Origin: Octopus vulgaris
Taxonomy: Eukaryota
DNA: 64,000 nucleotides
Assembly (NCBI GenBank): GCA_951406725.2
Contig: OX597814.1
Span: 128,154,001-128,218,000, forward strand
Direction of reading: 5' to 3'
The notes under the pieces are model-generated. The model worked only from the letters and a program-made list of their open reading frames with translations, was not told the DNA's origin and did no database searches. Shown in pieces: positions 1 to 64,000 of this stretch (its first letter is position 1; the number at the start of each line of letters is the position of its first letter). A program made the position numbers and the translations under genes.

Positions 1-292
1 GGGATACCAGTCCTTTAGAGCATTACACACTTTTGCCAGCTGAGTGGACTGGAGCAACATGAAATGAAGTGTTTTACTTAAGAGCACAACACATCACCTG
101 GTCCGGGAATTGAAACCACAATCTTATTGTCTTGAGTCCTGCCCTAGAAGGATTAATAATATTAACTCCATACATCTGAGCTTTCTTTTCCTAACAGATA
201 GGCACAGGAGTGGCTGTGTGGTAAATAGTTTACTTACCAATATATATATATATATATATCATCGTCATCATCATCATATATATATATATATG

Positions 293-740
293 TACATCAT
301 CATCATCATCATTGCTTAATTAACATCAGCTTTCCATGGACGGTTTGATTGAGGACTGGCAAGCCAGAAGGCTGCGCCAAGCTCCAATCTGATCTGGCAA
401 GGTCTCTACAGCTGGATGCTCTTCCTAATGCCAACCACTCCAAAAGTGTAGTGGGTGCTTTTTATGTGCCACTAGCATGGGAGCTAGTCAGATGGCATTC
501 GCAGTGACCATGCTTGAATGGTGCTTTTTACATACCACTGGCATGGAACCAGTCAGGCGGCACTGGCATCAACCATGTACATATAGTTCATTTTACATGC
601 CACTGGCATGGGAGCCAGTCTGGTAGAACTGGCATCGACCACACTCAAATGGTGCTTTTTACATGCCAACAGCATGGGTGCCAGTCAGACAGAACAGGCA
701 TCGGCCAATACTGACATTGGCCAATACTGGCATCGCCCAT
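293..740 (-). mobile_element. RTE 3'UTR fragment
   Basis: (CAT)n tail, ctggatgc.cttcctaatgccaaccac motif and ~60-bp units as in 40737-41200. Confidence 0.8.
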
Positions 741-751
741 GCATATATATA

Positions 752-1088
752 TATGGAAAAAAAGTCAAGGTAGAAAATGGTAAATTAATATAAAAAACAT
801 TTCAGTAACAGTTTCAGTCATTGAGACTTTTTCACCTGTAAGTATGGAAGACAATTAAATTTTGGAAAAATTAAATGAAAGTTTTTTAAAAGAATATTTG
901 CATTTTCCTTGTTTCTGCCTGTCTCTGTCTCTCTTGTTTACTCTTGTGGGTTCGAAGTCATTGTATTTGAATACTATGCAAATATTCTTTTAAAAAACTT
1001 TTCTTTTAACTTTTCCAAAATTTAATTGTTTTCCATACTAACAGTTGAAAATTATTTTAGCATTTTTCACCTTGACTTTTTTCCATAT
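752..1088. repeat. Inverted repeat with a degraded U3-A8 hammerhead-like motif (803-838 minus)
   Basis: 752-902 is the reverse complement of 977-1088 apart from an internal deletion. Confidence 0.8.
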
Positions 1089-1189
1089 TTATCAACTCAA
1101 GTGTTCCTTTTCAACCTTCTACATATATATATGAGAGAGAGATAGGTTGATATATATATATATATATATCTATATATATATATATATAT

Positions 1190-1366
<177 letters not shown>

Positions 1367-2039
1367 GAGGAAGATAAGTTGATGTTAAGAAGGACAACTA
1401 GCTGTAGAAACCATGCCAAAGTAGAGAGCAGAGTTTAATACAATCTTCTGACTTGCCAGTTCCTGTGAAATTGTCCAACCCATGCCAACATGGAAAACAT
1501 GTTAAATGATAGTGAAGATTGTGAGGATGATGATGATGATGATAAGACAGACAGACAAACAGATAAATCACAAAGTAATTCATTTGTGAAGTACCACTTT
1601 GTAGTTTTCCTGAACAATGTTGGCAATGCAAATATTCCTCAGAAGCTTGCTTCCCAACCACATGGTTCTGGATTCAGTCCCACTGCATAACACCTTGTGC
1701 CAATGTCTTCTACAATAGCCTTGGGCCAACCAAAGCCATGTGAGTGGCTTTGTTGGAAGGAAACTGAAAGAAGCATATCATATATATACGTACCAATGTG
1801 TGTGTGTGTGTGCATTTGTGTTTTTGTGTGTGTGTTTGTCCCCCACTGCTGTTTGACAACAGGTGTTGGTGTATTTACATCCCTGTAACTTAGTGGTTCA
1901 GCAAAAAGAACCGATAGAATAAGTACCAGGCTTTAAAAAATAACTACTGGACTTGATTCATTCAACTAAAAATTTTTCAAGGTTGTGCTCCAGCATGGCT
2001 GCAGTCTGATTACTGAATCAAGTAAATGATAAAAGATAA

Positions 2040-3580
2040 ATGATATATATCATCATCATCATTATCACCATCATCATAATCATCATCATCACCACCACCA
2101 CCATCATCATCATCATCTAACATCTGCTGTCCATGTTGGCAAGGATTGCACGGTTTGACCAGGGCTGGTAAGTTGAGGAGCTGATGGCTTCTATGGCCCT
2201 TCCTAATGTTAACTACCCCAAGAGCATAACGTTTGCTTTGATGTGCCACTGGCCTGGGTTCTGCCATGATAATGATTTCACTTGGCTTGATGGGTCTTCT
2301 ATTCAAGCACGACATATTGCTGAGGGTCTCAGTCATTTGTCATTGCCTTCATGAGGCCTAACATTTAAAGGGTGCTTTTTACGTGCCACTTGCATGGGTG
2401 CTAGTTACATGACCCTAACATCGGCCACATTGCTTCCATGAGGACCAATGCTTGAAAGTTGCTTTTTATGTGACACTGGCCTCAGCAACAACTATGATTT
2501 TACTTGGCTTGACGGGTCTTCTCAAGTACAGCATATTGCCAAATGCCTTGGTCACAAGTCATTGTATCCATGAGGTTCAGCATCTGAAGATCATTCTTCA
2601 CCACCTCATCCCATGTCTTCTTGTGTGTGTGTGCTTTTGTGTCTTTGTGTGTGTTTGTCCCCCACTGCTGTTTGACAACAGGTGTTGGTGTATTTACAAC
2701 CCTGCAACTTAGTGGTTCAGCAAAAAGAACCGATAGAATAAGTACCTGGCTTAAAAATACAACTACTGGACTTGTTTCATTCAACTAAAAACTTCCACAG
2801 GTTCCCTCTTCCACAGGTCCCCTCCACAGCTAGAGATCGATGCTTCTTTACACAGCTGTCCTCATCCATATGACCATACCAGTACAGTCATCATGCATCA
2901 CATGACCATACCAGTGCAGTTGTCATGCATCACATGACCATACGAGTGCAGTTATCTCTCTTGCACACTACATTTGATGCTTCTTATGCCCAACTTTTTG
3001 CTGAAAATGCTTACATCTTGTCATACAGGTACACTGACATTTCACATCCAGTGAAGCATGCTAGCTTCATTTCTTACAAGCCTACACATGTCCTTAGCAG
3101 TCACAGTCCATGTTTCACTGCTGTGTAACATAGCTGTTTGCCCATAGGCGTCATACAGCCTACCTTTCACTCTGAGGAAGAGGCCTTTTGTTGCCAACAG
3201 AAGTAAGAGCTCTCTGAACCTTGACCAGCCTATTCCTATTCTTACAGCTACACTCTCAGAGCATCCACCTTTGCTTCTGACTCGGTCACCTAGATAACAG
3301 AAGCTATCTCCTCTCTTGAGCTTATCCCACTGGTGTTTGATGGAGTCAATTTTCTGTACATTTTTAGTGTTTACTGTACCAGTACACCTTCTACACACAA
3401 AAACTATTTTCTCAGTTAACCTTCCTCTGATATTGCTACACCTCTTGTGTGTCCACTGCTTGCACTGGGTACATCTTATAGAATTTCTACCTACACTTTT
3501 CCTACATATCAAGCAGAGCCATCTACCTGAAGGCATTTGTGATTGCCTGCTTTCCTACTTACTAAGACTTTGGTTTTTGC
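2040..3580 (-). mobile_element. Degraded RTE LINE 3' part (RT C-terminus plus 3'UTR)
   Basis: ORF 3042-3536 aligns by eye to the 41421-43061 protein (GRNSIRCTQCKQWTHKRCS, TAMLHSSETW). Confidence 0.9.
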
Positions 3581-3959
3581 TATATGTATATTGCTCCTAA
3601 TAAATCTCTGAGCGAGGTATAAACAGTAGCTGCACAACATCGTGAAGTATATTTGCCACTTAAAGTGGCAAATATACTTCACTATATTGCTCCTGTTTTT
3701 ATGATACAAACTTCCTATTAAATATATTCCAACAAAATTTCATGTTAATTTATGCTTCAAACACCAGCTTAATAATGACAAAGTTGTTTTACTAAACACT
3801 TCATTATTTTCAAAATTAATTGAAATGAACACAATGAATTTCATTAGAAATGTGGTAACAAAAAGGTTAGCAAGGACATTGTTTGATTTGATATATTTTA
3901 GTGATTCTCCATGTAATTTTCTTGAGTTATATGCAGGATTTCTTATTTTGTTACTTAAG

Positions 3960-4200
3960 GTGGCATGTAAAAAGCACCAACCGATTGTGACTGTTGCCAG
4001 CCTGCTCTGGCCCCTGTGCCGCTGGCACGTAAAAAGCACCCGCTACACTCACAGAGTGGTTGGTGTTAGGAAGGGCATCCAGCTGTAGAAACACTGCTAG
4101 ATCAGATTCAAGCCTGGTGCAGCCTCCTGGCTTCCCAGACCCCAGTCGAACCATCCAACCCATGCTAGCATGGAAAACAGGCATTAAATGATGATGATGA
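3960..4200 (+). mobile_element. RTE 3'UTR fragment
   Basis: Same 3'UTR motif, ccatgctagcatgg palindrome, ATG tail. Confidence 0.85.
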
Positions 4201-4513
4201 AGAGAATAGAACTGATCTTAATACAATTGAGTCAATTTTAATTATATTAAAAAATCAACAAAATCATTAAAATTTTAGTTTCCAAATGGCAATTTATGAT
4301 TTGGAGTTTTGCAGTGATAAGACCAACATCATCATCAAATTCTAATTAATATTTCAAGCATCTTATTCCTTTTGTTACTACATTTCTGTTGAAATATATT
4401 ATATATGTTTCAATTAATTTCGAAAATAATAAAGAATTTAGAATGATAGCTTTGCCAACCCAGGTTAACCCTGTTGAAATTTTGAAGATAATTATATAAA
4501 TAAGGATAACAAA

Positions 4514-4620
4514 CATATGGAAGTATCTGGTTAACATATAGAAGTATCCAGTTAACTTATGGAAGTATCCGGTTAACATATGGAAGTATCCGGTTAACAT
4601 ATGGAAGTATCTGGTTAACC
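4514..4620. repeat. Tandem repeat, 5 x 21 bp (catatggaagtatcyggttaa)
   Basis: Directly visible periodicity. Confidence 0.9.
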
Positions 4621-5663
4621 TAAATACAATGGTTAAATAAATACAAGCACTATTTTGCATCTAGTTAACCTTTATTGCAGTAAATGAACCAAATACAACT
4701 GTCCTCAAATGAGGACTGCGGGTTAATATGGATTAACGCAAAATTTTGATAGGTTTTAATTTTTATGTCTTTAAAACAGGAAGTTTATATTATTGAACTG
4801 AGGGTTAACCTAAGACAAGTTGATATCAAAAGGGAATTGATAAAAAAAAATGCATTTTCTAAATAATATTTTAAGAAATAAAAAAAATTAAATTCATAAT
4901 AATTCTATCATTAAGACTGTGATTTAACCTCTTTTACTATATCTTTTACTTGTTTCAGTTATTGGATTGCAGTCATGCTGGGGCACCACATTGGAAAACT
5001 ACTGGCAGCAGTGGAATTCGAATCAACACCTCCGATAGACTGATACCTTAACCAGCACCTTAGATTTCTTGACCCCACTACTATTTGCTATCAAGAATGT
5101 TTGAAACGATAACCTGGAAATGAATTGTAGTTCAAGGAACTTACCTCATTTCAGTGTTGAATAGCAAATTCTTTGGTAAAATCCGATATTCTTTAACACA
5201 TTCTCTAATAACATTCATGCCATATAGTTTGATGATTAAATTGTGCAAAATATTTCAGATAGCAACTAACAGGTAAATCAAATGATAGAAGCTTACACCT
5301 GATACATTCATGAAATGCATATTTCAGAATTTTACATTAAATTTCATTGCGACAGAACACTGCGTTTAGCTATTTCCTTTCACACAATGGAACCACCTGA
5401 ATGACTATAGTATTTGTCTTTCCTTCTCACTCTGTGTCATCCCCCTCAACTCCACCAAGACTTCCTCTACAGATTACAATCGTCTTTTCCTTAAACTCTT
5501 GAGTTAATCCATGTATTGTCTAAGTGTAGAAATTGTTCTGCCTCTGGATGTCACGTACTGGGTGTGTACACAATGTGAACAGTCTAGGTTAACCATTGTT
5601 ATGAGATATTGATATGTGTAGTTGTTTGCTGTCTGCACAGACTCATGTTTACATGACAGAAGG

Positions 5664-5699
<36 letters not shown>

Positions 5700-5786
5700 T
5701 ACATACATGTGTGTGTGTATGGATTTATACACAGACACATGCACTTATGTTTTCAATTATCACCAGTAATAACAACAAATAGTAAA

Positions 5787-6040
5787 GGCGCTTGGCCTAG
5801 TGGTTAGTCTGTTGCACTCACAATCACTAGATCGTGGGTTCAATTCCCAGACTCGGCAGCATGTTGTGTTCTTGAGCAAAACACTTCATTTCACTTTGCT
5901 TCAGTCCACTTTTGATCAAAGAAGAGTGTTGGTCTGCTCACCTAGCCAGTGGGATGGCATTGTTTGATGGCTAAAACAATGCTAAGCACATTGTGATTAG
6001 TGATGTGTAACAGCATCTAATAGCCTGGTCGGTCACATAA
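5787..6040 (+). mobile_element. tRNA-derived SINE family C (also ~36550-36800 plus and 1-130 minus)
   Basis: tggcctagtggtt A box, ggttcaattcc B box, gttcttgagcaaaacacttcatttcac core. Confidence 0.75.
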
Positions 6041-6111
6041 TCATGTGAATAACAAGAAATATAACAGATTTTTTAAAATCAGGTAAACATAGCTGATGGT
6101 TGAAATTAACC

Positions 6112-6540
6112 TAGTGTGCCGGGCGAAATGCATAGCCGTATTTCGTCTGTTGTTACGTTCTGAGTTCAAATTCCACCGAGGTTGACTTTACTTTTCATCC
6201 TTTTGGGATCGATAAATTAAGTACCAGTTACGCACTGGGGTCGATATAATCGATTTAATCCATGTGTCTGTCCTTGTTTGTCTCCTCTATGTTTAGACCC
6301 TTGTGGGTAATAAAGAAACAGCTGGCAGAAACGTTAGCACGCCGGGCAAAATGCATAGCCGTATTTCGTCTGTTGTTACATTCTGAGTTCAAATTCCGCC
6401 GAGGTTGACTTTGCTTTTCATCCTTTCGGGGTCGATAAATTAAGTACCAGTTATGCACTGGGGTCGATATAATCGACTTAATCCGTGTGTCTGTCCTTGT
6501 TTATCTCCTCTATGTTTAGCCCCTTGTGGACAATAAAAAA
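6112..6540 (+). mobile_element. SINE family B tandem dimer (tRNA head, Meta/Sauria-like core)
   Basis: gagttcaaattcc B box and gcctttcatcctttcggggtcgataaattaagtaccag core, two head-to-tail units. Confidence 0.85.
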
Positions 6541-6617
6541 ATAACAATATTAATGTATTAGGGAGATGTACTTGCATAGCGAGTGACTTAATCTGAGATC
6601 TTGTGCTGGAACGAAAA

Positions 6618-6885
6618 CAATTGCAGCATGGAAGGCGTTTATAAGCCATTTAGGAAACACACAAAACCGTTAGATTCACTTCAACATTTAAATTTAATTT
6701 GTCAAAATATTTTCGTCGCTTTGAGACCGCGACCTGTTCACTGACAAAATATTGTGCTGCACGACGTTTTGTCAGTGAACAGGTCGCGGTGTCAATATTT
6801 TGACAAATTAAATTTAAATGTTGAAGTGAATCTAACGGTTTTGTGTGTTTCTTAAATGGCTTATAAACACCTTCCACGCTGCAAT
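6618..6885. repeat. Long inverted repeat of a pLTR-like element (element starts ~6562)
   Basis: ~130-bp arms reading as reverse complements; sister foldback at 31189-31470. Confidence 0.9.
6698..6748 (-). ncRNA. Minimal type I hammerhead-like motif, G3-C8 core variant
   Basis: UUUGUCA GUGAACA G GUCGC ggucucaaa GCGAC GAA AAUAUU U UGACAAA. Confidence 0.6.
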
Positions 6886-7799
6886 ATTGATGTATTTCCA
6901 CTATAAGTCAACACTTTCTATTGGAAGATATATAAAGGAAGCTACAACTTCACTGAGAATATTTTTCTCTACACTGTATATCATTTTGACCTGGCTATTT
7001 ACAATGCTTGTTAGATGACTACAAGAAAAAAAAGTATACTTTTCTGTCATGTGACCAAGAAACTTTCTCCTCTTCTAAAGTTGTTGATGAGTTTTTTTTT
7101 ATTTCTTTAACAAAAGGATTTCTTCCAACTTTATGGAATACTTCTACTTATTATTCTTCAACTAGATGATTCTGTAAATAGCATTACCACCAATAAAACT
7201 ATCATAATTACAATTCATTTTGCTTCCAGCTCCACACAACACACAAACAGCAAAACATCTTTTGAACTCCCCTTTTTATTGCAAAGTAATAAGGTTAACA
7301 ATTCTGACATGTCCTTTCCCTTATCCTCACCCAATATTCTTCAGAACTATTTATTATCCTCATGAAACTCTGAAATATTTAATCTCCTGGGATCCTACTG
7401 CATCAGAGTATCTCTTACTCTTGATAATCTCATCGAAAACAATAGTGCTGCTCCTGACTTAGCAAAGCCCTCAAACTTATCTGACTTATTAATTCCTTTG
7501 TTAACTTCCTTACCAATCATCTCTTAATAGGAAGGTTTCTTGTAGAATCAGTCAGTTACATCAAGCATCGATAACACTCTCTCTTCCCATATTTTATTAA
7601 CCAGGGTCTCAAGTTTATTTCTCATAATTTACTTCTGTACATTAATAGCATTATCACTTCTACTTCTAATAACTCACACTCCTATGAAGATAACAAGCTT
7701 TCATTTATTATTTTCCCCACATAGTCATTATCCTTAAATCCTTAAATCCTTAAAAATGTTTCAGCCCAAAAGCTGCAGCCATGCTGGGGCACCACTGTT

Positions 7800-7990
7800 G
7801 AATGAGCTACACTAGTATGTGAATCCACCTTTGATACGTGGCACTTGATCAACAAGGGAGTTCGATGCCGCTGCCTGCATCTGTGTTTCCTGCTGAGAGG
7901 TAGGTTCATCTGGAACCCCTGACAAGAAGAGATCCAGTTTAGTTTCAAAGAAACCCAAGAAATCCATATACAATCTCGACATTTCATGGA
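7800..7990 (-). mobile_element. CR1/L2-group LINE C-terminal fragment
   Basis: KLDLFLSGVPDEPT...AAASNSLVDQ is a recurrent C-terminal motif of invertebrate CR1-group ORF2. Confidence 0.6.
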
Positions 7991-8249
7991 AGACCAACAC
8001 TGCTTCTATGAACAGTGATCTTGAAAGCATTCTCCAATAGAGTTATGACAATCTTGCCTTCTTTAGCAGCACTAAAGCTCAAATTGTAAACATATCAAGG
8101 AACTCAACCATCTCTAGTCATGTACAACTAAAATCTTGAGAATTTATACAAATGCCAAGTTCCACAGAATCTAATGATTTTTAATAGTGACTTCACATAC
8201 ATAACATTGCCAACATTTAAATGCTACAGACTAGGTAACCTCTTCCAAA

Positions 8250-8520
8250 ATATAATTTAGTTTGATTAATATAATCATGTGAATGACCAACATGATAACG
8301 AGGCTCACATATATGGAATTGTGCAGTTGCTGCTTCTACACAGAAGTATTTTAGACTGTATTAAAAATAGGCCATTAAGCTGAATAGGGAAAATTTGCAG
8401 ACAAACCACAATCACTAATCTACAGACATTCTGTTTCTATTTCCTGTTTACTCTCTCATTACTGTAATGCCTTCCACTCCTTTAAACTATAAAACTTGCT
8501 CACTATTTTCCCCACCCCAC
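8250..8520 (+). mobile_element. Highly degraded LINE RT C-terminal remnant (CR1/L2/Daphne-like), probably extending upstream
   Basis: Broken translation SHIWN...LDCI.NRAIKL...L.YRHSVS. Confidence 0.4.
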
Positions 8521-8696
8521 CACTTAATATTCCTTCAGCCTTACCCCTGCCAAACACAACATGAGACACTTTGGTTATTTAACCCTATTGTGTCCATATT
8601 TCTGTTGAAATAAACAGTCTTTGTTTCAATAAATTATTAAAATAATAAAGAATTTATTAAAATAACTCTGTCATTTATAAACTTGTTTGGAACATA

Positions 8697-9112
8697 AGGC
8701 GGTGAGCTAGCAGACACGCTAGCGCATCGGGCGAAATGCTTAGCAGTATTTCATCTGTCGTTACGTTCAGAGTTCAAATTCTGCTGTGGTCGACTATGCC
8801 TTTCATCCTTTCGGGGTCAATAAATAAAGTACCTGTTTCGCACTGGGGTTGATGTAATCAACTTAATCCGTTTGTCTGTCCTTGTTTGTCCCCTCTGTGT
8901 TTAGCCCTTTGTGAGTAGTAAAGAAAGAGGTATTTCGTCTGCTGCTATGTTCTGAGATCAAATTCCGCAGAGGTCCACTTTGCCTTTCATCCTTTCAGGG
9001 TCGATAAATAAAGTACCAGTTTCGCACTGGGGTCGATATAATCGACTTAATCCCTTTGTCTGTCCTTGTTTGTCCCCTCTATGTTTAGCCCCTTGTGGGC
9101 AATAAAGAAATA
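8697..9112 (+). mobile_element. SINE family B tandem dimer
   Basis: Full unit followed by a 5'-truncated unit. Confidence 0.85.
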
Positions 9113-10380
9113 TATAAGTTTGCTTGGAACATAAATTATCATGCAATTCTGATGGAAAATTTTAAGATCATTTTAAAACAAAGAGTTTGTATCATGGAAC
9201 CAGGTATGGTTTCTGGCAAGTTGATATCAATAGAATTAAACTTGTCACTGCATATTTTACCTAATAAGCAACAACCTACAAAAATTTAATGTTACATAAT
9301 CATATCAACTCCACTGGTCTAGGAAGATCTGTGAAAGTCACATAATATGACTTCCACTAGAAAGTATTTCAGTGGCTGACGTACTTAGCCTTAAAGTGTT
9401 CCAGTCATTTAGTGATGAGAAAAGATAAAAAAAAGTCTCCTGCTGTGTGGTTAAGAAGCTTGCCTTGGAACCATGTACTTCTGGGTTCAGTCTCACTGTG
9501 TAGCACTTTGGACAAGTGTCTTCTACTGGGTTGACCGGTGCCTTGCATGTGAATTTAGTAGATGGAAACACTGTGTGTGGAAGCTCATTGTGTGTGTGTG
9601 TGTGTGTGTGTTTGTCCCTCCTTCATTTCTTGTCTACCAGCGATGGTTTGTTTACATTCCCATACCATGATGATTCAGCAAAAGAGACCAACAAAATAAG
9701 CACCAGACTGAAAAAAATAAGCATGGGGGTATAACCCTCATGGTTGTGCCCCAGCATGGCCACAGTCCAATGACTAAAACAAGTTAAAAGATATGAGAAC
9801 GCAATTAGCATGCTGCATTCTGGAAAGAACAAATGCAAGTCTCTGCATACATGATGGATAACATTACATTGATGTTTGATCAATGGCGTTCTCATCTGTG
9901 TTTCTGTGATATGGCTAAAGCTGATATGGTTTCGTGTATTCTCAGATGAGCTGCAAACAGCAACAGCAACGAAGGAGCCTTTAAAAAGTCACTCAATTTG
10001 TTAAAAATAGCAGCCAAATCTCCCACAAATTACATATTATTGTCAATAACACTGAAAGGGTACATTAGACAATGCATTCCTTTCATTTTCCTCTAGAAAC
10101 AGCATTTGATTTTAACCTTTAGCTAGGAAGAAGGCAGTGGCCATGCCCTTTATAGGGTCTCAAACAATGGAAAGAAGGGAGGCAGGTAGATTTATTCACA
10201 CAGGGTTAACCTGAGTCTGAAGAGTAATGTAGCTAGGGTAGTCCATCCTGGGTGCTACTTCTATGGAGGCAGTACTCTTAGGTCTGCTGTAGAAGTTTGT
10301 ATTGGGAGCTGAAGAGCAGATGGGGCAGAAAACTAAAGGGCAGCTCCAGGGAGCAAACACTCTGGTTATGCCACTGGATA

Positions 10381-10466
10381 CCACCACCACCACCACCACC
10401 ACCACCACCACCACCACCACCACCACCACCACCACCACCATCATCATCACCACCACCACCATCACC

Positions 10467-10497
<31 letters not shown>

Positions 10498-10514
10498 CCA
10501 CCATCACCACCACC

Positions 10515-10548
<34 letters not shown>

Positions 10549-10665
10549 CCACCACCACCACCACCACCACCACCATCATCATCAACAACAACAACAACAG
10601 CAGCAGCAGCAGCAACAAAACAACAGCAGCGGTGGCGACGACGACAACAACTACTACCACCATCA
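10381..10665. repeat. Compound (CAC/CAT/CAA/CAG)n microsatellite
   Basis: Direct. Confidence 0.98.
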
Positions 10666-10740
10666 TGTACCAATATAATATATTTACTAAATGAATATAT
10701 TTACTAAATGCAAACACAAAACTCATATGTACAAATGCAT

Positions 10741-10746
10741 TTTATT
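10741..10746 (-). promoter_or_regulatory. Candidate polyadenylation signal of the RGS-like gene
   Basis: AATAAA on the minus strand downstream of the predicted stop. Confidence 0.4.
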
Positions 10747-10885
10747 TCAGTAGCGTGACACATCTGAACTTTTGTTTTAAGTTGGTCTGATGTAAATCCA
10801 AGATGTGAATGTGGTTCAGAAATAAATGTGAAAAGAAAAAAAAACCAGAAAAAAAAGTCACAATATCTTGGCTATGTTTAAAAGA

Positions 10886-11010
10886 TTATAGAATATAAGA
10901 TGGAGAGCTTCCATGTTGCTTTCGTGTTGATTTGTCATGTTCCACTTCACAAGCATGTGAACTCCAAGTCTTAGGCACTCCTAAGCATACAGACCATGCA
11001 TTGCGACCGG
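10886..11010 (-). CDS. RGS-like gene terminal coding exon (GRNAWSVCLGVPKTWSSHACEVEHDKSTRKQHGSSPSYIL*)
   Basis: Strong acceptor ttcttttctttcattcctag, phase 1 open to TAA, AATAAA about 140 nt downstream. Confidence 0.6.
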
Positions 11011-11427
11011 CTAGGAATGAAAGAAAAGAATCAAATTAGGAAAACATGAAATTATAATTGCTTCTTGTTTCTTTATTCATGTAACAGTCACATGACATGG
11101 TTTTATTTTCCACACTATTTTTGTATAATAGAATATCTCTTTATCTTTTACTTGTTCCAGTCAATGGATGGTGGTCAGGCTAGAGCACCACCTTGAAGGG
11201 TTTGGTGATGAAATTGATTCCAGTACTAAATCTATCAGTCTCTTTTGCCAAAACAGTTAAGTTATAGGGACATAAACAAACCATGACCAGTTGATAAGTG
11301 ATGGGGAAACAGAAAGACACACACATACATACATATTATATATATGTGTGTGTATATATATAGTATATGGTTCCGTGATGGTAAGATCAATCAATAAAAA
11401 AGGTACTCCATCTGGTGAGAGGTAATA

Positions 11428-11912
11428 TTATTTAATAAACACAATTTATGTTCTTATGTGCTACTATCATGTTCATGTAATGATAACATGCCAAACTGTT
11501 TTATAACACGTCTGGTGCCCTAGTACAATCATCAGACACTGCCCACATGACATAACAAACAAAAAAACTGGGATGAGAGAAAAAGTGAGAAAAAAGTATA
11601 AAAGGTGGAGGGAAGAAAAACCAGAAAATGAAAAAGAAATCAGAAAGAAGCAAAAGGGTAATTTTGCTTCTTTCTAATTTCTTTTTCATTTCCTGGTTTT
11701 TCAACCTTCCTCCTTTCATCCTTTCATGTATACTTCTTTCTCACCATTTCTCACTTTTTCTCTCATCCCACTTTTTTGTTTGTTATGTCATGTGGGCAGT
11801 ATCTGATGATTTTGCTAGGACACTAGATGGGTTATAAAACACTGTTTGGCATGTTATTAGCACATGAAACTGATAGTAGCACATAAAGCATATATTGTGT
11901 TTATTAAACAAT
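11428..11912. repeat. ~240-bp-arm inverted repeat with a degraded CUGAUGA motif in each arm
   Basis: Arms are reverse complements centred near 11658. Confidence 0.9.
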
Positions 11913-12016
11913 ATATATATATATATGCATATAGGTGGGCAATTTAAACTGGTCGTGTGCATACGTGCATATATATGTATGTATACATTTGTATATGTAA
12001 GTATTCATATGTTGTG

Positions 12017-12080
<64 letters not shown>

Positions 12081-12102
12081 TATTTATGTGCTATCTGTGT
12101 AT

Positions 12103-12161
12103 ATTTCACTGATGAAGGCAAAGCATTTCTTATGCAGAGCCAGAAATCTGGGATCTGGAAT
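12103..12161 (+). ncRNA. Type I hammerhead-like motif
   Basis: auuuca CUGAUGA, stem II ggc/gcc plus gcau/augc, GAAA, AUC..GAU helix III, AUC site, uggaau. Confidence 0.55.
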
Positions 12162-12432
12162 TGTCCAGTAATATTTTTGCTAGTTTATTTTCTGTCTTTG
12201 TCTTCTCTCCTGGTGCTGTATGAACATTTGATATGGTTTCAGAGTCAAGTTTTGGCTGCTATTTCTAGCGTGGTGGTATCTCTTAGATACCTTTAATTAT
12301 AATTTTAATAATTAATCATTACCTTTGAGGTTTTCTTTCCCATGCTAGCCACCTGATAAGACCGGTATTTTAAATAACGATCTTATCCTTATTTATATAA
12401 ATACATATATACATACATATATATATATATAT

Positions 12433-12479
<47 letters not shown>

Positions 12480-12999
12480 CCCCAAGTTGACTAAAGCCTT
12501 GCGAGTGGATTTGGTAGACGGAAGCTGAAAGATGTTCATTATATATGTATGTATCTATGTATGTGTTCCTGTGTTTGTGTCTGTACCCCATATTGCTCAA
12601 CAGGTGTTGGTTTGTCTACATCCTCTCGACTTAGTTTCAGAGAAAGAGACCAAATGAAAAATAATCTGTTCAACTACAACCCTTCAAAGTGGTGCCCCAG
12701 TATGTCCACAATCCAATGATTAAAATAAGAGATGAAAGATAAAGATAAATTACAAGACAATGAGGAAACTTATATGTGATTGTTCAAACAGTTAAAACTA
12801 GCAGCCAAATCTCCCTCATTTCTCATCCTATTATGTTATCAAAAGACAGAAACATTGGATAATGTGTTTGGAAAAACAAACTGGATGGATATGACTAGAA
12901 TGTCCTTGGTCATTGGTTTTCTAAACCAAAGCTGGTTCAAATGTGAACATGATAAATTAATGTTTCTTTTTTGCTTTATTTTTATTTTTCAGAGGTGCT

Positions 13000-13445
13000 G
13001 GTACCTTTCTGATTTGGCGCGCTCTAAGATGAGAAGGGTGATATATGATTTGGCCCTCTCTAAGATGAGAGGGGTAGATATATTGACCATAAGGATGGAT
13101 ATAGTGGATAGAAGAGTGGATATATTATGTTAGTGATGGGGGTGGATATATTGGTTGTTGGGTTAGGTCTTTTGGTGACAGGTATGTATATTGGCTACAT
13201 GGGTGGATATCATCATCATCATTTGATGTCTATTTTCTATGCTGACATGGGTTGAACATATCGGCGATAAAAGTGGATATACTGCTATTAAGAGTGGTGA
13301 TGAAGTTAAAAGATGTATTTTGGTGATAGTGCAGATATATTGATAGAGAAAGGTATTGTTAGTGACAAGGGTAGCTATCTTTGATGACTAGAGTAGATAT
13401 ATTGTTGATAGGAGAAGATATATTAATGATAGGGGTGGATATAAA
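13000..13445. repeat. Degenerate ~20-bp minisatellite (gggtggatatattggtgata-like)
   Basis: Recurrent gtggatatatt / gtagatatatt units. Confidence 0.65.
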
Positions 13446-14134
13446 GAAGAGAGTTATGTTTAAATCTGATATAAATTAAAAAAGTGATGATGGTGGTGGT
13501 GGGAGGAGTATGATGTTTATGGTTGCTGACACAGATTCTGCATTTTTTCAATTTTGTTCAAATTTGGTATACAGATTTAGTTTTGTATACTAATTATGAA
13601 AATAGAATTCATTTTTGTTATAAATTAATAAACAAAAAGGTTATTCCTCTTAAATTTCGCAAATTTGGGGTAATTTTAGCCAATCAAAAGTCACTGTTAT
13701 GTACATGACTGTAAATATCATATTGGTATCTGTTTCCATAATAACAAGCAAAGCTGTTGTCTGACGCCTTCACCACAGGAATAACATCCTCAAGTTATGT
13801 TCCTCTGTTATTTCTGTCTGTCATTTTGTGACAAACTGCTATAATGCAGAAAATGCCAGCTTCCAAATCCTGTTTTCTGATTAGACAGAAAATTATCAAA
13901 TTTTGAACCTCTGTAACACTTTCTGGATATAAATGTATCTTTCTGGAAATAGCATCTTTCTGGAAAAGTTTCTTTTTGGAAATAAATGTATTCTAAATTC
14001 AGATTCAGTGAGAATAATGACACCAGACATAACAAATTTGAAAATTTTCACTTAATTTTAAAATTTCCAAGCTTGTGACAACAATCAAAAAGATTTGGGG
14101 AGAGGAGGAGGAAAAGGGGAAGAGAATTACTTAC

Positions 14135-14274
14135 TGCCTTCCATGAATGAAGAAAGATCATTTTTACCAAGTATGTTATGTCTTGTAATGTCACTTTGAA
14201 TTACTTTTAGCCTTAATTTCACTTTTGCTTTAAATTTTTCTCTTCCACCACATGCATTTTGTTCTAGATGCATG
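14135..14274 (-). CDS. RGS-like gene coding exon 7 (MHLEQNACGGREKFKAKVKLRLKVIQSDITRHNILGKNDLSSFMEG)
   Basis: tctttacag acceptor, gtaagt donor, phase 2/1 compatible with both neighbours. Confidence 0.7.
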
Positions 14275-14538
14275 CTGTAAAGATACCACAAAACATTTCC
14301 ATAAAAACATAAATTTAGGAATAATTGTTTCAAACTTTGGCACAAGGCCAGTAATTTTAGGGATAGTGGTTAGTTGATTACGTTGACCCCAGTGCTCAGC
14401 TGATACTTATCATATCAACCCTGAAAGGATGAATGACAAAGCCAGACTTGACAGCATTTGAACTCAGAATTTAAAGCTGGGCACTGAGCATTTTGCTTGG
14501 CATGCTAATATGCCAGTTTGCCACCTTAAAAATCAGGA

Positions 14539-15654
<1,116 letters not shown>

Positions 15655-16136
15655 GATAATGATGTTGATGATGATGATGATGATGATGATAAGGATGATG
15701 ATGATGATGATGATGATGATATTTTGTCTTGGTGTAAAAGATAGGTTACAGTAAATATTCTGCTCAATACCACAGGTTTGCTAGTCAGTTGTTTGCCCTT
15801 AACCAGTTGAGCATGTCCCAGTTTAACAATATGTGCATCTCTGATGTAGTGGGGGAAGCATCATAGCCATGTGTTTGAAAGGAACTTTTGGGGCTTTGAA
15901 TAATTCACATCTGGAAACATGTGTGTTTTGTTCATCATCCTTAAACAAAGCTTATTCAGGGACCTTTTGAGTGGGAGGGGCTACATGACCAGAAGAAAAT
16001 TTTAACTGGGTGCCCCAGCTGCAAGGTCATATGTTGTTTATTTTGATATGAAATGACCATACATTTCTATATTTAAGAGATGAGGAATTATGTACATTAT
16101 TTACATTTGATGGATATTTGTCCTCATGTTGTTTGT

Positions 16137-16184
16137 TAACACAACATTTCAGCTGATATACCCTCCAGCCTTCATCAGGCATCT
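16137..16184 (-). ncRNA. Minimal type I hammerhead-like motif
   Basis: gaugc CUGAUGA A GGCUG..CAGCU GAAA uGU U GUGUU; the partial inverted copy at 16283 retains GAAACGU. Confidence 0.5.
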
Positions 16185-16764
16185 TGGGGAAATTTCGAAC
16201 CTGGGTTCTCATTCCTAAGGTATTTTTCGATGTTGTTGTTATTATTATTATTATTATTATTATTCAAGTCACTGCCTGGAATCGAAACGTGTTAACAACA
16301 AACAAGATGAGAACAAATATCCGTCAAATGTAAATAATGAAATGACCATACATATATGGTTGTGATGCATGTGCCTAGTGTACCCTTATCAGACGGGTGG
16401 TCACGATGGGTATACTGGGTTTCATATATTTGTACCCCAGTGTCACTTTCATGGCATGCATTGCTTTCTCACTCAATAATGATGATGATGATGATGATGA
16501 TAATAATAATAATAATAATCTCTCTCTCTCTCTCGCTATGTGGTGTCGGTTCTCCCTCTGTTTTCACTGTCTCTCTCTCTCTCTCTCTCGGTATATATCT
16601 CACCTTCACTCGCTTCCACAGGCTTAGCCAATACCGCAGGATGAAAAACATCAGCTAAGTTCCCGACCTGTTTCCTCTTTTCATTGTTTTTGCAAGCCTT
16701 ATTATTATTGTATTCCCATATCGTTGTCTTTCGTCTCAAATGCTAGCTGAAGCATAAAAACTTT

Positions 16765-17104
16765 CACTCACAAAAACTTATTCACACCACCGCAAAGCAT
16801 TTCATCTCAAGCCTGTCTTCTTTCTGCTGCCTAAAAACCTCATCTTCTCCACTCACAAAAACTTATTCACACCACCGCAAAGCATTTCATCTCAAGCCTG
16901 TCTTCTTTCTGCCGCCTAAAAACCTCATCTTCTCCACTCACAAAAACTTATTCACACCACCGCAAAGCATTTCATCTCAATCCTGTCTTCTTTCTGCCGC
17001 CTAAAAACCTCATCTTCTCCACTCACAAAAACTTATTCACACCACCGCAAAGCATTTCATCTCAATCCTGTCTTCTTTCTGCCGCCTAAAAACCTCATCT
17101 TCTC
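16765..17104. repeat. Tandem repeat, 4 x 85 bp, near-identical
   Basis: Units start at 16765, 16850, 16935 and 17020. Confidence 0.95.
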
Positions 17105-17243
17105 CCAATGTGCGGTGCGCCCGCCCTCCCATCCCCACCACCAATACCGGTGAACACTGTTCTCACCATCTACACCGGATACTCCCTCTTATGTTTCTCT
17201 ATCTGTCTAACTATTTATCAAATTTCTCTATCTATCTAATTTC

Positions 17244-17275
<32 letters not shown>

Positions 17276-17352
17276 CATTCGTCTAAAATCAAACTTCGTA
17301 TCTTCGTATCTTCGCGCCATCTTGAAGTATGTCCCCTCTAATACACATATGT

Positions 17353-17384
<32 letters not shown>

Positions 17385-17834
17385 TCATTCATCTACAAGC
17401 TGTAGTCCTGAGCGCAGATAAGTTGAATGCTTAATTTTTCACTTCGGCTACCATTTATTTATGTTTCTCTATCTGTCTAACTATTTATCAAATTTCTCTA
17501 TCTATCTAATTTCTCTATCTATCTATCTATCTATCTATCTTCATTCGTCTAAAATCAAACTTCGTATCTTCGCGGTGCATCCGCCCTGCCCACCCCCACC
17601 ACCACCACCACCACCAATACCGGATATCTCTATATTTTGCTCCATCTATACTGGATGTCGCTTCTCCCACCACCATTATAGGTGTCTACTCTTCGAACCC
17701 CCCTCTTCAATACGCTATTTCACCATGCATTACCCCTCTCTCGATATCCTACGTTCTACTTGCCTAGAACCTGTCATCATTTCTCTGAACCACCCCTCCC
17801 CACTAGTGCTCCCCTATATTTCTGCACCCCCCCC

Positions 17835-18088
17835 ACATAAAAAAAGCACCATCCGAACGTGGCCGATGCCAGACCCCTCTGGCACCTGTGCAGGTGGCAC
17901 GTAAAAAACACCCACTACACTCGCGGAGTGGTTGGCGTTAGGAAGGGCATCCAGCTGTAGAAACACTGCCAGACTAGACTGGAGCCTGGGGCAGTCCCGA
18001 GCTCCCCAGACCCCGGTCGAAACCGTCCAACCCGTGCTAGCGCGGAAAACGGACGTTAAACGATGATGATGATGATGATGATGATGAT
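17835..18088 (+). mobile_element. RTE 3'UTR fragment
   Basis: Same 3'UTR motif and tail. Confidence 0.85.
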
Positions 18089-18249
18089 GAATAATTCTTT
18101 GTACTATAGGCACAAGACCTAAAATTTTGAGGAGAGGGGGCTAGTTAATTACATTGAACCCACAGTGCTTGACTGGTACTTAATTTATCAACCCTAAGAA
18201 AATGAAAGGCAAAGTCAACCTTAGTAGAACTATCATTGTTATTATTATT

Positions 18250-18291
<42 letters not shown>

Positions 18292-18339
18292 CAACAAGAA
18301 GAGCACAATATTACTTTGTAATAGAGATTGACTCTATTT

Positions 18340-19140
18340 ATTGAATTGAACAATATTTCAACAGTATGTCTGTCTGTCTCCCTCAGATGCAAAATGAAAA
18401 GAATACAGAAATACAGAAATTCAAAATACAAACAGGAATAATATACATTCCCTTTTAAACAACATCATTAGTTTTTGCCCTTTTATAATTGGTAACAAGG
18501 AAAAAGATAAAACAAAGCAGAGTAGAGAACATTTAGTCAAAAAGTTTTCTGTAAATGTGATGGAATTCACCTGTTATTTTGTTCATTCTTCCAGGATGTG
18601 ATGTCAGTAATTCACAAATAAATTTATCCTCGTGTGTTTTGAGGTCTAAAAGTGCAGTAGAATCAGAGTATTTCCCGAGAATGTGTACTTCCAGCTGTTC
18701 CTGAAAATTACAGTTGTTTTGTGTAAAATGTTTGGCAAGTTCTGTTAAACTATAGTTATTGTGCCTGATATCATCTCTATGCCTATTTAGACTTTCATTT
18801 TAATTATTCTGTAGCGTTTGGTGCACGTTACTGTGTACATGAAATGAAATTTCTCACAGGTACCACCTTCTCTCTAAATCATAACATTTCTATTACAATT
18901 TGAGATGGAATTGACTTGACTTATGTTGTTGTATACTAAACAGGGCTTACCACTCTTGCAGCTGTTTTTTGGGGTACAGCATTCAGAAACTCCAATAGCA
19001 GTTTTGTTGAGATTAGTGGTAGTGGTTAATTGTTCTCTTACATTTTTATTGCATCTAAAGGCTACATAAAGTGGATGAAGGAATATTTGTTTGGAATGAG
19101 GATATTCTTCTGAGATACGCTGATAACTTTCAGGCAACAC
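18340..19140 (-). mobile_element. Degraded Penelope-like 3' end (GIY-YIG C-terminus plus pLTR remnant)
   Basis: PLYVAFRCNKNVREQL and RHRDDIR...ELAKHF...LLTSHPGRMN, followed by a hammerhead-like motif. Confidence 0.7.
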
Positions 19141-19282
19141 TTTTGAAATGTAAATAAATTTTTGGTGCCAATTAATCTCAAAAGGAATTCAATCACAAAT
19201 GTCATTTTGGCTTCTAAAATAATACATGCAAGCCTGACTTTCCTTGCTAATTTTAGTTATGTCATTTGTTGTTGCTGACAAT

Positions 19283-19735
19283 CATCATCATCATTATCAT
19301 CATCATCATCATCATCATCATCGTCTAACATCCACTTTCCATGCTAGCATGGATTGGACGATTTGACTGAGGTCTGGCGAACCAGATGGCTGCACCAGAC
19401 TTCAATCTGATCTGGCAGAGTTTCTACAGCTGGATGCCCTTCCTAATGCCAACCACTCCGAGAGTGTAGTGGGTGCTTTTACATGCCACCAGCACGAGGG
19501 CCAGTCAGGCAGTACTAGCATGGCCACACTCAAATGGTGCTTTTTATGTGCCACCTGCACAGGAGCCAGGCCAGCGGCACTGGCAATGACCTCGCCTCAA
19601 TGTTTTTTCATGTGCCACCATCATAAGTGCCAGTAAGGCAACACAGGTAGCGATCATGCTCAAATGGTGTTTTTTACATGCCACCGGCACGGAGGCCAGC
19701 TTGTTACTCTGGCAACGATCATGCTCATATGGTAT
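19283..19735 (-). mobile_element. RTE 3'UTR fragment
   Basis: Same 3'UTR motif and tandem units. Confidence 0.85.
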
Positions 19736-20018
19736 TTTTCTCCCTCTTTGAAACCTTGCTGTTGTTATTGTAGTTGTTGTTGTTGCCGTTATTCATGGCA
19801 ACGCTGGTTGTAGTGGTGTTGTTGGTCATCTTTTCACTTTCCTTGCTTGCAGACACTACATTTTTGGAAGCAACAGTAACAGGCGAAATGCTATCACCCT
19901 CTCTTTTCATCATCACATAACTCTTCTCCATCTCTCCCTCTCTCTCACTGATGACTGGACCTCTGTCAACGGTTATTATTGTATAAATTGCTGAAAGACC
20001 CCCAAGAAATAGGTGAAT

Positions 20019-20665
20019 CATCATCATCATCATCATCATTTAGCGTCCGTTTTCCATGCTAGCATGGGTTGGACGGTTCTGCTGGGGTCTGTGAAGCCAG
20101 AAGGCTTCATCAGGCCCAGTCAAATCTGGCAGTGTTTCTACGGCTGGATGCCCTTCCTAACGCCAACCACTCCGTGAGTGTAGTGGGTGCTTTTTACGTG
20201 CCACCCGCACTGGTGCCAGACAGAGCTGGCAAACGGCCACGAACGGATGGTGCTTTTTATGTGCCACCGGCACGAGGGCCAGGCGAGGCTGGCAACGGAC
20301 ACGAAACGGGGCGGTGCTGGCAACGGTCGCGAAACGGAAAGTTCTCTTACATGCCACCGGCACTGGTAACACATCTGCAATTTCCATTGATCGATTTCCA
20401 TTGATCGATTTCGATTCTGATCCTCACTTGCCTCAATGGGTCTTCACAAGCAGAGTTTCGACATGCCACCGGCACTGGTAGCACATCCGCAATTTCCATT
20501 GATCGATTTCGATTCTGATCCTCACTTGCCTCAACACGTCTTCACAAGTAGAGTTTTGTGTCCCAAGAAGGGAAGGTATGCATACGTAGGCTGGCTCCAT
20601 CCCATGTAGAAGGCCACGGGTTGTGGACTCACTTGTCCTGCCGGGTCTTCTCGCGCACAGCACAG
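20019..20665 (-). mobile_element. RTE 3' fragment spanning the whole 3'UTR and the last codons
   Basis: Colinear with 40737-41450; internal duplication near 20350-20550. Confidence 0.9.
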
Positions 20666-20860
20666 CAATCTTAGACACAGCAATCTCGCGCACAGCAATC
20701 TTAGACAAAAATAGGAACCTATCAGCAGAAGAAAGTTCCCTTATTCTCTTCACTCATACAAAATTAAAAGAAAGTGTGGCTATTTCCCAGCAAAAATTGA
20801 AGATTTTCACCAAAAATTTTGGAGCCAACATCAAACATAGCTTACCTGGCTGACAGCCAA

Positions 20861-20913
<53 letters not shown>

Positions 20914-21256
20914 TGATGATGATGATAATAATAAAAGAGCAGATAGCATGGTACTGTATGTTGCAGGCAGCAAGCCTGCTACACATGCAAGACTCTGGGA
21001 GTTACAAGAAAACCTAAGAAAAAAGAATAAATAATAATAATCCTTTCTACTGAAGGCACAAGGCCTTAAAATTATTGCAGAGGTGACTAGTCAATTACAT
21101 CGACCCCAGTTGACCTTGGCAGAATTTGAACTCAGAATGTAGCAACAGACGAAATACCACTGAGCATTTTGCTCAGCATGCTAACGATTCAGCCAGCATG
21201 CTGCCTTAATGATGATGACGATGATGATGATGGTGATGGTGGTGGTGGTGGTGGTG

Positions 21257-21291
<35 letters not shown>

Positions 21292-21654
21292 CATCATCAT
21301 CATTATAATGTTGATGATATCTTTCATTTGCCACAGATTAAGTGGAGCAGCAGATTAAGGGGATAATACAAAGACAGACATAAGGTATGGAGGATTACGG
21401 AGGATCAAATGAATAAAAAAGAAGTATTTTTTAAAATTCATTTTTACATCACATTTTTACCATCTTCTCTCTCTCCACTCTGTCCTCACCTGAGATAGCT
21501 ATGTTTCCTCTCTAATGCAAAACTCCTTTTTCTGTCCCTCAATACTACTCCCACCTCAGCCGAGGGCTCTTGTCTTGCAAGGTTTGGTGCATTCTTTTGA
21601 CTTCTCAGTTCTTGTCAAACAAACCAAACCATGCCAGTATGGAAAACAGATGTG

Positions 21655-21783
21655 AAAGGAGGAGGAGGAGGATGGTGATGGTGATGATGATGGTGATGAT
21701 GGTGATGAAGAAGAAGAAGAAGAAGAAGAAGAAGAAGAAGAAGAAGAAGAAGAAGAAGAAGAAGAAGAAGAAGAAGAAGAAAG
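21655..21783. repeat. Compound (GGA/GAT/AAG)n microsatellite
   Basis: Direct. Confidence 0.97.
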
Positions 21784-22339
21784 TATAATGATGATGAAGT
21801 AAATGATGATAATAATGCAATCCTACTGACCGTATTATCACCATCATTTTTTTTTTAATGACCCTACCCACCATCCAAGATGACCTAGGATGCCAAGATT
21901 AAGTGCCCCTGTTCAATTGTCAGTCTTTGACCTACAGGTTTATTTTTAGAACAATCCCATTCAGTCTTGCCATTTTCTCTATTTTCATCCACCTTTCATT
22001 AAATTTACTATCCTCACATTCTTTTCCAAATAAATCTTGAAAAAAAATCAATGGAGGATCAATTGAAGAGGAAAATGCTTGTTGTCCCATTTTTCAATCT
22101 CATTCAGCAATCCCACTGCTATAGCTACTAAGACAAAGGAAAAGTATCTTCTCTGCTCTATCAAAGGTGAGCAATGGGGCAACCTTCGTGATGCACTTGG
22201 CTGATTGATAGATCCATTCCAAGGTTGCTGCTGTTCAACATAACTCTACAAGTGAGCAATACAGATATACTGAACATGTGCATACAAAATAGTTTTGTTG
22301 CTATGTATGCATATCAGACAGGCCTGTCAGATGGTATTC

Positions 22340-22570
22340 TGCAAGCTGGCAGAAACGTTAGCGTGCTGGGCGAAATGCTTAGCGGTATTTCGTCTGTCGT
22401 TACATTCTGAGTTCAAATTCCGCCGAGGTCGACTTTGCCTTTCATCCTTTCGGGGTCGATAAATTAAGTACCAGTTACACACTGGGGTCGATATAATTGA
22501 CTTAATCCCTTTGTCTGTCCTTGTTTGTCCCCTCTATGTTTATCCCCTTGTGTGCAATAAAAAAACAGGT
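22340..22570 (+). mobile_element. SINE family B
   Basis: Match to 6320-6540. Confidence 0.85.
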
Positions 22571-22864
22571 ATTTCCATGTCTGTAGAGTTTATCACAAAC
22601 CAGTAAAGCCCCTCAACATCAAGGACTTCTGCCAGCTGTCCATAGAAAATCCTAGTGCAAAAGTCCTCTTAAAACAGACCAGCCAGTGCCTGGGATCTTG
22701 GACAAAATCTTAAACTTTGTATTTAGCAGAGCTATGCAACAGCATACTCCTTTTCAGTGCCATTTCTCTGCAGCATTATGATTCCATAGCTCACAACATT
22801 TGAAATTCTGCTGTTCTGCCGACATTTGCAGTAGCTATCCACCAAGAGGTTGCCAGACAAATCT

Positions 22865-23230
22865 GGCAGGAGTGGCTGTGTGGTAAATAGCTTGCTTATT
22901 AACCACATGGTTCCAGGTTCAGTCCCAGTGCATGACACCTTGGGCAAGTGTCTTCTACAATAGCCTCAGGCCGACCAAAGCCTTGTGAGTGGATTTGGTA
23001 GACGGAAACTGAGAGAAGCCTGTTGTATATATATATATATGTATGTATACGTTTGTGTGTCCGTTTGTCCCCCCAACATCGCTTGACAACTGATGCTGGT
23101 GTGTTTACATCCCCGTCACTTAGCAGTTCAGCTTACAAAGAATAAGTTCTGGGGTCAATTTGCTTGACTAAAGGTGGTGCTCCAGCATGGCCACAGCCAA
23201 ATGACTGAAACAAATACAAGAATAAAAGAT
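22865..23230 (+). mobile_element. tRNA-derived SINE family A
   Basis: A box tggctgtgtggt, B box ggttcagtccc, ccttgggcaag core; other copies at ~1640-2040, 9440-9790, 12475-12745, 61200-61440. Confidence 0.85.
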
Positions 23231-24310
23231 CACCCAAACCAGGAAATTTGTGCCTTGTGCAACTACATGGTGCTTCCTGATTTTCAGTTATTGGCTTTTC
23301 GCTGTACTTTACATCTTTCTAGAAGAGCCATGTCACTAAAGTCTGCTACGAAACTGCCACCTACTCTGAACAGTCAAAAAGTGTACTGATGGAAAACCGC
23401 ACACATCTGCTAAGAACCAAGTAGCACATCATACCCCCACCACTCAGGCCCATCAACCAGTTTTAGTCCTCACATGGTTTAGCATATGGACCCTAGCTCT
23501 GAAATGCAGTCCATGTGTTTAGCATTGAAGAAGTGATCAAGGGTCGTTCTCACAGCTAGCACATCAGTTGCAATACTTTTATTAATCACCTCTTTTCGCT
23601 TGATAATTAACCTTCACTTCAATCTAGTTTTCTCTGTTACTAGCTCTTTACTAAACACTCTCTATTCTCGTGTAATCACTCTCTTAGGGGAGCCTCACTA
23701 CCAGACATTGATGATTACCTCTGTAGCAGCTGCTTAATTTTCTAAACCAGTCTCTGTAGTATTCTTGCATGCCAGTAAAGATGTAGTTACTGTGTTCTGG
23801 TCCATGGGTTCTATTTAAGCCATAAATTTTTTTATCTGTAAAGCCAACAAGTTTGAACTGTGGATACATTTTGATATCAGTATCTACTAACCTGTACTCC
23901 ATCTAGATATGATCTGGATGATCCTCTTTGGCTGCACCATGTTATGTTTCTCTCTCTCTCTCCAACTGTTACACCCTCTGTGTTTTTCTAGGTCAAGATT
24001 TTGAGGGCCAAGAGGGTGTATATGCCTGTTTGCAAGCAAAAGTGTGGTACAAGCTGTTAAGTCATACTAGCTTGAAGAATGTTCTTAAGAACATTGATCA
24101 CAAAGTCAGTATCTCTGATGTGAGGATTTTAGGTTGTGTCTACAAATGTGTGTATAAATATGTATAAGTACAGACATACATGTATATATTTGTGTGATTG
24201 TGTCTGAAAGAAAAGGAGAAAGTGCATATATGTGCGCATGTGTAAACATGCAATCAAAAGAGATGTGAATAAGGAATGCAAAAGAGATGTGAATAAGGAA
24301 TGCAACTTAC

Positions 24311-24435
24311 ATATCCCAAGCTTTATAAATTGATGGTAAGACATCAAGTGCTAAATTATGAAACAGTCCATGTGAAATACCTTCTCTCTTAAATTTCATT
24401 ATTGCTTCTGACAGTAAAGTTGGTGAGACATTTAA
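24311..24435 (-). CDS. RGS-like gene coding exon 6 (LNVSPTLLSEAIMKFKREGISHGLFHNLALDVLPSIYKAWD)
   Basis: ttacaacag acceptor, gtaagt donor, phase 0/2; LNV...LFH...V.P...W pattern recalls the RGSL1/RGS22 C-terminal RGS-like domain. Confidence 0.8.
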
Positions 24436-25001
24436 CTGTTGTAACAATAGATAAAGAAGAATTAGATTCGTCAGAGATCTTACTATACAATTCAACAACA
24501 ATATCAACTTCAATTACAGACACCAATTAATAAGTCACAACTACAATTACCACTTGTACAATAATGATTACAGGTTTGTAATTCCTGGCTTTGAAGATGG
24601 CCAGATTGGAAGCTTTACTGTTTGTGGGTCCTGAAGTAGCTTATTAGGCCAATAACTTCCAAATCTTTAAAGCTGCACTGACTTGTACAAAATTTTTAAG
24701 GTGAGGTAGAACTGCACAGCAACTACCCCAGCCTCTTTTCCTGTTTTTCTGGCATCCAGTGGCAAGACAGGATCAAGACAAGTGGCAAGACAAGATCAAT
24801 GCAATCACTATCACCACTACCTCAAATATAGTTATCATAACTAAAATTACTATTTTTAAAATTATCATCACCACTACATAACTGAATACTGAGTGCTCCC
24901 TCTCTATCCATGTTTAACTAATACTTGTTAAATAACAGTGGTTTATGGAGAACAATTGTGTTTCCAATACAGATCATTAAAATAAGTAATGAGATTATAT
25001 A

Positions 25002-25233
25002 TATTTCTTTACTACCCACAAGGGGCTACACACAGAAGGGACAAAGAAGGACATACAAACGGATTAAGTCGATTACATCGACCCCAGTGCATAACTGGTA
25101 CTTAATTTATCCACCCCGAAAGGATGAAGGGCAAAGTCGACCTCAGCGGAATTTGAACTCAGAACTTAAAGACAGACGAAATACCACTAAGCATTTCGTC
25201 CGGCGTGCTAACGTTTCTGCCAGCTTGTCGCCT
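25002..25233 (-). mobile_element. SINE family B with a 19-bp TSD
   Basis: TAAGTAATGAGATTATATA at 24983-25001 and 25234-25252. Confidence 0.9.
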
Positions 25234-25511
25234 TAAGTAATGAGATTATATAACTGATGGAAAGCCTTCAAGATGGGACCACAGCATGGCCACAATCCAA
25301 TAACTGAAACAAACACAAGAATATTAATGTGGTAGGCACCTACCGTTACATCTCTAAATCTATCTACTAGAACAAAAAGTATGTTGTCTTCTCTCTCTTT
25401 ACACGAAAGTGGTTTTAAGACATATCAATGATTTCTAGCATGGTACATTTACAGGATGGCCCCTACACATGTATAACAACAAATACCAACAAGAAATTAA
25501 AAGATAGGTAC

Positions 25512-25638
25512 GGGTGAATATGTAAAATTTTCTGTACTGAGGAACGTCTTAATTATGCTTTGTGCTTTATTCTTCATTCGCCGCTTTTCTACTGGTAAAT
25601 AGCAATGCTTTTTGTAATTTTGAAATGCTTTCTTATAA
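25512..25638 (-). CDS. RGS-like gene coding exon 5 (YKKAFQNYKKHCYLPVEKRRMKNKAQSIIKTFLSTENFTYSP)
   Basis: ttgcttcacag acceptor, gtacct donor, phase 2/0; KAQSIIKTFL matches the RGS 'KAxxIxxxFL' helix. Confidence 0.75.
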
Positions 25639-26379
25639 CTGTGAAGCAATGAAAGAAATACTGTGAGAATAATTTCTGAAACAGACACGCAAGGCTAATT
25701 AAATCAAAATTAACACTGCCCCCATCACTTTCCCCAAGATGCAATACAATGCTTGGTGCATGCTACTCATCATCAATCTCATCGCTGTCATCATCGTCAT
25801 CGATAGAATTGTCTTGAGCATTGCCATCATCATCATTTAACATCTGTCTTCCATGTTGGCATGGGTAAGACAGTTTGACAGAATCCAACGAATTGGAGAA
25901 CTGTGTCTAAATCCAATGTCTATTTGGTTTGATTTCTACAGCTGAATACCCTTCTTAACACTGACCACTTTACAGAGTGTATCAGGCGAGTTTTTCATGA
26001 CACCAGCACTAGTGAGGTTGCCATGTATCTTGCAAGACAAAACATGACTCCTCAATCAAGTGAGATTGTAGTAGAAAGGGAGGTGGCTTTATGTCAAGTA
26101 TTGAGAGGCTAAAGTATAAAAAAGGGACAGACACAGGGGTCTCACTATAGAGGAGATATATGGCTAGGCCATGTCATATAACTGTGGCTAGCTGAAAAGA
26201 AGACAATGACAGGAGCAGTGAGGTGTCAAAGTGTGCTCCCAAGACACAAGAAAGCGAGGAGTATAAGAGAGAATATAAAGTGAGGATCAGGAGCATGTGA
26301 GAGGAGAGTAATGGATAGTTAAAGATGGGGTATAGTTGCAAGAATAAGAACCAGCTAGTGAAAGTATTTTGTTACCACT

Positions 26380-26810
26380 GTAGATAATAAAAGACCTCTC
26401 TCAGTGTGAAAGCCAATGTGTATGGATAGCAATGTTACACAGTGAAATGTGGGCCATGAATGCAAAAGATATGTGAAGACTAGAAAGAAATGAAGCTACA
26501 TTGGATGTGCAATGTCAGACTGCATGTATGAAAAAGTGAAAATGTGTTGAGAGAAAAATTTCATATAAGCGGCATCAAATGTGGTGTGCAAGAGAGAAGA
26601 CTGTGCTGGTGTGGTCATGTGATGTGTATGAATGAGGGCAGCTGCAAAAAGAAATGCTAGCCACTAAATGTGGAAGGAACTTGTGGAAAAGGAAGACCTA
26701 GGAAGATGTGAGCTGAACTAGTGATGACCGACCACATGATGTTGAGCCTCACAGAGGACATAAAAAGGGATAAAGATGATTGACGATTTGCTTGAGAAGA
26801 TTTAGCCATC
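26380..26810 (+). mobile_element. Old RTE LINE RT C-terminal fragment
   Basis: Degenerate match to CGVQERRL.W.GHV and EGTCGKGRPRK of the full-length copy. Confidence 0.75.
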
Positions 26811-27189
26811 TCAGCAAAAAATGAAACCCTAAAAGCACATTGTTTGTTTATGTTTATGCCCTCTCTACCCAATCTGTTCTTATCAGGCCTTCACCAAACT
26901 CATCTTTCTAACATTTATCTCAGAACCACTCTTCGAGGCTATTCACTTACCTGCTGTAATTGCACGAAAGCAGGACTGCACATATCCCACCCAATTCCCC
27001 TTTTTATGCTACCAATTATCTTCTCCTGGGAGTCACTTCTCTTGCCACCAGTCTTGCACTCTCAACATCATTCCTTGCCACTTTGTTCTCCACTGAACAC
27101 CCGTTCTCTCTAACACCTTTTCATATCTACCATCAACACCCCCCCCCACTACTACGGTTGCTTATCAATCACTATTTTCCCCTCTACAT

Positions 27190-28200
27190 ACCTATTTCTT
27201 TACTACCCACAAGGGGCTAAACACAGAGAGGGCAAACAAGGACAGACAAACGGATTAAGTCGATTATATTGACCCAGAGCATAACCGGTACTTATTTAAT
27301 CAACCCCAAAAGGATGAAAGGCAAATTCGACCTTGGCGGAATTTGAACTCAGAATGTAGCAGCAGACGAAATGCCGCAAAGCATTTTGCCTGGCGTGCTA
27401 ACGTTTCTGCCAGCTCCCCTCTACATACCTTTGACTTCTGTCTCTGTCCCTGTGCATCCTCCTCTCACTTCACATCACCTCACTATTTCTCACATATCTA
27501 CTATTGTATTACATTGTTGCTCTTCACACCTACGTTTTTTACTGCCACCTATCAACTCCTACTCTTGGACCCTCCTCGTCCCAAACTGATATTCCCTATT
27601 CATCATGTCTCCACCTCTGTTCACAATTCACTGCACTCACTTCTTACCCCTCTCTAACCATCTGTCACCCTCCATTCAAAATCTCATGAATTTAATTACC
27701 CATCCACCCATCCTGATCCTTTGTCCCTGAGGTTATGCTCCGAATCATCTTTTCTCACTTTCCAGCTAGGGTACCCTTGTTTTCCCTCTACAGCAAGACA
27801 CCTGTTCCTTATTTCTTTATTGCCCACAAGAGGCTAAACATAGAGGGGACAAACAAGGACAGACAAAGGGACAGACAAACAAGGACAGACAAACCTGAAA
27901 GGATGAAAGGCAAAGTTGGCCTCGGCAGAATTTGAACTCAGAACGTAACGGCAGACGAAATACCTATTTCTTTACTACCCACAAGGGGCTAAACACAGAG
28001 GGTACAAACAAGGACAGACAAACAGATTAAGTCGATTACATCGACCCCAGTGCGTAACTGGTACTTAATTCATCGACCCCGAAAGGATGAAAGGCAAAGT
28101 CGACCTTGGCAGAATTTGAACTCAGAACATAACGGCAGACAAAATAAGGCTACACATTTTGCCCGGCATGCTAACATTTCTGTCAGCTGGCTGCCGTATC
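27190..28200 (-). mobile_element. SINE family B copies (27190-27420 single; 27810-28200 tandem)
   Basis: Family match; cccctctacatacct flanks the first copy on both sides. Confidence 0.85.
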
Positions 28201-28619
28201 CAGCAAAGCACCTGTTCCTGTCCTTCTAGCCTCTCAACACCTGGCATAAAGCCACTTTCCCCTATGCTACACTGCCATTCAGCCAAAGTATCTTGTGCTG
28301 CAAGTTGGTGAAATTACTAGTGCTGGTGCCACATAGAAAGTACTCAGTCCACTCTAAAATGGTTGGCATTAAGAAGGACACCTAGCTATAGAAACCATGC
28401 CAAAGCAGACACTGGAGCTTGATACAAATCTCTGGCTTGTCAGATCCTGTGGGGTCATCCAACTCATGTTATCATGGAAGACAGATGGTAAACATTAATG
28501 ACATGTAAGCACATGGTATTTTGTTATGCAAGCATAATATGCTACTAAGTATATTAAACGTTTTTATTAGTCAATACAATGTTCTACTGTGTTAGCAGTA
28601 CACTTAAATCATGTGTTAA

Positions 28620-28810
28620 GATCATCTCTATTGATTTTTTATAGAAACTATGACCAGCACTGATTTTGTTATGACATTTCATATCCAATACATCAGATGT
28701 AAACAAACAATGAGATTTTCATCTTTAATCTCATAGTTTGTTTACATTTGGTGTTGTAGATATGAAATGTAACAAAATTAGTGCAGGTAATAATTTTTAT
28801 AGAAAATGAT
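28620..28810. repeat. Foldback / MITE-like inverted repeat
   Basis: Arms such as catttcatatc...atgtaaacaaac / gtttgtttacat...gatatgaaatg. Confidence 0.75.
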
Positions 28811-28883
28811 GATGAATAAGATATTACATATATATATGTATACATCAATTTATGCATTTATCTTTATGTACCTGTCTCTCTTC

Positions 28884-28915
<32 letters not shown>

Positions 28916-29384
28916 TTACCTATCTACACACACACACACACACACACAAATACACACGCACACACAAATACACACACACAAATACACACACATATATAGA
29001 GAGAGACACACACAGACAGACAGATAGATAGCCAGCTAGCTAGATAGACAGACAGATAGATAGATATAATACTAACTAGATATTACATACAATATATATA
29101 CATATATAAATATATCATCATCGTCGTCATTGTTTAATGTCTGCCTTCCATGCTATATATATAAAGAAATATATATTAAGTTGGTGCATAATTATTGTAG
29201 CTTTTTTTCAACTAATTTTCTTCAACAAAAAGAATAACAACATTTAACAAAAACATCTTTAAATGATTATTCTGGAGCATATTCACTATCTACTTCAATT
29301 ACTGCTTGGCGTTTTGTTCTACTCAAGCATAGCATATTTCCAAAGGTCTCAGTCAGTTGTCATTGCCTCCATTCATATATCAAC

Positions 29385-30610
<1,226 letters not shown>

Positions 30611-30934
30611 TATATATATATATATACACACCCACATACACATACATATAAGAGTAACAAATCTAATTCATAATAACATGAAGAACCATCTATATATGTT
30701 ACATTAAATATCAACAGAATTATTCAAAGTTATACTTGTCTTGAAAAGAGACTTAATGCAGTAGAATTGTGTCAATGACCAGTTAGTAATGTACAACAAT
30801 ATTTGTAGACACACAGTATATAATATCATTCCTAATTAAAACGAAAGTGAACAGAACATTAATTATATGTGCTTGTTTTACAATATAATTGTAAGATAAC
30901 TATCATTAGCAAGCATTGATAATTAAAACTCAAC

Positions 30935-31046
30935 CTTAATGCCTCAATAAAGAAATCCACTCTCATTTTCAATATTCGATACTCTGACAGTTTTAAATAC
31001 TTCAATCTGGGTTTCAGATGACTTATTCTTCTTCTGTTCAGCTTTT
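30935..31046 (-). CDS. RGS-like gene coding exon 4 (KLNRRRISHLKPRLKYLKLSEYRILKMRVDFFIEAL)
   Basis: tttattccag acceptor, gttgag donor, phase 1/2; DFFIE resembles the RGS 'FWxE' helix. Confidence 0.7.
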
Positions 31047-31732
31047 CTGGAATAAACAAACAAATTAATCATAACTTCATCTCTTTGTATTATGGCAGTG
31101 TCAACTAAACTTAGCTTCCTATGGCTGAAAATGAGTTTTTCTCATATGATGTAATTTGTGGAAAATAAATCTACTTGTTTTTTTTTACGGAGATGTACTT
31201 GCATAGCAAGTGATTTGATCTGAGATCGTGTGCTGAAACAAAAACAATTGCAGCGTGGAAGGTGTTTGTAAGCCATTTAAGAAACACACAAAAGCTGTTC
31301 GATTCACTTCAACATTTAAGTTTAATTTGTCAAAATTTTCATTCGATTCACTTCAACATTTAAGTTTAATTTGTCAAAATTTTGACAAATTAAACTTAAA
31401 TGTTGAAGTGAATCGAACGGCTTTTGTGTGTTTCTTAAATGGCTTACAAACACCTTCCACGCTGCAATTCTATTTGTAATTGATTTCAAATTTTGGCACA
31501 AGGCCAGCAAGTTGGGGAAAGGGATGAGTTGATTACAGTGGCCCCACTTATTCTATTGACCCTCAAAGGATAAAAGGCAAAGCCAACCTAGTTGTGAATT
31601 GAACTCAGAACATTAAGACAGATGAAATGCTGCTAATGATTTTTGCCTCGTGTGCCAATGATTCAGCCACTTCACTGCCTTGAATCTACTAATAATTAAG
31701 AATAATAATGCCTAGTTATAGGAGGTTAATAC

Positions 31733-32231
31733 TTAACCCTTTCGTTACCGTATTTATTTTGAGATGCTCTGTGTTTCTTTCAGTTATTTAAAATATAACA
31801 AAGAATTTAGGCACTTAACTTAGTTATCAAATAGAAAATTACTATTTGTAAATCTCTCAATGAGAGATACTCAGCAACAGTACTCTAGAGTAAAAATTAT
31901 TTGCCAACATAAAATGGCAGTCCTGGTTTAGGATGAATATTGCTGTAATATAGCCCCAGGATTGTCTCCAGCTGGCTATACACAGATCATGTTGTATAGC
32001 CAGCTGGAGATGATGTCTCCTGGGGCTAAATTACAGCAACATTCGTCCTAAACCAGGACTGCTATGTTATGTTGGCAAATAATCTTAAATTAGTTATCAT
32101 TTAGCTAGTGTTAGGAACATATATTGTGACTAAGGTTTGGTGGAAGATTTTAATTCAAAATTTAGGAAAACAAGACATTGGGACTACAGAGCCAGATCAG
32201 GTTTCAGCCAAGTTTGTAACGAAAGGGTTAA
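31733..32231. mobile_element. piggyBac-type MITE carrying a nested foldback (31897-32083); related copies near 4360-4835 and 8580-9240
   Basis: TTAA|CCCTTTCGTTAC ... GTAACGAAAGGG|TTAA. Confidence 0.8.
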
Positions 32232-32973
32232 GTCAACCATTAGGTAAAGAACCTGCAATCTTAAGACCAGATTAGGATCATTTGTTAGGCTCATTTGACC
32301 TGTGTAAATTCCACAGAATGGAAAAATTAAGATGACCTATTTAAGAAAGAAAGGATGATTTGCATTTTTATAGCACTTTATTGAGGCTTTCTTTAAATAT
32401 TTTTGACATGTGTCTACATTAATTTCCTCATGTCTCCGTTGATGTTGTCGTTTTCTTTTTTTTTTTTCTTAATTATATCTTTTTGCAGTTCCTCTCTGGT
32501 CTGTACTCTATATCTGCACATCCTTTTTCAGGCATCTTTCAACCATATTTCTTGTGAATCCAAAGTTTAGGCTAAATTAACCCTTATAAACAAATATAAA
32601 TTTTTTAAGCGGGCAGACAATAAATAGTTGCACTTATGCATATGGAAAACAAGACATTGGGACTACAGAGCCATATGTGATGGTCACTATTAAAAAAATC
32701 AGTTCAAGAAAACAATATCAACACAGCACCACCACTGTTATCTGCCTCTCTCTCTCTCTCTCTCATTCTTTGCCTCTAACTAACTAATGTATAATGAGCA
32801 AACAAACAAGCAGATTTCTACTGGGCTTTGCAAAAGTCCTTTTACTCTTGGTCCTGGCCCTTTTGAGAGGTTTACATGTGTGATTAAAGAAGTGCCATCA
32901 AACGTACTTGAAGTTCTGCTTTTCCAGCACATGTCATTAAAATGTCTTTTCCATTGTGTACAGGTGTATTAAG

Positions 32974-33356
32974 ATGAAAGCAAAGGGAATCGAGATCTCT
33001 GCTTTCCTGCACGCAGGCCACAACAAGTCCAATATCACCAAGCAACTCAACGTCAGCTAGTTGACTGTCCACAGAGTCGTGGAGTGGCTCAAGAATGGGA
33101 AAGCCCTCAAAGATCAACCTCAAGTTGTCAACCTCAAGATTGTAAGAAAGGCCTTCGAAAGTGATCCGAAACTCAAAATGATCTTCATTGCCATAGTTTC
33201 CAGGGCTATCAAGAAGGAAGGAGGGCTAATAAGAGATTGAGGTGTGTGTAAAGGCATCTACTCACCAACCGTATGCAAGAATGTTGGGAGTGCTGTCATC
33301 ACCTTCTCAACTACTAGAAGTGTCATGGCAATCAAAATCTCATTTTTTCTGATGAA
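32974..33356 (+). mobile_element. Degraded Tc1/maT-like transposase N-terminal fragment
   Basis: MKAKGIEISAFLHAGH...KQLNVS.LTVHRV...FSDE. Confidence 0.6.
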
Positions 33357-34071
33357 GTATTTTGAAAAATAAACTGGCTATTGATAAGGAAACTTCTATA
33401 TTGAAGAAGGGATTGGACCAAATAATTTTGCTTGTGCTTTTTGTTTATTGTGGGTGTGATACTATTTATATAATGTGCTTTTTCCTGGTAATGCTGTTAT
33501 GAAGAGCTTCATTATATGGAATGTAATGATTATTGACTATTTGTTCATTTGAAGCTAAAGAAAGAAGTCTCAATGACATGTGTTTGATTAAGTTTCTAAA
33601 TATATTTTTAGCATGATTTATAATCATATTTTGGGGTTGGCTGCTTACACTGAACATTTTTGTTTTCTTTTTTAATAGGGTTTATAAATAAAGGATTCAT
33701 ATTCTAGGCTAACATTGAGAAAGTTAACTGATTTAAGACCTATTGCTACAATAATGAAGAATCTTAGGTTTTGGAAGAAGAGATGTAATTCCTTCCCAAT
33801 TAATCAGTTTTTTGTGGGTTGAAGTCTCTCTGGAGGCATAGAGCATCATTTCTGCAGAGACCACCAAAAACAAAAGGAACTTTTATGCGTGGTACTGATA
33901 ATATATATGGGCCAACAATATCGCTTACCTCAGTGGAGTCCTTTGATCCTATGATAATATCAAATGGTTCTTTATAATCTGTTGTGTCCGGGGAGAGTCA
34001 TTTTCTTTTTGTGCCTTTTAATGTAACACACTCACCGGTAAAATTTCCACTTATTTCTTATTTTTATTTTC

Positions 34072-34108
34072 CTAAAATTTTCGTTGCGTCTTGCAACCTT
34101 TTCAATAG
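34072..34108 (-). ncRNA. Minimal hammerhead-like motif, U3-A8 core variant
   Basis: CUA UUGAAAA G GUUGC aagac GCAAC GAA AAUU U UAG; stem I only 3 bp. Confidence 0.5.
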
Positions 34109-34798
34109 TTTTGACTCTCTTTATAAGAGAGTTCTTTATAAGTTTTCTTAGAAGGTAATTACTGACTTGTAGTATTATTTCTGTTTCACTGTCAATGTTG
34201 GTTACTATCATTTTAGCAATGTTCAAAGTGGCTGTAAGTATTGGTATTGCAGTGTAATAACCTTTGGTGTTGCACTGTATGCGTATACACACCCAGGATA
34301 CACTACACTGTAAATTGTAGAACCTTAAGAAGGATATCAAGCTGTCTAAAACCATGCCAAAGGTGACACTTGAGCTCAACGTCATCCTATAGCTTGCCAG
34401 ATCCTGTCAAACCGTCTAACCCATGCCAGCGAACAAAATGAATGTTAAATGGTGGTGGTGGAGGTAGTGATGATGATGATGATAACATTGACATAAAAGT
34501 TATAAGATTAAACCTGGTCAATCTCATAACATTGTACCTCTGGGTAAGTGCAAATCAACTGAGAGAATTATAGTATTACTTGAGCCATTATAGAGTGCTT
34601 AATAGAACCCTACTATAAATGGTCAATGGTAGAACCTACATCATTTAGTTACCAAACCTCCTTAATACACATATACTTTATAAAGAGCCATAGTAGTGAA
34701 CTGTTGTATAATTGTGCAACTTTTGAGTAAAATTTAATTGAATATGTAGTGCAACTTAAATTATCAGGAATTAGTATTTTAAAATAGATTTTACCGAC

Positions 34799-34932
34799 CT
34801 TCAGTTATTTCTTGAATATCACGTAGTTGTTCTTGGTATAAGCATTCTATATAGTCTGAGAGTGTAGAAGATAGACCGTGTTTTCTGATTTCAGTAAGCA
34901 AATAACCCATTTTCCTAAGAATGTTACTACCA
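34799..34932 (-). CDS. RGS-like gene coding exon 3 (GSNILRKMGYLLTEIRKHGLSSTLSDYIECLYQEQLRDIQEITE)
   Basis: Polypyrimidine tract then ttagtcag acceptor; donor gtcggt. Alternative AG and GT sites lie 4 nt away at both ends, so the borders are uncertain. Confidence 0.65.
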
Positions 34933-36123
34933 CTGACTAAAAAGCAGAGAAAAAAAATAATGGAATGGAAAAGAAAACTAGTGATATGAAAAAGATATTT
35001 CAGTGAGAACATTGAAAAATTAATGTTTTGAAATATTTAAAAGATGAGTGGAAAGGTATTTAATTCTATTGTGTAAATTAATAATAAATATTGAGTTTGA
35101 TCCCATATACAACAGATTGGCTTTCATTTGTTGCTTTTCTTTTCCTTGTTTCAGTCACTGGGTTGTGACCATACTAGAGTACAGCCTTGAAGAGTTTAAT
35201 TGAACAAATTGATCCCACTAATTATTATTAATTATTATTTTAAGTCTTTTATTTATACTGAATCAATAAATTATGTGGCTATTAACAAACCAGCACTATT
35301 TATCCAGTGGCAGTGGGTGGGGGCGAACACAAACACAAAGATGCACAAACATACACACACACACACATAATATATATATGTGTTGTTGTCTATTCCTTCT
35401 TGAGCCATGCCTGGTTCATAAGTTTCCCAGTTTCATTGGGGTATAGGTTCCCCACCTGAACAAGACATCGGTCTGTCGCAGGTGAGCTGCTAGATGCAGG
35501 AGGAAAGAGTGAGAGAAAGTTGTGGCAAAAGAGTCAGCAGAAATTTGCCATTACCTTCTGCCAGAGCAGCGTGGAACTTTGGTGCTTTGCTCATAAACAC
35601 ACACACATCACCTGGTCTGAGATTCAAACCTGCAATCTCTCAACTGCGAGTCCACTGCTTTAACTTCTAGTCCATGTGCCTCCACTGTATATGTGTGAAT
35701 GTTATGTATGTGTGTGAGAGCTGAATCATTGGTGTAACTATGATGTTCTGGTGATCTGATGAGCCAGCTTTCTTTATTTGCATAGATTTGTGAATATACA
35801 ACTGTATTGTATAATGCATAGCATGCATACTAAGGCAAACATGTAAACATAATTGTTACTACATGAAGAAGGCTGTGAAATGGCTGTAATTCTAAGGATG
35901 TCAAATAGTTAAATAAATATATTTATCTTTCATACCTCCCGATTTTTTATGTTATATAAACTGCTCATGAAGTAATTGATTGGATTTCCTGGATTCCAGC
36001 AGTATGGACACACTGCACTACACTTCTCTGTATTGGATTACAATGTGGTCAGATAACCAACACCATTGGAGGAGCTTTCTGGGATAGCCACATAATTGTC
36101 TGAATCTACATTATATACTAAAA

Positions 36124-36161
<38 letters not shown>

Positions 36162-37327
36162 CACAGGCTTCCACATGATTAATGTCTACCAAATTCCCCT
36201 GCAAGGCATTGGTTGTTCTAGGGTTATAGTAAAAGACACTTGCCTAAAGTGACATGCAGAAAGACAGAACTTGGAATCACCACATGGTTGCAAAGCAAGC
36301 TTCTAAACCATACATTAAGTTGTTTTGAGGAAATTTTAATAACATTTGAATAATTAATAATTGAATTATGTTCAGCTCTTTTTTTTCTATTATTTGCTGG
36401 GACTGAAGGATGAAACAATACCCATGGCTTTTGCAAGCAGTAAGATTGAGCCATTTATATTCTGAACTTTTGCAATAAATCAAAATAATGTTATCTGTAC
36501 CTTAATTCCTAAATTTGATACCCATAACACTAATTACAACACTTGCAAAGGCACGTGGTTTAGTGGTTAAGGTGTTAGACTTATGATAGGTAGATTGTGG
36601 TTTCGATTCCTGGTCCAGGAGACATGTTGGGTTCTTGAGCAAAACACTTCATTTCACATTACTCCAGTCCACTCAGCTGGTAAAAATGAGTAATCCTGCA
36701 ATAGATCAGCGCCCCATCCAGGTGAGGAATTTATAAGTCATGGAAACCAGGAAACCGGTACTTATGATTTGACATGACATAAGAAGGTAACCTTTTACTT
36801 ATTCAACACTAATATTTATCTAAAACACAATTCTAATGCCATACACTTTAATATAAACATTATGTGTAGGTATGACACTGATATCTGTACAGGTGACTTT
36901 AATATATGTTCTAGGTAAAAAAAAAACAAAAACAGGTAATAAAATGGATAAAGCAAGGGTCAAGAACAACATCACACTGAGGGGTAAAAGCAACACATTG
37001 ACAATAAACACCATTTTACTAAAAGTTATATAATGCTAAAAAAAAACCCTGATTTTTTTCTTTCCTATAATCAAAGCAACAACATCACTTTCTCTATTTC
37101 CCACCTCTCAGATGATAGGCAAGGCCCACAGAATGTTAGATTATTTGTGTTCATGGCCACTGAGCTTATCAATTTCTTCTATGATCTCTCCTATGAACAA
37201 ATTGGTGCCAACATAGATCATTACCAGTTTCCTTGAATTCTGGGTTTTACCCCAACATACATGAAAGGTCACTGACTGAACCTTTATAGAAAGGTCAACA
37301 AATCCTTTATGACAAATCTTAATTTAC

Positions 37328-37429
37328 CAACTTTTCCTCATTGCTCTTTTGAAGGACATTAGGAGTTCAAATTTTGGTCGCTTCTGAGATTGTTCGGATT
37401 GGCGGAAAGTTTCTTCATATTTCCGGAAC
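37328..37429 (-). CDS. RGS-like gene coding exon 2 (FRKYEETFRQSEQSQKRPKFELLMSFKRAMRKS)
   Basis: tttgatcag acceptor, gtaaat donor, only one open frame, phase 2/2. Confidence 0.65.
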
Positions 37430-37974
37430 CTGATCAAACAAAAACCATTATTACAAGCATAGTTTCAGATCATAAAACTAGTGGTAAATTAAATTGAAAT
37501 AAAAATGCATTCTCTACTGAAATCTACCAGTTTTAATTAAAACTGTAAATGTAGTCAAATTTAAATCAGACAAGGTGTAGAACACCATCATACTTTAATG
37601 TGGGTTCACTAATCTTACCAGTTATATTCTAAGGCTTTAAGGACTATAGGGTAGGCTGCTTTCAAGAATGGTATAGTCACATATTCACTTGTAGACAATA
37701 GATCAATTATTCTGTCCGAACACTGCAAGGCATCCCCTGTAAAATGATAATAACAAAGAGCTGTCTAAGCCTTTTAAGGATTTGTTTTTATCAACCTTAG
37801 CATGGCCACAGCCTAATGACTAAAACAAATAAAGAATAAAAAAGGAAATGAAGCCAGAAAGGCAGAGAGAGACATATTGGGGCAATATTACTGCCTTAAG
37901 TAAAAAGCTATTTTTGTAACTAATTTTTTGTAACTATTTTTTCTAGATTTATCTTTCTTCGGGTGCTGGTGTGT

Positions 37975-38580
37975 TGAGAGAAAAGTTAGACATAAGAGAA
38001 ATTAGATACAGCACGCAAGAGAGAAACCTGCACTGGTTTGGTCATGTGATGCAGATGGATGTTGACAGCTTTATAAAGAAGTGCTGATCACTCAAAGTAG
38101 ATGGAACTGGTGGAAAAGGGAAAACCTAGGAAAACATGGGGCAAAATACAGAAGGATGGTCTCAGGACACTGAATCTCATGGAGGAGATGATGAAGAACT
38201 GAGATATCTTGCACCATGTTGGACTCAAGAAGACCCATCCTCCACAGTAGAAATATTAATACCAATCCTCCTGATGAAGAAGACTGGTCTACAAGAGCCC
38301 TGTGCCAGTGCCACCTAAAAGGCACCCCTTCTAGCGCCATGTAAAATGTATCCATGTTAGCATTATGTAATAGTGCCTGTGCCAGTGTGATGCAAAAGCG
38401 CCCCATGCTAGATGTCCTTCCTAATGCCAACCACTCTGTAAAGTGGTTGGCATTAGGAAGGGCATCCAGCCATAGCAACCATGCCAAATCAGGCTGGAAC
38501 CTGGTGCAGCTCTCCTACTTGCTAGCTCTAGTAAAACTGTTCGACCCATACCAGCATCGAAAATGGATGTTAAAGGCTGA
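37975..38580 (+). mobile_element. Old RTE LINE 3' fragment
   Basis: LREKL...WFGHVMQM...GKPRKTW followed by the 3'UTR motif ggttggcattaggaagggcatccagc and a GAT tail. Confidence 0.75.
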
Positions 38581-38952
38581 TGATGATGATCTTGATGATG
38601 AAGATGATGATAATGATGATGATGGTGGTGGCGGCGGCGGTGGTGATGTTGATGATGATGATGATGATGATGATGATTAAACTAATCTTTGAAACAGCCA
38701 CAAGTTCTGGAGAAAATTCTCGGCGACATTTCCCAGTTGTTTCTTGCGATGCAAAAAAAAAAAATACCATTGTCTGATAAAACCAACTAACACAATTTGA
38801 TAATATTGAATTAGCGGTCTTAATTAATCATCTCACTGATAGTCGTGGTAATTTCTCACAAGTTAACATTATTGATAGCAACAACTAAAATAGTTTATTA
38901 CAACTGGTACATCAGAGACTATAGTAACAAAAGTAGGAAACAAAGAAGTTAA

Positions 38953-39342
38953 TCTCTCTCTATATAAAGCTGAAGTTGTCTGTGTATGGCAGCTTTGGTA
39001 GCCTTCAACTAACACTATCTCCTCTGAGACCCTGTGGTGCAAGTTGACTTAAATTCAGAGTATGATAGAAGAAGGCTTGCTCTTCCTTCCGTAGAAGAAA
39101 AATTCAAATCGGACCATGTTAACACCAAAAATTATTTACATCAATAGGGTGCTTTTTTCTCTGAAAATCCCTATTTTTTACGATTTTTTGACTGCTGTAT
39201 TGCCACTTTTCAGTGTATTTCAACTAGAAAAATGTTCACTTAAAGAGAATAACAAGCTACATAATGCGAAATTTTTACTTTTCAAAAATTCCAATTCTAA
39301 AGGGTCGAAACAAGCCCAAGCAACGCCGGGCGATACTGTTAG
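38953..39342 (+). mobile_element. Non-autonomous Helitron
   Basis: A|TC...TATATAAA start, subterminal hairpin gcccaagcaacgccgggc, TTAG|T end. Confidence 0.7.
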
Positions 39343-39696
39343 TAAATGTATACAATTAAAACAAAACACTTCATGGCTAGATGTAGTTTTGAATGCTAAT
39401 TGCAATATGAAGAAACTGAATTTAGATTTCTTTTTAATGTTCAATAACTGACCAGAAACAGAAATAAGTATTTCTTTTGATTCAACCATGGGTACTGGAT
39501 GACAAAGAGGTGCGTGCTCGCAGTGAAAGGTACTACTGGTAGAAATGTTGCAACAAGTGTCAAAATGAATGAGAATGAGAGCTTATGGCTAACATGAAAC
39601 AGGATTGGGAAACATGAAAATGTTGCAATAAAGGAAGTTCCAATTAGTATACATTAACCAATTTCAAAGAAACACATGCACACACACACACATTAT

Positions 39697-40090
39697 GCAG
39701 GACTGGCTGTGTAGTAAGTAGTTTGCTTACCAACCACATGGTTCCAGGTTCAGTCCCACTGCGTGGCACCTTGGGCAAGTATCTTCTACTATAGCCTCGG
39801 GCCGACCAAAACCTTGTGAGTGGATTTGGTAGATGGAAACTGAAAGAATCCCATCGTATATATGTATGTGTGTATATATGTTTGTGTGTCTGTGTTTGTC
39901 CCCCCAACATCGCTTGACAATGTTGACGATGCTGGTGTGTTTACATTCGCGTAACTTAGCGGTTTGGCTAAAGAGACTGATACAATAAGTACTAGGCTTA
40001 CAAAGAATAAGTCCTGGGGTCGATTTGGTCGACTAAAGGCAGTGCTCCAGCATGGCCACAGTCAAATGACTGAAACAAGTAAAAGAAAAG
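39697..40090 (+). mobile_element. tRNA-derived SINE family A
   Basis: Full-length match to 22865-23230. Confidence 0.85.
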
Positions 40091-40309
40091 AATATATATA
40101 TATATATATATATGTATATATCCCCACCACATATAACTCCCTCAGCCAACACTACTGGTCAAATAGTCACTGTCCCCACTTACTGTCATGCGCATCTAAT
40201 GAAGGAATCTACTAACATGTAGAAATATATACAAGTCACTAAAATGTAAGCCTATAGACTTTAACAAACTTTTTTCCTCTTTCATTTTCTTTGCCTTACT
40301 TTACCCTCT

Positions 40310-40394
40310 AATCATTCTGAAGATGTCTATTAAATGTAACGAGGTAAATGTAAATTTACTCCAATTTAATAAACAGAAACAGCTGTAAATGGTT
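40310..40394 (+). ncRNA. Type I hammerhead ribozyme motif, canonical core
   Basis: Stem I aatcatt/aatggtt, CUGAAGA, long stem II, GAAA, palindromic helix III ACAGCUGU, GUA site (cleavage after 40387). Confidence 0.75.
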
Positions 40395-40471
40395 CCAGAT
40401 CCTATTAAACAATGACTTTTAAACACCAATGATCCACTTCTCATTGTTAATTATTGCTCCATTTCTTATCT

Positions 40472-40543
<72 letters not shown>

Positions 40544-40736
40544 CAGCAGACCTGCTGTGTGTAGCAGAAGAAACTGCAAAGGACATAAATGTTCTTATAG
40601 GTTAACAGCCTTTTCCATCACAGTTTCCCCATTTAATAATTTGTTACTATTTATACATGTATGTTCTACACAATCATTTATTAAAGCATTAAGATATTAA
40701 ACCTATTTGTTTATTTTTATTTGAAATAATTACAAT

Positions 40737-43700
40737 CATCATCATCATTTAACGTCCGCTTTCCATGCTAGCATGGGTTGGACGGTTCAACTGGGGTCTG
40801 GGGAGCCCGAAGGCTGCACCAGGCCAGTCAGATCTGGCAGTGTTTCTACAGCTGGATGCCCTTCCTAACGCCAACCACTCCGAGAGTGTAGTGGGTGATT
40901 TTATGTGCCACCGACACAGGTGCCAGACGAGGCTGGCGAACGGCCACGCTCGGATGGTGTTTTTATGTGCCACCGACACAGGTGCCAGACAAGGCTAGCA
41001 GACGACCACGCTCGGATGGTGTTTTTTATGTGCCACCGACACAGGAGCCAGATGAGGCTGGCGATCGGCCACGATCGGATGGTGATTGTTACGTGCCCAC
41101 AGCATGGAGGCCAGTCGGTGCGAAACTGGCTACGGCCATGTTCGGATGGTTTTCTCGTGTGCCACCTGTATATTTGTACCACAAAGATACAAATTCCATT
41201 GATGTTCATCTATTTTGATTTTGTTTGATTTTTGATTTTTGATTTGATTTTCACTTGCCTCAACAGGTCTTCACAAGTGTCACAAGAAGGAAGGTATGCA
41301 CAGGTGGACTGACTACGTCCCAGGTAGGGGCCACGATTTCGGGCACGTCTGGGCGGCGGAGCAACGGGCGACCGTGCTAGCCGCAGTTTGCCATCTTTCG
41401 TGTTTTTACGGGACGCACCACTAGTCTTGCCGGGTCTTCTCACGCACAGCATACTTCCATAGGTCTCGGTCTCTAGTCATTTCCTTGGTGAGACCTAAAG
41501 TTCGAAGGTCGTGCTTCACCACTTCGTCCCAGGTTTTCCTGGGTCTACCTCTTCCACAGGTTCCCTCAACTGCTAGGGTGTAGCACTTTTGCACACAACT
41601 ATCTTCAGCCATTCTCGTCACGTGACCATACCAGCGCAGCCGTCTCTCTTGCACACCACAACTGACGCTTCTTAGGTTCAACTTTTCTCTCAAGGTACTT
41701 ACACTCTGACGATTATGAACACTGACATTACACATCCATCGGAGCATACTGGCTTCATTTCTTGCGAGCTTACGCATGTCCTCAGCAGTCACGGCCCATG
41801 TTTCACTGCCATGTAGCATGGCAGTTCGTACACATGCATCATACAGTCTGCCTTTTATTCTGAGCGAGAGGCCTTTTGTCACCAGCAGAGGTAAGAGCTC
41901 TCTAAACTTTGCCCAGGCTATTCTTACTCTAGCAGTTACACTTTCAGCACACCCACCCCTGCTACTGACTTGGTCTCCGAGGTAACGGAAGCTATCAACT
42001 ACTTCTAGTTTGTCTCCCTGGAATGTAGTAGAAGTTGGTCTCTGCACGTTTCCAGAGTTTATTTCTCCTGAGCATCTGCCACATACGAAAACTATCTTCC
42101 CAGTTAGCCTACCTTTGACATTGCTGCACCTCTTATGTGTCCATAGCTTACACTTGGTGCACCTTATAGAGTTTCTACCTACACCTTTTTTACAGATCGA
42201 GCAGGGCCATCTACCTGAAGTCGTTTGTGGTTGGTCCACCTTCCTACTTATTAGGACTTCGGTTTTGGCAAGGTTGATTCTAAGGCCCTTCGATTCTAAT
42301 CCATGTTTCCACACCTGAAACTTCTCCTCCAGTTCTGATAGTGACTCAGCAATTAGAGCAAGGTCATCAGCATAGAGGAGCTCCCAGGGGCATCCTGTCT
42401 TGAATTCTTCCGTTATTGCCTGGAGGACTATGATAAATAGGAGGGGGCTGAGGACTGAACCTTGGTGGACCCCAACCTCTACCTGGAATTCTTCACTGTA
42501 CTCGTTGCCTACCCTCACCTTACTAGCAGCGTCTCTGTACATGGCTCGCACAGCTCTCACTAACCATTCATCTATCCCTAGTTTCCTCATTGACCACCAG
42601 ATAAGGGATCGGGGGACCCTGTCAAAGGCTTTCTCCAAGTCAACAAAAGCCAGGTACAAGGGCTTACCTTTGGCTAGGTATTTCTCCTGCAGCTGTCTTA
42701 CCAGGAATATAGCATCAGTAGTACTTTTCCCTGGCACGAACCCAAACTGCATATCATCTAAGCTAACTCTCTCTCTAATTAATTGGGCTATAACCCTCTC
42801 CGTAACCTTCATTACCTGATCCAACAGCTTGATGCCCCTGTAGTTATTTGTATCTAGGGCGTCACCTTTACCTTTGTAGCAGTTGACTATTATGCTGCTA
42901 CACCAGTCATTGGGTATGACTCCTTCGTGTATCACCTGGTTAACTATACGGGTGACTATGCTATAGCCGACACTACCAGATATTTTGAGCATCTCTGCAG
43001 TAATTCCTGATGGGCCTGGGGCTTTCCCTGTCTTCATGCTTCTAATTGCCTTAGCTACCACGGAACTATCAACTCAGATAGCTGGTCCCTCTGTTGGGTC
43101 AACATTCGGCAGACTCTCTTTATCCCATTCATTTTCCTCATTCAGCAACCTTTCATAGTGGCGTCTCCAAGCCTCTCTCTTTGCATCCTCATTTAGCGCA
43201 AGTGAACCGTCATCCTTGCGAACACATTTCTCTCCTACCACATCACGATTCTCTCTCACACACTGTCTTGCAACACAAAATACCTCAAGTCTTTCATCCT
43301 CACGGCGCAGGACATTGGCAAATTTTCTCTTATCTGCTTCCCCTCTGGCTAGATAGACCTGTCTCCTAGCTTCCCTTCTGGCAGTCTGATACACTTCCCT
43401 GCTACCCCCGTTCTTCCAAGCCTTCCAAGCCTGTTTCTTTTGTCTAATAGCCCAGTCAACAATATTGTTCCACCACCACGTTATTTTGGGTCTTAAAGGG
43501 ACTTTGCACCAGCCACAGATCTGGTCAGTGGCTTTCAGCAGGTTGTCCCTCAGAAGCGTCCAGTTGTCTTCTACCCCATGCATAGCTATACCCCCTTCCA
43601 TTTCGTCAAAGGCTTCAAGTAACATGTCTCTAAATCTCTGTCCATTCGCAGGGTCTTTAAGCTTCCAGACCCTTCTTCTCCATGTTGGTCGTCTTCTAGT

Positions 43701-44399
43701 CGCCCTCTTATTCCTGAACCTAAAGTCACTAACTACCAGTCTATGTTGTGGGGTGCATTCTTCGCCTGGGAAGGTTTTGGCATTTATAAGCAGCCATCTT
43801 TCCCTTTTACTGGCAAGGATGTAGTCGATTTGGCTAGTATGCCGGCCCGATCGGTAGGTGACCAGGTGGCTTGTTGGTTTCCTGAAGTTAGTGTTGCAGA
43901 CTATAAGACTATTCGCATCGCAGAACTCCAGCAGCCTGGTTCCCTCCTCGTTGCGGGAACCATAACCGTAGCCTCCATGTACGCCATGGAAGCCCCCAGC
44001 ATGTCGTCCAACATGCCCATTGAAATCACCAGCCACAAAGAGAAGGTCCCTGTCGTTCGTCAATGAGGTGGTCTGCAGTAGGGTGTCATAGAAACTGTCT
44101 TTCTGTCCATCGGGTAGCCCTGGCTGAGGGGCATAGGCCGATATAATGGTTGCTAATCTATTATGAAGCACTATTCTAATCTTAAGTATTCTGTCACATA
44201 CTCTGATTACCTCAATTACTCTATCTACCTATTTCTCAGCAATAAGTATACCCACACCACCAACCCCGTCAGTGTTCCCTGCCCAGAAAATCTTGTACCT
44301 GTGTTCCTTGCCTATGAGGAACCTAGCAGATCCTCCTCTCCACCTTATTTCTTGCATGCAACATACATCAACACGTCTCCGTTCAAGCATCTCGACTAT
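40737..44399 (-). mobile_element. Near-complete RTE-clade LINE, 5'-truncated within the APE domain
   Basis: APE motifs (MQE, SAYAPQ, GDFNGHVG, SQIDYIL, QHRLV) and RT motifs (QFGF, FVDLEKAFD, GVHQGSVLSP, YADD); 3'UTR with ~60-bp tandem units and an (ATG)n tail. Confidence 0.95.
41421..44399 (-). pseudogene. RTE APE-RT ORF with a Cys/His-rich insert; one reading frame broken by two stops
   Basis: ORFs 44229-44426, 43074-44171 and 41421-43061 share a frame; TAG at 44229-44231 and TGA at 43074-43076. Confidence 0.9.
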
Positions 44400-44717
44400 G
44401 TAACAATAAGTTACATAAATGTTCAACTTGACATTGGTTATTGATTATATGTTATTGGAGACTTTTTTTTTGCAACAATTCAAAAAATTATGATCACAAC
44501 TAAAAGAGAGAATTTACACCTCAGGAATTTCTGCACAGTAAAGTAAAGATTATCAGCACAGTTATAATTGTATAGTCAGAAGTAAGGTGGTCTTGATATA
44601 TTTTGAGATCTGCTTGAGGTTGTATGGTCTAGTATAATATCCACTAGTTTATGTCCAATATTTTGGAGCAAAAACTCTAGTTTGCTCAGGTTAAGGTACA
44701 GAGATGCAGCTCGGAAT

Positions 44718-44768
44718 TTTGTCAGTGAACAGGTTGCGGTCTCAAAGTGATGAAAATATTTTGACAAA
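44718..44768 (+). ncRNA. Second G3-C8 hammerhead-like motif with CpG-decayed stem II
   Basis: Same family as 6698-6748; element spans ~44700-44905. Confidence 0.5.
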
Positions 44769-45959
44769 TTAAATTTAAATGTTGAAGTGAATCTAACAGT
44801 TTTTGTGTGTTTCTTAAATGGCTTATAAACACCTTCCATGCTGCAACTGTTTTCGTTCCAGCACAAGATCTCAGATCAAGTCACTTGCTATGCAAGTACA
44901 TCTCCGTAACACAGATTAATAGTTATTAGGAAATACTTTAATGTTTTCATCCACAACTTAAAACTCTTGTCTCATTGACAAGATTATCCTGCCTATTTGG
45001 ATTCAATGATTGATAATTTTTTTAATTGATTAAAGTAAACTATGTGGAACTTTGTTTTAATTAATTTAAAAGTTACTAATTACTGAATCAAATGTACAGG
45101 ATTGTCACACCAGATGAATTTAGCATTCTGACAAACTCTCCTTACTACTGTAAGATTTTTAAGTCATGGAGAAGAACTACCTTGTTCTTACATATTAGGC
45201 CTAATGCAGTAGTCATTATACAAGATTGTACAAATATTTTAATGCTTTAAAATGGTTAGAAGTTTATGGAAAAACAACCCAATTAAATATATGACAGACA
45301 CCTTTTGTCTATATGATATCAAAAGCTTTATGAATAATAAAAAAAATTTCTTCTGAATTTAATTGTATTAGCTTATAACTAAGAATTTATAGCAATAATG
45401 GCTGAAGAAATATCTTTAATACAAGGAATACATACTGGTTTCAAATTTTGGCACAGAGCAAGTAATTGACCTCAGTGCTCAACAGTACATATGTTGTCAA
45501 TCCCAAAAGGATGAAAGACTAGGTTGACCTTGGCGGAATTTGAATACAGAACATTAAGACAGACAACATGCTGCTAAGCATTTTGCCTAGCATGCTAATG
45601 ATTCTGCCAGCTCACCATTTTATACATGGAATACTTATTAAAACCAGACTGCTAGAGTGCAAATCTTTAACAGTGGATAGTACCATCGAAGAGGATAGAT
45701 CTCAGGAGCAAATTTGACCAGAATCATATAAAATGCTTCTTCCTGGAGTCCTTCTGATGTTAACAAATAGAAAAGAAGTAAATATCAGTTTCTGCTACAG
45801 TAAATCCTAAAACCTGGTGAACATGAGGAGGAACCACAAGAAAATCTAAGGGCCATGACTTTTATTACACATAAGGAGGGCTTATCATAGAAGATATACT
45901 GAATTTTTAATAAACATATATACCAATGTTGAAAAATACTATATACTTTACTTTTTTTA

Positions 45960-46325
45960 CTTTACTTTTTACTTGTTTCAGTCATGTGACTGTGGCCATG
46001 CTGGAGCACCACCTTTAGTTGAGCAAATTGACCCCAGGACTTATTATCGGTCTCTTTTGCTAAACCGCTAAGTTACGGGGATGTAAACACACCAGTATCG
46101 GTTGTCAAGCGATGTTGGGGGGGCAAATGCACACACATACATATATATATTTATATACATACGACAGGCTTCTTTCAGTTTCCGTCTATCAAATCTACTC
46201 AGAAGGCTTTGGTCGGCCCAGGGCTATAGTAGGAGAAACTTGCTCAAGGTGCCACGCAGTGGGGCTGAAACTGGAACCATGAGGTTTGTAAACAAGCTAC
46301 TTACCACACAGCCACTCCTACGCCT
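45960..46325 (-). mobile_element. tRNA-derived SINE family A
   Basis: Reverse-complement match to 22865-23230. Confidence 0.85.
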
Positions 46326-48405
46326 ATAATATATGTTTTATGAATATTTTTTATCATGTATGATATATTATGGAGTGGATAGGTCTACCACGCAGCACAT
46401 CACCACCTTTGTCATTTCATTTGTGAAATTAAACTGCTGTCATAATTACAATCCAGTGCTAATTAGGTCACCAAGATAACAACATTATCTGTTACTTCCA
46501 GTAAGTCAGCAAGTAGTTTATGTACTTTCATTTGCCTCTCCCTCTTTCCTGCTAATTACTTCTGCATATCTAATTAGTGCGTACGAAATCCTTGTTGTTA
46601 GCCTGTTAAAAAGTCCACTGAATTTTTTGTGTATCCTTTGCTTATTACACATTAACTTACAACTAACTCTGTTCTAACATACCTAGCTACACAACTTCCA
46701 CAAAGATTCAGACAGCTGTGTGGGTAAGAATCTCTTTTACCCACATAGCTGTCGGGCAAGGAGATTGTATTTTTGATTCCTAAAAGGACTTGTGTAAGAG
46801 GTTTATTGCCTCAAAATGGCTTTGTATGAAGTTAATGTAAGAGCTTTATTGCCTCCTTAATGTGTTATCATGTAAGAGGTTTGTATCCTCAAAATGTTTT
46901 ATAAAAGAACAATGTGCTCGGGTATACAGCAATCGGCGGGTGTTGCTGTTGCCCTCATTATTATCATATTGTTAATCATTCCATCTCATTATGTCTATGT
47001 CCAGCCCACAGCTTCCTTTCTTTGAAAGGCCCTTGTGGTCAATTAAATGAATGAACAAAAGAAGCTTTCTTCACAACTTCTTAGTTTCGAATTCACTCCT
47101 ATGTGCAGCACTTTAAGAAATATCTTTTACTATGGGTTACTCAAAGATTTCTGAATGAGATTTGGACAGAAAATGTGTGAAAGCCCGTACCAGAAGGAAT
47201 GTTCCAGTTCTTGTCGGGTTGATTTAATCCTATAACATTTAAACTGACCATATCTGGCCAAAATATTCTACCTGCTTCATGCTCAAGCCAGCTAGATCTG
47301 GCCCCTCACATCATCATCTACATTTAACGTCTATTGTCCATATTGGCATGGGTCTATCCTACAATATCATTTTAAAAATAAATAAGCTGTACATGTGGCA
47401 GAGTAATCTGAATGCTAAAGGGTTAAAACCATTAACTGGCCCTTTGGTACCTTTAGCGTTGTAAGCATTTGGACCAGTCTCCAGTTTAGGGATAGTTTTG
47501 TCTTACTGCCCTTACCCCCATAGCTGCTGCCACCACCACCACCACCACTTCTATCATCATTAAGCAGTATTTATATTCCATGCTGGCATGGGTTGAAGGG
47601 TTTAGCAGTATCCAATAAATCAGAGGACTGCATTATTTTCCGATCATCATTATCTTCATCATCATTTAGTGTCAGCTTTCTATGCTGGCATGGGTTGGAC
47701 AGCTTGACTGAAAGTGGTAAGCTGGAGAGGTGCACCAGGTCTCAAACTGATTTGGCATGGTTTCTATGGCTGGATGCCCTTCCTGGTGCCAACCAATCCA
47801 AAATCCAAAAGTATAATGAATGCTTTTTATGTGCCACCAGCACAGGTGCCAGTTACGTGACACCAGCATTGGCCACAACTATAATTTCACTTGTCTTGAT
47901 GAGTCTTCTCAAGCATGGCATAACACCAAAGGCCTTGGTCACTTATCATCTTTGTGAGACCCAATGTCTGCCATAATTAAAAGGAAAAAAAATGTCAATA
48001 ATGGGGGTTTGTGTTCGCTTTTTCTACCTAACATTTTGCATTTTGACATGTTAACGTCTTTTTATTTTTATTAATTTTAATTTTGGAATTCCTTTTAGTG
48101 GTTCTTTGATGTATTCAACTATCATTATAAATACCAATAATGAATGATTAAAAAACCTTACCATTATCGGTTTTAAAAAATCTCCTCCAAACTTGGTTAA
48201 CTTTGTATTGTTTAAAATTTTTATCTTGTATTTTGTTTATTTCAGAAATCAAGTCAAGGAACTGTAGTGGTGCAAGAGATCTATTTTTCAAGAGAAACCT
48301 GCGAAAATCTTCTTTATATAGTTTGCTAAAAACATCCCTAAAGTACCTGAAAGTAACAATAGCAAGATGTTAGCACTGTTATTCTTATCCATTACAATGG
48401 CAATA

Positions 48406-48959
48406 CCAGGGTTAGCTAAAAAGTTCATAGGCTAACTATGAAGGAGTTATGCTAGAGACAGGAAATTTTGCATGCATAAATTTCAACCCTTTAACTGTAT
48501 TATTTCTTTCCAGGTAAACTGACATCTGACCGTTCAAAGAAAACTTCAAAAGTAACTGGGAGCATCTTCTTTTGAAAAGTGACAAAATTTGGTGTTTTGG
48601 TATTATCATGTACCTCCAGAAAAAGGGTTTAGTCCCCAAGAACATTCATGCTGAAATGGTTGCTACATTAGGGGACGATGCTTCAGCTTTATCAACAGTG
48701 CAAAAGTGGGCAGCTGAATTTAGGAGGCGAAGGGAGGGTCTTGAAGATGACCCGTGGTCTGGATGTCCTGCAACTGCCACCAATGAGGAATATATTAGTC
48801 ATGTCCACCACATGGATGGCAGGCAATTGATTATAAATCGCATAGCTAATGCTGTGAAAGAGTTGAGAAAATTCTGCACAACGAACTTGGCATGATGAAG
48901 ATTTCTGTTCAGCAGTGAGAGTATCTTGGTCAGCCTATGAACTTTTCAGCCAACCCTTG
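48406..48959 (+). mobile_element. Internally deleted mariner element
   Basis: ~28-bp TIRs flanked by TA; N-terminal HTH (STVQKWAAEFRR...LEDDPWSGCP). Confidence 0.88.
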
Positions 48960-49096
48960 TATTTGAGCTTTTAACTGATTCTAACTGTCATGAAATGAAT
49001 GACGGTAACATCGAAAGCAATATATATATAGAATGTAATTCTTTCATTAGTCTTCATATAGGTTCAAAATAAATCTACAGAAAGAAAAACACTTAC

Positions 49097-49134
49097 GTTG
49101 GGGGTACAGTTGGTCTTCCTCTTCTCACTGACAT
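49097..49134 (-). CDS. RGS-like gene, first coding exon (MSVRRGRPTVPP; exon 49097-49210 includes 5'UTR)
   Basis: Acceptor tttattgcag, in-frame TGA just upstream of the ATG, strong donor AC|gtaagt; phase 2 matches the next exon. Confidence 0.55.
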
Positions 49135-49702
49135 ATCTTGTCATGTTCTTTGTTTTATTACAAGACAGTAAAAATTAATGGAAAACCAGTTCCATTTTGA
49201 GTTAAATTCACTGCAATAAATTATTAAATAAAAATGCCTTTAATCTCAGGTATGTTATTGTATGTTGGTGAATAAATCATTATTTGGCAAAGAAATTTCT
49301 CATGATAGAAGAAAATAGTTGCACATTATAATACACGTCATCACCATCATCACTACCACCCTCATTATTTAATGTCTATTACTTTCTATGCAGGTATGGG
49401 TTCGATGGTTTGACAGGATCCAGCAAGCTGCAGGACCGCATTGAGCTCCAATGTTACCTTTGGTATGATTTTTACTAACACACAACTTAAAATAATGGGT
49501 TTCAATGGGACTGAAATAACATTAAGCAGAAATTGGTGGAAGTTTAGGAAAATACAGTTGAAACTAACAGTAAAAGGATTGTTAATCAAACTTAACAATG
49601 AAAGTAATTAAGTCTTAACACAATTAGCTGACACACATATGACTCATTGCTTCTTCACCTATTGTACAGACACAAACATTAGTAATGTGTAGTTTCATAA
49701 TA

Positions 49703-50170
49703 TTGGGTTGTCTGGAAAGTTCATGCCGATTTATAGTAGCTTACCTTTCGACTTATTTTAGAACATGGTTGAGTCCATAAAATAGGATTTGACTACACCT
49801 CCATTTAGAGCACAGTTTAAGCTATCTTTTCCTGGAAGAAGGTTTATGTTCCTATAACCTGTGTTAATTCTGTAACTCTTTAAAATGGAAGATAAGAAAG
49901 TTCAATGTTGCCACTTGATGCTTTGGGAACCAGACAAAAATTGCTGCAGCTAGGCAAGGATGTGTTACCCCACCCTCCATATTCACTAGGTATTGCGCCT
50001 TCGGATTTCCACTTCTTCAGAATAGTCTTAATGGTAAAAAAAAAAGGAAAGATGGAGAGGCATTGTGCAACAAAATGGTTCATATTTGGTTGATTACAAA
50101 TGTAATGGCAAGTATTTATTGACCGTTTTCTTTCCTTTAAAAATCGGCACGAACTTTCTGGACAACCCAA
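49703..50170 (+). mobile_element. Internally deleted mariner element
   Basis: TIRs ttgggttgtctggaaagttcatgccgattt / aaatcggcacgaactttctggacaacccaa, TA TSD, HPPYSLGIAPSDFHFF. Confidence 0.9.
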
Positions 50171-50288
50171 TAAAATCTTAATACACACTTAAAAATGGCA
50201 CACTTTGCTTGAGTGGTCAATATGGAATTTCAGTGATGATTACTTTCATAGATGTGCACACACTTTGCAAAGACAGAAAATTTGTACG

Positions 50289-51394
50289 TGTAGCAATATC
50301 GTCTCTCATTGCTATCTACACTGTTTGAGAAGAGTATTAAGAATAACCTCGGTCGAGATTACAAACATCTTCGGCTAGTTCAACATTGTTGTAAACACTA
50401 ATTCGATTGGCTGACACGTTGGTCTCTACTACGTTCGCACCGCTGGTTATCACTTGGCGCGATTTGCCTCCGTTTATTTTCGCGCCATAGTTCCAAGCAG
50501 CCAATCACAGCTTTCCATTTCTGAAGTTCATTGGAAGCCATGTAAACCTTATAAAATAAGGTTTCTCAGACAAATATCCGTCTTAGGCTTTTAGTTCTTT
50601 TAAGAGCTAAGTCTCTGACCACACAGAGCATACTCGACCAAGTTCCAGTTCGAAAGGCAGGCGACCACCATTAATACAAGATGTTACAGATACCTCTTAT
50701 ACTGTTAGTGTGAAATATCACCATGAAGAACGGTTACAGGATATCTATAACTAGAGAAAAATAACCAAGCAGAACATATGATGAAGACGCAGCGAAAACC
50801 AAGCGCCAAACATCGAAGATTTAATTTGTACACAAGACGACTACAGATTCAGCTATAGCGGTTAGGTGAAATTCTCGCCACGGAAAAAACGGCTACAGTA
50901 ACATATCTGGAAGTATGTTCATATCAAGAGAAAGATAAAAACAACGAGTGATTCAATTAATCTCAACTGCGATACGCAATATCTTGATATGGAACTCTTA
51001 CGCTGTACCTCATAAACGGTAAATCAATTATCTGTTCTTGGGTTCTAGTTTCTTCTAAGAACTACCTTAAGCCATCTGTTATTACCTGTTGCCAGGCCGA
51101 TACCAACAACATGAACTGTGAATCAAATTCCATCGTCATTTCACTGGTCAGTACCTTTTTACGCCTAACGAACACACAGACACAAAAACATGCTAACACT
51201 TACAAACTTCCAACATCAAGCATGATTGTAAAATAAATAATGTATATATCTTAAAAAGAAATCTTGTTGTCATTCCAAACTTATGTGTATTGCCGCTGCA
51301 TGTATTATATAGTCAGTAAATAAATTATTAAGAATGGGATCGCGTGCGACTGTCTCTTATACGGTACGACCAAGCGTGATCCTATTTTTATACA
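50289..51394 (+). mobile_element. CpG-rich ~1.1-kb insertion, candidate solo LTR
   Basis: TGTA...TACA ends, CCAAT 50501, TATAAAA 50550, AATAAA 51232. Confidence 0.45.
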
Positions 51395-52342
51395 CGTATT
51401 AAATGTTAAAAGCCCACCTCTTTCACTTCTTTTCCCAAATATAAATAACAGAAATTGCTGCTCTCCACCCACATTATCTCCCCTCATACCCTATGCTTGT
51501 ACCCTGCCCACACACAGCTGGCTCCTGCAGACTACCCGACTATGTTAGCTCTTTTGTCCTCCCCACGTCACATTTATCATCATTACTATCCTGGTATTCA
51601 CTCACCCTGCTCTATCTTTCTCAACCTATGGTCCATTGATCATCCACCTTCAACCCTACCCAATTTTCACAGTTGCAATCTACTGCCCTTGCCCACCCAG
51701 CCCTACAATCTTGCAAATCACCCACATCTACTCACGTTGTGCTTTGAGGGAGCACCTAGGAACCTCATCACTACCATCTGTCTCTTTGAAGCTCCTACGG
51801 ATCATTTCTCTTTTATTTTTCTCTTCCCTACTAAATGTAAGTAGCCATGCAGATCCTCTACAAGAAACTGCTCCGACAACCATCCCCTTCTCTCATACTT
51901 AATCCCTTGTCCTCTTGCACAAAGCTGAGCCCCCCACCTCCCCTAGTGTTCATTGTCCTGCAAGTTGCATGGTGACTTCAAGAGTGCTGGTAGAATGGAA
52001 AAAGCACCCAGTAAAATGACTAGCATTAGGAAGAGCATCCAACTGCAGAACCTTTGCCAAAGCAGACACTGGAGCTTGATGCAGTCCTTAGACTCAACAG
52101 ATCCTTCCAATCAGTTCAACCTTTGTCAGCAAGGAACATGGACATCAAATGATGATGTCAACCCATGCTAACATGGAAATGATGACGACAACAATGCTGA
52201 TGATATATAGATTATTATGGTGTGTGTGTGGAGGGTTTATTTAAGTACTTAATGGAATTGAAGCTGGTCACTAAAAAGACTTTTTGAGTTAAGACAGTCT
52301 GCAGGGTTTGTAAATATTTGATTTAGTGTGTGCACATAAGTA

Positions 52343-53059
52343 CAGGGTGGTCCAAAAGTCTTGTTACCCACTAGATATTGTTTATTATTGTCATTATTAC
52401 CATTATTTTTTGTTTTAGCACAACCCTCCACTCACATGTAAGGATTTGGGCCACCATATTGAGTAAGCACCTGATAGGACCCTGTTTCTTCGAGGGCACT
52501 GTTAACTGGCAATCTCACTTGGCCATGTTAAGGGAGTGGTTTGTTCCACAGCTCCAGACGTTGAATGTTGACTTGAATGATTGTTGCTTCCAACAAGATG
52601 GTGTTCCACCCCACTATGCTAACACTGTCTGGGAATACCTAAATGAAGTTTTTCAGGGCAGATGGATAGGGCGAGGATCTCAACAACATCCAGCACCTGT
52701 CAGTTGGCCTCCCAGAAGTCCAGACTTCATGTCTCATGATAACGCTCTGTGGAGGTATTATCAAGGAAAGAGTTTCACATGAATGATACCAGAATACACA
52801 TCAGTTAAAGGACGCTGTTTGGAGAGCATTTGCAACAATCACCAAAGCACAGCTTCGAAAAATATCACACAGGACATAGCACCACATCATTCTGTGCTAC
52901 AAAAATGATGGTGTTCATACAGGCCTTCTCGATGTGTGACAGCATCAATGAAAGTGAATGAACTAAATGCAGTTCGCGCTTTGGATTACTGCATTACTTG
53001 ATCTTCTATTGTTTTCATTATTTTTTGGTAGGGGGTAACAAGACTTTCAGACCACTCTG
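52343..53059 (+). mobile_element. Internally deleted DD41D/rosa-like Tc1/mariner element
   Basis: TIRs cagggtggtccaaaagtcttgttaccc / gggtaacaagactttcagaccactctg, TA TSD; FQQDGVPPH...WPPRSPD. Confidence 0.88.
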
Positions 53060-53289
53060 TACATGCCTGCACTTATATTCTGTAAGTACATGTTTTTAGT
53101 ATTTAGGTGTTTGTGTGTGTATTACATTTTACATATGTGTCTTTGTGAATGCACAGAACCAAGTGTGTGCATATATTTGTAGTGGATCTTGCAGTGTTAA
53201 TTTAAATTTGGCTATGGTGGATCGAATCTACTTCATGCTTGCAAGATCCATTACATTTTCATTTAAAGAATCTTTTAAAGAATCTTTAA

Positions 53290-53900
53290 AGGATCAGAAT
53301 CGAAATCGATCAATGGAAATTGCAGCTGAGTTACTAGTGCCGGTGGCACGTAAGAGAACCATCCGTTCGTGACCGTTGCCAGCGCCGCCCCGACTGGCCT
53401 CATGCCAGTGGCACGTAAAAAGCACCATCCGTTTGTGTCCGTTGCCAGCTTCGCCTGGTCCCCGTGCCGGTGGCATGTAAAAGCACCATCCGCTCGTGTC
53501 CGTTGCCAGCCTTGCCTGGCCCCCGTGCCAGTGGCATGTAAAAGCACCATCCGCTCGTGTCCGTTGCCAGCCTTGCCTGGCCCCCGTGCCGGTGACACGT
53601 AAAAGCACCATCCGTTCATGTCCATTGCCAGCCTCGCCCGGCCCCCATGCTGGTGGCACGTAAAAGCACCATCCGTTCGTGGCCGTTTGCCAGCTCCGTC
53701 TGGCACCTGTGCGGGTGGCACGTAAAAAGCACCCACTACACTCACGGAGTGGTTGGCGTTAGGAAGGGCATCCAGCCGTAGAAACACTGCCAGATCAGAC
53801 TGGGCCTGATGCAGCCTTCTGGCTTCACAGACCCCAGTTGAACCGTCCAACCCATGCTAGCATGGAAAGCGGACGCTAAATGGTGATGATGATGATGATG
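53290..53900 (+). mobile_element. RTE 3'UTR fragment with an expanded ~60-bp tandem array
   Basis: About six units of aaaagcaccatccgttcgtgtccgttgccagcc...gtgccggtggcacgt, then the terminal motif and tail. Confidence 0.9.
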
Positions 53901-54094
53901 ATTTATGGAGAAGGGGCATCCTATGAGACGACCTAGATGAGATGATTTAAGGAGAATCTTTGGAATGTCTTACAAATTTTCAGTGCTACTAACAGAATGG
54001 TTTTTGTGCCAATCCCTTAGCTACATAACCCTGTGCACCATTGATGATAAATACAAATGAGAGTTTATAGCTTGGGTTCAAGAGCTGTAAGTTC

Positions 54095-54353
54095 GGATCT
54101 TTTCACTTTGACCGGCAGATTTAAAAAATAAACAGCAGAAATTGTACTCACCTCAATAGACGTCATTGATTTGTTGAAATTGCTGAAATGCAAGAAATTT
54201 AACAACAAATAGTTTACAAACTACAGAATTTTCTCAAGAAAGCCAAGAGAAAAAGGTGTTTTATGTAACACATTCTACCAGTATACGAAGTTTAAAAGTG
54301 TTTAGTTACAAAGAAATTATTTTTTAAATCTGCCGGTCAAAGTGAAAAGATCC
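54095..54353. mobile_element. MITE, probably Merlin-type
   Basis: ~36-bp TIR beginning GGATCTTTTCACTTTGACCGGCAG; 8-bp TSD GTAAGTTC at 54087-54094 and 54354-54361. Confidence 0.85.
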
Positions 54354-55571
54354 GTAAGTTCTTCATTAGTTCACCATAAATGTTCACTTTTTCTGAACTT
54401 TTGATGGTATGTTCACATCAGCTGGGCAGCTGACTTCTACAATGATGCATGATTTTTATTTCCCGCCCCACAGAACAATATCAGGGTCTCGTGTGTTCGC
54501 ACTGGATAGCTGCTTTTATTTTATTATTTTTAATTGAATATTCTACTAATATTCCTTGATTTTAAAGGTGTAAACATTTTATGGTTCTGGCATGCTTTTG
54601 AAATATTCAACAGAGTAATTCTCCTTGCGGATAACATTGTAAATAGTCTTTCCTATTACATCATGTCTTAGTGTAGAAGTATCTTGAAGTAAGTAGTAAC
54701 ATACATACGTACGCACGTAATTATATTAGTATGTCAGTTAAAACATGCGGAGGTTTATCCGTGGGAAAAAATAAGAGAAAAAAAAGAAGAAAAAAAATGA
54801 ACGAAAAGTTTATGTAACTGATTGCTTAAAGATCCGATTTAATATGGCCTACCCGATGCACCCGTTTCTCCTCTCGTTCTCCCGACCGATGTTAATAGTG
54901 AACATCAGTAGCATCGTGATCTTGTTTAAGTCATGGAGATGGAACCGTTCCTTTCCCTATAACATAACGAAGTACTGCGTAATGTGTGTGAGTGTGTCTA
55001 TATGAAAATATGTATAATTATTGCCACTCTCAACACAAGTTGACATTCCCATAAACAACCTAGTAAATAGACGACACCACGTCAGTGACTCGCAATTAAT
55101 TAATTGTTGGTCAGACTCTTAATGATATTCAGTATCACTGTGAAACCTCAACATCAGTTACCCTTATTTGACTGAAGAAAAAAATTAACTGCGACTTTTC
55201 CCTAGGATTTGTTCAGTTATATGGTTAAAGACTGACTCTAATACACGTTATTTATCGTTCAAATGAAGACATAGACAAACGCTTATAAAAACGGACCAGA
55301 AAAATGTTTTAAATAAACCCAAAATTTACAAAATGTACCTCGATGTTATTCTGATGTTTATGAATGTTCCATGTTCAGTTGTTTGGATAAATGTAATTTC
55401 AAGGTTAATAAGATTTGTTTCAAAAGGATACACTTTATCCCATCGCTTTGAGTAAAATAATTTTGACTAAATATTTGCTCACGTGAAACGCTTGTAGTGA
55501 AACGGCAATGATTAAGCTGAGTTCATAACGGAGCTATAATGGACAAGACAAGGTTTTAATAAGATTTTTTT

Positions 55572-55868
55572 ATGCGCCTTTTTCAGGCCTAACCGGGCTC
55601 ATGGGCCCGGTTTCCCGGTTTCTATGACGTATGTCCCCCCCCCTCCCGCCCAGTTGGACGGGACGCCAGTCCATCGCAGCGGTACTCAAGAAATAAGAAG
55701 AAAGAGTGAGAGAAAGTCGAGGCGAAAGAGTACAACAGAAGTCGCCACCACCCTCTGCTGGAGCCGCGTGGAACTTTAGGTGTTTTCGCTCAATAAAAAC
55801 ATACAACGCCCGGTCTGCGAATCGAAACCGCGAGTCCGCTGCCCTAATCATTGGGCCATTGCGCATCC
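55572..55868 (-). mobile_element. tRNA-derived SINE family D (also ~35390-35685 minus)
   Basis: Minus-strand head tggcccaatgattagggcagcggactcgcggtttcgattc; two similar copies in the window. Confidence 0.7.
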
Positions 55869-56758
55869 AGAATAAGATTAAAAAGGCATTCAATAACTGA
55901 CGATTTCTCATATTGCAGCCGCAAGCACAAAATGAGAAAATACAAACAGAAACCAGAACAACAGTAAACCATATAAACACGCATCATTACATTTTCTAAA
56001 TAAACAAACTGTATGCTTCAAATATCGAAGTCGGATGTAGAGGGTTTGTTGGACACAGCGTGAGACGACTGTTGTTATCGCTAGGCCTAACTCATCGTAA
56101 AGTCAATACCACCATGACTGATATCCAATCTACAGTGGAGAAGGCTAGCCACTGGATTTGGTTAACAAGAGACGATGAGCGATGGCTAGAAGTATATTGA
56201 GTTCTTCATAACCAGCTGATCTAGCAAGCGGGGCCTCATATCAGTGAGGGGGGGGAGCGTGCGCATTGATGCCGTCGAGAGGTAGGCCCCGAAACGGCGC
56301 GCATTCTCTCCGGATGACCCCATACACTTGCTAGCTTCTGATATACGGAGCTTTTAACTGGTAGCACTTGCATGTGCAAGTTTGCAAGACATTGGCATTG
56401 CTCGATATAACTAGTAGACTTGTCAATGACACAGATCAGCTGTTAAAGTAGTGTTCGGTAAATTCTGTAAAAAAATTTTATCTATTAATTAAATTAGAAA
56501 ATTAACGGGGATGTGTGTATGTGTTCATGGGGGGTGCGAGATCGAAAGTGTGTGTTGTATGTGAATGTGTGTGTGTGTGAGAGAGAGAGAGAGATGTGTG
56601 TTGCAGTGTTGTGAGAGAGAGGAGAGTAACAGAGTACATTGTTTTATTTATTTTTTCCTCGCATCTTTTTTGAATGAGTGATTGACTGAGAAGTAGAGGT
56701 GTGCGTTGTCGGAGAGAGAAAGTGTTACTGTGTGTGTGTGTGTGTGTGTGAGTGTGTA

Positions 56759-56796
<38 letters not shown>

Positions 56797-56797
<1 letters not shown>

Positions 56798-58265
56798 AAA
56801 GTTCTATTTCTTACAAAATATTTTGTTACTAACACCATACAAACTATTTCTATCTTTTACACCTTAGGCAGAATTTATTTCTCTTTCGAAAGATGCAGAC
56901 AATAACTATTTTTATACAACTTGAAGAATTCTAATGCTAAATTAATATAAACGGCAAAATTAGTTAAAGACCATATTATGATTTTATTTAAATCTTTAGA
57001 TTGTAGCAAGAACCAAAAACATATTAGTACTTTGAGCTGTAGCCTTTATTCTTAATAACGGCTGAACAACGCCTCGGCATTGAATTCGCTAAGTGATTAC
57101 AAAATTCTATGGGAATGTTTTGCCATATTTCATTGATATAATCGAATAATTGTTTCACATTAGACAGTTTTTTTAGCATGAAGTTCTTTGGAAACATAAT
57201 TCCACAAGTTCTTGATCGGATTCAGGTCCGGGCTCTGGGGAGGCTATTCGATTACGTCAATATTATGGTGATCAAAAAATTCCATAACCTTTTTGGCTTT
57301 GTGCACAGGACTATTGTCCTGCTGGTAAATAGCCCCCGGAGGCATTTGGTGAGTCAAATATGGCATAACAATCCTTTAGTAGATAACTTCGCCGATTCAT
57401 ATAATCTACACTATTTAACTTTCCATCAACTTTAACTAAAGGGCCAACACCAAAGCTACTAAATGCCGCCCACACCATCACACCCCCACCCCTGCTTGCG
57501 CCGTCTTTTTCACGCATTTCGGATGGAATTCCTCCGTTGGGCGACGTCTGATGTGTTTTACTATCTGATCCAAATATACTGAAGCGTGACTCGTCACTCC
57601 AAAGGACCCTGCACCAATCTACGGCTGTCCATTGAGCATGCCTTTTAGCGAAATTAAGGCGTTTGAGTCGATTTCTTTCGGATATTATTGGCTTTTGCCT
57701 AGCGATTCGTCCATGTAGTCTAAATTCTTTCAAACGGTTGCGGACAGTTTGTGGTGTAAAAATAACACCATTCTCTTTTGGACAATTGTTTGCAAATGTC
57801 AACGGCTGTCAGCATTTGGTTGCCTTCCGAAAGTCGGTGGATTCGATGGTCCAACTGCGCCGTCGTTTTTTTTGGGGCGCCGGTCCTTTGCCGATCTTTA
57901 TATTGACCAGTCTCTGAGTATGACTTCCATGCTTGCACACAAGCCGTTTTACTGCACTTTACTTGCTTGCTGATGTTCGAAAAGGAAACTTTTTGCTTGT
58001 GGAGTAATACGATGTTTGCTCTCGTGACTGGACTGAAGCTACATTGTTTTCCCATTATTAATCAATTGTATAATGACGTTAAATTATAACACTATATAGT
58101 GCAGCTAGGCTAGTTGTGTGACCACCCATTTTTGGCAAAAAAATTTGCATACATACAACATGGTCTTAAACTAATTTTGCCGGTAAATTTGAAACGTGTT
58201 AGTAACAAAATATTTTGTAAGAAATAGAACTTTTATCATCGGTCTTAAATTTATTTTCGCCAGTG
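56797..58265 (-). mobile_element. Tc1-family DNA transposon with a frameshifted transposase (57024-58055); left TIR truncated
   Basis: HTH N-terminus, WSDES, GGGVMVW, QQDN, SPDLNPIKNLW (catalytic E to K); ~39-bp inverted match 56797-56835 / 58196-58234; right end CAGTG|TA. Confidence 0.92.
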
Positions 58266-59589
58266 TATATTTTATTTATTTACTTTTTCTTGAATCGTTT
58301 TTTTTTTTGTCTGATTGAGTGAGAGAGAAAGAGAGGTGTGTTTTGCTCTGTGTGTATGTGTGTGAGTGAGAGAGCAGGACAGAGTGATAGCGTAATTTTT
58401 ATTTATTTAGTTTTTCTCGCTTCTTTTTTTAGTGTGAGTGATTGGCTGAGAGAAAGAGAGAGAGGTGTTGTTATGTATGTGTAAAACGGCTCACACACAC
58501 ACAGAGCAACACACACAACACACACTTTTTGTCTTGCACCCCCATCAACACATACACATGTCCCTATCAATTTTCTCTCTCTTTCACTTTATGCTAACAT
58601 CAAACGAAATGTACATTTCCAGCCACAAAAATAAATAAATAAATAAATTTTTACGGAATTTACCGAACGCGTATGGTAACAGTTAAGCTGCGCACGCACC
58701 TACGAGTCAAAACGAAAGATTGCCAATTATATATTTAATATAAAAGATACAATTATATGAAATATGGGTAAATTTTTAGCCGTCTCACAAGATGGGTGTA
58801 ATCTCTGATCAGCAGATTTTCGGAATCGTTATCAGTAACTTATAGAGAAGAGTAAAGAATTGGGTGGGTATTACCTTTTACGAAAGAAATTTTTTGCTCC
58901 AAAAATTAAATTTTTTGTAACCCTCACTACTAATTCCGTGTCCTTTTCTGGTAAATGTTTCTATCTGTTTCATGAAACGGTTGCAATAGTAAAAAAAAAA
59001 TAAAATATCTCGAAATATATGTAACACCAATAATATTGCCTGAGCTAATGTAACAGCGACTTCTCTTAATCATGCTTGCAAAAGTAATAAGGAAACTATA
59101 AGACAAAGTTTCTAGTTATGCACATTTCATATTTCGTCAAAGTTTTTAAAAAAAGCCTGATACAGTCACTATCATATTCTTTTCTACTCTAGGCACAAGG
59201 CCCGAAATTTTTTGGGAGGGGGCCAGTCGATTAGATCGATCCAGTGCACAACTGGTACTTAATTTGTCAACCCCGAACTTTTAAAAACATGATTAAATAT
59301 ATATATATATATAGGGATGGGGAACAAAATTAGTAACAGGGGTAAAATGAGTAATTTTCGAATTGTTATTTTCTCTCTACCTGTTTGAAATCTGTTGCAT
59401 CATAGACACAGCTATTGCATCATTGTGTTTGTGCTGTTATATAATCTTTAAGTGTAGAAATTTGTCAGAATAATTGCTGAAGTCGAGAGAGTTTGGAGAT
59501 TTATCCGTGGAAAAAAATAAAGTGAAAAAAGAGAAGAAAAAGGAACAGAAAAATCATGCCGTAAAGTTTATGTAACTGATTGCTTAAAG

Positions 59590-61190
59590 ACGTCAAACTG
59601 AGACCTATAATAGCAGGTACCGCATGTGAAACCCACCACCTCAGTAACTTTTTAGATACCCTCTTAAAACCATTCCTCAAGCATGTCAAAAGCTACATAT
59701 GGGACGACCTGGATATGATCAATCACCTTCCTGAAACAATAAACAAAATCACCCTACTAGTATCCTTCAATGTAGTCAACCTCTATTCCAATATCCCCCA
59801 CAAACTAGGAATAGAAGCAATTCAATTCTGGTTAGAGAATTACACCAACGAACTCCCACATCACATCAAGAAAGAATTCGAGATAGAAGGGCTAAAATTC
59901 GTCTTGGAGAATAACTACTTTGTCTTCATCTCATCATCATCATTTAACGTCCGCTTTCCATGCTAGCATGGGTTGGACGGTTCAACTAGGGTCTGGGGAG
60001 CCCGAAGGCTGCACCAGGCCAGTCAGATCTGGCAGTGTTTCTACAGCTGGATGCCCTTCCTAACGCCAACCACTCCGAGAGTGTAGTGGGTGATTTTATG
60101 TGCCACCGACACAGGTGCCAGACGAGGCTGGCGAATGGCCACGCTCGGATGGTGTTTTTATGTGCCACCGACACAGGTGCCACAAAAATCGATGACTGCA
60201 ATGGGTACGAGAATGGACCCTTCCTCTGCTAACCTAGTCATGGGATATCTAGAAATCAGTTTTTATTGTAAGGTGCTAGAAAAATACGGCAGCCAAATTC
60301 TCCCTCTACATAGAAAATAACTGGAAGAGATACCTGGATGACTGTTTCATTCTTTGGCATGAAATTATAGAGGGACTTCAAGAATTTCAAGCACTTATAA
60401 ATGGACTTGACGTAAACATTCAATTCACGATGGAATATAGCCATCAACAACTTTCCTTCCTCAACATCCTCATTAAAAAATCTGACAACGTAATAGAAAC
60501 AGATATATACTATAAGTCCATGGACTCCAAGCAATATCTACCGTTCAACTCATGCCACCCCAGACACACCAGAATGAATATTCCCTTCAACCTAGTAAAA
60601 AAGATATGCACTATAGTTTCTCATGCAAGCACCAGGAACATACGGCCACATAAACTAAAGGATACACTCATCACCAGGAACTACTCATCTTCACTAATTG
60701 ACATATGCTTTCAACATGCCCGACAACTCAACATCCACAAACTCAGACTTCTCAAATTAAAGAAGGATTTACAACCAAAAGCCCTACCATATATCTCCAC
60801 ATACAACTCTCTTAACAATGAAGCCTTTGACACCATCCTTCAAAACATTCCCCTGCTAAAAATGGACCACAGAATGAACTTAATCCTCCAAACACACACC
60901 ATCATAAAAAGCAAGAGACAGCCTAAATCTATGAAAAGTCTCCTAACACAAGCTGAACAACAACACTGAAGCCGTCAGTAAAAGAAATGTGGAAGACCCA
61001 ACTGTGGGATATGTTTCGATTTAATTGAGGGATCAGAATTCTCCTTCAAACAGGGACAATGTTTCGCAGTGAAAAGCAGCTTTGCATGTGCTTCGGAGAA
61101 CCTGATATATGCACTAACCTGCTCTGGGTGTCAAGAGCGATACATAGGCCAAACAAAAACAGTCTACGTCAAAGGATGGCTCTGCACAGA
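59590..61190 (+). mobile_element. Degraded Penelope-like element (RT plus start of the GIY-YIG endonuclease)
   Basis: LRPIIAG, LYSNIPH, AMGT, RYLDD, TDIYYKS, SCHPRH, CGRPNCGIC, NLIYALTCSGCQERYIGQT. Confidence 0.9.
59927..60183 (-). mobile_element. Young RTE 3' fragment inserted into the Penelope RT
   Basis: Nearly identical to 40737-40990. Confidence 0.9.
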
Positions 61191-61689
61191 TATATGTATA
61201 TGTATGTATATATATATGTATGTATGTGTGTGTGTGTATCTGTGTTTGTCCCCCCAACATCGCTTCACAACCGATGCTGGTGTGTTTACGTCCCCATAAC
61301 TTAGCGGTTCGGCAAAAGAGACCGATAGAATAAGTACTAGGCTTCCAAAGAATAAGTTCTGGGGTTGATTTGCTTGACTAAAGGTGGTGCTCCAGCATGG
61401 CCACAGTCAAATGACTGAAACAAGTAAAAGATTAAAAGAGTAAAAGAGAGCTGTAATGTTGGGAAGAGGGAAAATATTGTTTTTCCTTTTTTATTTTTAA
61501 TGTTGTCTGTTATATTTAATTTGTTAAGTGAGCAGTAAATATGTGACTGACTGTTTCTTTTCAAAGATATATTTAACCAGCCTGGCTCTAGTCGTCTAAC
61601 AACTTTATTATGTCTGTACTCCTCAATTTACTCAAGAGCTTGTTTGAATGCTCACTGATAGAAACATAATTATGTTTGATAACGTTTTG

Positions 61690-61886
61690 TTTACTCTTTT
61701 ACTTGTTTCAGTCATTTGACTGCAGCCATGCTGGAGCACTGCTTTTAGTTGAGCAAATAGACCCCAGGACTTATTCTTTGTAAGCCTAGTACTTATTCTG
61801 TCAGTCTCTTTTGCCAAACCACTAAGTTACAGGGATGTAAACACACCAGCATCTGTTGTCAAGCGATGTTGGGGGGACAAACACAG

Positions 61887-61947
<61 letters not shown>

Positions 61948-62100
61948 ACGGTCTTCTTTCAGTTTCCGTCTACCAAATTCTCTCACAAGGCTTTGGTTGG
62001 CCCTAGGCTATAGTAGAAGGCACTTGCCCAAGATGCCACACAATGGGACTGAACCCGGAACCATGTGGTTGGTAAGCAAGCTACTTACCACACAGTCACC
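61690..62100 (-). mobile_element. tRNA-derived SINE family A
   Basis: Reverse-complement match; inverted relative to the 61200-61440 copy. Confidence 0.85.
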
Positions 62101-63539
62101 AAACCAAAATAATTTGATATTTTATAATGAAGAATGTACACACACACACATGTGCATGCGCGTGCACACACACACATACACACACTCCTAAGTGCATCAG
62201 AGTTGTCTTAGTCTCTTGGTTGTTGATATCTCAAAATGTCTTACAAACATTTTGTCTGTGCATACAAATGGAAGACAGATTACTAAAACAAAAGAATTCA
62301 AAATAATCCAACCTAATATGTGCATATGGACATATATATTAAGTAAATAGTAAATATGTGACTGACTGTTTCTTTTCAAAGAACTGGCTATGGCTAAAAA
62401 AAAACAAAAAAACAATTCCATGTAGAACACTTAAAATTCTATGTCATCTGTTTACTGAAGATTTGTAAAAATAATAGAGCTACACTTTCAAACCACAGCA
62501 ACTTATCTTGTTGATCCCCAGGTCAACCTAGAGCAAAACTGAATCAAATACATTCCAGCCATGACTGTCCCATCCATTTTTTGGAGTATCTACAACATTA
62601 TCCAATATGTTCTTCTTTGTTTAAGACAGTGAGGCAAAAGTTGATTTGAAGAACATTTCGCTGTTATTTCTTGTAGATGAAACAACTAGACAAAGGTTCC
62701 TTCATTGGTAAAATTTATTCTGTGTCATAGGTTGTAATTTTATTACTGCTATCAAATATGCACAATGGTAACAGTATGGACTGAAGCTTCCACTTTAAGA
62801 AATAAGAGACATATGGAACTCTGATGCTGGCATCTTAGTTAAGCAATTCTAATGATAGAAAACTTCATTCATATCAAGTATAACAATATTGCTTTTACCA
62901 CAGTTCTTAAGTACAAAAGATCATTGGTGAATATCATTTGAAAATGAATCTCCAAAATACATAAATACAGCTAGCTTTGGCTTCCTTTTTGAATTTAATA
63001 CCTCAACCAGCTGTGGGTATGTTTATAAAGTCAAAACACAACACAGTATCCATCATCATCATTATTTAACGTCCATTTTCCATGACGGTATGGGCTGGAC
63101 GATTTGACAGGAACTGCACCAAGCTTCAGTTGTCTGTTTTGGCATGGTTTCTATGGCCAGATATCTTTCCTAATGCTAGTCACTTTACAGAGTGTACTGG
63201 GTGCTTTTTATGCAGAACCAGCACAGGTGTTTTTCACATGGCACCAACATGGGATATTTCAAAAACCTGTTTCCATATTCAGAATTGTGGAAACATAGAG
63301 TAAACTGCCTGCACTGGTTGTTAGCTATCAAGACACTCCATCCCTTCAAAAATTCCATGTGCTCTCTAAACACCCTTTCCTTTCCATGGCTCTTTTAATG
63401 TTCACTTTTCTGGGGGTTAGTTTAGCATTTTTATCCTGTGTATTACACATGTACTTTTGGTTATCATTGCTGTCTTCCTTTACTTGATTTATTGTTGCCT
63501 TCTGTCCCTTCTTTTACTCTTATTATTATTTGATAAATC

Positions 63540-64000
63540 AAATTCAATGACTGGCATCCGTGCTAGTGGAGCACTAAGAGCACCATCCGAGCATGATCGC
63601 TGTCAAAGCAGCTAACTGGCTTCTGTGCCAGTAGCACATAAAAAGCACCATTCGAGCATGATCGTTATCAGTGTCGCCTTACTGACACTTGTGCCGGTGG
63701 CATGTGAAAAAACATTTGAGTGAGGTCATTGCCAGTGCCACTGGACTGGCTCCTGTACAGGGGGCACATAAAAAGCACCATTTGAGCATGGTTGTTGCCA
63801 GTACCGCCTGACTGGCCCTCATGCTGCTGGCACGTAAAAGCACCCACTACACTCTCGGAGTGGTTGGCGTTAGGAAGGGCATCCAGTTGTATAAACTCTG
63901 CCAGATCAAGATTGGAGCCTGGTGCAGCCATCTGGTTCGCCAGCCCTCAGTCAAATCGTCCAACCCATGCTAGCATGGAAAGCAGATGTTAAATGATGAT
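63540..64000 (+). mobile_element. RTE 3'UTR fragment
   Basis: Same tandem units, terminal motif and tail. Confidence 0.85.

What the first reader, a model, noticed from the sequence alone, without database searches (positions are those of the whole stretch)
6562..6885. Foldback repeat family carrying a G3-C8 (GUGAACA) hammerhead
Seen: the minus strand 6748-6698 reads UUUGUCA-GUGAACA-G-GUCGC(ggucucaaa)GCGAC-GAA-AAUAUU-U-UGACAAA, giving a 7-bp stem I, 5-bp stem II, palindromic helix III and a UUU site. The family recurs at 31189-31470 (foldback, motif deleted) and 44700-44905 (single copy, same core). The opposite arm here (6767-6805) has lost the 3' side of stem II and the GAAA. The G3-C8 swap is known as an engineered rescue mutant; I am not sure how often it has been reported in nature. 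The intact motif is sense to the host gene but downstream of its predicted poly(A) site.
Basis: partly seen in the sequence, partly recalled or inferred. Interest (0 to 1): 0.75.

Follow-up and report, generated by a model that had tools for sequence, protein, structure and literature searches.

The report
Swapped-core hammerhead in Penelope retrotransposon ends
The end of a very common jumping gene carries a "hammerhead"-shaped RNA whose two paired core letters are swapped, a swap I found in print only as a laboratory rescue mutant; it likely still cuts itself slowly, but this is untested, and this particular copy is predicted to be folded shut.

Summary
Window 6562-6885 is a 5'-truncated, folded-back end (pseudo-LTR) of a Penelope-like retrotransposon. 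I found the partner: RT plus GIY-YIG frame between two direct repeats (L166). The minus strand at 6748-6698 folds as a minimal type I hammerhead with G3-C8 in place of C3-G8. This is the family state: 5,777 exact genome matches, against 514 changed at position 3 or 8. Related elements carry C3-G8 or U3-A8 at the same place; over 6 aligned motifs 71 of 72 cells pair and 10 of 12 pairs change on both sides. The tree makes G3-C8 derived. Against efficient cutting: a UUU site, only 2 of 119 arms begin at the cut site, and 204 unpaired G3-G8 matches. Here the inverted arm is predicted to sequester the motif, and the host-gene claim is unverified. Hammerheads in these elements and natural U3-A8 are published; nine paper searches showed no natural G3-C8, with four key papers not held. 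The scan noted this family before, elsewhere in this genome (e1-8667090). Verdict: new variant of a known kind, activity untested.

The parts
6562..6761 (-). Sense arm: 3' pseudo-LTR fragment of the Penelope-like element, with tail
   Evidence: 94.5% identical over 200 nt to family copy L029; same sequence flanks the RT-GIY-YIG frame twice in L166
6698..6748 (-). Minimal type I hammerhead motif: stem I 6748-6742 with 6704-6698; G3 6741, C8 6736, A9 6735, extra G 6734; stem II 6733-6729 with 6719-6715; G12-A14 6714-6712; palindromic helix III 6711-6706; predicted cut between 6705 and 6704
   Evidence: sequence, fold, pair counts on related motifs
6562..6649 (-). First 29-30 codons of the element's reading frame (starts MAYK), ending at the tail end
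   Evidence: continues into the long frame in L166 and aligns at 38% identity with the N-terminus of the intact family C protein
6562..6619 (-). Tail (about 58 nt) present on the sense arm only
   Evidence: two 3' end classes among 119 arms; 34 of 40 two-strand insertions have one tailed and one short arm
6755..6885 (+). Inverted 5' arm without tail; core kept (6775-6781) but 3' side of stem II and most of GAAA replaced at a junction into the palindrome
6545..6559 (+). Left copy of a likely target-site duplication (14 of 15 nt match the right copy)
6882..6896 (+). Right copy of the likely target-site duplication; first 4 nt overlap the short end of the element
31189..31477 (.). Second fold-back insertion of the family; both arms begin inside helix III, no core
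44702..44905 (+). Third copy, single arm with tail; G3-C8 core at 44725-44731, stem II decayed

Best explanation
The stretch is a truncated, folded-back terminal repeat of a Penelope-like retrotransposon that carries a hammerhead-shaped RNA motif with G3-C8 in place of C3-G8, and the motif likely self-cleaves only slowly, as a dimer or with help from the element's own protein. Shown: the family, its RT-GIY-YIG partner, the fixed swap, and paired changes across related elements. Inferred: the swap arose once, from C3-G8, on the branch to this family; selection acts on the source elements and keeps the fold and the 3-8 pair; the palindromic helix III is formed between two copies. Inferred for this locus: reverse transcription began at the tail end of an uncut RNA, stopped about 13 nt upstream of stem I, and an inverted second piece was added; the two arms would pair into a long hairpin, so this copy is predicted to be inactive and without a host role.
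For: Partner: walking upstream from family copies reaches a GIY-YIG and RT frame; L166 has the motif at 4742 and 9003 as direct repeats around the frame; GIY-YIG scores 25.4 bits against a cut-off of 22.6. Fixed swap: 5,777 exact matches of a 20-mer with G3-C8, 175 with another base at 3, 339 with G3 and another base at 8; none of the 100 listed non-G3 matches is C3-G8. No core change at 2% or more in 4 of 4 laid runs: one run each of organism labels A to D. Paired change: sister family C (54% protein identity) has C3-G8 at the homologous place before its start codon; metagenome relatives have U3-A8 (L176, L177) or C3-G8 (L175, L179). Over 6 aligned motifs 71 of 72 cells pair, 10 of 12 pairs change on both sides, 0 of 500 shuffles reach this, slid controls pair 19-48%. 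Tree: families A+B form one branch (SH-aLRT 100), sister to family C (98). Within the family, common polymorphisms hit 5 of 9 loop II sites but 1 of 42 stem and core sites, and that one keeps a U-G pair (Fisher p 0.0003). In the full-length context the stems fold with probability 0.996 and 0.93. In print, the C3G/G8C double mutant partly restores cleavage of a Penelope hammerhead, which cuts only with the element's protein (PMC11167929, section read); metazoan minimal hammerheads cut weakly and as dimers (PMC4209133, parts 1-2 read).
Against: No cleavage data. Only 2 of 119 arms start at the predicted cut site, both explained by the palindrome, while 49 of 119 start 8-19 nt upstream of stem I: inserted RNA was mostly uncut. 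The site is UUU, recalled as the weakest NUH triplet. G3-G8 matches number 204, about 3.5% of the intact count, against about 0.4% C-to-G at a control site with the same neighbours (11 of 100 listed among 184, on 5,465); in 2 of 6 loci with a second core both copies carry G8, so some unpaired cores may have been inserted as such. Against all other non-coding repeat sites (10 of 73 polymorphic) the protection of the motif is only borderline (p 0.054). The 6 rows were chosen because they looked like hammerheads and the structure was drawn by me; a seventh (L177) was dropped because MAFFT misaligned it. The tree is the quick version, and only 2 of its 4 family rows have an intact G3-C8 motif beside them (L157, L162; L155 has G3-G8, L161 a deletion). 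PMC11167929 found that catalytic mutants did not affect insertion in vitro.
Confidence: 0.6

Rival explanations
1. The fold is kept but no longer cuts: the hammerhead-shaped RNA serves as a binding, translation or reverse-transcription signal just upstream of the start codon, and the 3-8 pair is kept for shape alone.
For: Uncut templates dominate (2 of 119 arms at the cut site); UUU site; relatives carry further weakening changes (C9 in family C and L176, U15.1-A16.1 in L175); catalytic mutants did not affect insertion in vitro.
Against: U4, G5, A6, G12, A13, A14 are invariant in 6 of 6 aligned motifs and the 3-8 pair is Watson-Crick in 6 of 6; this pair is recalled as a feature of the active conformation. 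The double mutant is partly active in a Penelope hammerhead. Uncut templates also dominate for an element whose hammerhead does cut.
Confidence: 0.3
2. The motif is a relic: two independent substitutions happened to be complementary, and the sequence is kept only as part of a promoter or splice signal.
For: The 5' ends pile up at a site that resembles both a splice acceptor and an initiator just upstream of stem I; Penelope has an internal promoter and an intron in this region (PMC2377424, passages). Protection against all other non-coding sites is borderline (p 0.054).
Against: Both positions changed to a complementary pair while stems I, II and III also changed in pairs; loop II varies freely between subfamilies while the stems do not.
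Confidence: 0.07
3. This copy was co-opted to end or trim the transcript of a neighbouring host gene.
For: A possible last exon and poly(A) signals lie 350-1,300 nt upstream on the same strand.
Against: The inverted arm is upstream on that strand and pairs with the motif; predicted probability of stem II about 1e-10. The copy is one of thousands and 94.5% identical to another family copy. The host gene is not identified.
Confidence: 0.03

Closest known systems
Minimal type I hammerheads in pseudo-LTRs of metazoan Penelope-like elements (Cervera and de la Pena 2014, PMC4209133; parts 1-2 of 4 read)
   Same: Place in the terminal repeat, unpaired base between 9 and 10.1, G10.1-C11.1 pair, short palindromic helix III, many scattered single or opposite-strand copies, a likely splice acceptor close to stem I.
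   Different: Core pair is G3-C8; the parts read report C3-G8 and one U3-A8 variant only. Cut site is UUU.
Natural U3-A8 hammerhead core variants (Perreault et al. 2011, PMC3088659; section on core variation read)
   Same: Compensatory change of the 3-8 pair in nature.
   Different: There both changes are transitions keeping pyrimidine 3 and purine 8; here both are transversions, placing a pyrimidine at 8. The section text names no G3-C8; its figures and supplements were not seen.
Engineered C3G/G8C rescue mutant of the Anolis Poseidon element PAc hammerhead (PMC11167929; passages and part 2 of main text read)
   Same: Same base swap, in a Penelope-type hammerhead near the start codon; tail defined by two reverse-transcription start sites.
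   Different: Engineered and only partly active there; here it is the fixed natural state of a family with thousands of copies.
Neptune clade of Penelope-like elements (Craig et al. 2021, PMC8557442; passages read)
   Same: RT with C-terminal GIY-YIG, Cys-rich linker, partial tandem and inverted 5' copies, tail, insertion into (TA)n.
   Different: Tail about 58 nt rather than 30-40; clade placement not tested against named references.

Membership tests
Minimal type I hammerhead of metazoan PLEs | Literal CUGANGA core (C3, G8) | tested here: not met
   G3 and C8 in the window and in 5,777 genome matches; filed as a core variant, not as a canonical-core member
Minimal type I hammerhead of metazoan PLEs | Watson-Crick pair between positions 3 and 8 | tested here: met
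   6 of 6 aligned motifs pair: C-G 3, G-C 2, U-A 1
Minimal type I hammerhead of metazoan PLEs | U4 G5 A6, A9, G12 A13 A14, A15.1-U16.1, G10.1-C11.1 | tested here: met
   all present at 6740-6706 and the majority base in the aligned arms
Minimal type I hammerhead of metazoan PLEs | Stems I and II, unpaired base after 9, short palindromic helix III | tested here: met
Minimal type I hammerhead of metazoan PLEs | NUH cleavage triplet | tested here: met
   UUU at 6707-6705; U17 also in family C, L175, L176
Minimal type I hammerhead of metazoan PLEs | Self-cleavage (monomer, dimer or protein-assisted) | not testable with these tools
   no raw RNA reads were offered; insertion ends give no pile-up at the cut site
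Rfam hammerhead families | Match to an Rfam covariance model | tested here: inconclusive
   no hammerhead hit in the window, but none either for relatives with a C3-G8 core, so the models miss this architecture
Endonuclease-bearing Penelope-like element | One frame with RT followed by C-terminal GIY-YIG | tested here: met
   GIY-YIG over the Pfam cut-off; RT motifs by inspection, no Pfam RT hit; frame broken in the family A and B copies examined, intact (1,309 aa) in family C
Endonuclease-bearing Penelope-like element | Direct pseudo-LTRs, inverted 5'-truncated copy, tail at one end | tested here: met
   L166; 40 of 80 regions with arms on both strands, 34 of these 40 with one tailed and one short arm
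Neptune clade | CX2-5CxxC linker between RT and endonuclease | tested here: met
   CxxxCxxC before the GIY-YIG in families B and C
Neptune clade | RT phylogeny with named Neptune, Nematis and Poseidon references | not tested
   the tree holds unnamed relatives only

The most novel reading that the evidence does not exclude
An active natural hammerhead with the reversed G3-C8 core, fixed in a retrotransposon family of thousands of copies shared by several species. Its clade has tried three of the four Watson-Crick pairs at the catalytic 3-8 position, so a double transversion crossed an inactive intermediate in nature because insertion does not need cutting, and the pair was then restored because the source element does.
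Probability: 0.45. Interest if true: 0.65.

Novelty: new variant of a known kind. Interest (0 to 1): 0.5.

Why it matters
If it cuts, it widens the natural hammerhead core: searches built on CUGANGA or UUGANAA miss whole families like this one, and evolution has independently made the swap used as a rescue control for the 3-8 pair. The set of homologous motifs (G-C, C-G, U-A) is a ready panel for the open question of what hammerheads do for Penelope-like elements: kept in paired form on long branches, yet most insertions come from uncut RNA. If it does not cut, it shows a ribozyme fold kept for a non-catalytic job. G3-C8 looks rare elsewhere: with one pattern in viral contigs, 1 of 32 G3-C8 matches folded as a full hammerhead, against 0 of 51 for an unpaired control and 70 of 80 listed C3-G8 matches.

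Tried and rejected
Rfam scan: no hammerhead hit, uninformative because C3-G8 relatives are missed too. Two matches 3.4 kb apart on C2 looked like a full element but are a segmental duplication (35-type scan). A GIY-YIG family search found other Penelope families (C3-G8 and U3-A8 motifs) but not this one. Idea that G3-G8 copies are an older intermediate subfamily: rejected; they sit on all loop backgrounds and are no more diverged than other single mutants (26 against 46 copies, p 0.44). Idea that the window's opposite arm was inactivated by selection: not needed; the junction falls in the palindrome and family arms break at many points. Sequencing runs: no RNA holder listed; contigs only, no GT-AG joint among those shown, so splice acceptor versus start site at the common 5' end stays open. 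Exact family 17-mer in viral contigs: 4 matches, none a hammerhead. Host gene: not identified. Of 14 metagenome loci, 4 showed a hammerhead after or before the frame; 10 showed none in the DNA held. Papers not held: Lunse et al. 2017, Przybilski and Hammann 2007, Martick and Scott 2006, Hammann et al. 2012. No supplements were read; those of PMC4209133 and PMC3088659 hold larger motif alignments that may bear on novelty.

Full report
Observation. A descriptor for a G3-C8 hammerhead finds 2 sites in the window and at most 1 in any of 100 locally shuffled windows (mean 0.01). The inverted arm, and the copies at 31.2-31.5 kb and 44.7-44.9 kb, are as described, with small corrections given under the observation check. 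A 15-nt flanking repeat with one mismatch is a likely target-site duplication. The host-gene remark could not be verified.

The family. The window lies in a 2.8-Gb animal genome; the nearest named protein hit is labelled Octopus vulgaris, so an octopus is inferred. A 20-mer spanning the core matches exactly 5,777 times with G3-C8, 175 times with another base at 3 and 339 times with G3 and another base at 8; none of the 100 listed non-G3 matches was C3-G8. In 80 regions picked by a pattern outside the hammerhead (from the 100 places listed), G3 stood in 72 of 78 and C8 in 69 of 78 arms that cover the core. The stretch is held by runs under four organism labels, and no core base differed at 2% or more in the 4 runs laid.

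The partner. Walking upstream from family copies passes 600-1,000 nt rich in simple repeats and reaches a GIY-YIG domain, a Cys-rich linker and an RT. L166 holds the motif twice, as direct repeats 4,261 nt apart around the frame; the frame starts about 55 nt after the predicted cut site, so the 3' end of each short copy is the first 30 codons. GIY-YIG passes the Pfam cut-off. Frames of the family A and B copies examined are broken; a sister family C (54% identity) has intact 1,309-aa frames. Half of the sampled regions (40 of 80) have arms on both strands, and 34 of these 40 have one arm with a tail of about 58 nt and one without. This is the inverted-copy and tail pattern described for Penelope-like elements (PMC8557442, passages; PMC11167929).

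Is the hammerhead real? At the homologous place family C has C3-G8. Of 14 metagenome relatives, four show a hammerhead: U3-A8 in L176 and L177, C3-G8 in L175 and L179. On six aligned motifs (L177 dropped, misaligned), 71 of 72 cells pair, 10 of 12 pairs change on both sides, and 0 of 500 shuffles reach this. The rows were chosen for their look and the structure was drawn from them, so the numbers overstate, but the 3-8 pair is Watson-Crick in all seven motifs, in three forms. A quick tree of 47 proteins puts families A and B together (100) as sister to family C (98), next to a branch holding L175: G3-C8 is most simply derived from C3-G8. Within the family, common polymorphisms occupy 5 of 9 loop II sites and 1 of 42 stem and core sites, that one keeping a wobble pair (p 0.0003); against all other non-coding sites the contrast is borderline (p 0.054).

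Does it cut? Not shown. For: the invariant catalytic bases; a clean fold in the full-length context (0.996 and 0.93); partial rescue by the same swap in the PAc hammerhead, which needs the element's protein. Against: the UUU site (recalled as the weakest triplet); 2 of 119 arms begin at the cut site while 49 begin 8-19 nt upstream of stem I; and 204 G3-G8 matches, about nine times the rate at a control site. These G3-G8 copies are spread over all subfamilies, are not older, and in 4 of 6 loci the second core still has C8, which fits a mutation hotspot better than a lineage; it stays unexplained. Uncut templates also dominate for PAc, so the end data limit the rate of cutting without excluding it. 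I put slow, dimer- or protein-dependent cutting at 0.6 and a non-cutting structural role at 0.3.

This locus. On the minus strand the inverted arm comes first and pairs with the sense arm in one long hairpin; the predicted probability of stem II is about 1e-10. A host role for this copy is therefore unlikely.

Known and new. Hammerheads in Penelope repeats, their dimer architecture and a natural U3-A8 variant are published (PMC4209133; PMC3088659). G3-C8 appears in what I read only as an engineered mutant. Nine searches showed no natural case; passages of PMC11014351, PMC6765202, PMC13725137, PMC13282606 and bioRxiv 10.64898/2026.07.22.740005 named none. Four key papers were not held and no supplements or figures were seen, so a prior record is not excluded.

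Verdict. A real, fixed, naturally swapped hammerhead core in the terminal repeat of a Neptune-like Penelope element: a new variant of a known kind, interest 0.5, activity untested.

Noticed in passing
L402:61-95 (minus; viral contig IMGVR_UViG_3300019776_000919): Lone candidate for a second natural G3-C8 hammerhead, with a 5-bp stem I, 4-bp stem II, 10-bp stem III and GUA site, between two frames; no relative found, and the minimum-energy fold keeps only stem III.
   Followed up: partly
L170:5885-5932 and L176:2490-2537: Family C (young, intact 1,309-aa frames) and L176 have C instead of the conserved A at position 9; L175:4966-5016 has U15.1-A16.1. This clade's hammerheads carry several core deviations.
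   Followed up: partly
genome-wide, position 8 of the motif (window 6736): C-to-G change at position 8 is about nine times more frequent than at a control site with the same neighbours (204 on 5,777 against about 20 on 5,465); not a subfamily, cause unknown.
   Followed up: partly
L166:4700-4725 and L029; window 44702 and 6761: Family 5' ends pile up at a site that resembles both a 3' splice site (branch point, pyrimidines, AG) and an initiator, just upstream of stem I; L175, L176 and L179 also have a pyrimidine run and AG at stem I.
   Followed up: partly
window 16178 (minus): Possible canonical C3-G8 hammerhead-like motif beside a degraded GIY-YIG-type sequence of another element.
   Followed up: no
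L071-L089, L171, L172: Other Penelope families in this genome carry U3-A8 or C3-G8 hammerheads; one family has many intact 781-aa frames.
   Followed up: no
window 41424-44444 (minus): Near full-length LINE-type element with endonuclease and RT frames (550 and 384 aa); family not tested.
   Followed up: no
window 59580-61296 (plus): Degraded RT and GIY-YIG frame of a different Penelope-like family.
   Followed up: no
window 7813-8042 (minus): Possible last coding exon of an unidentified host gene, followed by several AATAAA signals.
   Followed up: partly
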